A program made the position numbers and the translations under genes. From an uncultured Holophagales bacterium (GTDB taxonomy: Bacteria > Acidobacteriota > Thermoanaerobaculia > Multivoradales > UBA5704): a stretch of DNA of 64,000 nucleotides. Positions 1 to 64,000 of this stretch are shown here, one piece after another. The stretch is from assembly GCA_963842525.1 (NCBI GenBank), contig CAWJGT010000003.1, forward strand, positions 320,001 to 384,000. The letters run 5' to 3'. A model generated the notes under the pieces. That model was given only the letters and a program-made list of their open reading frames with translations, ran no database searches and was not told the DNA's origin. How positions within the stretch are numbered: position 1 is the first letter of the stretch; each line of letters begins with the position of its first letter.

Positions 1-261
1 GTCAAGCTCGGACCGCGCCAGGGCGACGGTGCCGAGATGGCGGTTCTCGAGTTCGTGGAGCGGGGGGACGGGGCTCCGGCGGAGGCTCCGAAGGAGAAGG
101 CGAAGAAGGCCGCTCCCAAGGCCAAGAAGGACACCGAGAAGAAGGCCGAAAAGCCCAAGAAGGCGGCACCCAAGCCCCGGAAGGAAGGGGGGCGCGCCAA
201 GGAGGCGGCCCCTCGCTCCACGGGGCGGCGCGTCACCCGCCCCACGAAGACGGGCGAGTAG
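1..261 (+). CDS. rplQ: 50S ribosomal protein L17, C-terminal part with Lys/Ala-rich extension (5' end outside window)
   Basis: Frame from base 1 reads VKLGPRQGDGAEMAVLEFV, the conserved L17 C-terminal motif, followed by a K/A/E-rich tail. Confidence 0.85.
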   Translation, partial: VKLGPRQGDGAEMAVLEFVERGDGAPAEAPKEKAKKAAPKAKKDTEKKAEKPKKAAPKPRKEGGRAKEAAPRSTGRRVTRPTKTGE

Positions 262-297
262 GAAGCTCCCCGACGCGGATTTCGGAACGGCCGGCGG

Positions 298-2266
298 TCA
301 CGCCGGCCGTTCGTCTTTCTGGACGGCTGCGCTTTGGCCGGCCCGGTCGAGGAGGACCGCGATCCCGAGCACCAGCGCGATCCCGAGCGCTGCGCCGGCC
401 GGCCCGGAGATCCAGGCGAAATCGCTCTCCGCGAAGTGCCAGGACGTGAGCCAGCGGCTCCAGCCCGCCTCCGCCCACCGCGTCCTTGCCGCCACCAGGA
501 AGGCGATCGCCACACCGGCCAGCCCCTCGCCCGCGATCATTCCTGAAGCGGCGAGCACGCCGGGATCGCTCTCCCCGGCGCCCTGGGGCCGCCGGGCCTC
601 GACCACCCGCCGGACCAGGCCTCCCAGGAAGATCGGAGTGAGGCTTCCGAGCGGCAGATAGATGCCGACCGCGAAGGCCAGCCCGGGAAGCCCGGCCAGC
701 ATCGCCGAGAGCGCGAAGGCCGAGCCCGTGCCCACGAGGCCCCAGGGGAGCGAGCCGGCGAGCACGCCGTCGATGACGGTCCGCATCAGGGTAGCCTGCG
801 GCGCGGGCAGCTCCGGTGAGCCGAAGGTGAAGGCCTGGCCGAGGAGGAGCACCGTGCCGGCCACGGCCCAGCAGGCGAAGGCCGCGCCCAGAAACTGGCC
901 CGCCTGTTGCCGGGCCGGCGTCGCTCCCACCAGATAGCCGGTCTTCAGGTCCTGCGAGATGTCCCCCGCTTTGGACGCGGCGATGCAGACCACCGTGCCC
1001 ACCGTGAGGATCGCCGCACGCGCCGAGGGGTCGGTCCAGCCGAACAGAACGAACACGAGGGAGACCCCGAGCAGGGTGACGAGCGTCATGCCCGACGTGG
1101 GGTTCGAGGAGACGCCGATCAACCCCACGATGCGCGAGGAGACCACGACGAACAGGATGCCGAAGAGGCCTACGCCGAGAGCCGCGGCCAGGCGCGGCAC
1201 GAAGCTCATGTTGCCGGCGAGCAACCCCGGCACGGAGACCAGGGCGAGCACCACGATCGCCGGGCCGGCGAGAACCACCCAGCCGGGCAGATCGCGATCG
1301 GTCCGCGGGACGGGGCCTGCGGTATTTGCGGCATCGGGGCCCGTACCCTCCTGGCGCAGCCCGCTCAGGACCGCGCGGAGCGAGGCGACCATGGTGGGGA
1401 GGGCCCGCGCGACCGTGACGATGCCGGCCGCGGCCACGGCCCCTGCACCGATATAGCGCACATACCGCGACCAGATCTGCCCCGCCGAGAGGGCGCGGAT
1501 CGGCGTCGTCGCCTCGGGGAAGAGCGGGCTCGTGAGTCCCTCGCCCACGAGGGCGATGAGCGGGGTCAGCACAAGGGCCGAGATGAGGCTCCCGGAGACC
1601 ATGATCGCCGACTGCCGGTAGCCGAGGATGTAGCCCACCGCGAGCAGTGCCGGAGCGATCTCGAGCGCCAGCTCGGCCTTGGGAATCCCGGCGAGAGGCG
1701 CCGCGAGCTCCGACGGAATCGAGAGCGGCGGCGCCGAGAGCGAGCTTGACGGCGGCGCCGACCGCCAGGCCGATGAAGATCCACCGCCCTCCGGTCCCCT
1801 CCGCAGTCGTCGCCCGGAGGACCTCGGCGCACGCGGTCCCTTCCGGGTACGGCAGCTCGTCGGCGCTCTTGACGATCAGCAGTCGCCGCAGAGGGATCAT
1901 GGCCGAAATGCCGAGGATGGCGCCGAGGAAAGCCAGAGCCGCCACCTGCCAGAAGGGCGGAATGATCCCCCAGAGAAAGAGGGCGGGGATGGTGAAGATG
2001 GTCCCCGCTGCGAGCGACGAGCTGGCCGATCCGATCGTCTGCGACATGTTGGCTTCGAGGATCACCCCGCCCGGCCGGCGGCTCATCAGGCGGAAGAGCG
2101 CGACCGTGAGCACGGCAATGGGAATCGACGTCGAGACCGTCAGCCCTACCCGCAGCCCCAGATAGGCGTTGGCAGCGCCGAAGATGATCCCGAACACCAC
2201 CCCGGCCACCGCGGCACGCAGTGTGAATTCGACGATCGACTCGTCTCGTGGAGGCGACAGGTCCAT
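298..2266 (-). CDS. OPT-family oligopeptide transporter (one frameshift near 1720)
   Basis: N-terminal EFTLRA..NAYLGLRVGLTVSTSIP and LPYPEGTACAEVL; C-terminal SSNPTSGMT, QDLKTGYLVGATP and APQATLM; GAGGAG RBS before ATG 2266. Confidence 0.88.
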
Positions 2267-2330
2267 GAGTCCTCCTCTGGGAAACAACGGCAGAGGGTAG
2301 CACGGTGCTGCCTGTCCGAGCAGGCTTACC

Positions 2331-2546
2331 TTATAGCTCGAACGGCTCGCAGCCTTCGAAGGTCTTGCGTCGGCGCAGGTTTTCCCGTGCCACATCGGGC
2401 GGGACCTGATCGATCAGGGCCTGAAGCTGCTCCAGCCAGTTGGGTCCGGTGACGGGCCGGTTCTTCCGCAAAGCTTGGATGTCCTCCGGAGTCGTGGGAA
2501 TGTCCCGTTCGAGATCCGGGAGGTCAGAGGGTTTTCTCGAGCTCAT
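2331..2546 (-). CDS. Small hypothetical protein (71 aa), overlaps the end of the nucleotidyltransferase gene
   Basis: Overlaps the 3' end of the upstream gene; plausible composition. Confidence 0.55.
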   Translation of the reverse strand: MSSRKPSDLPDLERDIPTTPEDIQALRKNRPVTGPNWLEQLQALIDQVPPDVARENLRRRKTFEGCEPFEL

Positions 2547-3055
2547 CGAAGCGCTCCATGAGATCGTGGCGTTCGAAAAAAGTGCGGATCGTCCTTCGGT
2601 CTACACCGGGCAGTGTGATCAAGAAGCGGAGGTCGGCCATTTCCTGGAATGTTCGGGCGGGATCATTTTTCATGGCAAGCACTTTCAATGCTGCAAGGTG
2701 CTCGGGACTGGGAATGGATACCACCCGATTTCCAGGCCCCCTGAGCTGCCGGCAACTGGAGAAGAGCTTATCGCCAGTTTCTCCCTGTACGTAGACGAAA
2801 TCGAGCTTCTCCCCGGTTGGGATCAGGATGAGAGTGGTTCGAGTAGCCACTTGAGCAGTGCAAAGTTTGATAGCCGAGAGACTCCAGGTACCGGATGAGG
2901 TCCTCCTGGGAAGCGAAGTCGACCACCAGGTCCAGATCCAGTGTGGTGCGAGGAAGCCCATACATCACCAGGGCGACCCCGCCGATCACGGCATAGCGGT
3001 AGCCCTTCTGGTCTAGGAATGCTGTAACGACCTCAAGGACCTTGCCGATGTCCAT
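2524..3055 (-). CDS. Minimal nucleotidyltransferase-like protein (AbiEii/DUF6036-like; frameshift near 2810)
   Basis: YAVIGGVAL..RTTLDLDLVV motif (GG..DxD) joined to IPSPEHLAALKVLA in another frame. Confidence 0.7.
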
Positions 3056-3066
3056 GGAGCTCTGGC

Positions 3067-4088
3067 TTAGAGGAGATGCTTCGGTCCCAGCCGCTCGATC
3101 GGCAAGCCTGCTGCCTCGCGCAGCGCCGCCTCGGTGTATTTGACGACCATGGTGCCGCGCCATTGTGCCTGGAAATCGGTGTTGTCCATCGGATAGGCCG
3201 GCTTGCGGGCGAGACGGGCGGCCTCGGCGATGACCTCTCCGGTGAGCGGCTTGCCGATCAGGAAGGCGGCGGCCTCGGTGGCCGGGACGGGGTAGGAGCC
3301 CACGGCGCCCAGGTAGATGCGGGCCTCCGTGACGATCCCCTGCGGGTCGGTCCAGAGGGCGACGGCGGAAGAGAGCACGGCGAAGTCGATCGAGCCGCGG
3401 CGGCGGAGCTTCCAGAAGGCGGAGCGGCAGTGCGCTGCTGTCGGCCCCGGCCGGCAGCAGGAGCCCGGTCACGATTTCGTCCGGACGCTTGGCGAGGTAA
3501 TGGATGCCGTCATCCTGGTAAAGGCCCTCGATCGGGATCGTCTCGCTCGCCCTCCTTCGAGACCAACTGCACCCGGGCACCGAGGGCGCAGAGGACGGGC
3601 GCGGAGTCGGAGGCGGAATGGGCGAGACAGTTGGGCGAGCTCGTCGCGACCCAGCAGATCTCCCCTGCCTCTTTCATGCAGTAGGCGATGGACCGGCGCC
3701 AGTCCTCGGTCTGGTTATAGTAGGTGCAGCGCGTGTCCACACAGACGTTGCCGCCGATCGTTCCCATGTGGCGCAGCGGTGGCGAGGAGATCGAGGCCAC
3801 GGCCCGGGCCAGGGCGGGAAAGCGGCTGCGAATCGTTTCGCTGCGGACGATGTCGTCGAGAATCGTCGTCGCGCCGAGCTGGATTCCACCATTCACGTCG
3901 ATGCCGGCCAGGCCGGGAATCCGCATCAAGCTGACCACGGTCTGCGCCTTCTGGTGCCGGCGCTTCATGTTCGGCCAGAGATCGGTCCCGCCGGCGACGA
4001 GGCGGACCTGTTCTTCTCCAGCGAGGACATCCGCCGCTTCAGATAACGTTTTCGCGATCCGGAAACGAAAGGGGGGTAATCGAAGCAT
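3067..4088 (-). CDS. hcrB: 4-hydroxybenzoyl-CoA reductase beta-like FAD subunit (frameshifted near 3430-3540)
   Basis: VAGGTDL and TIGGN FAD motifs plus Cys insert CVDTRCTYYNQ..C..C..C, typical of the [4Fe-4S]-containing HcrB. Confidence 0.8.
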
Positions 4089-4138
4089 GCGTTACCTGCC
4101 GAATGTGTTAACTGTCGAGGAAGTCCTTCGCGCCCGCG

Positions 4139-4247
4139 CCCAGGGTTCACACCCTGGGCTACCGAATGACGCCCTCCGGGCTCGCGGGAACCAAGGATTC
4201 CAGAGCCCGGAGGGCGGAACTGGGTAGCCCCGGGTGTCAACCCGGGG
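4139..4247. repeat. REP-like palindrome family A (CCCAGGG-N6-CCCTGGG with GCCC..GGGC hairpins), inverted doublet
   Basis: cccagggttcacaccctggg ... gccctccgggc ... gcccggagggc ... ccccgggtgtcaacccgggg; related copies at about 18040-18133, 28290-28440, 29048-29150 and 46999-47098. Confidence 0.75.
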
Positions 4248-4261
4248 CGAGGGGCGGAGCA

Positions 4262-6845
4262 TCAGCGAGCCCCCTTGAGATCGGTCGTCAGCGCCGCGAG
4301 CTTCTTCTTCTTGAGCGCTTCCTCGCGGCTCATCATGGTCCCCGAGGCCGAACGCATGCCGGAGCGGAGCTTCTCGCGATAGTCGTTGATCGCGGTGCCG
4401 TCGCCACCCTGCTCGGGCGTGGGGACGATCAGCGTCTCGCCGAAGTCGACCTCGGGGAACGCCTTGGGGCCGTAGCGCGGCTCCCCTTTAGCTCCGGCTT
4501 GCAGGGCCTTGAGGATCATGTGCGGATGGATCGGCGTCTCGTCGATCCGCACCCCCACCGCATCCCAGATGGCGTTCGCCACCGCGGGCATGACCGGCAG
4601 CAGCGGCCCCTGGCCCACTTCCTTGGCGCCGAACGGGCCTCGCGGATCCGGATCTTCGATCAGATAAGTGGTGACCGGCGGCATGTCCGCGAAGGTCGGG
4701 CTCTTGTACTCCAGCATCGACGGGAGCTTGTGGACCAGAGCGTTCGAAAGGTGGCGGGGGAGGCGGCGGAACGCCTGCTCTTCCATCATCACTTCGCCGA
4801 GGCCCATGTAGACGCTTCCCTCCACCTGCCCGAGCACCAGCACCGGATTGATCGATTTTCCGACGTCGTGCGCGATCCAGACGTGGACCGGGTTCCAGAG
4901 GCCGGTCTCGGGATCGACCTCCACCTCCACGACGGACGCCGTGTAGGAGTAGGCCGGGGAGGGGCCGACGCCCGCGCCCCGGTACTTGCCGGGCGAGCGC
5001 GGCGGGATATAGCTGCCGGTCGTGCCCAGGGTGCCGAAACGGGCCTCGGCCGCGATCACCGCCTCCTGGAAGGTGACGCCGTTGTCCGGGTCCGCGGCGT
5101 CGAAGACCCGCCGGTCCGCGAACACCAGGCGCGGGACCGGAATTTCGAGCTGCTCGGAGACCGCCTTGGCCAGCATCTCGCGCGCCCGCTCGGCCGCCTG
5201 GAGCGCCGCGTTGCCCATCATCAGCGTCACGCGCGAGGAGTAGCTCCCGAGGTCCACTGGAGTCAGGTCGGTGTCGGCCACGCAGAGGCGGATGTCCGAA
5301 AGCGAAATTCCCAGCACCTCGGCCACCACGGCGGCGAGCACCGAGTCCGAGCCCTGGCCGATCTCCGCTTCGCCGCAGAAGACGGCGACGCCGCCCGAGC
5401 GGTCGAGCTTGAGCTGCACGCCCGACTGCGGCATGTGGTTCCAGTAGATCGGCAGGCCCGCGCCGCAGAGGTACGAGCCGCAGGCCAGGCCCAGGCCGCG
5501 CCCCTCGGGCAGCTTTCCCCAGCGCTCGCGGAAGCGGCTCCCCGCGACCACGGCTTCAATGCACTGCCGCAGGCCCATCGAGCCGATGCGCAGCCAGTTG
5601 GCCGTGATCGTGTCCGGCTCGGCGAGCATGCCGAGGCGCAGGTCGGCCGGATTGATCCCCAGCTTGGCGGCGATCTTGTCCAGATGGACCTCGAAGGCGA
5701 AGCGGGGCTGCGGCGTGCCGTGGCCGCGCTTGGGGCCGCACGGGGGCTTGTTGGTGAAGCAGCGGACCCCCTGGAACTCGTACGCCGGCATCTTGTAGGT
5801 CACGGTCTGGAGCGCGCCGGTGTAATAGGTCGAGGCCACGCCGTAGCTGCCGTAGGCGCCGCCGTCGAGCGCCGTGCGCAGGCGCTGGGCGGTGATGCGC
5901 ACCCGGTCGCCGTCCTTCTTGATCCCGGTCCGCACGTGCATCAGGACGGGATGGCGCCCGCGATGGCAATAGAAGACCTCCTCGCGGGTGAGGCTCACCT
6001 TGACCGGCCGGCCGAGCTTCAGAGCCATTTTCGCCGCGGCGATCTCATGGTTGAACGGATCGCTCTTGCCGCCGAAGCCGCCGCCGTTCGAGCAGGCGAC
6101 CACGCGGATGCGCGAAGCGGGCAGGCCGAGCACCTTGGTCAGGGCGCGGTGGACGTAGTGCGGCGTCTGGGTCGAGGAGTAGAGGGTCACCCGGTCGTCG
6201 TCCTCGGGGACCGCCACCGCGGCATGCTGCTCCAGGGGCAGATGGGTGTTCCCCTCGTAGAAGACGGTGTCCTCGAAGATCTCGTCGGCCTCGGCGAATC
6301 CGCCTTCGACGTCGCCGAAGGTCATGGAAACCTTTTTGTGGACGTTGCCGTCGTCGCCGTAGTCGTGGATGCGGGGCTCAGGGGTGGCGAGCGCCTCGTC
6401 GATGCTCCCGATCGTCGGCAGCGGCTCGTAGTCGATCCGCACCTTCCAGCCCGCCTCGTAGGCAGCGTCCTCGGTCGTCGCAGCCACGGCCACCACCGGA
6501 TCGCCCACGAAGCGGACCCGGTCGAGGCAGAGGGCGTGCTCGTCCTGCGACACCGGCAGGATGCCGAAGGGGGCCGGCATCTCCTCGCCGGTCAGGAATC
6601 CCAGGACGCCCGGCACCTTCTCCGCCTCGGAGAGATCGATCTTCCTGATCAGCGCGTGCGGCACGGTCGAGCGGACGAGCCGCAGGAAGCACATCCGGGG
6701 AAACGAGAGATCGTCGGCGAACTTCGTCGCCCCGGTGACCTTGGCCCGGCCGTCCACCCGGCGGAAGGGCTTGCCGATGATGTTCGGCTCGCGCGAGGGG
6801 CCGGGTTCTTCCTCGATGCTCCGGTTTCCGAATCGGTTCAGCCAT
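4262..6845 (-). CDS. hcrA: 4-hydroxybenzoyl-CoA reductase alpha-like molybdopterin-binding subunit (xanthine oxidase family; probable 5' frameshift)
   Basis: RVDGRAKVTG, GGGFGGK, PKRGHG, GSYSSR, GAKEVG motifs. Confidence 0.85.
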
Positions 6846-6851
6846 GGAGCC

Positions 6852-7496
6852 TCAGACCTCCCCCTCTCCCGGAGGAAGGGGGGGCGATGGGAGAGGGGGA
6901 CCAAGGGGGTGAGGTCTCCCCCCTCTCCCGTTCGGGCGGGGGACTGGAGGCTGCACGGGAGAGGGGGCCGGGGAGAGGGCTCTCCATAGAACACCTCGAT
7001 CCGGCGGATTCCAATCCTCCCCCCGCATCTGCGCGGCGGCCCATTCCACGCCCTGGACGATCTTGTGATAGCCGGTGCAGCGGCAGAGATTGCCGGACAG
7101 CGCCTCGCGGATCTCGTCGCTGCTGGGCCGCGGGTTGTCCGCCAGCAGGGCCTTGGAGGTCATCAGGATGCCCGGCGTGCAGTAGCCGCACTGGGCCGCG
7201 CCGAGGTCGGCGAAGGCGGCCTGGAGCGGGTGCAGGTCGTTGCCGATCTGCAGGCCCTCGACCGTCTCGATCTCCCGCCCTTCCATCTCGGCCGCCAGCG
7301 CGAGGCAGGAGAGCACTGGCCGGCCGTCCACCAGCACCGCGCAGGTGCCGCACTCGCCGAGCTCGCAGCCGTGCTTGGTCCCGGTCAGGCCGCACTCCTC
7401 GCGCAGCACCTCCAGAAGGGTGTGATGGGTCGGAAAGACCACGGCCCGGGTCTCGCCGTTGATCCGCAGCCGGAGGGTGGTCAGCTCGTCGTTCAT
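6852..7496 (-). CDS. hcrC: (2Fe-2S)-binding small subunit, HcrC-like; C-terminal tail derived from a REP-like repeat
   Basis: [23 protein letters not shown]; ATGA overlap with the TetR stop. Confidence 0.85.
6856..6985. repeat. REP-like family B (CCTCACCCCCTGGCCCCCTCTCCC...GGGAGAGGGGG)
   Basis: Variant copy; related copies at about 20293, 21328, 23851, 45290, 58255, 59989, 61193 and 62533. Confidence 0.75.
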
Positions 7497-8167
7497 GCCG
7501 TCTCCCTGACGGCCAGCGTTTCGAGGAGGGCTGGCGGCGGGGCCTGCATCTCCTGTCCGGGAGCGAGCAAGCCGCACACCAGGATCTCGGCCTGCTCGCA
7601 GCCGATGTCGCGTGCGTTCTTGCCGCCGCCGGGCCGGAACCACTTGACCGTCCAGTTCACCGCGCCGAGCAGGGCGAGCGCCGCCACCTTGGGATCGACG
7701 CTCCGGAACAGGCCCTTCGCGGCGCCGTCCTCGATCAGCCTGCGGAAGCACCGCTCGTATTCATCGCGCCCCGCCTGGACCGGTCGCCGCAGCTTCGGCC
7801 CCAGGGCTTCGACCTCCAGGTGGGCCAGCGATCCGGGGGTGACCTCGTTGAGCAGCACCACATGGCCGACGAGCAGGAGGTAGAGCTTCTGGTCCGCCCG
7901 CAGCTCGAGCGCTTGCACGCGCCCAGCCAGCTCGAGGAGGCTGGCGAGCGTGGTCTGCTGGATGAAGGCGAGAAGCTCTTCCTTGTCCTTGAAGTAGTAG
8001 TAGAGGTTCCCGACCGCCATATCCAGCTCGGCGGCGATGTCCCGCATCCCCGTCGCATGCAGCCCCTTCCTCCGGAAGACCCGGGAGGCGGCAGCCAGGA
8101 TCTCCTGCCGCTTCTCGTGCGGCCGGCCGGAGGAGTCCTGGGTGAGGGCGGCGCGGATTTGAACCAT
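7493..8167 (-). CDS. TetR/AcrR family regulator
   Basis: ILAAASRVFRRKGLHATGMRDIAAELDMAVGNLYYYFKDKEELL helix-turn-helix. Confidence 0.92.
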   Translation of the reverse strand: MVQIRAALTQDSSGRPHEKRQEILAAASRVFRRKGLHATGMRDIAAELDMAVGNLYYYFKDKEELLAFIQQTTLASLLELAGRVQALELRADQKLYLLLVGHVVLLNEVTPGSLAHLEVEALGPKLRRPVQAGRDEYERCFRRLIEDGAAKGLFRSVDPKVAALALLGAVNWTVKWFRPGGGKNARDIGCEQAEILVCGLLAPGQEMQAPPPALLETLAVRETA

Positions 8168-8390
8168 CGTTCAAATCGTGCCATGCGGGGGTGGTCCTGT
8201 CAAGGCGGCGAGCCCAAACAGGTGCCTGAGGATTCTAGGGTCGCCCTGTTCGCGGACTGCACCTGCGCCAGACGGCCATCGCTGCCGCGAGGCCGCCGAC
8301 GGTCTGCTGCCTCGGTCCCAAGTTGCGGTGAAGGGCCAGGCTTGCGGCAGAATAGCCCAAGAAGGGCCAGATCGGCCCAAGTTGCCGTGA

Positions 8391-8666
8391 ATAAGATTAA
8401 GTCGCGGCAGATAAGCTTATCTTGCGGTGGATACCCTTAAGTCGCGGTGGATAAGCTTAGACGCCGCGGATAAGCTTAAGTCGCGGCGGAGATCCTTATC
8501 TTGCGGTGGATAAGGATATCTCGCGGTGGATATCCTTAGGCGCGGCGGATAAGCTTATCTTGCGGCAGATAAGCTTAAGTCGCGGCGGATAAGGATATCC
8601 ACCGCAGCTAAGCTTAAGTCGCGGTGGATACGCTTATCGGCGGCGGATACGCTTATCCGGCGGTGG
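8391..8666. repeat. Degenerate tandem array of about 14 units of 19-20 bp with palindromic core GATAAGCTTATC
   Basis: Units such as ataagcttatcttgcggtgg and ataagcttaagtcgcggcgg run head-to-tail with no spacers. Confidence 0.9.
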
Positions 8667-8799
8667 CGATCGGGCTCCGGACCGGATACGGGGCGCCAGG
8701 GCGGATAAGCGTCGTCACGGCTGCGGCCCCTCCGGTCCGCGGGTGCAGGCCGCGACGCGGTGGAGAAGCAGCTCGCGCTCGCGCGACAGCCCTCCAAAC

Positions 8800-9160
8800 C
8801 CTCTCCGGCTCTTTCTTCGAGATTTTCGCCCCAACGCCTCGCCGTGCAGAATCTTCTTCGTCGCTACAACTGGCTTCGACGCACGGCAAACCAGCCGTCC
8901 GGGTTCATCACGGAGCCGCTCTCGCCCGACAGGCGCTGTCCGCCGGCCGAGGATTCGCCTGGCACCCTGTTGGGGTCCAGCCGGGGATGTTGCAGCCGGA
9001 GTCTCTGGTGAACATGCTCCGCTCGATCTCGGGCTGGTGTGGCGCCCTGGTCCTCCGCCACCCCTCGGCCGAGGCATTCCGCGCTACTGCGGAGGTGTCC
9101 GACGTACCGGTGATCAACGGCGGGAACGGTTGCGAGCACCACCCTACCCAGGCTCTCCTG
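8800..9160 (+). pseudogene. Fragment of an aspartate/ornithine carbamoyltransferase-family gene
   Basis: ESLVNMLRSISGW..LVLRHP..VPVINGGNGCEHHPTQALL; no intact STRT motif and no C-terminal domain. Confidence 0.65.
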
Positions 9161-9383
9161 AGCCCGCAGTGGATGAGCTTCCAGCGGCCGGCTACTTCGA
9201 TCAGAGCCGAGATGCGCTCTTTGTGCGTTGTGCCGTGCTGGAGCGGATATTGTCGACAGACGTCGATAATCATCTGTTATCGCTAGTTCGCCTAGAGCAG
9301 TACGTCCTTCTCGCATCGTCGGGCTCACCTTCTTTTTCGGCGTTTCCGACGCCGGCAACTCCTACCTGCTACGAGGATAACAG

Positions 9384-10455
9384 ATGATTATGGTGCTCGG
9401 TCTACGATCCAGCAGCGTTACGAAGCGCTCAAGCCCATTCTGGATGAGCGTCTTCGCCGCCTTTGGGTGGCCGCCGAGGCTGTTGCCCTTGGGACTGGAG
9501 GTATTTCTATGTTGGCTGGGATCACTGGCCTCTCTCGAACAACGATCCGCTCAGGCATGGCGGAACTTCGAAACGCGGGCGCGGAGTTGGGTCTTCTTGC
9601 TAAGGAGGGGCGTGTACGGAGGCCCGGGGAGGACGCAAAGCCGTTGAGGATCTTCATAAGAGCCTCGATGACGATCTAGCCGAGCTTCTGGAGAGCTTCC
9701 AGGAGGGGGATCGTCGGGCCCTGGACTGGACCTGCAAGAGCGTCCGCGCTCTGGCCAAAGAGCTGTCGGTTCACGGGCGTCATGTGAGCTATCGAACCGT
9801 CAACAACCTGCTTCATCGAAAGGGCTATCACTTTTCTCCGATCGTTAACTACAAGAAGTTCTCTATTGTGAATCGGCGGAACCAGTACCACTTGGTCTCC
9901 CGCCGTTGTTCCTGGTTTCTAACGCGTGGTGAGCCGGTTCTCTCTTTGGTTCTTTTTGAGAAGGTGGCGGGAGAGGCGGAGGGAGGGGCAAAAATTGTTG
10001 CGCCGGAACCGAAATCAGCATCTCTGGCTGCCTCGGTCCTTCGCTATTGGTGGGAAAGCAGCAAGGCACAAAACCGATTTCGAGAAAATCGCTTTCTCTT
10101 GATGACTGACACCTCTGGCTTGCCGACCGGAGACAGAGACATATGGGTTCCGGCTCTACGAGAGTTGGCGAGAGACCTTGCGGTGGAAATTGTTGTAGCC
10201 CATGTCCCTCCCGGAGCGCGGCGTTGGCGGAAAACAGTGAGGGCGATTTCTTGTGTGCTCTCTCCATCGGCTCTCAGAGAGCCAGCCTCTGAACTGTCGA
10301 TTGAAGTTGATCAAGTACTTCCTCCGGACGCGCAGGGTACGGTTGAGAGAGCCAGGATGTCACGGACGCCTGCACCACAAAGAACGCTGGAGATTTTCCA
10401 GGATTGGAACTATATAGTGACATCGCGCTCCGATTCGATCTCCACCGAGTTATAG
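9384..10455 (+). mobile_element. Degenerate ISAzo13-family transposase (split)
   Basis: RYEALKPILDERLRRLWVAAEAVALGTGGIS..TGLSRTTIRSG; later EIVVAHVPPGARRW and DWNY. Confidence 0.7.
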
Positions 10456-10457
10456 GA

Positions 10458-11501
10458 CTAGAGCCCGGTCCTCAGGACCCAAGTAAGGCGCTCGAAAGCA
10501 CTTGCGAACTTCTTCTCGTTGCGCCACTCCGTGAAGTCGGCGACCAGTCGCTCTGCTCCGAGCCGCTGCGCCAGCTCCTCCTTACGGCCGGGAGTGCCGA
10601 TGAGGCAACCGTCAATGTCGAGGGGGATCAGTACTTCGGGCCAGCCGAGTTGCCGCTCTTTCTCGAGGGCCACTTTGATCTCCTGATCGACCCAGGAACT
10701 CGCCCAGGCCTTGTGGGAGCAGCAGAGGAGCATCCTATCGTGAAAGATGATCGCGCTGGCGGTCTCCTCGATCAGTACCGAGCCGCCGCCTACGCTCGCT
10801 TCATCTCGCCAGTAAGGAATCCCCCGAGATGAGAGCTCGGCGCAGAGTCGGCCTGTGAATTCTTTATCCTCGTGGCTATAGCTCACAAAGCAGGAGTACC
10901 AGTTGCTCTCTGGAGAAAGCTCCTCGATAAAACTTGTCAGCCGGGGAGGGAGGCCCGCGGATTGAAGAAACCATCGCGTGGCACGATGGCGTGGCGATTC
11001 CCTCCGGAAAGATCTCGCTGCTGACTCAAAAAGACGGGTGTCGATGATGGATGCTCCTGCGTGGAAGACAGTGCCCAGACCAAGTCCTCCCTCGATTAGC
11101 CCGTAATCGAAGGAGGTCCCCACGAACGTGGAGTACCCGACCCGGGTTCTATCGAATCTCGCTTTTAATAGGTTTGCGTGGCGTAGATTTGTCCACTCCA
11201 TATTGGCTTCGGTGAGAACTGCGCTGTAGAGATTGGCCTCCTCAAGGTTCGCTCTCTGCAGATCTGTTCGTGAAAGGATGGCGCCTCGGAGATTGACATT
11301 CCGAAGATTTGCCTGGCGGAGCAATGAGCCTGTCAGTCGTGAATCGTGCATGTTGGTATTTTCTAGGTTGATCCCATTCAAGTTGCGATCGACGGCGACT
11401 ATCCCGGTCAGATTAGGCCAGTCTGTTGGATTATCCTTTCTCCAGCTGTTCCAGGCTTCAACCCCTTTCTCGAAGATCTGGAGGTGCTCAGGATGGGCCA
11501 T
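10458..11501 (-). CDS. Pentapeptide-repeat + TIR domain protein
   Basis: GVEAWNSWR N-terminus, ANLxx repeats, CFVSYSHEDKEF and SSWVDQE TIR motifs. Confidence 0.88.
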   Translation of the reverse strand: MAHPEHLQIFEKGVEAWNSWRKDNPTDWPNLTGIVAVDRNLNGINLENTNMHDSRLTGSLLRQANLRNVNLRGAILSRTDLQRANLEEANLYSAVLTEANMEWTNLRHANLLKARFDRTRVGYSTFVGTSFDYGLIEGGLGLGTVFHAGASIIDTRLFESAARSFRRESPRHRATRWFLQSAGLPPRLTSFIEELSPESNWYSCFVSYSHEDKEFTGRLCAELSSRGIPYWRDEASVGGGSVLIEETASAIIFHDRMLLCCSHKAWASSWVDQEIKVALEKERQLGWPEVLIPLDIDGCLIGTPGRKEELAQRLGAERLVADFTEWRNEKKFASAFERLTWVLRTGL

Positions 11502-11744
11502 AGGGGTACGCTCTCACCGGGAAATTTTAGCCTCGGTACACGCCCAGTCTATAGGTGCGCAGAAAGCCTGTCAATCACCGCATGGAGCTCACTTGCAGCT
11601 CGCAGAAAGCAAGGAAGCAGCGGACGCCGCCACACTCTTCTTTGTCGCCGTGCACAGGTTATTGATTCACGGTCTTTTCGCTTGCCAATCTCGAACTCTA
11701 GGTGCTACATTGTAGGAAAAGAAGCGATGACCTTGAGGAGCGGC

Positions 11745-12830
11745 ATGCTTAACCAGGTTCAGCTCTTGAAGCTTAGTCTCATGGCAGAAGGGGTGGCCGT
11801 AACTCCGCGAGTGAGAGAGGCTCTCAGGGGGCGTCCTCTGACTCTTGCCGACTACGCAACGACTTCCGGCATTTCGCTGGTCCTCGGAGAAGAGGTCTGG
11901 GTCAATGCACCTCTTCGGGATCACAATTCCAACTTTGTATCGGAAGCGCCGACGCATGTTCTCGATCGGACGGAGTTTGGATACTCTATTTTCTCTCCAC
12001 GCGGTCGTTTCCCGGCTCGACTTGTTCCAGTTCCTGACTACTATAACGAGAAGAACTCTTCCGAAGAACCTTATACTGCCTACGCCCATACGCATGCGGA
12101 TCGAGTTAGGATCTCTCCTATTGAAGGCTGTGGAATGATCTGCACCTTCTGCGATCTTCCCTACGAGTATGCCTACAGGCGCAAGCGGATCGACGGCCTG
12201 ATCGATGCAATTGCAAGGGCGGTTGAGGATCGAGCTCTGCCTGCTCGGCACGCACTGATCTCCGGTGGAACACCAAAGGAGGAGGACTTCGGCTTCCTTA
12301 GAACTGTCTATCGCGAGATCCCCGCTAGATTCCCAGATCTCCCTATTGACATTATGATGGTCCCTGTTCCAGGGCTCCTTGACCTGGACGAGCTCCGCGA
12401 TGCGGGGATCTACGGCCTATCCATTAATCTCGAGGTGTTCAACTGGGAGATCGCCCGTAGGACGATGCGCCAGAAGTACGACCTCGGCCAGCAGCACTAT
12501 CTCGATTTTATCGAGAGGGCCGTCTCTTGCTTCGGCCCGGGCCGGGTCCGGTCGCTCCTATTGGTTGGGTTGGAGCCCATTGAGGACACGCTGCGAGGTG
12601 TCGAAGTACTGGCGGAAAGAGGATGCGACCCAGTGTTGAGCCCATTCCGGCCGGATCCGGCCACACCCATGCGGAAAACGCCTCCACCGGCCGCGGGCTG
12701 ACTAGCCGAGGTATACATGCGTGCGCTGGATGTGGTCGAGCGGCATGGCGTGAAGTTGGGGCCGCGTTGCATTGCCTGCCAGCATAACACTCTCACCTTC
12801 CCAGACGCCTCGGGAGCTTACCATTACTGA
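11745..12830 (+). CDS. Radical SAM enzyme 1 (in-frame TGA at 12699-12701)
   Basis: CGMICTFC motif, ISGGTP, LSPFRP; same frame continues past the TGA to CIACQHNTL, matching paralog 2; GAGGAG RBS. Confidence 0.85.
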
Positions 12831-12840
12831 GTCTGAGGCA

Positions 12841-13056
12841 ATGAGTGGAAGCTCCCCACGTCGGTGCACCAGGCATGCTTTCGGTCGAAACGGGTTTCCG
12901 GAGAGTCTCGAAAAGGCCGAGGCACTGCGGAATCCGACGCTCGAGAGCCAAGACTGCCTCTGTGAGCTGCTGAGGTTCCTCCCGCGAGGAGAGGAGTTCG
13001 AGGGTAGCGATCTGATCACGATCATCGGTAAATCGGCATGGGAGGGTTTCGCTTGA
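12841..13056 (+). CDS. Small hypothetical protein (71 aa) inside the rSAM operon
   Basis: GAGG before ATG; stop overlaps the next start (TTGA). Confidence 0.5.
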   Translation: MSGSSPRRCTRHAFGRNGFPESLEKAEALRNPTLESQDCLCELLRFLPRGEEFEGSDLITIIGKSAWEGFA

Positions 13057-14420
13057 CCGATCGACGGCGCATCCTCGCATTTATTTCCAACAAACTCGGC
13101 TGTCGTGATCTCATCTGGGCCGGATTGCGAACCGACGACATTGAAGCTATTTCTGATCTTAAGCAAGTTGCTGCCTCTTTCTCGATAGTGGGAGGTAACA
13201 ACCGTGGAGTGTCTGTGCCTAGCCTGGAGTTCGAGGACCTAGTTGGTGTCAGAGTGGACTTGGACAGTTGGGATATAGAGGACCACCTGGATACGCCGCA
13301 AGCACACGAATTTCGAGAGGCAATCCTCGCTCGCCTCAGAAGACCAACTGCGCTGCTTCCCTATCGCCCATCGAGATTCCTCTCCTCTATTCTTTTAGCG
13401 CGGAGGGATCAATGCATAAATCTCGGACTCTTCTTTGCTCATCAAGCTCTGTTCGAACACAAGCCGTGGGTGGAGACGGAAGTAACCTTTCTCGGTTTGC
13501 CGCACGTTCCTTGGGTATATGTGGCTGATGAAGAGCAATCAAAGGTCCTGCGAATGCTGACCAAAGGACCCATTATGCTGCGCGTAAGTCGATCGTCTGG
13601 CGGCGCAGGTCTCGTGCGCGTTGATGATCCTGGCTTGCTAGCTGAGCGTTGGCCACGCCGCCAGGAGGCGTTCGTGAGCGCCGCACCCTTCTTAGAAGGA
13701 GTCATTCCGATCAATATTGGGGCGACAGTGTGGCACGACGGTGTAACGATGCACCACCCATCGGTCCAACTGATTGGTATACCAGGGTGCACAACACGAC
13801 CGTTCGGCTACTGCGGGAACGACTTCAGCCTAGCCTCGGATCTTACAGATTCTACGCTGGAAATGGTCGAGGCGAGCGTGGTCATCATAGGCCGCTGGCT
13901 TCGTGGGTATGGCTACCTGGGTACCTTCGGTGTTGATTTCCTCGTGCATCGAGGCACGCCTCTCTTCGCCGAGATCAACGCGCGGTTTCAGGGTTCGACG
14001 CACGCGTCGAGCCAGCTCTCGAACGAGGCGGGAGAGAGTTGTGTCATGCTCGACCATCTTGCGGCCATTTTCGGCCATGACGCCCCGCCGCCACGGAATC
14101 TCCGCGAAATTGTCCGTGAAACCCCCTCCCTGGCACATTTAGTGGTGCACTGGACGGGAAAACGAGCCCCCATAGACAGTGCTCCGCTAATAGCCGCACT
14201 GGGCGCCCAAGCATCCCAGTGCCGAATCGATCTCGCTGCTAAACCAGCCCTGATCACAGAAACTGACGGCGTCGTCGCGCGAGTAACGGTACGTGATAGA
14301 ATGACGACAACTGGTTTCGATCTTAGGGAACCGTGGGCCTCGCTAGTGGGGCAGTGGGTACGCGAGTCGCTGCGCGGGGCGGGTTTTGGGCCTCAGGAGA
14401 CGACGCATGCGCCTGAGTGA
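13053..14420 (+). CDS. ATP-grasp ligase-like protein
   Basis: SSGGAG loop, GYCGNDF, GTFGVDFL..FAEINARFQGS; GGAGGG RBS before TTG. Confidence 0.8.
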   Translation: MTDRRRILAFISNKLGCRDLIWAGLRTDDIEAISDLKQVAASFSIVGGNNRGVSVPSLEFEDLVGVRVDLDSWDIEDHLDTPQAHEFREAILARLRRPTALLPYRPSRFLSSILLARRDQCINLGLFFAHQALFEHKPWVETEVTFLGLPHVPWVYVADEEQSKVLRMLTKGPIMLRVSRSSGGAGLVRVDDPGLLAERWPRRQEAFVSAAPFLEGVIPINIGATVWHDGVTMHHPSVQLIGIPGCTTRPFGYCGNDFSLASDLTDSTLEMVEASVVIIGRWLRGYGYLGTFGVDFLVHRGTPLFAEINARFQGSTHASSQLSNEAGESCVMLDHLAAIFGHDAPPPRNLREIVRETPSLAHLVVHWTGKRAPIDSAPLIAALGAQASQCRIDLAAKPALITETDGVVARVTVRDRMTTTGFDLREPWASLVGQWVRESLRGAGFGPQETTHAPE

Positions 14421-15530
14421 CTCTCAGCGATTGAAGTTCCGCCTTCTGGCGGAAGGTCTGGCCGTCTCCTCGAGGCTCGAGATCGACTGAGTGAACTCCG
14501 CGGTCAGCGGAAGCTCACGGTGGCAGACTATGCATCGACGAGCGGGATCATTCTTCGTCTTGAGGACGACGTGTGGGTGAATGTACCTACCGCGGAGCAC
14601 AACAAAAATTTTGTTTTGGAGCCTCCGAACATATTGGATAGATTGCCAGATGGATTCTTTATCCGTGGCAGTGGATTGGAGAGTCCCGCGTCCGTTTGGT
14701 TGCCACCGCTCTACCACGATCAAAATCTCTCGGCCGCCCGTCCAGCTAATCAGTTTGTATTCACCCATGGAGATCGGGTCCGCCTCTCCCCTCTCCGTGG
14801 CTGCGCGATGCGTTGTACATTTTGCAACATACCGTATCAAGACCGATATGGGACAAAATCTATTGAACCTATGATTGAGGCGCTCCAAGTGGCCTTAGCT
14901 GACCCACTTCAACCAGCGCATCACATCTTGATATCTGGTGGTACCCCGCTTTCCCGAGACATCCCGTTGCTTCGGGAAGTATACGAGCGCGTGCTGCTAG
15001 CCTTCCCCCACCATCAGGTTGATATCATGATGGTGCCAGTCGACGGCCTATTCGATCTCCTGCGACTGAAGACGCTTGGCCTTCATGAACTTGCAATCAA
15101 TATCGAGCTCTTCAATACAACGGTGGCAGCGGACCTGATGCCGCAGAAAGCCAAGCAAGGGCTGATGCATTATCTCAACTTCATCGCCGAAGCCACGGAT
15201 ATTCTCGGACCCCAGCGAGTGAGGTCGATGATGATGGTTGGATTGGAGCCTATGGAGGATACGCTAGCTGGGATTCAATCGATTATTCAGGCCGGAGGAG
15301 TTCCCGTGCTCAGTCCATTCCGTCCGGATCCGGCGACTCCACTACGCGATATTGCTCCACTGTCGGGTGAAGAGTACGAGGAGATCTTCTTGAGGGCTAC
15401 TGAGCTTGCCGCGAACGCTGGTGTACAACTCGGCCCCTCCTGCCCGCCCTGCACCCACAACACGCTTACGCTGGCGAGCACAGACCGTGGGGGGGCCAAG
15501 TACCCTCATCCCGTACCCGCTCTGGTGTGA
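14407..15530 (+). CDS. Radical SAM enzyme 2, paralog of enzyme 1 (frameshift near 14470)
   Basis: CAMRCTFC, ISGGTP, LSPFRPDPATP, C-terminal CPPCTHNTL; AGGAG RBS before ATG 14407. Confidence 0.85.
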
Positions 15531-15531
15531 T

Positions 15532-16425
15532 ATGCGATCCATACTGACAGTGGATGACTTCTCCGAGGATGATATCGATTCCATTTTGGCGAGTGCACGC
15601 GAGTTCCATGTGCTCCGCCACATCGAGCGCTCGAGCCTATCAAAACGCCGCCGGTTGCTTGGCCTGATCTTCTTAGAGCCATCTCTCAGAACTCGTGTGG
15701 GATTCGCTGCGGCCGCAATGCGACTAGGGTGGGGGGTTGTAGAGATATTCGAGCGCCGGCAAAGTCCGGTCTCGATGGCAGAGAACTGGCTAGATACCCT
15801 CCGTGCGGTATCCGGATACTCTGATGTAGTCGTCGCGCGCCCCCGTCGGCGTCTTGGTCATGACGAACTGGCCGATGCAACGGCTTGCCCCCTAATCAAT
15901 GGAGGGGACATTGGTCCGTGTGCGCAGCATCCCTCGCAAGCGCTTATCAACCTGTTTGCAATGCAGCAACTTGCGGGTCCGATGGCTGGACTGCGTCTCG
16001 CAATCGTCGGGGATCCTCGGATGCGAGCCGTTCGAAGCCTTCTCGCCCTTTTGGCACGAATGCCACCGGCAGAAATTAAATTGGTGGCAGACGCTGAGCA
16101 TCTACGCGAGACGTGCATTCCCTCGATGCTCCAATCGATAGTTGTTGTGAGTTCATGGGACGAGTTGAGTGACATGGATGTGGTCTACATTGCAGGCATT
16201 CCACATGGAGTGCTTCCGTCCGATAGGCGCGAGCTTTTGCTGGCCACGGCGGCCCGAGTGGAGGCGCTCCCTGCACACTGTGTGTTGCTTTCGCCGATGC
16301 CAGTCATCGACGAGATAGATCCTTACGCAAGGCGGGACGCCCGCAATCGAATGTTCGAGCAGAGCGACTTGGGGCTGTACGTGCGCATGGCAATACTTGA
16401 GCACGTCGTGCGGGGCGATTCGTGA
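15532..16425 (+). CDS. Divergent ATCase/OTCase-family carbamoyltransferase
   Basis: FLEPSLRTR, LINGG..HPSQAL; canonical HPLP replaced by SPMP. Confidence 0.8.
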   Translation: MRSILTVDDFSEDDIDSILASAREFHVLRHIERSSLSKRRRLLGLIFLEPSLRTRVGFAAAAMRLGWGVVEIFERRQSPVSMAENWLDTLRAVSGYSDVVVARPRRRLGHDELADATACPLINGGDIGPCAQHPSQALINLFAMQQLAGPMAGLRLAIVGDPRMRAVRSLLALLARMPPAEIKLVADAEHLRETCIPSMLQSIVVVSSWDELSDMDVVYIAGIPHGVLPSDRRELLLATAARVEALPAHCVLLSPMPVIDEIDPYARRDARNRMFEQSDLGLYVRMAILEHVVRGDS

Positions 16426-16522
16426 GAAAACCGAGTCATGCATTGATGTCTTGGTCGGATGGGGCGTGGGGTATAGCCGGGTATTGCCTGAGGTAGGCAT
16501 TGCCGGGATAATTGGAGAGGTC

Positions 16523-17179
16523 ATGAACCTGATTGTGGACACCATTTTATGCCGACGCAGCGTTCGTGAGGGGTACGGCGGCGCACCAATTCCCATGGAG
16601 ATACTTGAGGACGTTGTTCGATGTGGCCTCGCGGCACCTTCGTCGAAGAACGCACGCCCTTGGCGGTTTCATGTCGTTACGGATCACCTAATCCGTGAGG
16701 AACTCGCCGTTATGGTGGAGAGCGCCGAAGGCATCAATAGTTACGTTCCCTCCGATCCAGCCACTGGAAAGCCGAGGTCGGAGTATTCATCGACTGTCCT
16801 CCTGTCTGCCTCTGTCCTCAGGAAGGCGGCAGTCGCCATCTTAATCGAGAATTCAGGGGCATTTAGCCGTGGTAGGCAGGCGCTCCTCAAGGCAACCCCC
16901 GAAGCTCTTGCGCGTTCGATCGTTGGATATACTCTCGAAATCATTGGAGTGGGGGCCGCGGTAGAAAACATGTGGATTGCAGCAGTCGGGCATGGCCTCG
17001 CTGGGGTATTCATGGGGGATATCCTCATTGCGGAGCAAGCTATCAAGCAGCGCTTGTCGATTGAATGTGATTTGGTCGGTGTGCTGGCCCTCGGATATGC
17101 TGAGACCCGAGAAGCACAGACAATGCGGGATCGTGTCGCGCTCGACGCCGAACAAGTCCGCTGGCTCGTACCGGGTTGA
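16523..17179 (+). CDS. Nitroreductase-family flavoprotein
   Basis: RRSVR, APSSKNARPWRFHVV, AAVENMWIAAVGHGL. Confidence 0.88.
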   Translation: MNLIVDTILCRRSVREGYGGAPIPMEILEDVVRCGLAAPSSKNARPWRFHVVTDHLIREELAVMVESAEGINSYVPSDPATGKPRSEYSSTVLLSASVLRKAAVAILIENSGAFSRGRQALLKATPEALARSIVGYTLEIIGVGAAVENMWIAAVGHGLAGVFMGDILIAEQAIKQRLSIECDLVGVLALGYAETREAQTMRDRVALDAEQVRWLVPG

Positions 17180-17509
17180 GGCGGCGAGTAGGCAGCAGGG
17201 TAGAGGCTCGAAGGACAGGGTCTCCGCTACAGGTGCCACCCATTAGAAGGCTCTTGTCAACGCCCCACACTTCTCCCTCCCGGGAGTGTTCGTTTCCGCA
17301 GGCGATAGGTGCCAGAGGTTTCAAGAAGCTCACGTCATAGCAGGCGTTGGCGTGCTGCGTCAAGACGCTTCTGAGGAATCGGGAGCCGGGCTCGCCTTCC
17401 TCGCTTCCTTTTACCGGCGATACGCGATAGGATCTTCCGTAGAAACGACTCCGAACGGGAGCACGCCATAAGTGCGCCTGCGTACGGGCGAAGCTGAGGA
17501 GGTCCAGTC

Positions 17510-17923
17510 GTGCCATCGGGCGATCGAAGCAGGACGTGGTTTCCGGAGATGATTGACGAGCTGAGGCAGGGCTGGCGTGGCGATCTCGGCATGGAGGAGC
17601 TGATCGCTCTGGCGCAGAGCCTCGATCGCATGTTGCTGGACATCCGGACCAGGCGGGGAATCCGGCCGCCTATCATTCTCTGCCGGAAGTGTGGCAAGCG
17701 TGCCCCGGGAGCTGCGCCGCGTGTCTCGGTGCGAGCTACGATTTTGGCAGCGGTGCGATTTGGAATCGGAGCGCAGGACGATGCCGGGCAGCTTGAGCGA
17801 CTCTGGCAGCGTTATCGTGTCAAGCGGGGGCTTGATCTCTACGGAAGGCCCGCAGTTGCGGGCGATCGAGGAAGGACCGCAGAACCAGATGGCTGTAGCG
17901 GTCACGCTTCGAGTGACCGATGA
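17510..17923 (+). CDS. Hypothetical protein with CxxC (CRKCG)
   Basis: GAGGAGG RBS; coherent protein-like sequence. Confidence 0.6.
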   Translation: MPSGDRSRTWFPEMIDELRQGWRGDLGMEELIALAQSLDRMLLDIRTRRGIRPPIILCRKCGKRAPGAAPRVSVRATILAAVRFGIGAQDDAGQLERLWQRYRVKRGLDLYGRPAVAGDRGRTAEPDGCSGHASSDR

Positions 17924-18267
17924 GCCGCCGAGGACCTCTGACCCTCCCGCGGCGACTGCATCTGGCCTGCGTGTTTCGATGCCTGATGCTCTCGTCAGCC
18001 GACCGAATCTTAGGAGCGTCCTGCCGATCTGCTGCCGCCCCTCTGGGGCTTGGAAACATTTCGTTTCCAGACCCGGGGCCGCCGCTCCTTCGTCGCTCTG
18101 GCCCCGGGCTACGTGCCATGAGCCCCTCCGGGGCCAATCCAGATGACCCAGGAGGATCGCTCCGGGCAGGTGCCGCGGGCACGGTGGCGCCTCCTTCTCC
18201 AGAAACTCTATTGACGCGACTGAGGAGTTGACGTATAAACAGGTAAACGAAGAGAAAGGGGGCCCTC

Positions 18268-18507
18268 ATGCGTATTTCGCTCAGGCAAGTCTTCCTCATC
18301 CTGTTCGTCGTCTCTGTCTCTGGCGTGGCCGGCCTGGACCGTGAGCTGTTTGGCGAAAAAGGCTCAGTGAAGGTGAGTAGCGCGGGCATTTTCGCCTCGG
18401 AGAATTGTCTGGCGGGTTGCGAGTGCGACGGCATGTGCTGCGTTCCAGATGGCGAAGAATGCGTCGAATGTGGCGACTGTGGTGTCTGCTGCGGAGTTAC
18501 GAAGTAA
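18268..18507 (+). CDS. Small secreted Cys-rich peptide (10 Cys)
   Basis: Signal-like N-terminus; CLAGCECDGMCCVPDGEECVECGDCGVCC; upstream TTGACG-like promoter element. Confidence 0.65.
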   Translation: MRISLRQVFLILFVVSVSGVAGLDRELFGEKGSVKVSSAGIFASENCLAGCECDGMCCVPDGEECVECGDCGVCCGVTK

Positions 18508-18540
18508 GGTTCGCCGAAAGGAAAAGACCAAGCACATCAG

Positions 18541-18573
18541 GGGGCCGAGCCGGACGTGTCCGGCTCGGTCCCT
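18541..18573. terminator. Strong hairpin between convergent Cys-rich peptide genes (probable bidirectional terminator)
   Basis: gggccgagccggac-gt-gtccggctcggtccc. Confidence 0.6.
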
Positions 18574-18593
18574 CTGCCGTGGCGAATGACCGC

Positions 18594-18785
18594 TCAGCAG
18601 TAGTTGTTGCAGTAGGTTTTACAGGTCGACGAGCTGCCGTTGGGCAACCTGCACGTGTACGTGGAGTAGTAGGCGGGCCCGCAGCACCAGCAGCCGCAGG
18701 TCAGCGGCGCGGCTTGGGCCGGCTTGGTCGCCAGAGCGGCGGCGGTAAGGACGATGGCGGATACGAACAGCAGAGCTTTGCGCAT
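18594..18785 (-). CDS. Small secreted Cys-rich peptide (8 Cys)
   Basis: AAGGAG RBS; signal peptide ending AQA; mature LTCGCWCC...CKTYCNNYC. Confidence 0.75.
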   Translation of the reverse strand: MRKALLFVSAIVLTAAALATKPAQAAPLTCGCWCCGPAYYSTYTCRLPNGSSSTCKTYCNNYC

Positions 18786-18973
18786 GGTGTCTCCTTCCGG
18801 TTCAGCGGACGCCGGTGCGACGCCCTCACCTTCAAGGTGAGCAAGATGGCTTTTCGCGCGCCGCCGCCACCCGCCGCGCGAACCCTGCCATCGCCCGGAG
18901 CGCGGCCGGTTCCCTCCTGGGATATCTTAGCCCGCAGCGCTCCGGGCCCTCCGGAGCCGAGACGAGCCCCGCC

Positions 18974-20290
18974 ATGCAAGCCACCACCAACATCAGCCCC
19001 GACGAGCTGCGGGAGGTCTGGCCGCTCCTCAACCCCGCCGAGCGGCAGGAGAGCTTCGGGTTCCTGCCGCGGGGGGAGGCCGAGGAGTTCTTCCTGGAGC
19101 TGCGGGCGGCGGATCAGCTCCGGATCGTGGTCGAGGCGCCGGTGCCGCTCCGGCGGACCTGGATGCGGCTCCTCGCTCCGGACGACGCGGCGGACCTCCT
19201 TCAGCAGGCCCAGCCGGAGGTGCGCAACGAGCTGCTCGACCTTCTCGATCCGGCGACCCGCCGCGAGGTCAACGCCTTGCTCGCCTATGAGGAGGACGAC
19301 GCCGGCGGCCTCATGAGCCCCCGCTATGCGCGGGTGCGGCCCGACATGACGGTCGACGAGGCGATCGGCTATCTCCGCATCCAGGCGCAGAACGTCGAGA
19401 CGCTCCACTATGCCTATGTGCTGGACGCCGGCCAGCACCTCCTCGGGGTGATCTCGCTGCGCGAGCTGTTTGCCGCTCCCGGCGGCAAGAAGGTCTCGGA
19501 GGTCATGGACGACCGACCTCGTCACGACGTCCGAGGAGACGGACCAGGAGACCGTGAGCCGGCTCCTCACCCGCTATGACCTCGTGGCCCTCCCCGTGCT
19601 CGATGCCGAAGGGCGGATGAAGGGCATCGTCACGTTCGACGACATCGTCGACGTGGTCGAGGAGGAGGCGACGGAGGACATCCAGAAGATGGGCGGCTCC
19701 GAGGCCCTCGACGCACCCTACATGCAGGTCGGCCTCGGCCAGATGATCCGCAAGCGGGCTGGGTGGCTCGCGGTGCTCTTCCTCGGCGAGCTGCTGACCG
19801 CGACAGCCATGGGGTACTACGAGCACGAGATCGCCCGCGCCGTGGTGCTGGCGGTCTTCATCCCCCTGATCATCAGCAGCGGCGGCAATTCGGGGTCGCA
19901 GGCGACGACGCTGATCATCCGCGCCCTGGCCCTCTCCGAGGTGCGCGTGCGCGACTGGTTCCGCGTGATCGCGCCGCGAGCTGGTCGCGGGCCTCGCGCT
20001 CGGCGTCGATCCTGGGCGCGCTCGGCTTCGCCCGGGTGATGGTCTGGCAGGCCGCCTTCAAGACCTATGGCGAGCACGCCGTGCTGATCGGCCTGACGGT
20101 CGCGATCAGCCTGGTCGGGGTGGTCCTGTTGGGGACGCTGACGGGCTCCAGCCTGCCGTTCCTCTTCCGGCGGCTCGGATTCGACCCGGCGAGCGCATCG
20201 GCGCCCTTCGTGGCGACGCTGGTGGACGTCACGGGCCTGATCATCTATTTCACCGTCGCGAGCCTGTTATTGAGCGGCAGTCTGCTGTGA
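18974..20290 (+). CDS. mgtE: Magnesium transporter MgtE (frameshifted at about 19510 and 19970-20010)
   Basis: AGGLM CBS pair, [34 protein letters not shown]. Confidence 0.9.
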
Positions 20291-20375
20291 AGCCTCACCC
20301 CCTGGCCCCCTCTCCCATCGCCCTCCCCCTGCCGGGAGAGGGGGGACGTGGCTCGGCAGATTTGCCAGATTTCAA

Positions 20376-21407
20376 ATGTTGTGGATCGTTTTGCTTCTTG
20401 CTTGTGGCGGGGACTCGGGAACGATGGACACGGTTCCGTTGGGAACGATTGGGAGCGCCGGGAGCGGGCCTCCCGCGGTGCCGGGGCTCCGGCCGGGGGT
20501 GATGGAGCTGTGGCGTTGGCGGGAGCCTCGCCAGCGGGTGGTGATCGATCAGGCCGGGGTGGCTCTCGGACCGGTCGGCGAGCCCCTCGAGCGCACTCTG
20601 TTCCTCACGTCCGGCCGGCTTCAGGACCTCCAGTTCTTCCTCCGCACGTACGCGCAGTTCCGCGCCTGGACGCCCGAGGGCGAGCTGGTCTTCGGCGGCA
20701 GGGGGTCCTTCCGGCCAGGTGGGGCGGAGCGGCGGATGGTCCTCGAATGGGCACGGCTCGTCGCGGCGGAGGCCATGGGTGGAAGGAGCAGCTCCGCCTA
20801 TGGGCTGATGCTGGCCTGGCATCGCGGCGAGGGGACGGCGAGCTGCGACGACCTTGCCGTGTTTCTGACCGGTGAGGTGCTCGCCGGCTCGTGCTCCTGG
20901 GACGAGGAGGTCTCCGGCCGCCTCCGCCCCGAGGTGCTCGTCCGGTTCTATGGCTGGTTCGACCGCCTGAAGCCTCTCCAGGAGGGAGGCGGGATCCGGG
21001 GCGGCGCCGAGCAGGAACAGTTCCGGATGATCTTCGCCGGCCGCGGCCGGGACGAGGCCTCGGCCACCGAGATCTCGGCTCTGCGGAGCCTCGCCCCGGC
21101 CCTCCATCGTGAGCTGGCGGCGCGCCGGCCGGCCCCTCCCCAGCCGCAGCCTCCGCCGGAGGAGGCCGCCGTGGACAAAAAGAGGCCCGGCAAGCCGCCG
21201 CAGCCAGCCGCTCCCGAGCCGCCGCCGGGGCCGAGCCTCCTGCTGCCGCCGCAGGCCCCTGGCAGCATCCCCCTGCCGGAGGCGAAGCTGCCGCCTTACA
21301 TCCCGCCGCCGCCCATCCGGAAGAAGGCCCTCTCCCCCATCCCCTCTCCCGCGCGACCCCCGTCCCCCACCCCGAGCGGGAGAGGGGCGCCGCCACCCGT
21401 CCCCTAG
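20376..21407 (+). CDS. Putative lipoprotein with Pro-rich tail
   Basis: LLLAC lipobox; start uncertain. Confidence 0.55.
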   Translation: MLWIVLLLACGGDSGTMDTVPLGTIGSAGSGPPAVPGLRPGVMELWRWREPRQRVVIDQAGVALGPVGEPLERTLFLTSGRLQDLQFFLRTYAQFRAWTPEGELVFGGRGSFRPGGAERRMVLEWARLVAAEAMGGRSSSAYGLMLAWHRGEGTASCDDLAVFLTGEVLAGSCSWDEEVSGRLRPEVLVRFYGWFDRLKPLQEGGGIRGGAEQEQFRMIFAGRGRDEASATEISALRSLAPALHRELAARRPAPPQPQPPPEEAAVDKKRPGKPPQPAAPEPPPGPSLLLPPQAPGSIPLPEAKLPPYIPPPPIRKKALSPIPSPARPPSPTPSGRGAPPPVP

Positions 21408-21423
21408 GCTTTTCCCCGGGCTC

Positions 21424-22518
21424 TCAGAACCAACCCTTCTTTCTGAAGAAGCGGACCAGCAGCAACCCCACGATCGCCATCAACCCGAGGGCGAACGGGT
21501 AGCCGAAATACCAGTTGAGCTCCGGCATGTTGAGCGGGCTCGCCTCGGGGTTGAAGTTCATCCCATAGACGCCGGCGATGAAGTTCAACGGGATGAAGAT
21601 GGTCGAGATGATCGTGAGCACCTTCATGACCTCGTTGAGGCGGTTGCTGATGCTGGAGAGATAGACCTCCTGCAGGCCCGACGCGAGGTCGCGGTAGGTT
21701 TCGATCATGTCGATCACCTGCACCGTGTGGTCGTAGCAGTCGCGCAGGAAAACCCGGGTCTCGGGGCGGATCAGATGCGATTCCTCGCGCTGGAAGGCGC
21801 TGATCAGATCGCGCTCGGGCCAAGCGGCGCGTCGCAGCGCGAGCAGGTCGCGTTTGATCTGGTGCACTTCGTGGAGGACCTGCGGCGAAGGGCGGAGGAT
21901 GACCTCGTCCTCCAGGGACTCGATCTTCTCGCCGAACTTTTCGAGCGCCGGAAAGAACTCGTCCACCAGGGCGTCGATCAGCGCATAGACGAGATAGTCG
22001 GAGCCCATGGTGCGGATCTGGCCACCGACCTTGCGGATGCGCTGGCGGACCGCCTCGAAGGAGTCGCCCGGCACCTCCTGGAAGGTGATCACATAGTTGT
22101 TGGCCATGACGAAGCTGATCTGTTCCGTCTCCAGCTCTTCCTTGTAGATCAGCGACCTCATCACGATGAAGTGATACGAGCCGTAATCCTCGATCTTGGG
22201 CCGCTGCCCGCAGTTCACGATGTCTTCCAGGGTGAGGCGATGGATATCGAAGATCCGGCCCACGGCCTCGATCAGGGAGACGTCATGGAGCCCTTCGATG
22301 TTGATCCAGGTGACGGTCGGCGTGTCGCAGTAGCGGGCCAGTTCCTCGACGTTTTCGATGACCTTCTCTTCGAAACGGCCGGGTCCGTAATCGATGACCG
22401 TGATCCGGGTCGGACCCGCCGACGGGGTGTCGGGGGCACGGAGCGTCCCGGGCGCGGTGCCCGGGGTGTGATAGCGCTTGCCCATCCTGGACCGCCGCTT
22501 GCCGCCATTGCGAGCCAT
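21424..22518 (-). CDS. corA: Magnesium/cobalt transporter CorA
   Basis: QRPKIEDY, GVYGMNF, MPEL motifs. Confidence 0.95.
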   Translation of the reverse strand: MARNGGKRRSRMGKRYHTPGTAPGTLRAPDTPSAGPTRITVIDYGPGRFEEKVIENVEELARYCDTPTVTWINIEGLHDVSLIEAVGRIFDIHRLTLEDIVNCGQRPKIEDYGSYHFIVMRSLIYKEELETEQISFVMANNYVITFQEVPGDSFEAVRQRIRKVGGQIRTMGSDYLVYALIDALVDEFFPALEKFGEKIESLEDEVILRPSPQVLHEVHQIKRDLLALRRAAWPERDLISAFQREESHLIRPETRVFLRDCYDHTVQVIDMIETYRDLASGLQEVYLSSISNRLNEVMKVLTIISTIFIPLNFIAGVYGMNFNPEASPLNMPELNWYFGYPFALGLMAIVGLLLVRFFRKKGWF

Positions 22519-22590
22519 GGCTCCTCCTGCCGCCCCATCGGGCGGTTCCTCCGAGATTATCGCGGACGTGAACGGGGTGAGGGGCCGCCG

Positions 22591-23856
22591 TTACGTGCAG
22601 ACGCTCCGGCCCAGGGCGCCGGCGAGCGCGGCGCAGGCGTCGACCTGGCCGATGGCGGGGGAGGTGTCGCCTGGCTCCGAGGGGAGGAAGCGGGCGGTCC
22701 GCCGGATGAGGGCGGCGAGCTGCTGCGGGGTGAGCTTCGGCTCCCGTTCGAGGAGCAGGGCGGCGATCCCCGAGACCTGGGCGGCCGCGAGCGAGCTGCC
22801 TGAAAAGAAGTCATATGATCCATGCGGGACGGTGCTGAGGATGTCCACCCCCGGCGCCCCCAGCGAGCCCCGGGCCCGCGAGCGGGCCCGCTGCCGCCCC
22901 TCGGCGTCGACCCCCTGCACGCCGAGGACCCCTTGGAGAGTGGCAGGAAAGCTCGGACCGCCATCCCCGGCGTCCGCCGCCACGACCATGATCCCGCGGG
23001 CGAGCGCCACGCCCAGCAGCCGGGCGAGCAGCGGATCGTGCGGGCCGGCGAGGCTGAAGTTGAGGATCTGCGCCCCCTGCACGATGGCGAAGTCGACGGC
23101 CTTGGCCAGCGTGTAGCTGTCGCACAGCGCCTCGCGGGTCGCGGGACCCTTCTGCCAACAGGCCTTCAAGGCGAAAATCTCGGCCTGCGGAGCCACCCCG
23201 ACGATGCCCACCTGGTTGTTCGTCGCCGCGGCGATCACCCCCGCCACGGCCGTGCCGTGGACGTCGCTGGTGAAGGCCTGCTGGCTGCGATCGACGAAGT
23301 TGCTGGCCTTCACGATCCGCCCCTGGAGGTCCGGATGGTCGAGGTCGACGCCGGTGTCGATGACCGCGATCCGGATCCCCTTCCCGGTCGACCAGTGGTG
23401 GGCCTGCTCCAGGTGGAGGACCTGGACGCTCCTCTGGAGATGGACGTAGGGGTCGTTGTACCCCTGCCGGGCGGCCAGCGTCGCGAACGTCGCGATCGCC
23501 TGCGCGGATTCGACCCGGGGATCGGAGGAGAGACGGCGGAGGATGTCCTCGACCGGACGGTTGCGCGGGACCTCGAAGACCACGCACTGCTCGCCGAGCG
23601 TGGCGAGGGTCCACGAGAAGACCGTGCGCAGGCGGTAGGTCTGCGCCAGCTCGCCGGTCACGCGCGACCAGATCGCCGGCGGCGCCGGCGCCAGCATGAC
23701 CATCACCTGCCGGGCCGTGGCCTCGCCCGTCGTGGCCTCGCCGGCCGTGGCCTCCGTGGCTGCTGCGGGTGGAGCCGCTTCCGGACGGCCGGGCCCGGGC
23801 GTGCTGCCGGCGCAGCCCCCCAGGCCGAGAAGGAGCACGGCGAGGAGCGCCCTCAC
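22591..23856 (-). CDS. S8 (subtilisin-like) serine peptidase, lipoprotein
   Basis: IDTG, HGTAVAG, SGSSLAA triad; lipobox LGGC; start may be GTG 23856 or 24003. Confidence 0.88.
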   Translation of the reverse strand: MRALLAVLLLGLGGCAGSTPGPGRPEAAPPAAATEATAGEATTGEATARQVMVMLAPAPPAIWSRVTGELAQTYRLRTVFSWTLATLGEQCVVFEVPRNRPVEDILRRLSSDPRVESAQAIATFATLAARQGYNDPYVHLQRSVQVLHLEQAHHWSTGKGIRIAVIDTGVDLDHPDLQGRIVKASNFVDRSQQAFTSDVHGTAVAGVIAAATNNQVGIVGVAPQAEIFALKACWQKGPATREALCDSYTLAKAVDFAIVQGAQILNFSLAGPHDPLLARLLGVALARGIMVVAADAGDGGPSFPATLQGVLGVQGVDAEGRQRARSRARGSLGAPGVDILSTVPHGSYDFFSGSSLAAAQVSGIAALLLEREPKLTPQQLAALIRRTARFLPSEPGDTSPAIGQVDACAALAGALGRSVCT

Positions 23857-23999
23857 CCCCTGGCCCCCTCTCCCGTGCGTCCTCCATCCCCGCACCCCGA
23901 ACGGGAGAGGGGGAAGAGGAGAAGGCCGGGTGGCGGCGCCCCTCTCCCGCTCGGGGAGGGGGGTGGTGGCCGCGCGGGGGAGGGGTCGGGGGAGGGGGC

Positions 24000-24758
24000 T
24001 CACCGGGCGGACCCTCCCGAGCCGCCGTTCACGGGCTCGGCGAAGCTCACCTTCGGCCGGGCGCGCAGGTTGGCGAGCACGCGGTCCAGGGGATCGGGCC
24101 CGGCGGGGACCTCCACGGTGTAGACGCCCAGCGCCGAGGGCCCGGAGACGATCTGGCCGCGCAGGCTCAGGAGGAGGTCCCGGATCTCCTTCTCCGTGGC
24201 GCCGTCGGCGAAGACCACCCGCACCAGGATGCCCGGGGTGCCTGGGGTGTCCGGAGATGTGGGCGGGCGCGCAGCCGTCTCGGGATCCGACAGCGTGCGG
24301 TAGATCGCCGGCGCCGCCGGCGGTTGTCCAGGCTGGGGCTCGGCTGCCGGACGCCAGAGCAGGAATCCCGCGAGCCCCACGACGAGCAGGAGCTGGGCGG
24401 CCAGGGCACCGCGGATCAAGGGTGGAGCCGCGGCGATCCCGGAGCGGAGGGCGCGGAACGGCGCAAACATCCGCCGCCTATCCTTGTCGTGGCGGTCGCC
24501 GAGCCCTTTCTCCTCGGCCTCGATCCGCGCCATCACCCGGGCGAGCTGCGCCGGATGGAGCGACGGCGCGATCTCCTCGGTCTGGCGGACCGCTTCGCCC
24601 AGCCGGCGGCAGGTCTCGAGCTCCGCCTGGCAGCGGAGGCAGCGTTCGAGATGCCCTTCGACCGTGCGCTGCTCGAGCGTCGCAAGCGTTCCGTTGACGT
24701 ACCAGGGGAGCAGCTCCCAGACTCTCCGGTGCAGGCGCTCCTCGCGATCCTTGATCAT
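24000..24758 (-). CDS. Zinc-finger (zf-HC2) anti-sigma factor
   Basis: ELLPWYVNG..HLERCLRC, then a TM helix; follows the ECF sigma gene. Confidence 0.88.
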   Translation of the reverse strand: MIKDREERLHRRVWELLPWYVNGTLATLEQRTVEGHLERCLRCQAELETCRRLGEAVRQTEEIAPSLHPAQLARVMARIEAEEKGLGDRHDKDRRRMFAPFRALRSGIAAAPPLIRGALAAQLLLVVGLAGFLLWRPAAEPQPGQPPAAPAIYRTLSDPETAARPPTSPDTPGTPGILVRVVFADGATEKEIRDLLLSLRGQIVSGPSALGVYTVEVPAGPDPLDRVLANLRARPKVSFAEPVNGGSGGSAR

Positions 24759-24770
24759 CTACCCTCCTCC

Positions 24771-25340
24771 TCAACCCGCGTGGCCCGAGATCCCCATCTC
24801 CGGCAGCAGCTCCCTGAGCCGCCTGCGGGCATGAAACATCCTCGTCTTCACCGTATTGACCGGACAGCCCAGGATCTCCGCGATCTCCTGGTAGGGAAGA
24901 CCGTAATAGTAGGTCAGCTCCACCACGGCCCGTTGCTCGGCCGGCAAGGCCCGTAGAGCCCGGCCCAGGAGGCTCGCCAGCTCCCTGCGGGCGAGCAGGC
25001 TCTCCGGCTCGTCGCGCTCCACGGGCTCGGCGGTCTCGGACGCCTCGCTGTCCTCCGGCCGCGCACCGGCCGGCCGCCGCGCCAAGGCCTTGAGGGCCTT
25101 GTGGTAGGCGATCCCGAAGATCCAGGTCGAGGGCCGGGAACGGCCGTCGAAGCTCGCCGCTCCCCTCCATATCGCGAGCATGACGTCATTCAAGACCTCC
25201 TCGACCACGTCGACCCGCCGCGTCAGCTTGAAAAGATAGGCAAAGAGGCGCCGATAGTACTGCTGATACAGAGCCTCGAAGGCCCTACGGTCCTTGGCCG
25301 CGATGCGGCGGAGAAGGGAGAGCTCTGAGTCTGGAGCCAT
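24771..25340 (-). CDS. ECF RNA polymerase sigma factor
   Basis: STWIFGIAYHKA; YQEIAEILGCPVNTVKTRMFHAR. Confidence 0.93.
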   Translation of the reverse strand: MAPDSELSLLRRIAAKDRRAFEALYQQYYRRLFAYLFKLTRRVDVVEEVLNDVMLAIWRGAASFDGRSRPSTWIFGIAYHKALKALARRPAGARPEDSEASETAEPVERDEPESLLARRELASLLGRALRALPAEQRAVVELTYYYGLPYQEIAEILGCPVNTVKTRMFHARRRLRELLPEMGISGHAG

Positions 25341-25483
25341 GAGCCGCCTCGTGTCCAGTATGTCCCGGAAACGGCGGAAAGGTTCACATCGCGCGAGAAG
25401 AACCTTTTTCCGCCCATGGAGGACACACGGACAGCCGCGATCCTGCCCAGGCATCGCGTGCACTGCGAAAAGGAGGTCAGCTC

Positions 25484-25912
25484 ATGTCGCGGACTCGTGG
25501 GTTCCTGCTGCTTCTGCTTGCGGTCCTGGCCGTTCCACTGATCATCTCCTCGTGTGGAGGAGGTGGCGGCGGCAGCTCGTCTCCGACGGCGCCGCCGGCG
25601 CCGGCGCCACCGGTGGTCGTGGTGGTGCAGGTGAGGGACTTCGGCTTCGAGCCCAGATCGATCACCGTCCAGCCGGGCGATACGGTGCGCTGGGTGCTCG
25701 CCGGCGCCGACCGCACGCACACGGTCTCGGCCCGCGACGGCTCGTTCGACAGCGGCGTGTCGTTCAGCAGCGCTGCGGGCGTCTTTGAGCGGCGGTTCGA
25801 CACCGCGGGGACCTGGGAGTACTGGTGCTCGTCCCACCGGGACTGCTGCTCGATGCAGGGCTCGGTCCGCGTCGGCACCAACTCGCCGCCGCCGATCCCG
25901 GGATACGAATAG
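25484..25912 (+). CDS. Cupredoxin/plastocyanin-like lipoprotein
   Basis: Lipobox; FEPRSITVQPGDTVRW, HTV, YWCSSH..M copper ligands. Confidence 0.85.
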   Translation: MSRTRGFLLLLLAVLAVPLIISSCGGGGGGSSSPTAPPAPAPPVVVVVQVRDFGFEPRSITVQPGDTVRWVLAGADRTHTVSARDGSFDSGVSFSSAAGVFERRFDTAGTWEYWCSSHRDCCSMQGSVRVGTNSPPPIPGYE

Positions 25913-25952
25913 AGGGAAAGCTGGTCCCGAATTTCTCGAGGAGATCTCTTTT

Positions 25953-27325
25953 ATGCGACACCGCTGTGTCCTGTGGCCGGTCGTCCTGCTCGCCGTGTTG
26001 CTGGCTCCGCTCTCCGTCCAGGCGGCCAACGTGACCGTCAACGTCGTGGATTTCGCCTTCAACCCCAGCACGGTCAACATCCAGGAAGGCGACTCTGTGA
26101 CCTGGACCAACCAGGGCGGCACCCACAACGTCATCGCCGACGACCTCAGCTTCCGCTGCTCCAACGGATGCGACGGAGCCGGCGGCAACGGCAACCCCTC
26201 GTCCGCCGCATGGACCGCGACCCGGACGTTCAACCAGGCCGGGTCGTTCGGCTACCACTGCGAATTCCACGGCGTCGGGATGAGCGGGACGATCGTCGTC
26301 CAGGGCGGAGGAAGCACCCAAGAGCCGGGCGCTCTGCGCTTCAGCCCGGCGAGCACCACGGTCTCCGAAGGAGCCGGCTCGGCGACGGTCACGGTGCAGC
26401 GCATCCTTGGTGACGACGGCGCGGTGTCGGTCCAGTACGCGACGAGCAACGGCACGGCACAGGCCGGCTCCGACTATTCGGCGAAGAGCGGCACCCTCTC
26501 CTGGGGCGACAGCGACGACGCTCCCAAGGCCTTCATGGTCGCGATCACCAACGACACCTCCGCCGAGGGAAACGAGACGATCAACCTGGCCCTGAGCAAT
26601 CCCACCGGCGGCGCGGTGCTGGTCTCTCCGAGCAGCGCGGCGATCACCATCACGGACAACGACGGCAACCCGGGGACTGTGCCTGCGACGCCCACCGATC
26701 TCAAAGCCGAGGCCCACTCGACGTCCGAGGCCATGCTGGCCTGGAAGGACGTGAGCAACGAGACGGGCTACCGGATCGAACGCAAGGTTTTCGGCGGCAC
26801 CTATCAGGAGGCCGCGACCGTACCGGCGAACACGACGACTGCCATGGTCCCCGGTCTGAGCGCCGCGACCTTCTACCTCTTCCGCGTACGCGCCGAGAAC
26901 GGCGCCGGCTTCTCGCCTTATTCGAACGAGGCCTTCGCATCCGCGTTCGATGTGCCGGCCCCGTGCGTGGACTCGCCGACGACCCTCTGCGTGAACAACG
27001 GCCGCTTCCGCATCCAGGCCCTGTGGCGGACGGGCGACGGTGTCGGCGGCAGTGGCGACGGCATGGCCCTGCCCATCGACTCCGCACCCGATTCGGGGCT
27101 CTTCTACTTCTTCAGCCCGTTCGAACCTCGAGATGCTGATCAAGGTCCTGAACGGCTGCAGCCTCAACAACCGGTACTGGGTCTTTTTCGCAGCGACCAC
27201 GAACGTCGAGCTTCTCGGTCGTGGTGACAGACGTCACCAACGGCCGCACGAAGAGCTATTTCAACCCGCTGAACCGGCCTGTCCCGCCGGTCCAGGATAC
27301 GAGCGCGTTCGCCACATGCCCGTGA
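25953..27325 (+). CDS. Secreted cupredoxin + Calx-beta + FN3 protein (frameshifts near 27120 and 27215)
   Basis: HNV..YHCEFH..M; Calx-beta motif (YATSNGTAQAGSDY); FN3 motif (YLFRVRAEN); ends DTSAFATCP. Confidence 0.8.
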
Positions 27326-27419
27326 AGGTCGGGTGACGGCGGTGCTGCGAAGGGCGCTCGTGTCCGACGTGTAGCTGACACGTCGCCAACGTGTGTCAGA
27401 GGCCCCGGAGGGTCCATAG

Positions 27420-28274
27420 AATGGAACCAGGAATCAGAGCGCCGAATCGCCATAATATTTACTGGAAAAGACTTACCGTTCAGAAGCCCCACAGACAGCG
27501 CTTTGGCAAGGCGTTGCTCTCGGCGTCCCCAATCAGTCAACTGCGTCCGATGACGCAAGAAAGGGGATCCTGTCACCTTGCCGTTCGGGTTCCTGGCTCA
27601 AGCTACCGCAAACAGCACCACACAGTTCAGCATCCTCGCCTTGCGGGGTACGCAAACCTATGCCGAGTGGCTCAACGACATCGATGCTGTACCGGCTACG
27701 TTCGACCTTGCGAATGATGCCGGAGACGTTCACGCAGGCTTCTATGGCCAATATACTGTTGGCACGGATGGGACCGCCTCTCAGTCGGGAAGCCGGCCGG
27801 CGGGCTCCCTGGCCCAACAGATCGGCGACCTGTTCGGGAACGGTGGTCTCCTGAACGCGAGCGGGCTGCCGCTCTACGTGACGGGCCACAGTCTTGGGGC
27901 GGCTCTCGCCGTGCTCGCGGCGATGGACGTGGCGAGCAACTTCGCCTCCAATGTGAGCTCCCCTGACGATGTATCACTTTGCACCGCCACGGATCTCCAC
28001 GGACGGCCTTTTCACCTCCGACACGGTATTCGCGGACGCCTTTCAGAAGGCGGTGCCGGGCAGCTTCGCAGTGGTTAACGCAGCCGATATCGTGCCGATC
28101 CTGCCACCGTCTTCACTGGCCTTGGGGCCTTTCACCCTCGAGTTCGTGTCTGCCGTAGCGCCGGGCAATACGGTCACCTATTGCGGCCAGCTTGGCGACA
28201 TCCTTCTCAACCATTCACTCGTAGACAATTACCTCCCTTATACCACGGCACTCGAGCAGGGATTCCCGAGCTAG
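27420..28274 (+). pseudogene. Class 3 lipase family protein, fragmented; start uncertain
   Basis: ALRGT..EW, VHAGF, VTGHSLG, VNAADIVP, NHSL spread over several frames. Confidence 0.7.
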
Positions 28275-28483
28275 AAGCTGCGCGGCCAGAAGCCCCGAAG
28301 GGGCCTGGGCATATAGCCTGGCGCTTCAGCGCCAGGTTTGCGCCCCCCAATTTCCTGGAGCCCTGAAGGGGCGCTGGCATTCCATCCACCCGCAGCGGGG
28401 CTCGCGCCCCTCGCCCATGCCGTCGCCCCTTCGGGGCTGAGGATTGGATGGGGTCGCGGGCACGCTTGGCCGACGGCAGCTTC

Positions 28484-28741
28484 TCACCGGTAGATATCGC
28501 TTCGATGTCCGAGCGCATGAACCACTATGATGTGTTCGCCGTGCAGGACCTCGTAGATGACCCGATAGTCGCCCACCCGGAGCTTGTAGAAATCGGAAAG
28601 ATCGCCGGTAAGAGGTTGTGGCTTGAGGGAATCGAGGTTCTCGGCAAGCCAGTGGAGTCGTTTCACGATCCGAACCCCGACCTGTCTGTCGAGGTTGGCG
28701 AGCTCGCGAGCTGCGAGCTCAAGAATGCGCAACTGATACAT
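28484..28741 (-). CDS. RelE/ParE family toxin
   Basis: FYKLRVGDYRVIY..GHRSDIYR. Confidence 0.9.
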   Translation of the reverse strand: MYQLRILELAARELANLDRQVGVRIVKRLHWLAENLDSLKPQPLTGDLSDFYKLRVGDYRVIYEVLHGEHIIVVHALGHRSDIYR

Positions 28742-28744
28742 CGA

Positions 28745-28963
28745 TCAGGCAAGTCCGAGGCGATGTGCTACGTCATCAAACGACTCACCGCGATCACCTC
28801 GTTCGACCGCCGATCGCTGGTGCTCAAGGCGCTGGCGCAGATCTTCCCGTAGCTCAAGCCCGGCGTCGGGGTCGCCGAGGAGCTCGGTGAGCTTGACCGC
28901 GATCAGCTCCTTGAGCATCTCTTTGAGCTCCTCTGTGGTCATGTTGGCAACGGTCCCACCCAT
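28745..28963 (-). CDS. Cognate antitoxin
   Basis: Small acidic ORF directly upstream of the toxin; DPDAGLEL motif; AAGGAG RBS. Confidence 0.75.
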   Translation of the reverse strand: MGGTVANMTTEELKEMLKELIAVKLTELLGDPDAGLELREDLRQRLEHQRSAVERGDRGESFDDVAHRLGLA

Positions 28964-29241
28964 TTGCATCTCCTTCAGAAGCCTGAATCTTAACACCGGA
29001 CCAGGAGACCGCGGCGGTTCCGCTCAGGAAAACCAGAGAAACCGCGGAGCCCCAGAAGGTGCCGTCGCCCCGCTGGGGCTTGGGGTCAATCGGGGACCGC
29101 AGACCCAGGGCTCACGCCCTGGGCTACACGCCGCCGCCCCCTCCGGGGCTCAGAACATGCTCTCTCCGGTAATCTGGCAAAGTAGAATCAGGAGGCCCGG
29201 CCACAGCCCGTGGTGCCGGGGTCAGCGAGGCCAACAGACCC

Positions 29242-30165
29242 ATGGACATTCTCCAGGCGATCGGAAACACCTCGATAGTTCGACTTCGCAAGGTCGTTCC
29301 GCCCGGGTGTGCAGACATCCTTGTGAAGCTCGAGTGGGAGAACCCTACCGGCAGCGTCAAGGACCGGATGGCCCATACCGTGATCTCGCGGGCGGAGGCG
29401 GATGGCCGGCTGAAGCCTGGAGACACCGTGGTCGACTACACGGGTGGCAGCACGGGGGCATCTCTTGCCTTGGTCTGCGCCGCCAAAGGCTACCGTCTCC
29501 AGATCGTCAGCTCCGATGCGTTCAGCCAGGACAAGCTGGATCAGATGGCGGCGCTGGGGGCGCAGCTCACGCTCGTCCCGAGCGAGGGTGGCCTCACCAC
29601 CAGGAAGCTGATCCTGGACATGATCGAGACCGCCCGCGGGTTGAGCCAGGAGCCTCACACGTACTGGACCGACCAGCTCAACAACTACGACAGCATCGCC
29701 GGCTACTATTCGCTCGGGGAGGAGATCTGGCGCCAGACCAACGGCGAGGTCGACGCTTTCGTGCACTGCGCGGGGACGGCGGCCTCTTCGCGCGGCGTGG
29801 CTACCGTGTTGAAGCGGTACAAGCCGAGCGTCAGGATCGTCGTCGTCGAGCCCGCCGAGTCCTCGGTGTTGCTCGGGGGGCAGCCAGGGCCTCACAAGAT
29901 CGAGGGTGTGGGGATCGGCTACACTCCTCCTCTCTGGGATCCGACCCTCGTGGACGAGGTTCTGCCGGTCAAGACGGACGACGCGAAAGACATGGCGAGG
30001 CGCCTTGCGCGGGAGGAGGCGCTCTTCGGAGGGACGTCGTCCGGAGCCAACGTCGTCGCCGCGCTCCAGGTCGCGGAGCGGCTCGGGCCGGATGCCAAGG
30101 TGGTCACGCTGATGGCCGACTCCGGCCTGAAGTACATGAACACCGACGTGTACAGGAGAAGATGA
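29242..30165 (+). CDS. PLP-dependent cysteine synthase-family protein
   Basis: IGNT, ENPTGSVKDR, GTSSGAN; substrate loop YTGGSTG instead of TSGNTG. Confidence 0.88.
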   Translation: MDILQAIGNTSIVRLRKVVPPGCADILVKLEWENPTGSVKDRMAHTVISRAEADGRLKPGDTVVDYTGGSTGASLALVCAAKGYRLQIVSSDAFSQDKLDQMAALGAQLTLVPSEGGLTTRKLILDMIETARGLSQEPHTYWTDQLNNYDSIAGYYSLGEEIWRQTNGEVDAFVHCAGTAASSRGVATVLKRYKPSVRIVVVEPAESSVLLGGQPGPHKIEGVGIGYTPPLWDPTLVDEVLPVKTDDAKDMARRLAREEALFGGTSSGANVVAALQVAERLGPDAKVVTLMADSGLKYMNTDVYRRR

Positions 30166-30252
30166 GGCGGCCGATCGCGTGCTTTGCGTCCAGCACCCCG
30201 AAGACCTGGCAAGCAGGTTGCTGTAGGTCTGTCGGTGAGGAGACCAGAACCG

Positions 30253-31191
30253 ATGGAGGACCAGAACACCCCCCGACCCCGCCGTTTTCGCAGGTACGCC
30301 GCCGTGGTCCTGCTCCTGGTCTCCGCGCTTTGGACGGTCGGTTGGCTGGTGTCGTCGGGTCCCCTCCCCGACCGGGAGCGGATCCGGCAGGAGGCTTCCC
30401 GGCACGGCTTTCGCAGTCCGAATCAGGACGTGAGCGAGCCCGTCCTCCGCGTCCTGTCCTACAACATCCACGGCCAGGCCCATCTCTTCGACAGCCGGTA
30501 CCTGGAACGCATCGCCCGGGTCATCCGCGAGCTCGAGCCGGACGTGGTCGGGCTCCAGGAGGTGCACCGCGGCGGCTGGAAGGCGCGGTACGAGGACCAG
30601 GCGGCAGTGATCGCCCGGCTCACCGGCATGGAGGTGGCCTATGGGCCGAGCTTCGAGGGACGGAGCGCCTCGTTCGGCAACGCCGTGCTCACCTCCGGCG
30701 ACATCGAGCATGTCGAGGTCCTCCCCCTGCCCTCTCCCGGCGAGCCGCGGACCCTCCTGCGCTCCCGCATCCGCGTCGGCTCCTTCGGCCTCGACTTCTA
30801 CGTCACCCATCTCGCCGCCTGGGGACGCCTCGGGCGGTCGGCACGAGGCATGCAGACCAATACGCTTCTCGAAAGGCTCCCGCAGTCGGAGGGGCCTTTC
30901 GTGCTGGTGGGGGACCTGAACGCCGCCCCGGCCGCGCCCGAGCTCCGGCCGCTCCTGGCGGCGCAGCTCTTCCGGATGTGCGGCGATGCGGCGGTCTGTA
31001 CCCACCGGATCATGCGCGAGCGGATCGATTACGTCTTCGCCGATCCGGGCTGGACAACCCTCTCGTCGCGCGCCATCGAGACTGGCCCGTCGGACCATTG
31101 GCCGGTCCTCGTCGAGCTCCGGCGAGACACGGCATCAACCGAGCTGCATCCGAAGCAGGCCCTGAAGCCGGAGCTTCCGGCGGGGAGGTGA
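30253..31191 (+). CDS. Endonuclease/exonuclease/phosphatase family protein
   Basis: SYNI, LQEV, GDLN, IDY, SDHWPV. Confidence 0.9.
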   Translation: MEDQNTPRPRRFRRYAAVVLLLVSALWTVGWLVSSGPLPDRERIRQEASRHGFRSPNQDVSEPVLRVLSYNIHGQAHLFDSRYLERIARVIRELEPDVVGLQEVHRGGWKARYEDQAAVIARLTGMEVAYGPSFEGRSASFGNAVLTSGDIEHVEVLPLPSPGEPRTLLRSRIRVGSFGLDFYVTHLAAWGRLGRSARGMQTNTLLERLPQSEGPFVLVGDLNAAPAAPELRPLLAAQLFRMCGDAAVCTHRIMRERIDYVFADPGWTTLSSRAIETGPSDHWPVLVELRRDTASTELHPKQALKPELPAGR

Positions 31192-31192
31192 C

Positions 31193-32528
31193 ATGGCAGT
31201 CGGAGCTGTGGGCAGGCCCGCGGAGGAGCCGCGGCCGGCGCAAGCCCGCAAAGAGGCTCGCACGATCCAGATCTCGCGCGGCGCCGTGGCCCTCTACGTG
31301 GCCATCCTCCTCGGCCTGGCGCTCCTGCTCTGGTCGGCGCGGCGGGAGCGGGAGTCCCACGTCCAGGTCCCGGACCTCCGCAGCTTCGAGCCCATGCTCC
31401 CGTCGATCGCGGGGCTGACCGGCTCGGCCATCCTCCCGGGCAACCGCATCGAGGTCCTGCAGAACGGCGACGAGTTCTTCCCCGCCCTCTTCCGCGACGT
31501 CGCGGCGGCCCGGGAGACGATCAACATCGAGACCTACGTCTGGTGGCAGGGGGACGTCTGCCGGCGCCTGGCCGAAGCGCTGGCTGCCCGTGCCCGCGAG
31601 GGAGTGCAGGTCCGGCTCACCCTGGACGCCGTCGGCTCGAAGAACGGGGACGACGAGCTCTTCGAGCTGATGGAGAAGGCAGGCGTCCGGATCGCGAGGT
31701 TCCACCCCTTCGAGATCCAGGACATCGGGCTGTTCAATAACCGGACCCACCGCAAGCTCGCCATTTTCGACGGCAAGGTGGCCCACGTGTTCGGCCACGG
31801 CATCGCCGAGGAGTGGACCGGCAACGGCCAGGACGAGAAACACTGGCGCGACACCGGCGTGCGGGTCGAGGGCCCGGTCGTGCACGACATCCAGGCCATC
31901 TTCACCGAGAATTGGCTGGAGCAGACCGCCGAGCCGCTGGTGGGGACGAAATTCTTCCCGCCGCTCGCCGCGGTGGGTCCGGTGCGGGCGCACGTGACTG
32001 CGCTCGCCCCAGGGCGGCGTCTCCAGGCTCGAGCTGCTCTACAAGCTGGCCATTGCCACGGCCCAGAAAGAGCTGCTCATCCAGAATCCCTACTTCATCC
32101 CGGACGGCGAGGTCGTCGGCCTCCTCGAGGGTGCGGTCCGCCGCGGCGTGGACGTCCGGGTCATGCTGCCCGGCGTGGTCACCGACAGCTCTGTCGTCCT
32201 CCACGCCGGGCATTACCATTACGAGGAGCTGCTGGGCAATGGGATCAAGATCTACGAGCATCAGAAGACCCTGACCCATCAGAAAGTGATGGTGATCGAC
32301 GGGATCTGGTCCCACGTCGGCTCCTCCAACTTCGACGACAGGTCGCTCGACATCAACGACGAAGCGAGCCTCGGGATGATCGACCCATCGGTGGCGGCGC
32401 AGCTCCAGCAGGCCTTCAAGCGGGACCTCGCCCACTGCCGTCCGGTGACGCTCCAGGAGTGGCAGGAGCGGTCGCTCTGGCACCGGCTCGTCGACCGTGT
32501 CTCCTACACGGTCAACGAGCAGCTTTGA
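31193..32528 (+). CDS. Cardiolipin synthase (PLD family), copy 1; frameshift near 32010
   Basis: Two HKD motifs: HRKLAIFDG and HQKVMVIDG. Confidence 0.88.
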
Positions 32529-32999
32529 AGCTTAATTTAACCAAGACGAAGTAAGAAGGCCACATTGACGATCTGAAGCTGATCCCCGGCGAAGCGGCCG
32601 CTGGTCACCGTGCCGGTCAGCCCTGCGGCCCCGGCGGCGCTGGTGAAGCCGAGCAACAGGTTCGTGAGCTCGACATGGCTCTCGCTGTCGTCCGCCCACA
32701 CGATATCGAGCGTGTAACGTCCCCGGCCAGCGCTGGCGGATCACCAAGGAGACGCCCGTGGGGCCGGTGCCGTCCGCCCTGCGCCTCGCCCCCTTCTACA
32801 AGAAGTACCTGGACGGCGACGGCATCCCCATCGTGAGCTCCGACAAGGTGTCCGACCGGGCGTTGCTCCAGGCGAGGTTCCTCGCCCGGCAGATGCTGGT
32901 CCGCCTGCCCGCCGTGCGCGAAGAGCTGAAAAACAGAGAGCTGACGAAGGGTCGTAGCATCTCCACCCTAGAGATGATGCGCACGGCGTTGCGGGTTTG

Positions 33000-33578
33000 C
33001 TATGGTGGGAACGGCTGCTCGATCCCCTCGACCTTCTCATAGAGGACGAACAGGTCGGCCCTCGGTCCAACCGCGCCGACCAGCTCCCGGCCCAGCCGCT
33101 CGCGGGTCACGACACGGTAGCCGCCTTCGACCATGCGCGACGGTGGGAGCTCGTCGACCAGGCAGGCGAGCAAGCGGGTTGGGCCGGGCCAGGGGCGCAC
33201 GAGAGTAGAGTCGAAGTAGGCCTCTGCGGAGATGAGGCCCGCCGCAGTGAGCCGGTCGAGCGGCTCCGCCCCGGCGAGATAGGCCTGGACCTCATGGCTG
33301 GCCAGGAATCCGGCCCCGTGCGCGAGACGCATCGCCGTATCGACTGCGAAGACAGCGTCGGCCCTTAGAGCCTCGATCACGGCCTCGCGGGAGGCAAGGA
33401 GCACTCGCGCGACGAGTCGGCCCTGCTCTTGGAAGCTCAGAGGGACGACTCGCACCATGCGGTGCCAGACGGGGCCGGCCACCTCGCGGATCATCCGTTC
33501 CCGCCGCAGCGTCTTCTGGTCCCGCCGCAACTCCTTCAGGCGCTCGTCTGCGGTGAGGAACCTCCGGGTGTCAGGCAT
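33000..33578 (-). CDS. Hypothetical protein
   Basis: Overlaps upstream ORF; protein-like composition. Confidence 0.55.
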   Translation of the reverse strand: MPDTRRFLTADERLKELRRDQKTLRRERMIREVAGPVWHRMVRVVPLSFQEQGRLVARVLLASREAVIEALRADAVFAVDTAMRLAHGAGFLASHEVQAYLAGAEPLDRLTAAGLISAEAYFDSTLVRPWPGPTRLLACLVDELPPSRMVEGGYRVVTRERLGRELVGAVGPRADLFVLYEKVEGIEQPFPP

Positions 33579-33918
33579 CGAGCCGCTCCAGAAGGGTGCT
33601 CAGCCGCTCGAGCCCGGCCTCGACCTGATGCCTCAGGGACGCATATCCCTGAGCACCGGCATCGGAAAAGGCCGGATCTCTCTGGAGAGAGAAGACGGCG
33701 GCCTGAGCGGCGGCGCGAACTTCGGCGAGCCGTTCGGGATCCACGGCGGCGAGGAGATCGCAAACCTCCGCCTCGAAGGCCGCGTCCTCGACTCGCTCGG
33801 CGAGGACGAGAAGGGCTTGGAGCTTGTCCTTGGCACCCTTGTGAGCCCGCTCCGTGAGGAGCTTGACGATCACGAAGCTGGCCGGCCTCAAGGCGCGGCC
33901 TCCGGAAGGAAGCTCCAT
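33571..33918 (-). CDS. Hypothetical protein, possibly the C-terminal part of a nucleotidyltransferase-like protein (5' truncated)
   Basis: PASFVIVKL..KGAKDKLQAL helical motif. Confidence 0.4.
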   Translation of the reverse strand: MELPSGGRALRPASFVIVKLLTERAHKGAKDKLQALLVLAERVEDAAFEAEVCDLLAAVDPERLAEVRAAAQAAVFSLQRDPAFSDAGAQGYASLRHQVEAGLERLSTLLERLDA

Positions 33919-34266
33919 CGTCGCCCGGGGAGTCGCCAGGAGCCGGGAGAGGTCTTCCGGAGAGCTTCGAGGATACGAAGGGCTGTCTTCCGGTCAATCA
34001 CTCCCCGATTGTAGCGGGCGGGGCGGCCTGGTCAAATGCCAAGGAGAAATTCAGCCGAGCCCTTGCATCCGAGATCCATTGGCTTCGCCCATAAGCCTCG
34101 CTTCCCCCGCTCAATACAACATCGAGAAAGAAGGGGGTAAGCTCGAGGTCAGCATGGGCGGCGCAGTGGCGCGATCCAGATCCTGGAGGAAAAGCTGGGC
34201 AAAGCCATAGAGGAGTGACGAAGGGCGGCACGAGGTCTGCAAGCAGGTTGGCGGGGGGAGGGGTGT

Positions 34267-35538
34267 ATGGTCGAGATTCCCGTCTGGCTGCTCGTCGTCA
34301 TGGCCTCTTTGATCCTCTTGCTGGGGTTGATGCTCTTCAACAACCTGCGGGAGCGGAATTTCCACGTCAAGGTACCCGACATCGACTCCTTCGAGGAGGC
34401 TCTCCCTTCGATCGCCGGCATGACGCGGGCGGTCCTCCTGGACGGCAACAGCGCGGAGGTCCTGCAGAACGGCGACGAGTTTTTCCCCGCCCTGCTCGAA
34501 TCGATCCGCACGGCCGAGAAAACGGTCCACCTCGAGACCTACGTCTGGTGGAAGGGCAAGATCTGCGAAGAGGTCGCGGAGGCCTTTGCCGAGCGCGCCC
34601 GCGCCGGCGTCGAGGTACGGGTCATGATCGACGCGATCGGTGGCTGGCAGATGAAGCGCCGCCTGCGGAAGCTGATGGAAGAGTCGGGCGTCAAGCTGCG
34701 CCGCTACCACCCGATCCGCTGGAATGACATCGGGCAGCTCAACAAGAGGAGCCACCGCAAGCTGTCGATCTTCGACGGCCGCCACGGCTACGTCTGCGGC
34801 CACGGGATCTCCAAGAAGTGGGTCGGCCACGGCCAGGACAAGGACCACTGGCGCGACACCGCGGTGCGCCTGCGGGGGCCGATCGTCAACGCCCTGCAGT
34901 CGGCCTTCTCCCAGCACTGGGTGGAGGAGACGGGAGAAGTCTTCGTGGAGGAGAAATACTTCCCGGACCTCGAGCCCGCCGGCAACCTCCGGATGCACAT
35001 GATGTCCGGGGCCCCCCTGGGTGGCGTCTCGGACCTGGAAATGCTGTTCAAGATGTCCCTCGCCGCGGCCCAGAAGGAGCTGATCATCCAGGACCCGTAC
35101 TTCATCGCGGATCCGGAGACGGTGGATCTCCTCAAGCGGGCGGTCCGGCGCGGCGTCGACGTCAAGATCATGGTGCCCGGCTCGGTCACCGACAGCCCCT
35201 TCGTCAGCCACGCCGGCCACCGTCATTTCTCGGAGATGCTGAACAGCGGGGTGCGGCTCTTCTGCTTCGAGAGAACCCTGATCCACCAGAAGATCATGAT
35301 CATCGACGGCGTCTGGTCGCACGTCGGCTCGACCAACCTCGACGACCGTTCCTTCGACATCAACGAGGAGGCCGGCGTGGGCATCATCGACGAAGGGATC
35401 GCCAGCCAGCTCAAGGCCGCCTTCGAAGAAGACCGCAAGGCCAGCATCGAGCTGAAGGCGGAAGAGTGGGACCGCGCCTACAACCTCCGCCACCGCGCCT
35501 TCGACCGGCTCTGCTACCTGCTCAGCGGCCAGCTCTGA
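34267..35538 (+). CDS. Cardiolipin synthase (PLD family), copy 2
   Basis: HRKLSIFDG and HQKIMIIDG; close paralog of 31193-32528. Confidence 0.92.
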   Translation: MVEIPVWLLVVMASLILLLGLMLFNNLRERNFHVKVPDIDSFEEALPSIAGMTRAVLLDGNSAEVLQNGDEFFPALLESIRTAEKTVHLETYVWWKGKICEEVAEAFAERARAGVEVRVMIDAIGGWQMKRRLRKLMEESGVKLRRYHPIRWNDIGQLNKRSHRKLSIFDGRHGYVCGHGISKKWVGHGQDKDHWRDTAVRLRGPIVNALQSAFSQHWVEETGEVFVEEKYFPDLEPAGNLRMHMMSGAPLGGVSDLEMLFKMSLAAAQKELIIQDPYFIADPETVDLLKRAVRRGVDVKIMVPGSVTDSPFVSHAGHRHFSEMLNSGVRLFCFERTLIHQKIMIIDGVWSHVGSTNLDDRSFDINEEAGVGIIDEGIASQLKAAFEEDRKASIELKAEEWDRAYNLRHRAFDRLCYLLSGQL

Positions 35539-35639
35539 GCGGCGATCCACTCTGCGACCAGACTGGCTGCGGCTCATCTCTCCTCCCTGAGAGTTGTCGC
35601 GACGTCGCTGTGCTCGCACTTGGGGTAACCCGCGGTGTC

Positions 35640-36205
35640 GCAACGAACGGCGACCACGTCTCTGCGAAGCTCGCTCTGTCGCAGGTCATCCTACGCTGCG
35701 ACAGTGTCCCTTTGCACGGAAAGCCCGCCGATAGCCGCCAGCGAGCCGTGCCCCGGCTTTGTCGCGCCGTCAGCCCGCGAACGCCCAGCGGCGAGAAGGC
35801 CGCGACAGTGTCTCCTAGCGCTGCGACAAGACTACCACACAATATGACAGAGCCGGGAAGCTTTAAAACAGAGTCCGCCGAGCTGCGACAAGGCAAGGAC
35901 GCTACGCGACAGATCTCGATGACTCTGAGACATTGTCCGGGCATGCCGCGACGAATCGTTGAGCCGCTGCGACAGAACGCCGAAACACTGAAACGGAATC
36001 TCGGGACTCTGTGGTGAACAATCGACATATTGCGACAATGCAAGCAGCCTCCAAGCTTTTGCCAGGAGACATGCGACGATGTAAGCTCACTCTGTCGCAG
36101 AGGAAGGAGACCGTGCGACAATGCGAGCTTGCACTGCGACAGCGTGAGGTGACGCTGCGACATTGCCCGAAGATCTGCGACGCATCGCCGAGATGACGCG
36201 ACAAA
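35640..36205. repeat. Degenerate 21-bp periodic repeat region (core TGCGACA)
   Basis: ctgcgaca/acgcgaca/ctgagaca recur at 21-bp spacing. Confidence 0.7.
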
Positions 36206-36795
36206 GAGAGCAGCGCTGCGAGCGCGGGCGTCCCGCCCGCCTTCACCAGGGCGTGGGGCCGAGATCAAGCCCTGCACGACCCAAGGCGAAGAAGTACCTC
36301 GACCTCGCGAGTGCTGCTCGCCTTCCGGAGCGCAGACTCGAGACTGGGTACGCCGGGAGTGCATATCGCGACGTAGAAGACGCCGGAGATCCTCCGCCCA
36401 GGTGCTCCGATCTCACGGAAGGAAATAGGGATAGGCCCCCTCTTGCGTGAAGGCGTTCGGAACCTTATCTGGTCGCCAGAGACGTCTAAGCGCGATCCGG
36501 GATGCCTTATCGTCCTTCGCAGGTCGCGTTGACTCCTGCCGGAGGGAGGGGGTATGCTCTCTAAGTTGAGGAAGAAGAACACGTTGAAGGGAAGACGCGA
36601 GGAACGGCGCCCCGTCTTATACGGCGCGTAGAAGCCCATAAAGAGAATCGCTGAGTAAGGCGGTTGAACTAAACCGCTACGCGGCGGTGCCCTCCGAGCC
36701 GAATTTCGCTTTTTTTAGCCGATTTCTTCTCCAAGACGACAAACGTTTCTGATCGGTCTACCTTTCGGGCTGTACTTTCCCGAAAGGAGGACCCC

Positions 36796-37650
36796 ATGAC
36801 AGAGATGCGTCGACGGATGGAAGAGGAGTTGAAGCTGCGGGGCTACAGCCCGCGCACACATGAGGCGTACATCCACTGGGTACGCCAGTTTGCCGCGCAC
36901 TATCGTCGGCCGCCCGAGCAGATGGGAGCTGAAGAGGTTCGCGCCTACCTGGTCGATCTTCTCGAAAATCGTAAGCTGGCGCGGTCGTCGTTGGTTCAGG
37001 CCTTGTGCGCTTTGAAGTTTTTCTACAGCCAGGTGCTGCATCGGCCCTGCGAGGTGGAGAATCTACGCTTTCCCCGGCAAAAGAGGAAGTTGCCAACGGT
37101 TTTGAGCGAGCCGGAGGTGAGGCGGTTGTTGGAGGCGGCCGAGGACCTGCGGGAGCAGGCGATCCTGATGACGCTGTATTCGGCGGGCCTGCGCCTGGGC
37201 GAATTGCTGCACCTGCAGGTTAAAGACATCGACAGCACGAAGATGCAGATTCGAGTTCGTCAGGGCAAGGGTTCCAAGGATCGCAACGTCGTGCTGTCGC
37301 GGACTCTGCTGGAAGTACTGCGACGCTACTTCCTGCAGTACAGGCCCGAGGTTTGGCTGTTTTATGGCGAGACGCCGCAGCGGCCACTCAATGAACGGAC
37401 TGTCCAGCGGATGGTGCGTCGGCTCAGTGAAAAAGCTGGCCTGCGCCAGGGAGTCAGCACCCACACGCTGAGGCATAGCTTCGCCACCCATCTTTTGGAG
37501 CGTGGCACGGAGGTACCGTATATCCAGGAGCTTCTCGGGCATCGCAGCGTGCGCACCACGATGCTGTATACGCGGGTCAGTCCGCGAGCGCTGAGCAAGG
37601 TGATCAGTCCCTTGGACCGGCTGGACTGGAGACCTCGCGAGTTGACATAG
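36796..37650 (+). CDS. Tyrosine recombinase with N-terminal SAM-like domain (not IntI)
   Basis: AGLR, GKGSKDR, HTLRHSFATH, LGH, Y; lacks the IntI-specific insertion; AGGAGG RBS. Confidence 0.93.
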   Translation: MTEMRRRMEEELKLRGYSPRTHEAYIHWVRQFAAHYRRPPEQMGAEEVRAYLVDLLENRKLARSSLVQALCALKFFYSQVLHRPCEVENLRFPRQKRKLPTVLSEPEVRRLLEAAEDLREQAILMTLYSAGLRLGELLHLQVKDIDSTKMQIRVRQGKGSKDRNVVLSRTLLEVLRRYFLQYRPEVWLFYGETPQRPLNERTVQRMVRRLSEKAGLRQGVSTHTLRHSFATHLLERGTEVPYIQELLGHRSVRTTMLYTRVSPRALSKVISPLDRLDWRPRELT

Positions 37651-37659
37651 GACGGTGCC

Positions 37660-38856
37660 GTGTCGGGCACCTCCCGCTTGGAGGTGGCCCACATCTTCCG
37701 TCTCTATGGTGAGGAGTATCGGCAAGGACACCGACTCTCCCGGCCGCAGTTGCGGGCCATGCGGGCCATCGAGATCTGCCGCACCGCCTCTCTGGGCGGG
37801 CATGTGGACGAGTGTGACCAGTGCGGTGTACGCACAATCAGCTACAACTCCTGTCGCAACCGACACTGCCCGAAATGCCAGGGCCTGGACAGGGATCTCT
37901 GGTTGGAGCAGCGCTGTGGCGAGTTGCTGCCGGTGCCGTACTTCCATGTCGTATTCACAGTTCCAGAAGAGCTCAACCCCCTGGCGCTTGCCAACCCCAA
38001 GTGGTTTTACGACCTGCTCTTCGACTGTGCCGCCAAGGCGCTGCTGGAGATCGCTGCCGATGCCAAGCACCTCGGAGCGCGCATCGGGGTGCTGGCAGTG
38101 CTGCACACCTGGAGCCAGACGCTGCTGCTGCATCCGCATCTGCATTGCATCGTACCGGGAGGAGGCCTGTCGCCGGACGGGCAGAGGTGGATCGCCAGCC
38201 GGCCCAACTACTTCCTGCCGGTCCAGGTGTTGTCGCGGCTGTTCCGCGGCAAGTTTCTGGCCCAGGTCAAGGCGGCTTGGAAGTCCGGCCAGTTGCGCCT
38301 ACCAGAGACTCTGCGCGATCCGTTCACCTTCCAGAACCTGCTCGACCGGCTCTACCGCAAGACCTGGGTGGTTTACAGCAAACCCCCCTTCGGAGGCCCG
38401 GAGCAGGTGCTGGCCTATCTGGCCCGCTACACTCACCGGGTGGCGATCTCCAATCATCGCCTCCTCCGTCTGAAAGATGACCAAGTCACCTTCACCTACA
38501 AGGACTATACCCAGGGCGGCCGGGTGCGAGAAATGACGCTGCCGGTGGATGAGTTCATCCGCCGCTTCCTGCTGCACGTGCTTCCTGAGCGCTTCGTGCG
38601 CATCCGCTACTACGGCCTGTTGTCCAACCGCCAACGTGCGGGCAACCTGGCCCGGTGCCGCGAGTTGCTCGGTGCCCCTCCGTCGGAGCTGTCAGTTGCC
38701 GAGCCACCGGCCGGCGAGGGCTGGCAAGCCAGGCTGGTCCGGCTGACAGGCAAGGATCCGACCCTTTGTCCACAGTGCGGGCGGGGCCACCTGCGGCGGG
38801 TCGAGGAATTGCCTCCCGCTTGCTCGGCGGCCCGGCCTGGGAGGTCGCCGCCGTGA
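37660..38856 (+). CDS. IS91-family (Y2, HUH) transposase with N-terminal Zn-binding domain
   Basis: SCRNRHCPKC, HPHLH, YLARY, RIRYYG. Confidence 0.93.
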   Translation: MSGTSRLEVAHIFRLYGEEYRQGHRLSRPQLRAMRAIEICRTASLGGHVDECDQCGVRTISYNSCRNRHCPKCQGLDRDLWLEQRCGELLPVPYFHVVFTVPEELNPLALANPKWFYDLLFDCAAKALLEIAADAKHLGARIGVLAVLHTWSQTLLLHPHLHCIVPGGGLSPDGQRWIASRPNYFLPVQVLSRLFRGKFLAQVKAAWKSGQLRLPETLRDPFTFQNLLDRLYRKTWVVYSKPPFGGPEQVLAYLARYTHRVAISNHRLLRLKDDQVTFTYKDYTQGGRVREMTLPVDEFIRRFLLHVLPERFVRIRYYGLLSNRQRAGNLARCRELLGAPPSELSVAEPPAGEGWQARLVRLTGKDPTLCPQCGRGHLRRVEELPPACSAARPGRSPP

Positions 38857-39119
38857 GACCTGCGCAGGTCCCTGTGGCGTTGCGACTCTCCCAGAGAGTA
38901 TTGGAGGAGGTGTATCCTCCCGCGATTCTGCGGTACAATGGTGCAAACGAAATCGCTGTGGGAGGAGCCCTTGGCCGGCCACCAACTCCAGGACGAGGCA
39001 TTCCGGTACCGCCAGCATCGCATCGCGGGGCTTTCCCGGAGGTGTGGGCGGTCGAGGCGCGGCTTTCGCCTGCGAATTGATTTGCCATAGCCCGGCAGGT
39101 CGGACTCCCCCGCGGTTTC

Positions 39120-39216
39120 GCTCAACCGGCGTCTATCCGCGGTCCTCCCCTGAGCAGGCGGTGGACTCCGGAGCTGTGTTGTGGGAGGACCCCGGATAGA
39201 CGCTTACACGTTGTGC
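39120..39216 (+). other. attC-like site 0
   Basis: GCTCAAC ... gcgtctatccg/ggtcctccc pairing with gggaggacc/cggatagacgc ... GTTGTGC. Confidence 0.75.
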
Positions 39217-39254
39217 GACAGAAAGATAGAGCTGGTAACCTCCAAGAGTGACGC

Positions 39255-39821
39255 ATGACAGGCAATCGAGCACTTCGGAACCTTACGGATGACCTCACTG
39301 CCAAGCTCGAGGACGTGGAATTCCTCGCCTGCTACTCAGCAGCTATAGCACGCGTCGTTCGGCAGCGCGAGAGATGGGCCAAGTGGCTGGTCGCTGTCGC
39401 CGCATGCGTACCATTCCTTGCTCGTCTCCGGGCAATCTCAGGACCTACCGTCGACTGGCTGGTGGCGATCGTACCTCTGTTGGCGATTGGACTTCCCATT
39501 TGGAATCCAGAGAAAACTATTGAAGCTGCTTCCACACTTCACGGCCGTTATCTTCAGGCGCTCCCGCCACTTCGAGCGCTTTGGCGCAGACTACGAGACT
39601 TCGAGGGCCCGAGCGAGGCGACCGGCACCCTTGTTAGCGAGGTCGCGGGTGAACTGAAGACTTTGGAACAGGAACTTGCGTCGATGAAATCGGAGGCATC
39701 AACCCTGCCGGACATCCGCAAGCTCAAACTGCGGTGCAAGTCTTCAGTTCCCAAGTACAGCCTTCTCCAAACAGAACCACCCCGGGGGCCTGAGGATGTT
39801 GGATACAAGATGGGCAACTGA
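39255..39821 (+). CDS. Cassette gene: two-TM membrane protein, SLATT-like
   Basis: Two short hydrophobic segments then a helical C-terminus; flanked by attC sites. Confidence 0.65.
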   Translation: MTGNRALRNLTDDLTAKLEDVEFLACYSAAIARVVRQRERWAKWLVAVAACVPFLARLRAISGPTVDWLVAIVPLLAIGLPIWNPEKTIEAASTLHGRYLQALPPLRALWRRLRDFEGPSEATGTLVSEVAGELKTLEQELASMKSEASTLPDIRKLKLRCKSSVPKYSLLQTEPPRGPEDVGYKMGN

Positions 39822-39833
39822 GGCGGTATGGTC

Positions 39834-39895
39834 GCACAACCCAGCTCCTCCAGCGGACGGCTAACGCCGCACGCTGAGGCGCGGCAGCGTTGGGC
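39834..39895 (+). other. attC site 1
   Basis: GCACAAC (complementary to upstream GTTGTGC) ... GTTGGGC. Confidence 0.85.
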
Positions 39896-40020
39896 GCAAG
39901 GATAGCGCTGAATTTCGGCCTTACGGAAGAAGTCCTGTTGTTGGCCTCAAAGCGAAGGTACCTCGTCGCATCACCGTCCACCCGAATCGGCGGGATGGGC
40001 ACCTACCGAGGAGGAATGCC

Positions 40021-40395
40021 ATGTCACACCGGATTAGCCGTTCCTCAGTTCTGATCTGTCTCACTCTGCTGGTTCTCTCGCCACTCAAGGGTAACGCTGT
40101 CTCAGCTACCGCGGACGACCCGCCGGAATCAGTTACGGCCGTGGTGACTCCGACGGTGTCGCCGGACTCTGAGAACCTGGTCGAGGGCTTGCCCGGCCTG
40201 TTCGAGAGAGGGGTGTGCCCCAAGGACGGCCTGGGAGTCCCAGCGCCGATCCAGACGGTGGACCAATGCGCCACCTGTACTCCCTCTATTCCCTGCCCTC
40301 CTGGGATGTGTAGGTACTGCGCTGGTGGACCTTACTGCAATTCATCAACCCAGTGCACGTGCCAGTGCATTCCACCATGCTTCGAACCTTTGTGA
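40021..40395 (+). CDS. Cassette gene: secreted Cys-rich protein
   Basis: GAGGAGG RBS, signal peptide, 10 Cys in the C-terminal ~42 aa. Confidence 0.75.
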   Translation: MSHRISRSSVLICLTLLVLSPLKGNAVSATADDPPESVTAVVTPTVSPDSENLVEGLPGLFERGVCPKDGLGVPAPIQTVDQCATCTPSIPCPPGMCRYCAGGPYCNSSTQCTCQCIPPCFEPL

Positions 40396-40397
40396 GC

Positions 40398-40451
40398 GCC
40401 CAACCCCGCCGATCGAGCGGACGGCAAGCCGCCGCTCATCGGCATAAGCGT
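40398..40451 (+). other. attC site 2, interrupted at GT/T by a group II intron
   Basis: GCCCAAC (complementary to upstream GTTGGGC), hairpin, then GT|intron|TGAGAGC. Confidence 0.8.
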
Positions 40452-42487
40452 GTGCGCCAAGACAAGCTTGGCGCTTCTTGCAGGGTGTAAGTCCCTGCCG
40501 GGTAAGGTCTAACCAACCACCCGTACCGAGTGTTGCAGATCTGGCGGAGGAGAGTCGACGTCGACGAACCGAACAAGAGGTCTGGAGCGTACACAGGGAA
40601 CCATGTAGGCCGTAAGGGAGACCGCACCTCCCCCAGGTCTGGTACAGCCCCGAAAGCGCCGATTACAGATGCAGGCGGCGATCGTTTACGTTTGCGAGAA
40701 GCCCACGCGAAGGAATCGCTTTGGTGAGATTCTGGAAGCCTGCCGGGGTCATCAGGACATGGCATGCATGGAGAGGAGCGTCGAAGAACTTGGGAGACCC
40801 CATTGATTCCTGCACTCTTAGAGAGGCAATCTGCAAGGCGCGAGGCTGGCTAGGCACAGAAGGGGAAACCCGGACCCAGAGAGAATGCCTGGCGCCTAAA
40901 CGGAGGATCGACGAGAGATGACAGGTAGGCGACCTGAACCGAAAAGGCAAGGGAGACTGAAGATCATTGGGGAGTCGGATCAGCCCATAGTACTCCGAGA
41001 ACGGGAGAGCCGTTCACATGGGGAAGGAGCTGACGGGAACCCGTAGCCCGCAAAGGAAACATGACCCAGATGCGACAGGCTGGACAACTCATGCCAACCT
41101 CCCTGCGGGGAATAGCGAACAAGGCAAGCTCTGACAAGAACCACCGTTTCGGCAATCTCTTTGGTCTGCTGACCATGACGTTCCTTCTGTCCTGCTGGGA
41201 GCGAGTCAACAAGAAAGCTGCCAGCGGCGTGGATCGGGTTTCGGCCCGGGCTTACGCGAAGGATCTGGCGGGAAACGTAAGAGACCTTTGGGAGCGTGTG
41301 AAGCGGGGTAGTTACCGGGCGAAGCTGGTCCGGCGACGTCACATTCCGAAGGAAGGGAGTACAGCGACTCGGCCACTGGGGATCCCGGCGGTGGAGGACA
41401 AGCTGCTCCAGATCGCAGTCTCCCGCATTCTCAATGCCATCTACGAGCCGATCTTTCTGCCGTGCAGTTGGGCATACAGGCTCGGCCGTAATGCGCGGGA
41501 AGCAGTGCGGACGCTGAAACAGGAGCTTCAGTTTGGTTGCTACGGTTACGTTGTGGAGATTGACATCAAGGGGTTCTTCGACCGGATCGACCATGAGAAG
41601 CTCATGGAGATGCTCGAGCTGAGAATCAACGATCGGCCGTTCCTGCGGCTGATCTGGAAATGGCTCAAGGCGGGAGTATTGGAAGAGGGTGGGAAGGTGA
41701 TCCACCCGGACACGGGCTGTCCGCAAGGTAGTGGGATATCACCCGTGCTTGCCAATATCTACCTTCACTACGTTCTGGACCTTTGGTTCACGGAGGTGGT
41801 GAAGCCCCGGTGTAAAGCGCGGGCCTTCATGTGCCGGTTTGCGGACGATGTGGTGTTCGCCTTCCAGTGGCATGAGGAGGCCGAGCGGTTCTTCCGGGTC
41901 CTGCCGAAACGGCTGGCGAAGTACGGGTTGGAGCTTTCGGCGGAGAAGAGCCGGATGGTGCGGTTCAGCCGGTTCCAACTGGGCAAGAGCTCGGAGAGGT
42001 TCGACTTCCTCGGGTTCGAGTTCCGCTGGGTGAAGGACCACAAGGGAGTGGCCCGGGTGACGTGCCGGACATCGCGCAAGCGGCTTCGGGCGTCGTTGAC
42101 CAGGGTGACCGAGTGGATCAAGGCCGAGCGGCACCTGCCGGTACGCCAGTTGGTGGGGGCGTTGAACGCGAGGCTTCGTGGGCACTATAATTACTACGGG
42201 GTGATCGGCAACTACGCAAGCCTATGCTCATACTTCAATCAAGCGAAACGGCTGCTGATGAAGTGGTTGGGGAGGCGGAGTCAAAAGAGCCGGATGAGCT
42301 GGGTGAAGTTCAGCGCCCTGCTGAAGCGATTTCCACTGGAGGAACCCTGGATCGCGGAGAGTCGGCATCGGCAGATGGTTCTTGTCTGAGTTGCTGAGTG
42401 CGGAAGCGAGGGTAACCGAAGAGCCCGGTGCGGAAAAACCGCACGCCGGGATCTGTGCGGGGGGCGCTTCGGCGTCCCTACCGCGAC
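40452..42487 (+). mobile_element. Group II intron (about 2.0 kb)
   Basis: 5' GTGCG; domain V gagcccggtgcggaaaaaccgcacgccgggatc; domain VI ending ctaccgcgAC. Confidence 0.9.
41061..42389 (+). CDS. ltrA: Group II intron reverse transcriptase/maturase, no endonuclease domain
   Basis: RPLGIP, DIKGFFD, GCPQG, RFADD, FDFLGF, LRGHYNYY. Confidence 0.93.
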   Translation: MTQMRQAGQLMPTSLRGIANKASSDKNHRFGNLFGLLTMTFLLSCWERVNKKAASGVDRVSARAYAKDLAGNVRDLWERVKRGSYRAKLVRRRHIPKEGSTATRPLGIPAVEDKLLQIAVSRILNAIYEPIFLPCSWAYRLGRNAREAVRTLKQELQFGCYGYVVEIDIKGFFDRIDHEKLMEMLELRINDRPFLRLIWKWLKAGVLEEGGKVIHPDTGCPQGSGISPVLANIYLHYVLDLWFTEVVKPRCKARAFMCRFADDVVFAFQWHEEAERFFRVLPKRLAKYGLELSAEKSRMVRFSRFQLGKSSERFDFLGFEFRWVKDHKGVARVTCRTSRKRLRASLTRVTEWIKAERHLPVRQLVGALNARLRGHYNYYGVIGNYASLCSYFNQAKRLLMKWLGRRSQKSRMSWVKFSALLKRFPLEEPWIAESRHRQMVLV

Positions 42488-42722
42488 TGAGAGCACGAGA
42501 TGGATCCCCGAGGTTCTATTCAACACGGCTAAAGCAATCCTTCGGGAAGCTCAGCGGGCGCTGGATGCTCCGCGGCCAGAACATGTGATGTGGGACAGCA
42601 CCAGCCCGCCGGCACCAGTCGCTCGACCAATTCGGCCTACAACTCGTCTGCTCCGCTATGCTCTCCAGGCCAAGCTGCCTGTTGCGGAGGACCTCTACCT
42701 GGAGCTGTGGTAGACTCTGGTT

Positions 42723-43034
42723 ATGGTCGAGGTTCTCGTCCGAATCAAGCGTGCGGTCCTTTCAGGGCATTATGCCTTCAGCGAGAAGGCGCGAATTGAG
42801 ATGGAGGTCGACGGCCTCACTGACCTCGATGTCGCTGAATCCATCCTCAACGCAGTCGCCATCTACAAACGCCTGCGGTCGCGAAGTCCCCTTCATCGTG
42901 GCCAATTAGAGTACCTCTACGTGATCCAGTCCACAAACCTCGAAGGTATGATGATATACTCGAAGGGCAAGCTCGTTCGCGAGCATGGCGAAGATCATTT
43001 CTACTTCCTAATTTCCTCGAAGAGAGCTCTATGA
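42723..43034 (+). CDS. Putative toxin (DUF4258-like)
   Basis: YAFSEKARIEM..YFLISSK; overlaps the downstream Zn-finger gene. Confidence 0.6.
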   Translation: MVEVLVRIKRAVLSGHYAFSEKARIEMEVDGLTDLDVAESILNAVAIYKRLRSRSPLHRGQLEYLYVIQSTNLEGMMIYSKGKLVREHGEDHFYFLISSKRAL

Positions 43035-43312
43035 GAACACCGCTGAGTAACGAAGGATTTTCAGTTTCCGTATGCCCGACGTGCGGTAGCTCGGCTATTC
43101 GGAAGATTTCTGGAAGCTGGTCCGGAAACTATAAAGGCGAGACCTATAGCGTGAAGGCGCTAGAGTATTACGCCTGCCCAAATTGTGACGAGAAGGTCTA
43201 TCCGCCTGAGGCGATGCGACGGATTCAACACGCTTCTCCAGCTTACCGGAAATCGGCTGCTCGGCGAGCAGCGCGGAGGGCGCCCAACCCGGGGCCTCAA
43301 GCGGACGCCTGA
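43031..43312 (+). CDS. YgiT/MqsA-type zinc-finger protein (putative antitoxin)
   Basis: CPTCG ... CPNCDEKVY. Confidence 0.75.
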   Translation: MRTPLSNEGFSVSVCPTCGSSAIRKISGSWSGNYKGETYSVKALEYYACPNCDEKVYPPEAMRRIQHASPAYRKSAARRAARRAPNPGPQADA

Positions 43313-43342
43313 CGGCGCCGCTTATGCCCGATCCCGTTGTGC
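43282..43342 (+). other. attC site 3
   Basis: GCCCAAC..aagcggacgcc-tgac-ggcgccgctt..GTTGTGC. Confidence 0.85.
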
Positions 43343-43541
43343 GCCAAGGTCAGGATTGCACTGGGGACGAGTGGCCCCGTCGTCCCGACACCCTGTTCCG
43401 GCACCGGCATGTGGTTACGGCACCCCCGAGAATGACCGGCTACCCGACAAGGGGCGCCGAAATTCCGGTGGTGATGTCCTCGATGGCCCTCGATGGCCCA
43501 AGGGCTTGCCAAGCTCTCCTTCAGTGGCGTATAGTCAGGTC

Positions 43542-43860
43542 GTGTGGTTCGTAGAGACCTCTGTCTTTTCTGGCCAGCTCTATGAGCAACTCCCTGATGA
43601 CGACTACCGCTCTCTTCAACTGGCTCTTACTTTGCGGCCCGAGCAAGGAAAGCTGATCCCAGGCAGTGGCGGGTCTTCGCAAGATTCGTTGGGCTCTTCG
43701 TGGCAAAGGGAAGCGGGGTGGCCTCCGATTGATCTACTACTGGGATGCGGGCGAGGATGTGATCTACTTCCTCTACCTTTATCCGAAGAACCAGCAGGCG
43801 AACCTCAGGCCCAATCAGCTCAAGCAACTGAAGAAGGTCATCGAGGAGGATTTAAAGTGA
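43542..43860 (+). CDS. RelE/HigB-like toxin (frameshift near 43670)
   Basis: FVETSVF..PEQGKLIPGSG + LRKIRW..GKRGGLRLIYY; TTGCCA-N18-TATAGT promoter just upstream of GTG. Confidence 0.8.
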
Positions 43861-44195
43861 AGGACTCTGATTTTCAGCAGATGCTTGCCAGTGTCAAGGA
43901 GGCAGGACGTATCAAGCGCGGGGAACAGAAGCCTGCGCGTAAGTTCGAGGTAAGAGCGGAAGACGTGAAGGCAATTAGAGCTATGCTCAACAAGTCGCAG
44001 TCTGAGTTTGCTCTTATGATCGGTGTGAGCGTATCTACTCTCCAGAATTGGGAACAAGGGCGGCGACAGCCGGAGGGTCCAGCGCGAGCCCTCCTGAAGG
44101 TGGCTTCCGTGAATCCGCGAGCTGTTGCATCCGCACTGGATCCGAGCCAGGCGCCCAACCCGGGGCCTGCAGCGGACGCCTTGCGGCGGCGCTGA
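43857..44195 (+). CDS. HigA/NadS-like HTH antitoxin
   Basis: SQSEFALMIGVSVSTLQNWEQGRRQPEGPARALL. Confidence 0.88.
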   Translation: MKDSDFQQMLASVKEAGRIKRGEQKPARKFEVRAEDVKAIRAMLNKSQSEFALMIGVSVSTLQNWEQGRRQPEGPARALLKVASVNPRAVASALDPSQAPNPGPAADALRRR

Positions 44196-44214
44196 GGCCC
44201 ATCGCCCGTTAGGC
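44153..44214 (+). other. attC site 4
   Basis: GCCCAAC..cagcggacgcc-ttgc-ggcggcgctg..GTTAGGC. Confidence 0.85.
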
Positions 44215-44235
44215 CTCACGACGACGGTAACTACT

Positions 44236-44724
44236 ATGGCGCTTGAGTACAGAGCAGCCCTCCCGGACGATGTGGCCGAGTGCCTCGATGTGCGCGGCAG
44301 AACGCGCGAGAACGCGATCTCTGCGGAGGGTCTCAGGGCCAGGGGCATCACCCTGCAGTCTTGGGCCGAAGACATTCGCCAGGGCGCTCTCCCAGGCCAT
44401 GTGTGTCTTGCGGACGGCAAGATCATTGGGTTCTGCTTTGGAGTCAGAGAGTCTGGGGAAGTCGCTGTGCTGGCACTCCTACCGGTGTTCGAGAATCAAG
44501 GCATCGGCAGGTCTCTCCTGAATCGAGTAGTTCAGGAGCTCAGGACGTTCGGATTCAACAGGTTGTTCCTTGGCTGCTCTGCAGACCCTTCGATGCGATC
44601 GTACGGCTTCTATCGTCATCTCGGCTGGCGCTCCACCGGCACGTTTGACGCTGCGGGGGACGAGGTTCTTGAATACTTCCTCGAGGAGCACGGGCCGCAG
44701 GTTTATCGTGCCGGAGTTGCGTAA
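44236..44724 (+). CDS. Cassette gene: GNAT acetyltransferase
   Basis: ENQGIGRSLL, GFYRHLGW. Confidence 0.88.
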   Translation: MALEYRAALPDDVAECLDVRGRTRENAISAEGLRARGITLQSWAEDIRQGALPGHVCLADGKIIGFCFGVRESGEVAVLALLPVFENQGIGRSLLNRVVQELRTFGFNRLFLGCSADPSMRSYGFYRHLGWRSTGTFDAAGDEVLEYFLEEHGPQVYRAGVA

Positions 44725-44757
44725 AGCTGGGGCAGTCCGGTGAGGCCTATTCGAGCT

Positions 44758-45243
44758 ATGAAGCTTCTAGGTGTCCTGATCCGGGCAGTGACGTACTCAA
44801 CGCTTTTCATTGGTGTACTGCTCATCTACTTGCCAGCGCAAGCGCTGTCTTGGGCTGGCGTCGCCAGGCCTGCCCGGCTCGGGCTTCCAGAGATCCTTGG
44901 AGGTATGGTCAGCGCCAGTGGGGCGGCGCTCGCCGTGTGGTGCATCCTGAGCTTCGCCTTGATCGGCCGTGGGACTCCGGCGCCCTTTGACCCACCGCGT
45001 CGTCTCGTGGTGCGGGGACCTTACCGGTACGTGCGAAATCCGATGTATTTGGGCGCCGGCCTGGCGCTCGCCGGTGCCGCGTTGTTCTACAGGTCGAGCG
45101 TGCTCCTCGCGTATGCCGGATTGTTCCTTCTGCTCATGCACCTGGCTGTAGTGTTGTATGAGGAACCAACTCTCCGGCAGACCTTCGGCGAGGACTACGA
45201 AGCGTACTGCAAGCGGGTTCGCCGATGGTGGCCTACGCTGTGA
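44758..45243 (+). CDS. Isoprenylcysteine carboxyl methyltransferase (ICMT/PEMT) family membrane protein
   Basis: LVVRGPYRYVRNPMY, EEPTL..FGEDYEAY. Confidence 0.88.
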   Translation: MKLLGVLIRAVTYSTLFIGVLLIYLPAQALSWAGVARPARLGLPEILGGMVSASGAALAVWCILSFALIGRGTPAPFDPPRRLVVRGPYRYVRNPMYLGAGLALAGAALFYRSSVLLAYAGLFLLLMHLAVVLYEEPTLRQTFGEDYEAYCKRVRRWWPTL

Positions 45244-45457
45244 TGAAGGTTTGAAGGGGTGTCTGGAGAGTCCTGCGCGAGCCCTGGCCCCTCACCCCCG
45301 GCCCCTCTCCCATCCGCACTCCCTTCCCCCGGGAGAGGGGGGAAATACACGATCAGGAAGGTGTGAGTGCTGATGGGAGAGGGGCCCGGGGTGAGGGCTT
45401 TCCTGGGACCGCCTCAACCTTTCCAGACACTCTCTGAGAGGCTCGTGCTGACTGACC

Positions 45458-47140
45458 CTACGGCACGATCCAGTCGCCGACCGCCTCCACCCCTCCCGGC
45501 GCTCCCGGGGCGAGGCGAACGAGATAGCAGCCTTTGGAGGCAAAGCGCTGGCCGGGGCCGAGGCTCAGGCGGGGGTAGACGCCGGGATTCGGCATTCTTT
45601 CGGTTTCTCGCTCGACGGATTCGAGGAAGAGATCGCGGGAGAAGCGGTCCGCCAGGTGCATGAGGGCCGTGTCGGCCAGGGAGAGGGCGAGCCAGGTGTC
45701 GAGTTGGAGGCGCTCCGGTCCTGGCTTGAGGCCGCGCGCCCGCAGCCAGGCCCTGACCCGGTAGGCGTGCGGCCCCTCCTTCCCCGGGAGGCTCCAGCGC
45801 CAAGTCAGGAGGGCCTGTTCGCGCCACATTGCGGGCAGGCGGGACAGGTCGCCGACGAGAGTGGAGGAGAGATAGAGCCGCGGGTGCGGGCCGGGCGTGG
45901 CCGGCAGGCTGGCCAGGTCTTGGCCGGAGAGCCAGAGGACGAGCGCGGTTGGTCGTTTCTTCCCGAGCAGGTCGGTCCAGAAGGCCGGGCCCGGTGCGAA
46001 GACCCGGTCTTCGAGGTGCGCCGTCCCGGCGAGGGATTGGCGGAGAGCCCGGGCCGCAGCTTTCCCGGCCTCGTCGCGGTAGACCTGGACGATCTTGCCC
46101 TTGCTATCCCGCAGGTGCTGCGCCACGGTCGCGGCCTCGACGGCGAGGCCGGGGGAGAGGTAGACCGTCCAATCCCCGGGCGGCACGGTCACGGGCAGGT
46201 CGGTCGTGGGGAAGAGGCACGGCACGGCGGCCTGCTCACAGAAGGTATGGACCGGCTTCCAGTCCCCCTCTCCCAGCCCGCCGAGCATGGCGAAGACGGG
46301 CTGTTCCCGATAGCGTGCCGTGAGCTGGGCGGTCCAGGTGGATGCCGGTCCCGTGAGCTCCCAGAGGTGGAGCTCCCAACGACGGTAACCTCCGGCGAAG
46401 GCCTCCTCTTCGCCTGCCGGCGGCCAGGGGCGCTGGAGACGCCGCTCGACGTCGGCGCTTTTCCAGCGGACGTAGGCCTCCATGACGTCGAGCATGGCCC
46501 GGCGATGGCCCGAGTCGGCTCCTGCCGTGACTACTGTTGCGAAGTGGATGGTGGTCTCATCCACCCCTGGATCAGGAGCGGCGGAGAGGGCCTTCAGGTA
46601 GGCGATGAGGTGCCCCATCGCCTCCGGGCCCAGCCGGTAGCGCGGCATCAGGGGATCGAGCTCGTGCCCCTCGCGCAGAGTCGCGGCCAGGGTCGCGTCC
46701 GTGTAGGGAGGACGGGTCCGTGGGCCCCGGACGGTCGCCCAGGAGCGAGCAGAAAGGTTTTCCTGGAACAGCTTGCGGAACAGGTCGGCCCGCTGTGCAG
46801 GATCGCTTCCGAACAGTGCGGGCGCGGTGATCGGCGGTACGACCGTGGTGCCCTCGACGCTGCCGTAGCCGCTCCGGCGATGGCAGGAGGCGCAGCTTGC
46901 GGCGGCGCCTTCGAGCGGGATGCCACCCTGGACGATGCCGCGCAGCGGCTGTCCCGAGGGGAGGATGCCGTCGCGGTAGAGGCGCCGGCCGGCCTCACCC
47001 CGGGATTGAAATCCCGGGCTAATTCCTGCCACCCCTGCGGGTTTGGATTCGAGAGCCCGGAGGGCGCCATTCGGTAGCCCAGGGTGTAAACCCTGGGCGA
47101 GCAGGAAAATCAGCAGCAGTGTGGCGATACGAACGGTCAC
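45458..47140 (-). CDS. c-type cytochrome fused to a periplasmic-binding-protein-like domain
   Basis: CASCH heme motif, LMPRY; GTGA overlap with the SCO stop. Confidence 0.75.
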   Translation of the reverse strand: MTVRIATLLLIFLLAQGLHPGLPNGALRALESKPAGVAGISPGFQSRGEAGRRLYRDGILPSGQPLRGIVQGGIPLEGAAASCASCHRRSGYGSVEGTTVVPPITAPALFGSDPAQRADLFRKLFQENLSARSWATVRGPRTRPPYTDATLAATLREGHELDPLMPRYRLGPEAMGHLIAYLKALSAAPDPGVDETTIHFATVVTAGADSGHRRAMLDVMEAYVRWKSADVERRLQRPWPPAGEEEAFAGGYRRWELHLWELTGPASTWTAQLTARYREQPVFAMLGGLGEGDWKPVHTFCEQAAVPCLFPTTDLPVTVPPGDWTVYLSPGLAVEAATVAQHLRDSKGKIVQVYRDEAGKAAARALRQSLAGTAHLEDRVFAPGPAFWTDLLGKKRPTALVLWLSGQDLASLPATPGPHPRLYLSSTLVGDLSRLPAMWREQALLTWRWSLPGKEGPHAYRVRAWLRARGLKPGPERLQLDTWLALSLADTALMHLADRFSRDLFLESVERETERMPNPGVYPRLSLGPGQRFASKGCYLVRLAPGAPGGVEAVGDWIVP

Positions 47141-47724
47141 GGGGCCAGGATACGCCGGACCTCGGCATCCAGCTCGGCTGCGCTTGGGAAGCCGGTGAGC
47201 TGTACCCAGGGCTCTCGCGGCGCGGCGCGCAGGAAGGTGAGCGGCTCGTGCCGCATCTTGTCGCCCCGGAAGGCGCCGAAGGCTTTCTGAACAGTCACGA
47301 CGTCGTCGATCCTGCCGGTCAGGAAGCGCCAATGGCCTCCGGCGCGCCCGGCATGGAAGCGTGCGGCGTACTCCCGCAGGCGGGCCGGCGTGTCCTCTTC
47401 CGGATCGATCGAGATCGAGACCAGGCGGACGCCCGGCCATTTTTCCTGGGACGCCGCGAGCGTGCCGGTGAGCACCGGGCAGACGGTCGAGCAGGTGGTG
47501 AAGATGAATTGCAGGACGACCGGGCCTTCCCGGTCGAGCTCCGCGGCGAGCGGGACCGGCGCGCCGTCCAGGTCCACCAGCGTGACGTCGGGGATCCGGG
47601 TTTCGATCACCGAGCGGCTGTAGCGCGCGGGGTCCGCGACCGGCGCGTGGTGGTTGTGCTCTTGCGCAGCTCCCCCCGCAGCCAGGGCGCTGAGGAGGAC
47701 GGCGAGAGGAGCGGCAAGGGCCAT
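47137..47724 (-). CDS. SCO1/SenC family copper chaperone
   Basis: FIFTTCSTVCP, ISIDPEEDTP, WRFLTG, conserved His. Confidence 0.9.
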   Translation of the reverse strand: MALAAPLAVLLSALAAGGAAQEHNHHAPVADPARYSRSVIETRIPDVTLVDLDGAPVPLAAELDREGPVVLQFIFTTCSTVCPVLTGTLAASQEKWPGVRLVSISIDPEEDTPARLREYAARFHAGRAGGHWRFLTGRIDDVVTVQKAFGAFRGDKMRHEPLTFLRAAPREPWVQLTGFPSAAELDAEVRRILAP

Positions 47725-49454
47725 CAGTGCACCGAGAAAATGGCCACGTCGTGGTGCATCGGATCGAATTGGTAGAACCGCAGCCGGCGCGACGGGTCGT
47801 AGTTGAACTGCATCCGCACCTTCTGCAGACCAGGAGGCCCATAGGGGCTCGCGGCCGGCACCGTTACCGGGGTCTTCAGGTTGGCCCACCAGTAGTTGCG
47901 GCCGAAGGTGAACCAGCAGCCGGAGCCGCCGTATTTGACCGACGATTTGAACTGGTTTTCCCAACCCCGGTTGCCGCCGAAATCCACGCTCTGATAGCCG
48001 TGGTCGAAGTAGTCGCCGTTGTAAAGGGTCGCCTTCATCCAGGTCCCGCGGGTCTGCCAGTTGGGAAACTGGGTGAGGGTGCCGGCGGTGAGCTCGCCGT
48101 AGATCGTGTTGTTGACGTAGAGCAGGGTGATGTCCGAGTCGGGGTCGGGCGTCACGCCGGTCGGGAGCTGGGTGCGGTCCTTCCAGTCGAGGAACGCCTC
48201 GCGTCCTTCCGCGAGCAGGGCGCGGACGCGCTTCCAGTCCCCCTTATCGGCCGCCGGGCGCGCCTCGCGGAACGCCTTCCACATCCGTTTGGAGGGAGCG
48301 AGGTCGCCGATCTTGGCGATGGCCGCCAGCTTCGCCTGCTCGCTGGAGGTCGGCGCCGGCCCGAAGACCGAAGCCTCGATCTGCGGCAGGGTCATGCCGT
48401 TGATCGTCTTGCTCGCGTCCTCCATCACCTGGGCGCGCGGCGGATGGACGCGCCAGCCCCAGGTGTAGACCAGGCTGTAGTACCTGCCGGGGGCCATCTT
48501 GACCTTGAGGAGGGTCCGCGTCCCGTCCTCCAAGGGGAAGAAGCTCTGGTCCATGCCGGCGAGCGGTGGGGACCCTTTGCCCTGCTGGATCTCGGAGGAC
48601 GGATCGGCCGTGGCGGACTTCGGGACGTCGAAGTACATGACGTAGGGCGAGAAGTCGTCCTCGCCGCGGTTGAGCACGTCGAGCGTGTAGGTGACGGTCC
48701 AGGGCACGTCGGGCACCTGGCTCACGTCGAGGAAGGCGGTGTCGGCCTCGATGCGGCCGTCGTACCAGATCTGGTGGACGTCCACGTTGCCGCCGATCAC
48801 CTTGCCACCCTGGTCCACGATGGGGACCACCGTCTTCACTTTTTCCGGCCCGGTGTAGTGGAGCAGCGGGAAACCGCTGTAGGCGCGGTTGCGGACCGGG
48901 TTCCCTTCCAGGATGTCGACCCCGAGATCGAGAAGCCGGCGCACGGCGGTCTCGTCATAGGGGTCGCGCGGGGCGCGGTCGAGGATCTGCGGCACCGTGG
49001 TGAAGATGCGCTGCAGGTCGTCCGTGGGCGATGTCGGGTTGATATCGCTCACCACCGGGTTGCCGTCGTGCAGGTTGTAGGGCACGGTGGGCGTCGAGGG
49101 CAGGGTGTTCGGGACCTCGGCGCCGCTGCTGTCGAAGAGGTTGGTGTAGACCGTGGGCAGGAGGTTCGTGCCCGGCGGGTCCAGGAACGGCCGGCTCGGT
49201 GCGAAGCAGCTCGCGCAGGTGATGACGGTCGTCGTGTCCCCCTGCGTGCTCTGGCAGGACGCCATGGGCAGGGGCTGCGGGTGGGGATGGTTGGGCTCCG
49301 GGCACGGCTTGGGGTCCAGGCACCCCGGAGGTGGTTGCACGCAATTCGTGCTCTGCGGCACGCTCACGGCCGCAACGAGCGCCAACGCTACACAGAGGCC
49401 TGCAATTTTCCAGCGGCTGGACCGGGGGGGACAGAAGGGGGCGAGGTCCTTCAT
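47724..49454 (-). CDS. Secreted hypothetical protein (about 576 aa, Cys-rich N-terminus)
   Basis: Signal-like segment; coupled to both neighbours; ends DPMHHDVAIFSVH. Confidence 0.75.
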   Translation of the reverse strand: MKDLAPFCPPRSSRWKIAGLCVALALVAAVSVPQSTNCVQPPPGCLDPKPCPEPNHPHPQPLPMASCQSTQGDTTTVITCASCFAPSRPFLDPPGTNLLPTVYTNLFDSSGAEVPNTLPSTPTVPYNLHDGNPVVSDINPTSPTDDLQRIFTTVPQILDRAPRDPYDETAVRRLLDLGVDILEGNPVRNRAYSGFPLLHYTGPEKVKTVVPIVDQGGKVIGGNVDVHQIWYDGRIEADTAFLDVSQVPDVPWTVTYTLDVLNRGEDDFSPYVMYFDVPKSATADPSSEIQQGKGSPPLAGMDQSFFPLEDGTRTLLKVKMAPGRYYSLVYTWGWRVHPPRAQVMEDASKTINGMTLPQIEASVFGPAPTSSEQAKLAAIAKIGDLAPSKRMWKAFREARPAADKGDWKRVRALLAEGREAFLDWKDRTQLPTGVTPDPDSDITLLYVNNTIYGELTAGTLTQFPNWQTRGTWMKATLYNGDYFDHGYQSVDFGGNRGWENQFKSSVKYGGSGCWFTFGRNYWWANLKTPVTVPAASPYGPPGLQKVRMQFNYDPSRRLRFYQFDPMHHDVAIFSVH

Positions 49455-50191
49455 GACCGCTCCTCCCTCTTGGTCCACCACGCCTGTTCGGTCAGGGGCA
49501 CCGGCCCGCGTCGGCGCGGCAGTCCGGAAGCCGGCTGCCGCGCCTGCACCCAGGAGAGGCGGGCGGCGATCCACTGCGGATCGGCCTTGGCCGGGACGGA
49601 GCCCCAGAGCCCCGCGGCTGCGTTGCCGTACCGCATCAGCCCCCGCGAGCAGTCCTCGACCGGAGCGCCGGCGTGCTGGTGGGTGGTGTCATGCACGAAG
49701 AGCCGCGCGCGGAGAAGCTCGACGGCGGCGGGCTCGCCGGTGAGGAAGAGCCAGCCCGGACCGGCGCCGTGCCGTGCAGCGAGGTCCTGGAGGACACGGG
49801 GCGTGTCGCTCTCCGGGTCGACGGTGATCGAGTAGAGGAAGACGTCGCGCCCCAGCCGGTCCCCCAGCAGCGGCTGCAGGCTTTGATAGGCCTTCGCCAC
49901 GTTGGCGATCACGGGGTAGACCGCGTCGTTCGCGATCGAGAAGAAATGGAGAAGCACCGTCCGATCGCGGATCAGGTCGTCCCAGAACCGCGCCCGGCGG
50001 CCGTCATGGGCCTGAATGATCACGTTGGGGAAGTGCTCCGGAGACAGTGCGCAGGAGGGCCCCTCCGGATCGCTGGGCTTCACAACCGCTGGCGCGGCCA
50101 GGGAGATCCCGGGCAGAGCGGCTGCTGCGGCGCCTGCCGCGAGGCCTGCGAGGACCGTCCTCCGGTCTTTCATCTCGGGCATGTCGGGCAT
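49451..50191 (-). CDS. SCO-family protein lacking CxxxC, with Tat signal
   Basis: RRTVL twin-Arg; SITVDPESDTP, WLFLTG; CxxxC position reads SIANDAVYP. Confidence 0.8.
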   Translation of the reverse strand: MPDMPEMKDRRTVLAGLAAGAAAAALPGISLAAPAVVKPSDPEGPSCALSPEHFPNVIIQAHDGRRARFWDDLIRDRTVLLHFFSIANDAVYPVIANVAKAYQSLQPLLGDRLGRDVFLYSITVDPESDTPRVLQDLAARHGAGPGWLFLTGEPAAVELLRARLFVHDTTHQHAGAPVEDCSRGLMRYGNAAAGLWGSVPAKADPQWIAARLSWVQARQPASGLPRRRGPVPLTEQAWWTKREERS

Positions 50192-50192
50192 C

Positions 50193-52070
50193 TCAGATGT
50201 CCTCCCTCTCGTCCGGAGGTGGGCCCTGCTGGTCGTCCTGGCTCGTGCCGTCGGCCGGCCGCGGCTCCAGGTGGGGCGGCACCGGCGGCGTGCCGTAGAA
50301 CTCGGAGGCCGAGCGCGATCCGGAGAAGCCCTTGCCGGGCTCGACGATGTCCCAGCGGACCATCATCGAGTGGTCCTCGTGGACCACGTTGTGGCAGTGC
50401 ATGACGTGGCGGCCGAGGAAGTCGCACCAGCGCATCACGACCTTGATCTCGTCGCCGGGCAGGAGCGTGGCCACGTCGCGGCGGGGTCCGCCCATGAAGC
50501 GCCGGATCGGCGGGTTGCCCGGCGTCCCTTCCAGGGCCTCGACGAACCTATGCTCCCCCTGCGCCGTGTCCTGCACCCAGCTCCGCAGGTAGGGGACGCC
50601 GTTGACCTCCAGGAGCAGGAACTCCGTGAAGTGGCTGTGGATGGGGTGCGCCCAGGTGTTTCCGGCGTTGCGGAAGGTCCAGATCTCGGCCGAGCCCTGC
50701 TCGATGCCGGCGTCGATCCGGTTCGGGTCGAAAACCTTGCCGTTGACCGTCCAGAGGCCGCCGTCGTAGTCGAAGACCCAGGTCCGCTCACGCCGGACGT
50801 CCGCCGGATCGATGCGCGGCAGGTCGCGCAGCCGGTCGGGGATGCGGCTCGGATCGGGCCCGGTCGCCTCGACCACCTGGAACTGGAGGATACCGTCTCC
50901 CGGGTCGAGGATCCGCCCGGACGGGCCTTTGCCGTTCGTCTGCTCGAGCCGGTTGAGGACCGTGACCGTGTCGCCCACCTTGTACTGCGAGAAGTCGATG
51001 ATCACGTCCACCCGCTGGGCCACGCTGAGGTAGATGCTCTGGGCGGTCACGGGCTCGGGCAGGAAGTTGCCGTCGCCGGTGATGATCGTCCACGGCTTCC
51101 CGGAGCTCAAGAAGAGCTGGTAGAAGCGGGACGGCCCGCCGTTCAGGATGCGGAAGCGGTACTTGCGGCGCTCGACCTGGAAGAACGGCTGGATGATGCG
51201 GTTGACCGTGTAGCGGTCGCCCAGGATGCCGTCGGTGTTGAACGGGTTCCAGCGCACCTGGCCGTTCTCGTCGAACATGATGTCGTGCAGGAGCAGGGGG
51301 ACGTCGTACTTGCCGCTGGGCAGCCGCCACGCCGCCGGGTTGGGATCGTTCTCGTTGCCCGAGTCCTGCTCGTCGAAGAGGAGATAGAAGCCCGCCAGGC
51401 CCGCGTAGACGTTGGCCGCCGTGAAGTCGAGGCGGTGGTCGTGGTACCAGAGGGTGGTGAGCTTCTCGCGCGGGTCGTGGCAGGCCGGGAAGTTGGCGTA
51501 GTGGTGGTCCCAGAACTCCCCGGTGTCGATCCAGTCCTGCGGGTTGCCGTCGCTCTCCGAGGCGGTGTGCCCGTTGTGGAGATGGCTGGTGGTCGACGGC
51601 AGCGCGAAGCTGACGCGGCTCACGCCGATCGGCGGCAGCGTGTTGTGCCGGCGCACCAGCACAGGCTCGCCATAACGCGCGTGATAGGTGGGGCCGGGCG
51701 TCGTGCCGTCGAACCCCCACGAATAGCTCCCGCTGCCATAGGGCGCGTCCGGGTGGTAGGTCCAGAGGAGCTCCTGCTCGTGGATCTCATAGAGCTTCCT
51801 GGGGAGGTGCTCGTCATAGAGCTGGTGAGCGCGCGGATCGGGCGGCGGATCGAGGCTCGCCACAGGCTGCTTGATCGGCGGCACGAACAGCGGCGCCACG
51901 AAAGGCCGCACCGGCGGGCTCGGCGTCGCCAGGTCCGGCGGCTCGCCGTCGGGCGGGCAAAGGAACTTGAGCATCTCCTTCGGGTCGGCGGCACGCGCAC
52001 CGTGGGCCGCCAGGAGGCCGCTGCCGCCGGCCGCGAGGCCGAGCTTGAGCACATCTCTTCTCTGGATCAT
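50193..52070 (-). CDS. Tat-exported multicopper oxidase (CotA/bilirubin oxidase-like)
   Basis: QRRDVLK; HLHNG, WYHDH, HPIHSH, HCHNVVHEDHSM. Confidence 0.93.
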   Translation of the reverse strand: MIQRRDVLKLGLAAGGSGLLAAHGARAADPKEMLKFLCPPDGEPPDLATPSPPVRPFVAPLFVPPIKQPVASLDPPPDPRAHQLYDEHLPRKLYEIHEQELLWTYHPDAPYGSGSYSWGFDGTTPGPTYHARYGEPVLVRRHNTLPPIGVSRVSFALPSTTSHLHNGHTASESDGNPQDWIDTGEFWDHHYANFPACHDPREKLTTLWYHDHRLDFTAANVYAGLAGFYLLFDEQDSGNENDPNPAAWRLPSGKYDVPLLLHDIMFDENGQVRWNPFNTDGILGDRYTVNRIIQPFFQVERRKYRFRILNGGPSRFYQLFLSSGKPWTIITGDGNFLPEPVTAQSIYLSVAQRVDVIIDFSQYKVGDTVTVLNRLEQTNGKGPSGRILDPGDGILQFQVVEATGPDPSRIPDRLRDLPRIDPADVRRERTWVFDYDGGLWTVNGKVFDPNRIDAGIEQGSAEIWTFRNAGNTWAHPIHSHFTEFLLLEVNGVPYLRSWVQDTAQGEHRFVEALEGTPGNPPIRRFMGGPRRDVATLLPGDEIKVVMRWCDFLGRHVMHCHNVVHEDHSMMVRWDIVEPGKGFSGSRSASEFYGTPPVPPHLEPRPADGTSQDDQQGPPPDEREDI

Positions 52071-52193
52071 CGATCTCTCCGAGCTGGCGAGAACAGGTGC
52101 GCCGACAGTAGCCGAGGCGCCGGGGTGCGTCAAACACCCCGCGGGTCTATTTCGGATCTAAGGAGGCCCTGCTGTCCTTGGAAGACCCACGCT

Positions 52194-52754
52194 TCACGCC
52201 TCGGGCCACAGCAGCCGGAAGACCAGGCCGGTCACCGCCGCGTAGATCACGGCGTCGAGGAGGCCGCGCAGCGAGTTGGACCAGGGGATGGCCTTCCAGA
52301 TCGAATCCTGGAGATAACCGAAGCCATACCCCAGGAAGGCGATGGTGCCGGTGATCTGGAGCACCGTCAGGCCGTCGGTGGTGAACGTGAGGGTGTGGCG
52401 CGCCACGTAGGCGGTGACGAAGCTCACGAGGAAGCAGAAGAGGAACCACTGGACGAGGTATTTCCCCATGGCGGGAGTGCCGTTGCGCAGGACGGTGATC
52501 ATGGCGACGGGGCCGTCCTCGTAGCGCTTCTGCATCGCGGGGTCCTTCATCTGGGACTGCTCGAGGCAGTAGGGGATGGTGTAGACGCCGGGGGACTTGG
52601 CCGCCGCGCGCAGCGCCTGGGCGACGGACGCCTCGTCGGCGAGCGCCTTGTAGTCGGCCCGGTGGTACTTGAGGACCATGTGGAGGATCGCGCTCACGAG
52701 CCATACTGCGACAGCCGAGACGACGACGGGCAGCCACAAGCTTCCGAAAGGCAT
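52194..52754 (-). CDS. Integral membrane protein
   Basis: About four hydrophobic segments; GAGGAG RBS. Confidence 0.75.
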   Translation of the reverse strand: MPFGSLWLPVVVSAVAVWLVSAILHMVLKYHRADYKALADEASVAQALRAAAKSPGVYTIPYCLEQSQMKDPAMQKRYEDGPVAMITVLRNGTPAMGKYLVQWFLFCFLVSFVTAYVARHTLTFTTDGLTVLQITGTIAFLGYGFGYLQDSIWKAIPWSNSLRGLLDAVIYAAVTGLVFRLLWPEA

Positions 52755-52835
52755 AATTTCCTCCTCTCTAGAGGTTCGGCCAGGGATTCTATACCAAAGC
52801 GTCAGCCAGCCCTCCCCCTGCTACAATCCACCCCG

Positions 52836-53831
52836 ATGAGCCAGCCCGTCCCGCTCTCCCGCCCCGCTCCCGCCCCGCCGGTCCCCGAACCCGCGCCCGA
52901 GGTGGAGGTGAGCGTGCTCGTGCCGGTGCTCGACGAGGCCGAGAGCGTGCGGGAGCTCGCGTCGCGGGTGGCCGCGGTGCTCGACGCGACAGGCCGAACG
53001 TTCGAGATCATCTTCGTCGACGACGGGTCGCGCGACGGCACGCCGCAGCGGGTGCGCGAGGCGCGGGAGGCCGACCCCCGGGTCAAGCTGGTGCGGCTGC
53101 GGCGCAACTTCGGCAAGGCCGCGGCCCTGTCCGCGGGCTTCGACGTGGCCCGCGGCAACATCCTCATCACCATGGACGGCGACCTCCAGGATGACCCGGA
53201 GGAGATCCCGCGGTTCCTGGAGGCGATGGAGACGCGCGATCTCGACCTGGTGTCGGGCTGGAAGCGCCAGCGCCGCGACCCCGTCTCGAAGCGCCTCCCC
53301 TCGCTGCTCTACAACTGGGTGACCCGCCAGCTCGCGCAGGTCGACCTTCACGATTTCAACTGCGGCTTCAAGGCCTACCGGCGGGAGGTGCTGGAGCAGA
53401 TCTCCGTCTATGGCGAGCTGCACCGCTACATCCCGGTGCTGGCCAGCCGGCGCGGCTTCACGGTGGGCGAGATCCCGGTCAACCACCACCCGCGGCGGCA
53501 CGGCAAGAGCAAGTATGGCTGGGACCGCTTGTACAAGGGGCTGCTGGACTTGATCACGGTCCTCTTCATCACGCGCTACACGCGCCGTCCCCTCCATCTG
53601 TTCGGCGCCTTCGGGCTGCTCTTCCTGATCGGCGGCTTCGGCATTAATCTCTACTTGGCCATCCTCTGGTTCAACGGCCAGTTCCTGTCCAACCGTCCCC
53701 TGCTCCTGCTGGGCGTCCTGCTGATGCTGCTGGGCATCCAGGTGCTGACCACGGGCCTGCTCGGCGAGATGATCACCTTCAAGAACTTCCGGCGCCCCGA
53801 CAGCTACTCGGTCAAAGAGCGGCTGGATTGA
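52836..53831 (+). CDS. Glycosyltransferase family 2 (ArnC/DPM1-like)
   Basis: VDDGSRD, RNFGK, MDGDLQDDP; C-terminal TM helices. Confidence 0.92.
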   Translation: MSQPVPLSRPAPAPPVPEPAPEVEVSVLVPVLDEAESVRELASRVAAVLDATGRTFEIIFVDDGSRDGTPQRVREAREADPRVKLVRLRRNFGKAAALSAGFDVARGNILITMDGDLQDDPEEIPRFLEAMETRDLDLVSGWKRQRRDPVSKRLPSLLYNWVTRQLAQVDLHDFNCGFKAYRREVLEQISVYGELHRYIPVLASRRGFTVGEIPVNHHPRRHGKSKYGWDRLYKGLLDLITVLFITRYTRRPLHLFGAFGLLFLIGGFGINLYLAILWFNGQFLSNRPLLLLGVLLMLLGIQVLTTGLLGEMITFKNFRRPDSYSVKERLD

Positions 53832-55049
53832 ACCTCCTCTTCCTGACCCAGACCTATCCTCGTTTTCCGGGGGACCTGTCGGGTCCCTTCATCCGGGACC
53901 TCGCGCTCGGATTGGCGCGGCAAGGGGACCGGGTGACCGTGCTGGCGCCCCATGCCGAGGGGCTGGCCGGGGGGTGGACGGAGGAAGGGGGAGGCGTCGA
54001 GGTCGTCACCTTCCGCTATGCGCCGGAGCGCTCGGAGGTCCTCGGCTACGGCCGGACGCTCGAAGCGGACGAGAAGGTCCGGTCGCGCGCCGCCCTGGTG
54101 ACGCCGCTCTTCCTGCTCGGCCTGCGGCGGGCCGTCCGCCGCATGGTCCGCGGCCGGCGGTTCGACCTGGTCCATGCCCACTGGATCGTTCCCAATGGGG
54201 TCGTGGCCGCCGCGGCCTGCGGCAGGGTGCCGCTCGCCATCGGGCTCCACGGCAGCGACGTGTTCCTGGCGGAGAAGCCGGGAGTACGCCGCCTCGCCGG
54301 CTGGGCCCTGTCCCGCGCGCGGCTGCTCACCGGCTGCTCGCCCGAGCTGGTCGACCGGGTGCGGGCTCTGGGTTTCCCGGCGGAGCGCTCGCGGGTGATC
54401 CCCTACGGCGTGGACGTATCGACCTTCTCGCCGGATCGGCAGCGGCGGCGGATCTGGCGCGAGCGGCTCGGCATCCCGGACGCGGCGCCGCTCCTCCTCG
54501 GCGTCGGCCGAATGGCGACCAAGAAGGGGTTCCAGGTGCTTTTGGAAACGCTGCCGGATCTCCTGTCCGCCGCGCCGGAGGCGCACGTGGTGCTGGCCGG
54601 CGGGGGCGACCTGTGGGACCGGTTCGCGGCGGTCGCTGCGCGGTGGCCCGGCCGGGTCCATCTCCCCGGCCCGGTGCTGCGCGACACCCTGCCGGACCTC
54701 TTCCGCGCCGCCGACCTGTTCGTCCTGCCGGCGGTGCATGACGCCAAGGGGAACGTGGATGGCCTCCCCAACGTCATCCTGGAGGCCATGGCGAGCGGCC
54801 TGCCGGTGGTGGCCTCGGGGATCTCCGGCATCCCGCTGGCGGTGGAGGACGGCGCGACCGGCCTGCTGGTGCCGGAGCGCGACCCGGCGGGCCTGCTCCG
54901 CGCCCTCTCCAGGCTGCTCGCGGACCGCGACCTGGCGCGCGGGATGGGAGAAAGGGGCCGGCGGAAGGCGGAGACGGGAGCTGACCTGGGACGCGGTGGC
55001 GGCGCGCTACCGGGAGGGGTACGAGGCGGCCTTGTCCATGCCGGTCTGA
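53828..55049 (+). CDS. Glycosyltransferase family 4 (frameshift near 54975)
   Basis: HAHW, HGSD, DGLPNVILEAMASGLPVV. Confidence 0.88.
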
Positions 55050-55136
55050 TTCCATATACTTCAAGCACTTCTTCAGCCTTTGGGGCTGCACGAGAGGACG
55101 ATTCTTTTCCTTCTTTCCGATATCGAGGCCCATCTC

Positions 55137-55478
55137 ATGGCCAGCAAGAAGAGCGAGATCGATCGTTCCGGCAAGACCAAGGCAGACCTCGTCGACGTGG
55201 TCTACGACCGCCACGGCGGGCTCACCAAGGACGAGGCGGCCGAGGTCGTCGACGCGATCTTCAAGACCGTGAAGAGGTCGCTGGGTCGCGGCCGGACGGT
55301 CCGCATCAAGAACTTCGGCACCTTCGAGATCACCGACCGGCCCGGCCGGATCGGGGTCAATCCGGTCAACGGGGAGAGGATCTTCATCCGGCCGCACAAG
55401 GGCCTGAGCTTTCGGCCCGCCCGCCGTCTGAAGGACGAGGTGACCCCGTCTCGCCCTGCGCCGCGGGGGCGCGAGTAA
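55137..55478 (+). CDS. Integration host factor alpha / HU family protein
   Basis: TKADLV, KNFGTF, GVNPVNGE; ihfA-merR-tRNA-Pro synteny. Confidence 0.88.
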   Translation: MASKKSEIDRSGKTKADLVDVVYDRHGGLTKDEAAEVVDAIFKTVKRSLGRGRTVRIKNFGTFEITDRPGRIGVNPVNGERIFIRPHKGLSFRPARRLKDEVTPSRPAPRGRE

Positions 55479-55484
55479 GTCCGC

Positions 55485-55994
55485 ATGGTGGGCAAGGCCC
55501 GGGTCCAGAAGCGGCTCTACTACAAGATCGGGGAGGCCTGCAAGGCGCTCGGCATCCAGCCGTACGTGCTGCGGTACTGGGAGACCGAGTTCCCCGCCCT
55601 CGCCCCGAGCAAGAGCCGCTCGGGGCAGCGCGTCTACAGCGAGAAGGAGCTGGAGATCATCCGGCGGATCAAGGAGCTCCTCTACGACGAGGGCTACACG
55701 ATCGCCGGGGCCAAGAAGAAGCTGGAGACCGAGCTCGCCAGCGGTGCCCTGGAGGAGACACGGGACGGTGGGCCTGAGCCAGCCGAGGAGGCGCCACCCC
55801 CGGCTCCGCCGGCCGCCGCTCGGACCAGGTCCCGCAAGGCCGTGCCGGATGAGCCGGGTGATCCAAGGCAGGCGCCGGAGCCCGCGGCGCTTGACACGGA
55901 CGCCGCCGAGCGGATACAAAGTCTGCGCTCGGGGATTGAAAAGGCCCTTCGGGAAGCCCGCGAGATAATCGCCCTCCTCGATTCCAACCGCTGA
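55485..55994 (+). CDS. MerR family HTH regulator
   Basis: YKIGEA..YVLRYWETEF..GQRVY..LLYDEGYTIAGA. Confidence 0.9.
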   Translation: MVGKARVQKRLYYKIGEACKALGIQPYVLRYWETEFPALAPSKSRSGQRVYSEKELEIIRRIKELLYDEGYTIAGAKKKLETELASGALEETRDGGPEPAEEAPPPAPPAAARTRSRKAVPDEPGDPRQAPEPAALDTDAAERIQSLRSGIEKALREAREIIALLDSNR

Positions 55995-56009
55995 GAAACA
56001 CCTTCCGGT

Positions 56010-56086
56010 CGGGACGTGGCGCAGCCTGGTAGCGTACCTGAATGGGGTTCAGGGGGTCCCGGGTTCAAATCCCGGCGTCCCGACCA
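56010..56086 (+). tRNA. tRNA-Pro(GGG)
   Basis: CGGGACG acceptor stem, anticodon arm cctga-atGGGgt-tcagg, GGTTCAAATCC, CCA end. Confidence 0.97.
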
Positions 56087-56197
56087 ATATTTCCCTTGTA
56101 AACCCCTGATTTCAAACAACTTAGATGGGCCACTGGTCTCTGTTTGCATCTGCGACAAAGCTCCTTTCTGAGGGGGTCGTACGAAAGTCGTACGAAA

Positions 56198-56497
56198 TCA
56201 ATACAGAATTTTGTGCCTCTCGATCGTCCTGGTCATGGTCGTCCGCTCGCGCCAGTCGAGGTAACCACAGAGAGGGTAGCGCCGGGGGGCGGTTTTTCGC
56301 CCTGCTTTGCGGTAGGGTGGGCCGTCGCCTCGCTCAGCCCAGTCTTCGAGGGTTCGGACGGATACCTGCTCCAGGTGCGCCAGCTCGCGCGAGGTGAGGT
56401 CTCGGTAGTCGAAGATCGCGTCCAGGCACTGGCGCCGCGGTAGGCCCTCCGCCAGCCGCCGCAGCAGCTCGTTGAGGCCGGGTCGAAGCTCAGTCAA
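56198..56497 (-). CDS. Excisionase/AlpA-like HTH protein
   Basis: LTSRELAHLEQVSVRTLEDWAERGDGPPY; GGAGGG RBS before TTG. Confidence 0.7.
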   Translation of the reverse strand: MTELRPGLNELLRRLAEGLPRRQCLDAIFDYRDLTSRELAHLEQVSVRTLEDWAERGDGPPYRKAGRKTAPRRYPLCGYLDWRERTTMTRTIERHKILY

Positions 56498-56879
56498 GAT
56501 CTGGCCCTCCTTCACAGCGGCGGCGCTCGAGGATTCTGTAGATGCACTTGGGCGTGATCGGCCCCTTGGGCCGGATAAAAACGGGCTTGGCGGAGGCCCA
56601 GAGGCGACGCTCTGAGAGCCAGGCGAGGAGCCGGCCGCCGAGGTCGGCTGGCAGCTCGGCATGCCAGGTGACGCCGTTGCGTTGGACGGTGACCCAGAGG
56701 ATGCCCCGAGCCATGGTGATCGCCGTGGCTTGCAGTCTGGCGATTTCCCCCGCGCTCAACCCTGCGGCGGCCAGAGCCATGATGGCGCCATCGCGCAGCC
56801 CCACGGGCCAGCCGGCCCGCAGGCGGGCCGGATCGACCCCGGGAAGAAGGATGCGCGCCTGCTCGGGGCTCAGGATCAT
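56490..56879 (-). pseudogene. Truncated tyrosine recombinase-like fragment
   Basis: RDGAIMAL..AGLSAGEIARL resembles box I with catalytic Arg replaced by Ser; no HxxR/Y box. Confidence 0.55.
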
Positions 56880-57592
56880 CAGAAGGGATCCGGGCCGGCG
56901 GGGACCAGAGTCACTCGGTTGCGGAAGGAGGTGGTGGAGCCGGACCAGGCCAGCTCGACGGTGCCGGTCTGCCCGTGCCGGTGCTTTGCCACGATCACTT
57001 CCGCCAGTCCTCGCAGGGCCTCGTTGTCGGGTTCGTAGACCTCGGGCCGGTGGATGAAGGCGACCTGGTCGGCTGCCTGCTCGATGGCACCGGATTCAGC
57101 CAGGTCGGCGAGCTGCGGGCGCGGGTCGCTCCGGCGCGTCAGCTCGCGGTTGAGCTGGGAGAGGACGAGCACCACCACGCCCAGCTCGCCGGCCAGCTCT
57201 TTGAGGCGGCGGGTGATGTGGGCGATCTCCAGCCGGCGCTGCTCGAAACGAATGCCGGTGTTGACGAGCTGAAGGTAGTCCACGACCAGGAGGGCGAGGT
57301 CGGGATGGCGGGCTTTGAGCCACCAAGCCCTTGCTTCGAGGTCGCGCAGGACGAGCCCTGGAGTGTCGTCGAGGTAGAGGGGGGCGGCGAGCATGCGGCG
57401 GGTTGCTGCGTAGAGGTCTTGCCATTGCCGGCCGGAGAGGTGGCCGGCTCTCATGCGATGGCGCTCGAGGAACCAGTCGCGGGGCTCCAGGCGGGTGCGG
57501 ACCTGGGCGATGCGCATGGGCTCCAGGAGGAGGGCGCCGAGGACGGCTTTTTCGGCTTCTTCGCTGTGGGGCAGGACGAGCTTGCGTTTCAT
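56879..57592 (-). CDS. DnaB-like helicase with large internal deletion
   Basis: LPHSEEAEKAVLG N-terminus fused directly to VDYLQL, LSQLNR, ESGAIEQ, AKHRHG; no Walker A. Confidence 0.75.
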   Translation of the reverse strand: MKRKLVLPHSEEAEKAVLGALLLEPMRIAQVRTRLEPRDWFLERHRMRAGHLSGRQWQDLYAATRRMLAAPLYLDDTPGLVLRDLEARAWWLKARHPDLALLVVDYLQLVNTGIRFEQRRLEIAHITRRLKELAGELGVVVLVLSQLNRELTRRSDPRPQLADLAESGAIEQAADQVAFIHRPEVYEPDNEALRGLAEVIVAKHRHGQTGTVELAWSGSTTSFRNRVTLVPAGPDPF

Positions 57593-58473
57593 CGGGTTGC
57601 CTTTCTCAGGCGAACGTCGGTGCCGCCGGTGCGGACGTGGAGGCCGGAGAGCCAGCGCGAGAGCAGGGACGGGGGCATGGCGGCGTTGGGGTTGCGCAGG
57701 AGCTCGGGAAGAACCTGGCTGGTGATGACGGTGGGCAGACAGCTTTCGTCGCGGGTGCGTGTGATGAGGATCAGCCGCTCCATGTACCAGTCGGCGGCAG
57801 CGCCGGAGAGGGGCTCGTCGAGGACGAGCAGCGGGGTGACGAGGAGGGGGGCGATGACCTCTTCGCTGACGATGAGGTCGCGCTGGATGCGCCTCGCCAG
57901 CTCGGGGCCGGAGATCCAGCGTCCGCGCCGGCCGGTGCGCAGGTGCTCGGCGAGGAGGATGGTGGCGATGCCGGTCTTGCCGGTGCCGGTGGGACCCCAC
58001 ATGGCAACCCAGCGGGGGGTGCCGGTCCAGTGCTCCAAGGCTTGGGGCCAGGGGCGCTCGAAGTGGGTGGACCAGCTCTCGCGGGTGAGGCCGCGCAGGA
58101 GCTTGGGGATGCCGGCGTCGGCTTCGGTGAAGGCGGTCGCGGCTCTCTGGGCGTCGTGGCAGGTGTGGCAGAGGAGGTCGGCGGGAATGGCGCCGAAAGC
58201 GACCTGGTCTTCGTGGCACTGACGGCAGATCCAGGGCCGGCCCCCGAACGAGCCCTCTCCCCCTGGCCCCCTCTCCCGTGCGGCCGCCGGTCCTCCGCCC
58301 CGAACGGGAGAGGGGGAAGGCAAACCCTCACCCCCCTGGCCCCCCTCTCCCATCCGCACTCCCTCCGCCCGGGCGAGGGGGGAATGGGTCCTCACCCCCT
58401 GGCCCCCTCTCCCATCTTCCGACCGCCCCCCGCCGGGAGAGGGGGGACGCATGCCGATCGTTTCGTGGGTCAT
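57589..58473 (-). CDS. DnaC/IstB-like ATPase with a REP-derived in-frame N-terminal insert
   Basis: GPTGTGKT, LLVLDE, TVITS; two CxxC motifs. Confidence 0.75.
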   Translation of the reverse strand: MTHETIGMRPPSPGGGRSEDGRGGQGVRTHSPLARAEGVRMGEGGQGGEGLPSPSPVRGGGPAAARERGPGGEGSFGGRPWICRQCHEDQVAFGAIPADLLCHTCHDAQRAATAFTEADAGIPKLLRGLTRESWSTHFERPWPQALEHWTGTPRWVAMWGPTGTGKTGIATILLAEHLRTGRRGRWISGPELARRIQRDLIVSEEVIAPLLVTPLLVLDEPLSGAAADWYMERLILITRTRDESCLPTVITSQVLPELLRNPNAAMPPSLLSRWLSGLHVRTGGTDVRLRKATR

Positions 58474-59331
58474 GACTCCTCCGTGTTGTTGATGATTTCG
58501 AGGGCTTGCTGCCAGCGGGTCTCGTCGGCACCTGCGGCTCTCAGGAGCTCGCGGCCGGCCCGGGCATCCATCGGCCTGGCCGGCTCGCGCCGGACGGCTT
58601 GCTCCATGACCACGCGGTGGATGTAGGCGGCGGGCTCGCGCTTGTTGGCGAGGCCGGCCTGGACCAGCCGGCCCAGCAGGACGAGGAGAGGCTCGACTCC
58701 ACCAAGGGTCTTCGACCAGACGCCGATCTGGCCAGGGCTCGGCAGCGGGACGCCCGCTTCGGCGAGCAGAAAATTCACTCGAGAGACCGCGGATTGCGGT
58801 CCCGACAGGGGCCGGAGACCGAAGGTCTCCTGATTTTTTTCTTTCTGTTTTTCTTCTTCTGGGGGGTTAGGGGGGATATGGGGGTTTGGGGGAAAAGGGG
58901 GGACCGGGGGGAGAGAAAACTGGCAGTCGGCTTCCAGTTTTTCGCCAGAAAACTGGCTCGGGCTTCCAGTTTCTCGCCGGAAAACTGGCAGTCGGCTTCC
59001 AGTTTCTTCGGAAAACTGGCAGCGGGCTTCCTCTTTTGGTCGGAAAACTGGCAGTCGGCTTCCAGTTTTCCTTCCCGAGCAGAAGGCGGTAGGTGGAAAG
59101 CTTGCCGCGGCCGTGGTGGCTGGTGATGGCGAGCTCGCCGGCGGTGACCAGCTCCGCAAGGATCTGCCGGACGCGGCGATTGCCGAGGCGGGCGCGGCGC
59201 TGCAGCGTAGCCTGGTCGATGGTCCACTCGCCGTTGTGGTCGGAGTAGCTGGCGACGGCGACGAGGACGATGAGGTGGGACCCGCTCTGGCGGGAGTGCT
59301 CCCAGACGGCGGCGAGGTGCTCAAGCCCCAA
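58470..59331 (-). CDS. Phage replication initiator-like HTH protein (frameshifted)
   Basis: N-terminal HTH (LVAVASYSD..QATL..RRVRQILAEL..GEL), internal iterons, PPxPP linker. Confidence 0.7.
58916..59070. repeat. Five iteron-like palindromic repeats (AAAACTGG-N9-CCAGTTT) next to a T-rich tract
   Basis: gaaaactggcagtcggcttccagttt and variants at about 30-33 bp spacing; T-rich 58830-58860. Confidence 0.85.
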
Positions 59332-59986
59332 AGGTGGCCCCCAGCTTGGAGAGAGCGCTCCGGAGGACGGGACGCGGGTCGTAGGCGGCGGCTGGATCGG
59401 CCCAGAGGCGCCACTCGGTGTGGCCCTTGAGACAGCTCACGAGGCGGCCTGCGTGGAAGGCTTCGAGCAGCTCGCGGCGGTACGCTTCGTCGTCGCAGGC
59501 GGCGAACGATGGGGCGAGCGGCGACGAGGCCCCCGGCGAGATGTCCATCGCGCCGGGTGCCTCGCGCGCCGCGACGAAGCGGATGGCGATGCCTTGCAGG
59601 GGCGCGGCGGCTTGATGTGCCGGCGCGGTGCGTTGGGGCGAGCTGCTGGCTGGCGAGGTCAGGCGCCAGAGCCAGGAGGCGGAGGCCGGGGTGTCGTCGT
59701 CCGCTGCGAAGCGCTGGCTCTCGATCGCGACGCCTTCTTCGCGCAGGTCGCGCAGGCGGCGGTCCCCGGCGGCTCCCCCGGCCCAGGGCTCTCGCAGGAC
59801 CCAGGTGGGCACCCAGCCCGCAGGAGCGAGATGCCGGCCGACTTTCCAATGGTAGGAGCGCCGGCTTGTCTCGACGAGGAGGTTGTATACGCGGGCGGCC
59901 GTGCCGGTGAGGGAACGGCCGCCTGGGAGCGTGGCCTCGTCGGCGAGGTGCCATCCGGGCGGGAGGGCGGCTTGGTGGTGGGTCAT
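59321..59986 (-). CDS. Hypothetical phage-like protein
   Basis: ATG preceded by GAGGT supplied by a REP copy; GDRRLRDLR motif. Confidence 0.55.
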   Translation of the reverse strand: MTHHQAALPPGWHLADEATLPGGRSLTGTAARVYNLLVETSRRSYHWKVGRHLAPAGWVPTWVLREPWAGGAAGDRRLRDLREEGVAIESQRFAADDDTPASASWLWRLTSPASSSPQRTAPAHQAAAPLQGIAIRFVAAREAPGAMDISPGASSPLAPSFAACDDEAYRRELLEAFHAGRLVSCLKGHTEWRLWADPAAAYDPRPVLRSALSKLGATFGA

Positions 59987-60456
59987 GACCTCACCCCCCT
60001 GGCCCCCTCTCCCATCTCCCACCCGCCCTTCCCCGGGAGAGGGGGAACAAGCGCCCGAAAGGACAGCAGGGACAGCAAGGACGGCAGGGACACGGACAAA
60101 CACGGACGGACACGGACTGGCACAAACGGACGGAGGCCTCGCCCGATCATGCGGTGGCTCCTGCGGCGGCAGCCACAGCGGATTCGAAGGCTTCAGCTTC
60201 AGCGAGGCGCTGCTCCCAGGTGGCTCGCCGTTGCTTGTCGAGTTCCTCGACGACTTGAGGTAGAAGGGCTGACAGATGCGGTCCGGGGTGTACTGGACCA
60301 GGGCGCAGTGCATGGTCTCGGCGCCGGCGAGGATGCCGAGCTGGCCCTGGTAGTGCGGGCACCAGTCCTTCGCGCAGAAGTAGAGGACTCCAGAACCTTC
60401 GACGTGGCGGGCTTCGGCGATGGCTTCGCCGTGGCGGAGGGGGAGGTGGATCAGGT

Positions 60457-60708
60457 TCATGAGGGGGACCGCTCCTGGCCGGCTACGCCCAGGGCGAGGT
60501 GGGCGGGAATGCCGGTAAGGGTGACGATCTGGCGGAGGAACCGCCGCGAGGGGTGGCGGTGGCCTTGCTCCCAGCAGCTCACCGTGGAGTGCCGGACCAT
60601 CGGGTCGAGGAGGCTGCCGAGGGCTTCCTGGCTGAGGCCCCGGGCCAGGCGCCAGCTCCGCAGCCGCTCGCCAAAGGTTGGTTGGTGGACGGGGCAACTG
60701 GATGTCAT
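60457..60708 (-). CDS. Cro-like XRE HTH protein
   Basis: FGERLRSWRLARGLSQEALG..TVSCWEQG..PS. Confidence 0.82.
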   Translation of the reverse strand: MTSSCPVHQPTFGERLRSWRLARGLSQEALGSLLDPMVRHSTVSCWEQGHRHPSRRFLRQIVTLTGIPAHLALGVAGQERSPS

Positions 60709-60813
60709 GAGAAACAAGGTATGACCATTCCGGCAACAGTGTCAAGAGGGAAATTGTGTTCCCGATCATCTCAGGGGCTTGATTTTGCATCCTGCAACAT
60801 CTATGATGCCGCC
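60709..60813. promoter_or_regulatory. Divergent sigma70-like promoters giving probable leaderless transcripts
   Basis: Plus strand: TTGATT(60779)-N17-TATGAT-N6-ATG. Minus strand: TTGACA(60745)-N18-TACCTT-N7-ATG. Palindrome ttgcatcctgcaa in the plus spacer. Confidence 0.7.
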
Positions 60814-61191
60814 ATGGCTGGTACAGATCCGTTCGAAGGACTGGGAAAAGCTCTGGCCCAGCTCCGGGAGCGGGCAGGCTTTGCCACGCAGACGGAGGCG
60901 GCTGAGGCCCTGCGGTTTGACAAAGGACAGATGTCGCGATGGGAACATGACAACCCCCGCCCGACGCTGGATAATCTGGGGCGCTTGCTGGCAGGCTACG
61001 GGGCTACAGTGCAGGATCTGGCAGCCGCCCTCGGTGGCGCTGCGGAAGCCAAGGCCGTGGAGCGGAGCCCTTCCGACGAGGAGCTGCTCAGGTCACTGAC
61101 GGAGGCGATCCGCCGCGTCGAGGGGCGCCAGACCGAGACGGAGAGCCGCGTCGAGCGGCTGGAGAAGGATCTCGAGCGGGACACGGGGTAG
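60814..61191 (+). CDS. CI-like XRE HTH repressor with C-terminal coiled coil
   Basis: LRERAG..TQTEAA..QMSRWEHD..PTLDNLGRLL; no S24 peptidase domain. Confidence 0.82.
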   Translation: MAGTDPFEGLGKALAQLRERAGFATQTEAAEALRFDKGQMSRWEHDNPRPTLDNLGRLLAGYGATVQDLAAALGGAAEAKAVERSPSDEELLRSLTEAIRRVEGRQTETESRVERLEKDLERDTG

Positions 61192-61280
61192 ACCTCACCC
61201 CCCTGGCCCCCTCTCCCATCGCTCTCCCCCCTACCGGGAGAGGGGGGACGGTGTTCCAGGCTTCAGAAGCGAGATCGGGC

Positions 61281-62096
61281 TCAGAGCGGCGGATCGGAGG
61301 TGGATGGCAGTTTCGCCATTTCCTTGACCAGCTCGGCGAAGTCGTGGGAGTGCGGCTCAGTGCACAGAATGTCATAGGCCCGCTCGTAGGCAAGGCGGGC
61401 GGCTGAGAACTGCTGAAGCTCACGACATAGACGGGCGTGCAGCCACTCGGTTTTGGCAGTCAACCGCCCAGGAGGAAAGCGGCGGAAATAAGGTTCCAGA
61501 ATGGCCAACGCTGATGCTGCTGCGGTGAATCGACCGTCTGCGATCAGAGTCTCCACAAAATTGTGACCGGTCGTGGCGAGAAGTTCGATGGGCGTGCCGT
61601 GACCGAGCAGGCCGAGTGCTGAGCGGTATGCATTAAGTGCGCGTTGCCGCTCACCCCAATCGAAACAGACAAGCCCGAGAAGGTTGTAAGTGCGCGCCTC
61701 GGCGAGTGAGTCGCCGATCGTTTTATGCACCTCGATAGCGATGGTTAGAACATCCGCTGCGCTTTCGAATCTCTTCGTGTCACGATGAAGGCTGGCTGTA
61801 ATTTCGAGCAGATGAACTCTGGTCGGGAGGTCGGACGTCGGCCGTGAGGCTGCCCGTTCCAGTGCCCGCTCCGACTCCTTGTAGCGACCGGCGATGCGAA
61901 GGGCATTCCCGTATTGCGTCCAAGCAGCGACGATGAGGTCCTCTGGCAGCTCGTGACTCTTCTCTTCCGCGAGAGCAACGGCCTCGCTTGAGAGCTTGAG
62001 CATCCCGGTCAGGTCTTCATAGCGAGCTGCAAACGCTGCATCAATGAGCTCTTTCACTCTTACAGCGTTCGCAACTCGCTTGCGTTGCAAGACCAT
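61281..62096 (-). CDS. TPR-like helical repeat protein
   Basis: AWTQYGNALRIAG, EARTYNLLG, HNFVETL; AGGAAGGAG RBS. Confidence 0.75.
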   Translation of the reverse strand: MVLQRKRVANAVRVKELIDAAFAARYEDLTGMLKLSSEAVALAEEKSHELPEDLIVAAWTQYGNALRIAGRYKESERALERAASRPTSDLPTRVHLLEITASLHRDTKRFESAADVLTIAIEVHKTIGDSLAEARTYNLLGLVCFDWGERQRALNAYRSALGLLGHGTPIELLATTGHNFVETLIADGRFTAAASALAILEPYFRRFPPGRLTAKTEWLHARLCRELQQFSAARLAYERAYDILCTEPHSHDFAELVKEMAKLPSTSDPPL

Positions 62097-62156
62097 TAGC
62101 GCTCCTTCCTGCCCGGGGACTTCGGCGTAAGTATACGCGGAAGGAGCTGGCGATGT

Positions 62157-62366
62157 TCAACCCCCCGGGCAACCCCAGGGATCTATGGAGCAACCACTCT
62201 GAGTGGTCGAGCTGTCCGGCGGAGGGGGAGGAGTCGGACGTTCAACGGCGGCAGGTGCGTAGAGGCCGAACGCTGCGGCTGTGGCGCGCATGATATCGCC
62301 CCACCAACCTGAGGAGAGAGACAGTGTAACAACGAAAACAGGGACCAGACGAGAGAACATGGTCAT
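62157..62366 (-). CDS. Small putative secreted peptide ending SGCSIDPWGCPGG
   Basis: G-rich RBS, hydrophobic N-terminus, Pro-rich linker, C-terminal Cys-x6-Cys. Confidence 0.7.
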   Translation of the reverse strand: MTMFSRLVPVFVVTLSLSSGWWGDIMRATAAAFGLYAPAAVERPTPPPPPDSSTTQSGCSIDPWGCPGG

Positions 62367-62607
62367 TGGACACCCCCCTTTGGATCGGATTCGTATTTAT
62401 TGCGAACCCGGAAAATATATTACGGCAACCGGAGACCGCGTACAACGCGATCAAACTCGGTATGGTACGCCTGATTGGCGACTTGAAAAAGACTTGAGTC
62501 GGTCGTAGGCCGTGGTGGTGGCCGGGGCGAGTCCTCACCCCCTGGCCCCCTCTCCCATCGTCCAGCCGCACTTCCCCGGGAGAGGGGGGATGTAGACCAG
62601 GTCGAAG

Positions 62608-63903
62608 TCACGCACGCGCCCGTGCGAGGGTTGCGGCGACTTCGCGGGCGAGGTCGGCAGTGGCGGTTTCGCGGCGGGCGGCTTCCTGGAAGACCAGGAG
62701 GGCGGCCATGGCTTCTCGGGAGATGTCCAGGTCTCGGAAGACGGTCACCATCTCGTCGGCCAGGTCACGGACTTCGGCGGCCCTCCCCTCCCCCATGTAG
62801 GAGATCGCCAGATCCAGGCCGGCGAGGCCGGCGTCGAACGCGTTGCCGTCGTCGAGGAACTTCTGGCGGACCTCGGTCAGGAGCTCGCGGGCCCGGGCCT
62901 GATCTCCCAGCCCGGCGGCGATGCGGCCCTCTACCCAATCCAGGCGAACTCGGTCGAGAGCGCTCCCGTGGGCTGCGGCGACTGCCTTCAGCTCTGGGAG
63001 AAGGTCGGCTGCCTCGCGGTGGCGGCCAGTCCTGGAGAAGTTGTCTACCAGGTTGTGCCGGACGCAGAGAACGAGGCGCGGGTCACGCTTGGGGTCGATC
63101 AGGCCGTTCGCTTTCTTCAGGATCTGGATGGCGGGCTCCGATTCACCTGTCTCGATGAGGGCAAAAGCTTTCGAGATGAGGCTCCGGCCGGCGAGGTGTG
63201 GGTCTCGGTGCTCGGGTTGTCCATCCAGAAAGAGCGACACGGCTCGCTCAAGCAGCTCGAGGGCCTCGGGGAAGCGCCGCTGCGCCATCCGAAGCGAGGC
63301 CTTCAGATCCAGCAGGACGGGCTCGTAGCCTAGGGCGTCCTCGGAGCTCTCGGTCCCCGCCTCCCACCAGGAGTCCGACATCTCGAAGGACCGCTCGGCC
63401 GCGGGCAGGCCGCCCTGCACCCGACGCGCGTTGCCGAGCCCGGCCCAGGCAAGGCTGCGGAGCTGATAGACCCAGGGTTCCTCGAACGGTTCGCCACCAG
63501 GAATCGTGTCGGCCACATGGACGGCGAGGTCGGCAAGGTGGACGGCCTCGGCCGGCTGCTCCGGCGCGGTCTGGCAGCTTGTGCGGACCAGCAGCTCGCA
63601 GAGGCCCCAGCTTACGAAGCGCGGGTCAGCACGGAGGCGGGCCAGGCGCTCTTCCGGATCCAGGGGCGCGAGCTCCTGCAGGAGACGGGGGGCCTCGGCG
63701 CGGGACCGGGCGAGAGCAGCGTCGATCGGGCCGAAGACCTCGGGGAGGGCATTGCCCTGGTGCAGCTCGAGGAGCCAGCCGCCGACCTCTCGGCATTGGG
63801 GGCAGACGGCCAGCAGGTGGAAGAGGTGCTCGTTCTGCTCGGCTGTGCGATCCATGGCGAGCAGACGCTCCAGCGCGGTGGCATCGAGGTGCTTGTGCTC
63901 CAT
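62608..63903 (-). CDS. TPR-like helical repeat protein with N-terminal HxxxCxxC
   Basis: HLLAVCPQC, AWAGLGNARRVQG, HNLVDNF, DWVEGRI; AGGAGG RBS. Confidence 0.8.
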   Translation of the reverse strand: MEHKHLDATALERLLAMDRTAEQNEHLFHLLAVCPQCREVGGWLLELHQGNALPEVFGPIDAALARSRAEAPRLLQELAPLDPEERLARLRADPRFVSWGLCELLVRTSCQTAPEQPAEAVHLADLAVHVADTIPGGEPFEEPWVYQLRSLAWAGLGNARRVQGGLPAAERSFEMSDSWWEAGTESSEDALGYEPVLLDLKASLRMAQRRFPEALELLERAVSLFLDGQPEHRDPHLAGRSLISKAFALIETGESEPAIQILKKANGLIDPKRDPRLVLCVRHNLVDNFSRTGRHREAADLLPELKAVAAAHGSALDRVRLDWVEGRIAAGLGDQARARELLTEVRQKFLDDGNAFDAGLAGLDLAISYMGEGRAAEVRDLADEMVTVFRDLDISREAMAALLVFQEAARRETATADLAREVAATLARARA

Positions 63904-64000
63904 GCGTTCCTCCTGAGAGTTTCTTCGGCGGAGGAATAGTATCGCATGTCAGGAATCTCGGGGAGGCTGGTAACGAAAATGCGGGCCGGGATTGGAAGCC

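What the first reader, a model, noticed from the sequence alone, without database searches (positions are those of the whole stretch)
36660..39216. Tyrosine recombinase + IS91-like HUH transposase packaged as an attC-terminated cassette heading an IntI-less array
Seen: the unit starts at G/TTGAAC (36663) and ends in an attC whose R'' (GCTCAAC) is near-complementary to it. Both ends are themselves GCGGTT-N6-AACCG palindromes, like recombinase core sites, and form an 18-bp inverted repeat. The attC R' (GTTGTGC) matches the next cassette's R''. The recombinase lacks the IntI insertion and no intI is in the window. Known: attC recombines as folded ssDNA, IS91/ISCR enzymes generate ssDNA by rolling circle, and recombinase-IS91 gene pairs are themselves known. 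Inference: an autonomous cassette that may excise/integrate via its own recombinase and mobilise or assemble neighbouring cassettes without IntI.
Basis: partly seen in the sequence, partly recalled or inferred. Interest (0 to 1): 0.82.

Follow-up and report, generated by a model that had tools for sequence, protein, structure and literature searches.

The report
Cassette-mimicking IS91 element at integron attI
This is a jumping gene of the IS91 family that carries an integron-integrase-like recombinase, has ends built like an integron gene cassette, and repeatedly lands at the entry site of integron cassette arrays, so it may link the two kinds of mobile DNA.

Summary
A 2.55-kb unit (36663 to about 39210) encodes a tyrosine recombinase and an IS91-type Y2 transposase. 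It starts with (G)TTGAAC. It ends in GCTCAAC, a 21-bp-arm hairpin, then CTTACAC-GTT.

It is not a passive cassette. It is an ISAzo26-type IS91-family insertion sequence.
- The genome holds three near-identical copies and one truncated copy.
- The recombinase–transposase pair and both end motifs recur across many phyla.
- The hairpin shows compensatory changes, so it is the element's own end.

The cassette-like behaviour is real.
- All four copies abut the G|GTT end of a repeated promoter-bearing module (12 copies).
- In relatives that module lies just downstream of intact intI and heads the first cassette, so I read it as Pc plus attI.
- Related elements sit directly after intI in Acidobacteriota, Latescibacterota, Calditrichota and Bacillota.
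- This genome holds only IntI fragments.

Downstream (39214–44215) lie four ordinary cassettes with canonical attC sites.

The proposed mechanism is inferred: a transposase-made ssDNA circle whose junction folds like attC and is integrated at attI by the element's IntI-like recombinase or by a host IntI. I found no evidence that it assembles neighbouring cassettes.

The parts
35540..36240 (.). Non-coding region rich in the motif TGCGACA, forming the upstream part of the intI-less platform.
   Evidence: 11 of the window's 21 exact TGCGACA hits lie in 35636-36162; 7.46 were expected for the whole window. The region is about 75% identical at C9:1898744 and C3:1116372. No reading frame stands out. 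Similar repeats (TATGCGACAG, TATACGACAG) lie between intI and the promoter in G057.
36460..36662 (+). UR: a repeated promoter-bearing module that I read as Pc plus an attI-like site. It ends ...GAGTAAGGCG| at the crossover.
   Evidence: 12 copies in the genome. It holds the only sigma-70-like promoter found in 36200-39400: TTGACT-18-TATGCT at 36529-36558. Sequences diverge right after GGCG|GTT in every copy. An equivalent promoter, leader and GTT crossover follow intact intI in relatives.
36663..36679 (+). Left end of the element (terIS side): GTTGAACTAAACCGCTA. It is the inverted-repeat partner of the right box.
   Evidence: The copy boundary falls here in three genome copies and in the truncated copy. 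It is conserved as GGTTGAAC-N-AAACCGC in L021, L022, L023 and L028. 35 of 54 assessable loci from other phyla have it.
36796..37650 (+). Tyrosine recombinase, IntI-like but without the IntI-specific insert.
   Evidence: Pfam Phage_integrase 1.2e-41 and Phage_int_SAM_4. TIGR02249 matches model positions 4-177 (146.8 bits) and 236-315 (93.3 bits), below the 265-bit cut-off. The best solved relative is IntI4, 2a3v, at 4e-51. The query has 18 residues where IntI4 has 60, and the catalytic motifs GLRLGE, GKGSKDR, HTLRHSFATH and LGH..LYT are seen.
37660..38856 (+). IS91-family Y2 HUH transposase.
   Evidence: Pfam Y2_Tnp 3.8e-67 and Zn_Tnp_IS91 1.2e-32. HPHLH and YLARYTH are visible in the translation. 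It is 54.8% identical to a gene annotated 'IS91-like element ISAzo26 family transposase'.
39112..39128 (+). Right subterminal box GCGGTTTCGCTCAACCG, including the R''-like GCTCAAC at 39120-39126.
   Evidence: It complements the left end. It is conserved as CCGCGGTTTCGTTCAACC in 12 aligned right ends.
39129..39203 (+).
   Evidence: 21-nt arms, 95% complementary. 18 consensus pairs, 6 of them with compensatory changes. 94.9% of cells paired against 86.3% in shuffles and 36-49% when the partners are slid.
39204..39213 (+). Right terminus CTTACAC followed by GTT(G), which is the crossover or target tetranucleotide.
   Evidence: The three copies are identical up to ...CACGTTG and then read TGC, GCC and GGC. 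Homologues end CTTAAAC-GTT.
39214..39895 (+). Ordinary cassette 1 (188-aa ORF at 39255-39821, no Pfam match) with a canonical attC at 39834-39895.
   Evidence: The start box TTGTGC complements R'' GCACAAC. No Pfam match.
39896..40460 (+). Cassette 2 (124-aa ORF at 40021-40395) with an attC from about 40398 to 40456.
   Evidence: Repeat family D5; sequence; fold.
40460..42487 (+). Group II intron inserted just after attC2, in the same direction as the cassettes.
   Evidence: Rfam group-II-D1D4-6 at 40488-40759 and Intron_gpII at 42419-42487. RVT_1 plus GIIM ORF at 41061-42389. The start coordinate is approximate.
42488..44214 (+). Cassettes 3 and 4. Cassette 3 holds an MqsA-like zinc-ribbon gene. 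Cassette 4 holds a RelE-like gene and an HTH gene. Their attC sites are at 43282-43342 and 44153-44214.
   Evidence: Pfam; attC sequences; folds.

Best explanation
The unit (36663 to about 39210) is an autonomous insertion sequence of the IS91 family, ISAzo26 group. It has a tyrosine recombinase gene, a Y2 HUH transposase gene, a terIS-like left end and an oriIS-like right end with a conserved hairpin. Its ends are built like an integron cassette. The left end TTGAAC... is the complement of a subterminal right box ...GTTCAA/GCTCAAC. Joining the two ends therefore gives an R''/R'-type stem around the hairpin, with the junction at G|TT.

It inserts site-specifically at the crossover of Pc-attI modules of integron platforms. 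Here it lies between such a module (36460-36662) and the first ordinary cassette of an intI-less array. In that position the module's promoter can transcribe its genes.

Proposed mechanism (inferred, not shown). As in IS91, the transposase releases a single-stranded circle running from the hairpin end to the left end. The ori-ter junction folds into the attC-like structure. The element's own IntI-like recombinase, or a host IntI where one exists, recombines it with attI at G|TT.
For: **Shown: it is a mobile unit.**
- There are three copies at about 100% identity over 2551 bp with different flanks, plus a truncated fourth.
- A metagenome contig joins the same ends to a further site of the same type that is not in the assembly.

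**Shown: family membership.**
- Pfam domains.
- 54.8% identity to the annotated ISAzo26 transposase, which has a tyrosine recombinase gene directly upstream and the same end design: GTTGGACTAAACCGC on the left and GCGGTTCAGTCCAA plus a hairpin on the right.
- 78 of 80 best relatives from many phyla have the recombinase just upstream.
- 35 of 54 assessable loci keep the left motif and a complementary right box.

**Shown: the hairpin belongs to the element.**
- It is conserved at 12 right ends from related genomes, with 6 of 18 pairs compensatory.

**Shown: the target.**
- 4 of 4 copies lie at the GGCG|GTT end of UR modules.
- The ordinary cassettes that follow UR modules, or the element where it sits at one, end in attC sites whose R'' complements their start box. 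The match was exact at 4 of 10 sites tested and off by one base in 3.
- In relatives with IntI above the cut-off, intI is followed on the same strand by such a promoter, a leader of about 120 nt and an ..AAG|GTT.. crossover.
- The element sits at that crossover behind intI in G057 and G010, and behind intI in L068, L123 and L103.

**Shown: no IntI here.**
- Only IntI fragments exist in this 96%-complete genome.

**From the literature (passages read).**
- IS91 has subterminal palindromes and a GTTC/CTTG tetranucleotide next to oriIS. It makes no target duplication and inserts through a bottom-strand ssDNA circle (PMC13181058).
- Recombinases of IS91 elements are the closest homologues of IntI and lack its insert (preprint 10.1101/542381).
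Against: - No circle junction or excision product was seen. Only assembled contigs were available, and they cannot show one.
- Nothing identifies which enzyme acts on which end.
- A transposase-only IS91-like element with the same left end sits at attI behind an intact intI in G046 (L057). The element's recombinase is therefore not needed to explain attI occupancy there.
- In G003 the element starts 4 nt after the intI stop codon, not at the usual crossover.
- In Alphaproteobacteria the ends use GATT, and the flanks look like a different palindromic target. attI targeting is therefore not general for the group.
- 19 of 54 assessable loci did not show the end pair with my pattern.
- The genome is 96% complete, so an intact intI could be unassembled.
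- The identification of UR as attI rests on position and cassette boundaries. It does not rest on sequence similarity to a tested attI.
Confidence: 0.7

Rival explanations
1. It is a passive integron cassette. The hairpin is a true attC. A host IntI, now lost or acting in trans, put the unit at attI, and the two enzymes are merely cargo.
For: - It occupies the first-cassette position at attI-like sites, has G|TT boundaries, and its start box complements its R''.
- IntI above the cut-off occurs in 15 of 61 related genomes and sits directly upstream of the element in several.
- A transposase-only variant occupies attI behind an intact intI (L057).
Against: - The same ends and gene pair are conserved in phyla and replicons with no IntI in the flank: 42 of 45 assessable loci. 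They are also conserved in ISAzo26 on a plasmid.
- There are near-identical pairs of copies in other genomes: the two Latescibacterota copies are 99.6% identical and the two Roseibium copies 99.96%.
- This genome has three near-identical copies but only IntI fragments.
- The hairpin is about 97 nt from box to box, with 20-bp near-perfect arms. The genome's own attC sites are 60-70 nt with bulged stems.
Confidence: 0.15
2. It transposes by ordinary IS91 rolling circle guided only by a GTTN tetranucleotide, and its position at the head of the array is coincidence.
For: - The right flanks begin GTTG in all three copies, and GTTG, GTTA, GTTC or CTTA in homologues. This resembles the IS91 targets GTTC and CTTG (PMC13181058).
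- There is no target duplication.
Against: - 4 of 4 copies, plus one more in a metagenome contig, sit at the same base of one 12-copy module in a 9.9-Mb genome. A four-base target cannot give that.
- The element recurs behind intI in several phyla.
Confidence: 0.05
3. The element's recombinase stands in for IntI, and assembles or shuffles the neighbouring attC cassettes and the other intI-less arrays.
For: - The genome has 12 Pc-attI modules heading cassettes but no intact intI.
- The only IntI-like open genes are the element's three copies.
Against: - There is no direct evidence.
- The ordinary attC sites differ in size and shape from the element's hairpin.
- The recombinase lacks the IntI insert. 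From recall of the IntI4-attC structure literature, that insert contacts the flipped-out attC bases.
- The arrays could predate the loss of intI.
Confidence: 0.1

Closest known systems
ISAzo26 group of the IS91 family (RefSeq annotation 'IS91-like element ISAzo26 family transposase', Aromatoleum aromaticum EbN1 plasmid NC_006824.1)
   Same: - A tyrosine recombinase gene lies directly upstream of a Y2 transposase that is 54.8% identical.
- The left end is GTTGGACTAAACCGC.
- A complementary right box GCGGTTCAGTCCAA is followed by a long hairpin.
   Different: - That copy lies after a perfect palindrome on a plasmid, not at an integron attI.
- The sequences of the hairpin and the core differ.
- I found no description of the group's ends or of its targets in the papers searched.
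IS91, IS801 and IS1294 (canonical IS91 family)
   Same: - HUH Y2 transposase.
- Distinct ter and ori ends with subterminal palindromes.
- A tetranucleotide next to the ori end, and no target duplication.
- Movement by circular single-stranded intermediates (PMC13181058, passages).
   Different: - Canonical members have no tyrosine recombinase. IS91 has orf121 instead.
- Their targets are any GTTC or CTTG, whereas here insertion is at one specific site type.
- I could not compare the end sequences, because the paper's figures and supplements were not available.
Integron gene cassette with attC
   Same: - Bounded at G|TT.
- Its start box is complementary to its own R''-like box.
- It has an imperfect palindrome at the 3' end.
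- It sits at attI ahead of other cassettes, where Pc can drive its genes.
   Different: - It carries its own two mobility enzymes.
- The hairpin co-evolves with those genes across phyla, including places without integrons.
- It has long near-perfect arms rather than the short bulged attC stems of this genome.
ISShvi3 (IS91-like) in Shewanella integron variable regions (PMC9229058)
   Same: An IS91-family element lies inside an integron next to an attC-like site and was read as a 'new gene cassette structure' (passage).
   Different: - That report treats it as one case of an IS interrupting a variable region.
- It gives no analysis of conserved ends, attI homing or the recombinase.
- I did not see its sequence.
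IS1111-attC elements and group IIC-attC introns (recalled; also mentioned in PMC9229058)
   Same: They are mobile elements that home to integron recombination sites.
   Different: - They target attC hairpins and use DDE-type transposases or reverse splicing.
- The present element goes to the attI crossover and carries an IntI-like recombinase.

Membership tests
IS91 family, ISAzo26 group | Transposase with a Zn_Tnp_IS91 N-terminus and a Y2_Tnp (HUH, two tyrosines) core. | tested here: met
   Pfam 1.2e-32 and 3.8e-67. HPHLH and YLARYTH seen in the translation. 54.8% identity to an annotated ISAzo26 transposase.
IS91 family, ISAzo26 group | Tyrosine recombinase gene directly upstream, on the same strand. 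| tested here: met
   ORF 36796-37650 lies 9 nt before the transposase ORF. The same arrangement holds in 78 of 80 relatives and in ISAzo26.
IS91 family, ISAzo26 group | Distinct ends with subterminal palindromes, a tetranucleotide next to the ori end, and no target duplication. | tested here: met
   Right-end hairpin with covariation. Small palindromes at the left end. Flanks begin GTTG at all three copies, and no duplication exists beyond the shared GTT(G).
IS91 family, ISAzo26 group | Several copies with identical ends in different contexts. | tested here: met
   Three full copies and one truncated copy.
IS91 family, ISAzo26 group | Transposition through a single-stranded circle. | not testable with these tools
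   Only assembled contigs of public runs were available.
Integron gene cassette | Boundaries at G|TT, with the start box TTRRRY complementary to the cassette's own R''. | tested here: met
   TTGAAC against GCTCAAC in the window, and against GTTCAAC in homologues.
Integron gene cassette | attC: an imperfect palindrome of 57-141 nt with R and L boxes, an unpaired spacer and extrahelical bases (as recalled). | tested here: inconclusive
   The joined ends fold into an R-type stem plus the hairpin at -36 and -42.9 kcal/mol. The arms are about 20 bp with one central mismatch and no bulged bases in this copy. The IntegronFinder attC model was not available.
Integron gene cassette | Mobilised by IntI and has no mobility enzymes of its own. 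| tested here: not met
   It carries a recombinase and a transposase. There is no intact IntI in the genome.
Integron integrase (IntI, TIGR02249) | Score above the curated cut-off and presence of the IntI-specific insert. | tested here: not met
   146.8 and 93.3 bits on model positions 4-177 and 236-315, against a cut-off of 265. It has 18 residues where IntI4 has 60.
Complete integron (intI + attI + Pc + cassettes) | An intI gene next to attI. | tested here: not met
   There is no IntI match in the window other than the element's recombinase. Upstream of the module lie TGCGACA repeats and a PLD-like gene. The array is therefore an attI-headed cluster of attC sites without an integrase.

The most novel reading that the evidence does not exclude
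ISAzo26-type elements are self-mobilising cassettes. Their HUH transposase makes a single-stranded circle whose ori-ter junction is an attC analogue. Their IntI-like recombinase integrates that circle at attI. On this reading the IntI/attC system of integrons and this IS group share a common origin. In genomes like this one, with 12 Pc-attI modules and no intact intI, the element's recombinase may be the enzyme still acting on integron sites.
Probability: 0.25. Interest if true: 0.85.

Novelty: new variant of a known kind. Interest (0 to 1): 0.66.

Why it matters
The origin of integrons is not settled. In particular, it is unclear how an integrase came to recombine folded single-stranded attC sites.

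Three things meet in this element:
- a recombinase from the group reported as IntI's closest relatives;
- a transposase whose family was recently shown to insert through a bottom-strand ssDNA circle;
- ends that reproduce the logic of a cassette.

It is found at the attI crossover in several phyla and in a genome without a working IntI. If the element's recombinase integrates the folded junction, that gives a concrete, testable model for how IntI/attC recombination arose. It would also be a new route by which integron platforms are occupied and perhaps maintained.

If not, it is still a clear case of an insertion sequence that homes to attI and borrows the cassette promoter.

Tried and rejected
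- **attC regex.** It found this attC type only in the window. That was wrong because the pattern was too narrow. One search found canonical attC sites after most UR modules.
- **Gene X.** I first read the 280-aa minus-strand ORF (35522-36364) as a conserved gene. Its translation looks like non-coding sequence. No frame is better conserved than the others. Pfam finds nothing. I rejected it in favour of a non-coding repeat region.
- **Small ORF in UR.** A 25-codon ORF in UR is broken in other copies (my reading), so I rejected it.
- **Rfam.** No family matches UR or the hairpin. The only hit is a chance microRNA match at E 0.9.
- **Inverted-repeat scans of the other loci.** They did not reveal arrays. 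The targeted R'' search did.
- ** gaps.** 2 of the 10 sites were not assessed because my pattern missed their GTT box (C3:1117346, C9:136497). C1:538 has no attC of its own before the next UR.
- **Sequencing runs.** No RNA holder was listed. The laid runs were contigs only and showed no circle junction or empty-site joint. X2 and X3 hold only diverged relatives.
- **Literature.** Searches gave no paper describing the ends or the attI targeting of recombinase-bearing IS91 elements. PMC7190074 is not held. The published version PMC8138268 does not mention IS91; only the preprint does. Figures are not held and supplements are closed. I therefore could not compare the canonical IS91 end sequences in PMC13181058, and its supplementary tables may bear on target preferences.


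Full report
**1. What is there**

The region holds two same-strand ORFs. ORF 36796-37650 matches Phage_integrase and its SAM-like N-domain. ORF 37660-38856 matches Zn_Tnp_IS91 and Y2_Tnp.

The left end is GCGGTTGAACTAAACCGC at 36660-36677. A right box GCGGTTTCGCTCAACCG lies at 39112-39128. A hairpin with 21-nt arms lies at 39129-39203. The sequence CTTACAC-GTTGTGC follows at 39204-39216. The hairpin folds better than all 200 shuffles on either strand.

**2. It is a discrete mobile unit**

The genome (9.9 Mb, 34 contigs, 96% complete) holds three copies: the window, C9:1900009-1902559 and C25:537201-539751. They are about 100% identical over 2551 bp.

Aligning their junctions shows identity from (G)TTGAAC to ...CTTACACGTTG. 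After that the flanks read TGC, GCC and GGC. GTT(G) occurs at both borders, so the exact cut within it cannot be placed.

A truncated fourth copy lies at C3:132456-132805.

**3. The ends belong to the element**

In related genomes (61 searched, 41 with some match) there are homologues at about 72% DNA identity: one full-length (G020:C17), and two (G033:C560, G010:C3) that cover 1-2299 with the hairpin end as a separate hit.
- Their left ends read GGTTGAAC-N-AAACCGC, with unrelated upstream sequence.
- Their right ends read CCGCGGTTTCGTTCAACC, then 2-3 nt, a 20-nt arm, a loop, a 20-nt arm, CTTAAAC-GTT, and then diverge.
- An alignment of 12 right ends gives 18 consensus pairs, 6 with compensatory changes.
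- 94.9% of cells pair, against 86.3% in shuffles and 36-49% when partners are slid.

A scan of one genome per species found 508 relatives of the transposase. I examined the best 80, which come from many phyla.
- 78 of the 80 have the recombinase directly upstream.
- Of 54 loci with enough flank, 35 show the left motif and a complementary right box; 19 do not with my pattern.

A plasmid gene annotated 'IS91-like element ISAzo26 family transposase' is 54.8% identical. It has a recombinase gene upstream and the same end design.

So the 'attC' is the element's own end, and the unit is an ISAzo26-type IS91-family insertion sequence. This matches what is published for IS91. That element has a ter end and an ori end with subterminal palindromes, a tetranucleotide next to the ori end, and no duplication. 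It inserts through a bottom-strand single-stranded circle (PMC13181058, passages).

**4. The recombinase**

It is the best match in the genome to the integron-integrase model. It matches only on model positions 4-177 and 236-315 and stays below the cut-off. Its best solved relative is IntI4, ahead of Xer proteins. It has 18 residues where IntI4 has 60, and the catalytic motifs are present.

A preprint states that recombinases of IS91 and IS3 transposons are IntI's closest homologues and lack its insertion (10.1101/542381, passage). The published version does not mention IS91.

**5. The target**

All four copies abut the same base of a repeated module, which I call UR.
- UR has 12 copies in the genome.
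- It carries a conserved promoter, TTGACT-18-TATGCT at 36529-36558. This is the only promoter-like site in 36200-39400.
- It also has a conserved leader of about 110 nt with the invariant block GCGTAGAAGCCC.
- It ends GGCG|GTT, and all copies diverge after that.

Cassettes that follow UR, or follow the element where it sits at a UR, end in canonical attC sites whose R'' complements their start box. The match was exact at 4 of 10 sites tested and off by one base in 3. One site has no attC of its own, and 2 were not assessed.

In relatives with IntI above the cut-off (15 of 61 genomes), intI is followed on the same strand by 350-650 nt, a similar promoter, a leader of about 120 nt and an ..AAG|GTT.. 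crossover. In G020 the first cassette starts TTACAC and ends in an attC with R'' GTGTAAC. I therefore read UR as a Pc-attI module.

The element sits at that crossover behind intI in G057 and behind an IntI fragment in G010. In G003 it starts 4 nt after the intI stop.

In other phyla, IntI genes more than 50% identical to the G020 IntI lie just upstream of the element.
- Same strand: L068 (Latescibacterota), L123 (Calditrichota) and L103 (Bacillota).
- Opposite strand: L076 (Ignavibacteriales).
- That is 3 of the 45 loci with at least about 1 kb of upstream flank, plus L103.
- The other 42 have no IntI in the flank.

A soil-metagenome contig joins the element's ends to another UR-type site that is not in the assembly.

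**6. IntI in this genome**

Only fragments exist.
- C9:1070920-1071159 and C9:1073687-1073905 are separated by an IS21.
- A short piece lies at C9:849785-849871.

**7. The array**

Downstream of the element lie four cassettes with 60-70 nt attC sites that fold like textbook attC.
- Their genes are typical cassette content: an MqsA-like gene, a RelE plus HTH pair, and unknowns.
- After the last attC come a GNAT gene and a PEMT-family gene, with no further attC.
- A group II intron sits just after attC2.

**8. Mechanism**

Shown:
- discrete mobility;
- conserved cassette-like ends;
- homing to the attI-type crossover;
- no intact IntI in the genome.

Inferred:
- the transposase makes a single-stranded circle;
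- its junction folds into an R-type stem plus the hairpin (a script-joined model gave -36 and -42.9 kcal/mol);
- the IntI-like recombinase, or a host IntI, recombines it with attI at G|TT;
- Pc then drives the element's genes.

Evidence against the recombinase doing this:
- the transposase-only variant at attI in G046;
- the different GATT cores and flanks in Alphaproteobacteria.

**9. Verdict**

This is a cassette-mimicking, attI-homing IS91-family element, not a captured cassette. There is no evidence that it builds the array.

The element class and the recombinase's kinship to IntI are known. An IS91-like element in a Shewanella integron was noted before (PMC9229058). The conserved cassette-like ends and the repeated attI homing appear not to be described in the papers I could search.

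Noticed in passing
window 35540-36240; also G000 C9:1898744-1899426 and C3:1116372-1117055: A non-coding stretch of about 700 bp is packed with TGCGACA motifs in both orientations. 11 exact copies lie within 527 bp. It always sits upstream of a UR module. Similar short repeats lie between intI and the promoter in G057 (TATGCGACAG, TATACGACAG). ATATACAGAC-type repeats precede the element in L068 and L103. They may be binding sites for a recombinase or a regulator.
   Followed up: partly
G000: C1:538, C1:1231, C3:132330, C3:183306, C3:356500, C3:1117346, C6:254134, C9:136497, C9:1899847, C19:391760, C25:236252, C25:539904: Twelve promoter-bearing attI-like modules occur in one genome, none next to an intI. 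Most head one or more cassettes with canonical attC sites. Several first cassettes start like TIR-domain proteins (my reading of the translations). Two modules stand in tandem 693 bp apart at the start of contig C1.
   Followed up: partly
G000 C3:183075-183163 (locus L005 / L046): A solo copy of the element's hairpin (97% identical) sits inside a UR module, without the recombinase or transposase. It is followed by a short second copy of the UR tail and then a cassette. It may be a deletion derivative or a miniature element. I have no explanation for it.
   Followed up: partly
window 40460-42487: A group II intron with an RT-maturase ORF is inserted just after an attC, in the same orientation as the cassettes. 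PMC9229058 (passage read) says such introns usually lie opposite to the cassettes.
   Followed up: no
G000 C9:1070401-1073905 (locus L019 4402-7905): A remnant of a true integron integrase is split by an IS21-family element (IstA-like and IstB ORFs). It lacks its N- and C-terminal parts.
   Followed up: partly
L057 (G046:C5, downstream of intI at 1641640-1642578): An IS91-like transposase without a recombinase gene, but with the left end GGTTGAACAGACCGCTTCGCGG, sits at the attI-type crossover behind an intact intI.
   Followed up: no
Read laying on window 36300-39500, run X1: A soil-metagenome contig links the element to a UR variant and a cassette start that differ from every copy in the assembly. 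This suggests a further or polymorphic insertion.
   Followed up: partly
L089, L092, L104, L108, L114, L121 and other alphaproteobacterial loci: Alphaproteobacterial relatives end ...CCAGATTCCC and start (G)GATTGAAC. Their flanks carry TGAATC / GATTCA motifs on both sides, which hints at a different, palindromic target.
   Followed up: no
window 45289-45397: A 33-nt-arm inverted repeat, 94% complementary (CCCTCACCCCCGGCCCCTCTCCC...), lies at the far end of the array. G+C content returns to about 0.70 there.
   Followed up: no
window 31193-32554 and 34267-35538: Two paralogous PLD-like genes, 72-76% identical in DNA, lie just upstream of the platform.
   Followed up: no
window 4139, 28291, 29104, 46999, 47054: There are five Rfam Acido-Lenti-1 RNA matches above the gathering score. 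This fits an acidobacterial host.
   Followed up: no

Follow-up and report, generated by a model that had tools for sequence, protein, structure and literature searches.

A candidate peptide-receptor module resembling Rap-Phr and arbitrium beside a prophage switch in Thermoanaerobaculia (Acidobacteriota)

Rap-Phr systems, such as RapI-PhrI of ICEBs1 and the pairs whose Rap is encoded by pLS20, phi3T and phi105, are carried by mobile elements and combine a TPR receptor lacking a DNA-binding domain with a small adjoining gene for an exported pro-peptide. The ligand is the C-terminal part of the latter, a linear penta- to heptapeptide. A genome may hold many paralogous pairs that have diverged in specificity, and Rap-Phr act on the repressor of the element or on host regulators through protein-protein contact. 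In the arbitrium system (AimR-AimP-AimX of SPbeta-like Bacillus phages), the phage encodes a peptide and its TPR receptor beside the lysis-lysogeny region, with the gene for the receptor first and that for the peptide after it, and specificity varies between phage lineages. AimR is itself a DNA-binding protein of HTH-TPR type. Other receptors of the RRNPP(A) group (PlcR-PapR, NprR-NprX, Rgg-SHP, PrgX) join an XRE HTH to a superhelix of the TPR type. The parts of two papers that we draw on (PMC10075063, PMC9765709) frame RRNPP systems as those of Firmicutes and their mobile elements, and treat peptide signalling by TPR receptors, including its use by phages (arbitrium and phage Rap-Phr), as a trait of Firmicutes. 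In the literature we found no description of a signalling peptide of RRNPP or other TPR receptors in Acidobacteriota or Thermoanaerobaculia, nor of arbitrium in diderms; RRNPP supplements could list candidates from outside Firmicutes.

We analysed a stretch of 64,000 nucleotides from an uncultured Holophagales bacterium (GCA_963842525.1, CAWJGT010000003.1:320001-384000), hereafter the window, in which positions are counted from the first letter. An earlier note on this DNA had pointed out two TPR proteins on either side of a small secreted peptide and had likened them to RRNPP and arbitrium systems. We verified the three ORFs, which all lie on the minus strand beside a divergent pair of XRE-HTH genes. 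In our assessment there is roughly an even chance that they are a peptide-receptor module, similar to Rap-Phr or arbitrium, which belongs to a temperate phage of Thermoanaerobaculia. The features of the region are the following:

62608-63903, minus strand: TPR431, 431 aa (ORF call and TPR matches in Pfam)
62531-62592, no strand: REP-like host repeat between TPR431 and the peptide promoter (repeat count in the window)
62367-62445, minus strand: conserved promoter-like stretch and leader ahead of the peptide gene (12 aligned upstream sequences)
62157-62366, minus strand: 69-aa putative pre-peptide (ORF call; kept upstream of TPR271 homologues)
62163-62198, minus strand: predicted ligand segment, codons 57-68, S-G-C-S-I-D-P-W-G-C-P-G, with a Cys59...Cys66 loop (co-fold interface and co-variation)
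61281-62096, minus strand: TPR271, 271 aa, predicted peptide receptor (TPR_12 match)
61195-61252, no strand: REP-like host repeat between TPR271 and HTH121, core at 61203-61219
60826-61191, plus strand: HTH121, XRE-type HTH with a coiled-coil-like C-terminal tail, cI/CII-like, convergent with TPR271 (HTH_31, E 9e-11)
60457-60717, minus strand: HTH86, XRE-type HTH, divergent from HTH121 (HTH_31, E 2e-11)
56198-59331, minus strand: remains of a replication/excision module (Pfam; intact counterpart in locus L020)
58867-59331, minus strand: HTH_36 initiator-like gene (Pfam)
57589-58473, minus strand: IstB/DnaC-like gene (Pfam)
56879-57580, minus strand: DnaB gene with an internal deletion (Pfam)
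56198-56662, minus strand: HTH_17 excisionase-like gene (Pfam)
56010-56086, plus strand: tRNA-Pro (GGG), likely the integration site and left border of the element (ARAGORN)

The regulatory block is conserved well beyond the window. HTH121 matches CII-like and repressor families of PHROGs (E between 2e-5 and 7e-4), and HTH86 heads the replication operon, a Cro-like position. The arrangement in which the peptide gene and TPR271 converge on HTH121, with HTH86 divergent from the latter, is syntenic in 23 of the 32 loci, where HTH121 is 59-75% identical. Six of the nine remaining loci stop at the TPR gene or at most 200 nt from it. In locus L020, genes for a replication initiator, a DnaC-like protein and DnaB come after HTH86; they are the intact counterpart of the remnant in the window. 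A related genome (G001) has the block flanked by an integrase/replication module on one side and, on the other, by genes for portal (E 1.5e-73), protease, major head and terminase proteins. That copy sits in a complete-looking prophage and the copy of the window is a decayed remnant at the tRNA-Pro gene, so that the phage-like nature attributed to the switch is confirmed. The 17-nt core of the REP-like repeats occurs nine times in the 64-kb window (0.02 expected), and locus L013 has a similar element at the same position as the repeat at 62531-62592.

TPR271 matches TPR_12 in Pfam (E 5e-15) and is a TPR-only protein of 13 helices, with neither a DNA-binding domain nor an additional effector domain. 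TPR431 consists of an N-terminal helical Cys/His domain of ~58 residues and a TPR superhelix of ~370 residues, for which the match to TPR_12 (E 7e-7) falls slightly below the Pfam cut-off. Both AF2 models are all-helical superhelices (pLDDT of 92.5 for TPR271 and 93.8 for TPR431). Neither protein has an N-terminal hydrophobic leader or signal peptide, neither has an HTH detectable with Pfam, and both are cytoplasmic as judged from their sequences. They are distant paralogues, with 26% identity across 191 residues in BLASTP (E 3e-9). The motifs AWxxxGNAxRxxG, HN and WxxxR align in this comparison, and the groove residues N, R, H-N and W...R are common to the two proteins. The family of TPR271 gathers proteins of ~270 aa (127 matches, 45-74% identity), whereas TPR431 has 5,558 relatives at E≤1e-3 among 50%-identity representatives of public data. 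PHROGs gave no match for either protein, and the 94 pattern matches that the TPR271 alignment gave in viral contigs included no confirmed relative.

The structure search with TPR431 (48,161 chains) places known peptide receptors among its best matches. The top 11 chains include RapI (Z 19.9), NprR (18.7), the Rap of phage phi105 (18.2), RapH (17.4) and the Rap of pLS20 (16.9); PlcR also matches (15.3), and AimR ranks 33rd and 47th (14.0 and 13.3). In the same search LGN and Pins score Z 21-22. Since these match as well as Rap, the likeness of fold to Rap does not establish common descent. The best Foldseek matches of TPR271 are the TPR domains of KLC and LGN with bound peptides; an RRNPP receptor is not among the matches listed for it, which does not count against a relation. 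Sequence searches gave no match of TPR271 or TPR431 to known RRNPP receptors.

The locus resembles Rap-Phr in that a TPR receptor without a DNA-binding domain adjoins a small gene for a putative exported pro-peptide, with the predicted ligand in its C-terminal part, on a mobile element, and in that the genome holds many paralogous pairs of diverged specificity (see below). It differs in being found in a diderm of the Acidobacteriota, with a sequence relation to Rap-Phr that is undetectable, in having the peptide gene upstream of TPR271 and not downstream, in the DPxG motif of the peptide, often within a Cys-Cys loop, and in the absence from TPR271 of the N-terminal helical bundle of Rap. With arbitrium it shares a phage-encoded peptide and TPR receptor beside the lysis-lysogeny region, the order of TPR431 and the peptide gene, and a specificity that appears to vary between phage lineages. 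Unlike AimR, however, the two TPR proteins lack an HTH; XRE-HTH proteins are encoded by separate genes that flank the module, and no AimX-like output or target was identified there. The likeness to the RRNPP(A) systems with an XRE HTH lies in the TPR-type superhelix, in the predicted cytoplasmic location and in the relatives of TPR431: in 21 out of 32 sampled relatives with longer N-termini, an XRE HTH is fused to the same TPR core. Yet both TPR proteins of the window lack this N-terminal HTH. The analogy drawn in the earlier note is partly supported, through the linkage and co-folding of TPR protein and peptide; in architecture neither TPR protein corresponds to an RRNPP receptor.

The N-terminal domain of TPR431 is made of 3-4 short helices bearing the conserved residues H5, H29, C34 and C37. 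Across 32 full-length relatives, both of these Cys are invariant and both His are kept in at least 90%. Searched alone, this domain matched nothing in Pfam at E≤10, and a sequence search of the PDB returned only a chance-level match to OprJ (E 0.38). Short N-terminal helices with conserved His and Cys are also found in ZAS anti-sigma factors (ChrR, RsrA), and we take the four residues to resemble the His/Cys zinc ligands of ChrR. However, the spacing is H-x4-C-x2-C (H29-x4-C34-x2-C37) instead of the H-x3-C-x2-C of ZAS, TPR431 has no zf-HC2 match in Pfam, and the element has no sigma-factor gene. We thus rejected a sigma factor as the partner of TPR431: Sigma70_r4_2 has no match in the element or in the prophage stretch of G001, in the window the nearest one is 36 kb off, and in G001 it is at C145:177100.

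The 69-aa ORF encodes a basic and hydrophobic N-terminus, a Trp-rich segment, a Pro-rich spacer and a C-terminal Cys-x6-Cys loop that encloses D-P-W-G. It has no match in Pfam or NCBIfam. In the clade of TPR271 homologues with 57-74% identity, a homologous peptide ORF lies directly upstream of the TPR gene in all 21 assessable loci (L001-L008, L012, L013, L015-L024 and L028, among which L005/L017 and L006/L020 are duplicates). Loci L014, L030 and L032 were left out of this count because their upstream DNA is absent. The subclade with 49-54% identity has an adjacent peptide in none of its eight loci (~5 non-redundant), although most of these loci have family peptides at a distance of 1-3 kb. 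In the peptides, conservation is confined to the C-terminal xDPxG motif: P63 and G65 are invariant, D62 is present in at least 90%, and the remainder varies, with leaders and spacers that differ in both sequence and length. Upstream of the gene we find a GTAAAAT box, a conserved leader of ~45 nt and a GGAGG-type ribosome-binding site, and the 11 invariant columns in the alignment of 12 upstream regions all fall in the final ~75 nt before the ORF. The homologues in 21 out of 21 loci, together with the conserved Shine-Dalgarno and ~75-nt leader, indicate that the ORF is a genuine gene and not a chance one. The elements listed in the earlier note are thus all present, namely two paralogous helical-repeat proteins around a small ORF with a hydrophobic leader, a poly-Pro spacer and a Cys loop, on one strand and next to a repressor, and the link it had supposed between the peptide motif and TPR genes holds elsewhere, in the 21 assessable loci of the close clade.

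We then have two computational indications, one structural and one evolutionary, of a contact between the peptide and TPR271. Co-folding of TPR271 with residues 30-69 of the peptide, built from unpaired alignments, gave ipSAE values of 0.76, 0.87 and 0.89 (median 0.87), against a best value of 0.00 in three controls. This mark was attained by 58 of 80 solved complexes and by 2 of 110 mismatched pairs; the score may still partly mirror the resemblance to solved TPR-peptide complexes. The runs have at least 66% of their contacts in common, with a partner pLDDT of ~50, and the confident interface is limited to residues 57-68 of the peptide, which are placed in the groove of TPR271. Residues conserved at 90% or more make up 15 of the 37 positions of TPR271 in the interface and 50 of the 234 outside it.

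Co-variation was studied in 19 non-redundant pairs of peptide and TPR271. Glu60 of the peptide occurs with Lys182 of TPR271 (4/4) and Ser60 with Glu or Gln182 (15/15), in two independent events. The residue at peptide position 61 (I/W/M/L) is associated without exception with T or K/S/M/L at position 175. Each of these two positions changes four times on the tree, and three independent pairs change in the same direction, none in the opposite one. When the 220 variable columns of TPR271 are scanned without bias, the best for peptide position 60 is 182, the best for position 61 is 175, and column 139 ranks second for position 64. Columns 182, 175 and 139 are the predicted contacts of peptide residues 60, 61 and 64, respectively, in the co-fold. 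Column 207, which is not in the interface list, co-varies with position 61 nearly as well as 175. The independent events per position are few (1, 2 and 3-4), with no single sign test below 0.05; several independent events for 139/64 were rejected, because the loci with H139 form one clade on the tree and count as one event. The peptides of these pairs either have both cysteines, Cys59 and Cys66, or lack Cys59, a pattern that fits a disulphide loop. The two checks proposed in the earlier note, co-variation and co-folding, thus converge on the same contacts and provide computational support for the binding of the C-terminal part of the peptide in the groove of TPR271.

The pair of the phage block belongs to a large family in the host. 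The genome encodes 34 such peptides, each with a relative of the TPR proteins within 5 kb, and ~49 TPR relatives in total. Their common traits are a leader, a Trp-rich helix, DPxG repeats and often Cys loops. When the neighbours of the 34 peptide genes were clustered, the TPR family was the sole recurrent partner. A strict sequence signature for the TPR paralogues of this genome was too narrow (it caught 10 of the 34 loci), and we used an alignment instead. Among the 30 paralogous TPR genes beside peptide genes, N64 is found in 26 of 26 aligned sequences and R67 in 25 of 26, and positions 139, 142, 175 and 182 are hypervariable. The pair of the phage block stands out from this chromosomal family by its place in a conserved prophage regulatory block and by its TPR-only member.

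These data suggest how the module might work. The 69-aa product would be a pre-peptide, carried over the inner membrane by its basic and hydrophobic N-terminus and then cleaved. The ligand would be the C-terminal ~10 residues, C-S-I-D-P-W-G-C, whose disulphide loop would probably close outside the cytoplasm. The possibly cyclic peptide of the earlier note agrees, to this extent, with the pattern of the cysteines, the disulphide itself being presumed. TPR271, and probably TPR431 too, would take up the ligand in its concave groove. The invariant D-P-x-G would be held by the family-invariant residues R25, N64, R67, H178, N179, K215 and W218, and the variable groove residues 139, 175 and 182 would read the variable peptide positions 64, 61 and 60, which would give each phage lineage its private peptide-receptor specificity. 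On the model of Rap-Phr and arbitrium, the peptide would build up outside as lysogens become denser, re-enter the cells and switch the TPR proteins. These would then act on the HTH121/HTH86 switch by protein-protein contact; TPR271 has no output domain of its own, and the Cys/His domain of TPR431 is reminiscent of anti-sigma domains. Since the TPR proteins lack a signal peptide, a periplasmic disulphide-bonded ligand would have to return into the cytoplasm, where it would become reduced.

Part of this scheme depends on export, and an alternative places the contact inside the cell and before it. TPR271 would then hold on to the C-terminal end of a precursor that has not left the cell, either as a chaperone or holdase for its export or to neutralise a small membrane-active peptide (phage exclusion or toxin-like), and there would be no cell-to-cell signal. 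We judge this rather unlikely. The linkage, the co-fold and the co-variation fit it equally well, and the two TPR proteins are predicted to be cytoplasmic. Export was judged by a heuristic, the presence of K or R ahead of a hydrophobic run of at least 10 residues; the leader of the adjacent pro-peptide, basic and then hydrophobic, follows this plan, as do 31 of the 34 paralogous peptides. An A-x-A near the end of the hydrophobic run, also a heuristic, is found in 17 of the 34. The window-type leader lacks the clear A-x-A site found in paralogues, and could for this reason be a membrane anchor. No dedicated importer, protease or exporter is linked to the module. The OPT transporter once put forward as an importer has in its favour its presence in the window, at 493-2230, 60 kb from the module. 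It is one of three OPT loci in the genome, all unlinked to the module, and we rejected it as a linked importer. However, the paired Cys and the classical A-x-A leaders of the paralogues point to a periplasmic or extracellular product. Paralogues repeat the motif in 2-3 tandem copies with linkers in between, which is the layout of a pro-peptide; pro-peptides with tandem copies are described in the RRNPPA paper, in the part of it that we cite (PMC9765709). Finally, the HTH-fused relatives of TPR431 suit sensors better than chaperones.

It is also improbable, in our view, that TPR271 is a phage decoy, mopping up the DPxG peptides of the host or of rival phages and blinding host circuits without any part in a phage decision. 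A host with 34 peptide genes and ~49 TPR relatives would suit such a role. TPR271 does lack the N-terminal domain of its ~450-aa relatives, and its GC content is below that of the neighbouring genes in 10 out of 10 loci (0.586 against ~0.69 in the window). However, its co-variation is with the peptide of the adjacent gene and not with those of the host, and the pair keeps the same spot beside the HTH switch in 23 out of 32 loci. The small ORF might instead be the precursor of a RiPP or bacteriocin, with the TPR proteins as scaffold or immunity factors, as would suit its leader, its conserved Cys-containing core, the multi-core paralogues and the weak NCBIfam matches of TPR271 to RiPP-associated TPR proteins (E 0.002-0.005, far under the cut-off); this is very improbable, because no modifying enzyme, protease or ABC exporter recurs beside the 34 peptide genes and none is in the conserved phage block. 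TPR proteins are common and the peptide has no database family, but the idea of generic TPR proteins beside a chance or unrelated small ORF is hardly credible, being contradicted by the adjacency in 21/21 loci, by the TPR relatives within 5 kb of 34/34 peptide genes, by the contact-specific co-variation and by the co-fold (0.87 against 0.00).

We thus favour the peptide-receptor module. In its widest form, which we regard as possible if not quite probable, it would be the first phage-encoded peptide communication outside Firmicutes: a private disulphide-looped DPxG peptide and its TPR receptors would set the choice between lysis and lysogeny of an Acidobacteriota phage, with parts borrowed from a very large host signalling family that would give dozens of separate peptide channels per genome. 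If the module works in the way suggested, peptide-receptor signalling with this logic exists in a diderm phylum of soils, and temperate phages of Acidobacteriota own private channels. The specificity of receptor for ligand would be readable from three groove positions, so that synthetic peptides and point swaps could test the system directly. Thousands of 'TPR repeat proteins' that lack annotation in soil metagenomes would gain a function as well.

Open reading frames and TPR model matches bear out the arrangement proposed in the earlier note, in which two paralogous TPR proteins flank a small ORF on one strand near an HTH repressor:

60457-60717, HTH86, an 86-aa XRE-type HTH gene, divergent from HTH121
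60826-61191, HTH121, a 121-aa XRE-type HTH gene, convergent with the adjoining TPR271
61281-62096, minus strand, TPR271, ORF with a TPR model match (271 aa)
62157-62366, minus strand, peptide gene, ORF (69 aa)
62367-62445, minus strand, conserved upstream region of the peptide gene, about 75 nt before the start kept across 12 loci
62608-63903, minus strand, TPR431, ORF with a TPR model match (431 aa)

TPR271 and TPR431 are distantly related paralogues, aligning at 26% identity over 191 residues (E 3e-9), and the motifs previously listed as common to both fall within the aligned stretches. The 69-aa peptide, which matches no Pfam or NCBIfam family, is basic and then hydrophobic at its N-terminus, has a Pro-rich spacer, and carries C-S-I-D-P-W-G-C in its C-terminal part. 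The conserved region before its gene holds a GTAAAAT box, a leader of about 45 nt, and a GGAGG-type ribosome-binding site, and may be a promoter with an operator or leader element. In 10 of the 10 loci examined (the window and loci from L001-L019), the GC content of TPR271 (0.585-0.636) is below that of its neighbours (0.63-0.71), so the low-GC patch is a property of the gene family and not a recent insertion in the window genome.

The peptide gene and TPR271 form a conserved pair. TPR271 belongs to a tight family of proteins of about 270 aa (127 matches, 45-74% identity), and the source names among the matches listed are Thermoanaerobaculia and one Acidobacteriaceae. Our comparison covered 32 loci, 11 of them taken from species genomes and the other 21 from metagenomes. 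As the earlier note had expected, the motif is linked to homologous TPR genes elsewhere: in the clade with 57-74% identity, a small ORF of the same build lies directly upstream of the TPR271 homologue in 21 of the 21 loci assessable, i.e., with enough upstream DNA (L001-L008, L012, L013, L015-L024, and L028, including the duplicate pairs L005/L017 and L006/L020; L014, L030, and L032 lack upstream DNA and are outside this count). The motif of L013 has N instead of D. The clade with 49-54% identity (8 loci, about 5 non-redundant) has an HTH gene in the upstream place instead of the peptide, and in most of its loci peptides of the family lie 1-3 kb off, beside TPR431-like genes. The block in which the peptide gene and TPR271 converge with HTH121, itself divergent from HTH86, is found in 23 of the 32 loci, and 6 of the remaining 9 end at the TPR gene or within 200 nt of it. 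Only L006/L020, L012, L013, and L015 have a close TPR431 orthologue (69-75% identity) directly before the peptide, and the full trio is thus less constant than the peptide-TPR271 pair.

Across 16 aligned peptides, P63 and G65 are invariant and D62 nearly so, and the leader and spacer differ from peptide to peptide in both length and sequence. Peptides with Cys59 also have Cys66 or Cys67, and those lacking it lack the second Cys too, several of them terminating right after DPxG. This paired presence and absence is consistent with a disulphide loop, and hence with a product that leaves the cytoplasm. The peptides of L004 and L018, in the phage-type clade, are multi-copy pro-peptides with two tandem DPxG motifs and no Cys.

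The AF2 model of TPR271 (pLDDT 92.5) is a superhelix of 13 helices, and its nearest solved structures are the peptide-binding TPR domains of KLC1/2 and LGN (E ~1e-6). We co-folded TPR271 (27-row alignment) with peptide residues 30-69 (16-row alignment), using unpaired alignments. The outcome favours the contact suggested earlier, with ipSAE values of 0.76, 0.87, and 0.89 (median 0.87) against 0.00 for the best of three controls; of 80 solved complexes, 58 reach the same mark, as do 2 of 110 mismatched pairs. At least 66% of the contacts are common to the runs, and the pLDDT of the peptide partner is only about 50. Resemblance to solved TPR-peptide complexes could account for part of this result. 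The confident part of the predicted interface is peptide 57-68, exactly the conserved C-terminal motif, which is modelled in the concave groove of TPR271. When counted from the alignment and the co-fold, residues conserved at 90% or more make up 15 of the 37 groove positions and 50 of the 234 elsewhere in TPR271, and those in the groove include R25, N64, R67, H178, N179, K215, and W218.

Groove and peptide positions also change together among 19 non-redundant peptide/TPR271 pairs (leaving out L028, whose TPR gene is cut short, and the duplicates L017 and L020). At peptide position 60, Glu occurs with Lys at TPR271 position 182 (4/4) and Ser with Glu or Gln (15/15), with two changes on each side, both coinciding. 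I/W/M/L at position 61 pair without exception with T or K/S/M/L at position 175 (four changes each), three independent pairs going the same way and none against. W versus L or N at position 64 goes with L or I versus H at position 139, in one clade and hence as one event; L004 is an exception, since L in its last motif copy goes with L139. The events are too few for a sign test to attain 0.05 on any single position. The unbiased scan of 220 variable TPR271 columns is a stronger argument than these tests: on few independent events, it ranks 182 top for position 60 and 175 top for position 61, with 139 second for position 64, and all three pairs are among the lowest-error contacts of the co-fold. 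With about five listed contacts per peptide residue, the chance of the top column being one of them is about 2% per position. Column 207, outside the interface list, tracks position 61 nearly as well as 175, which counts against this reading. No groove column co-varies with Cys59, which would be expected of a Cys pair that closes a loop instead of touching the receptor. L015 and L016 have nearly alike peptide leaders and TPR271 genes from different clades; in each locus, peptide position 64 matches position 139 of its own TPR271, which hints at recombination within the pair, with ligand and receptor staying matched.

The window genome (G000; 9.95 Mb, 34 contigs) has 49 places similar to TPR271, most of them in TPR431-like open frames of 400-500 aa. 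Contig 9 has a cluster of at least six TPR431-like paralogues in tandem (424430-437312), and a DPxG peptide gene lies at the end of the cluster (C9:437726-438493). A scan for the motif recovered 34 recognisable peptide genes; their products have a leader, in many cases a Trp-rich amphipathic helix, and one to three DPxG motifs, often inside Cys loops. By a simple heuristic, K or R precedes the hydrophobic run in 31 of the 34, and A-x-A lies near its end in 17. A TPR relative is found within 5 kb of every one (34/34), usually 60-350 nt downstream on the same strand. Among 30 TPR proteins neighbouring peptide genes, N64 is kept in 26 of the 26 aligned and R67 in 25; H/F/Q178-N179, R/K215, and W218 are mostly kept, and there is free variation at 139, 142, 175, and 182. 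One would expect this pattern if DPxG is held by the constant residues and specificity is set by the variable ones. Two peptide genes, C14:56400-56693 (plus strand) and C34:233927-234877 (minus strand), have a leader and upstream region almost as in the window and may be other prophage-derived copies.

Close orthologues of TPR431 (72-87% identity) fall into more than 120 clusters, and the relatives of this protein number 5558 at E≤1e-3 and 1326 at E≤1e-30 among 1.84 billion representatives. Many have only residues ~60-430 in common and another N-terminus, with an XRE HTH in 21 of 32 such relatives sampled; this fusion to a TPR core is the RRNPP-type architecture. The TPR431-like N-terminus has conserved H5, H29, C34, and C37 in three to four short helices, which we take to resemble the zinc site of ChrR-type anti-sigma domains. 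Unlike in these domains, the spacing is H-x4-C-x2-C; TPR431 has no Pfam zf-HC2 match, and there is no sigma gene in the window element or in the prophage of G001, a related genome carrying L006/L020. A structure search of 48,161 chains with the TPR core gave LGN (Z 21.7), Pins (20.8), RapI (19.9), NprR (18.7), phi105 Rap (18.2), RapH (17.4), pLS20 Rap (16.9), PlcR (15.3), and AimR (14.0 and 13.3). The predicted shape is thus Rap/NprR-like, yet no more so than it is like eukaryotic peptide-binding TPR domains.

The peptide-TPR271 pair belongs to a temperate phage's regulatory block. The relevant features in and beyond the window are as follows:

56010-56086, tRNA-Pro
right of tRNA-Pro, in order: excisionase-like HTH_17, deleted DnaB, IstB/DnaC-like, HTH_36 initiator-like, the HTH pair, the three module genes
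56879-57580, minus strand, DnaB, internally deleted so that N-domain positions 2-41 adjoin C-domain positions 58-255
L041:2014-2442 (L041 being the stretch past the window end), minus strand, 142-aa fragment of a Mu-like major head protein (gpT), about 2 kb beyond the window end
6955, 20302, 23860, 45373, 58263, 58399, 59999, 61203, 62542, cores of a REP-like repeat

The phage-like switch noted earlier beside the module is confirmed by G001, where the intact order is integrase, excisionase-like, small recombinase-like, full DnaB, DnaC-like, initiator, HTH86, HTH121, TPR271, peptide, and TPR431, followed ~11-25 kb further on by major head (PHROG E 9e-20), head protease (4e-18), portal (1.5e-73), and large terminase (6e-7) genes. 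The block thus lies between integrase/replication and structural genes, and the module belongs to a temperate-phage family. The window copy is a decayed prophage with the regulatory genes still open. A large host NRPS gene cluster begins right after the remnant (L041:3671 onward; G000 C3:387671+). The REP-like repeat is GC-rich and consists of a 17-nt core with a 'CCCGGGAGAGGGG'-type arm after it; the window has 9 copies where 0.02 would be expected. Of these, 5 are inside the 6-kb remnant of the prophage, and two flank the peptide-TPR271 pair. L013 has a like REP-type element between TPR431 and the peptide gene.

We propose that the peptide would be exported and trimmed, with its Cys pair oxidised, and would accumulate, re-enter cells, and bind TPR271, and probably also TPR431, which has the contact residues in common with TPR271. 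The TPR proteins would then act on HTH121/HTH86 by protein-protein contact, by analogy with the Rap proteins of ICEBs1 and pLS20, which act in this way on their elements' repressors. The main rival keeps the same contact but places it inside the cell, with TPR271 acting as chaperone to a small membrane peptide or as its neutralising partner. Second to it comes a role of TPR271 as a decoy for host peptides. A RiPP is unlikely, since comparison of the neighbours of the 34 peptide genes reveals no recurrent gene family besides the TPR relatives, and so is a pure chance association of the genes, given the co-fold and the co-variation scan.

Passages of two papers frame RRNPP systems as Firmicutes traits (PMC10075063, PMC9765709), and our literature searches returned no description of such a peptide/TPR module in Acidobacteriota. 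The proposed signalling has the same logic as Rap-Phr and arbitrium; it differs from them in phylum, in output domains, and in a ligand that is a DPxG motif, often in a Cys loop, and their homology to the module proteins is not demonstrated. What the window adds is a phage-borne, TPR-only member beside a cI/Cro-like switch, together with a predicted residue-level map of specificity that could be tested at the bench.
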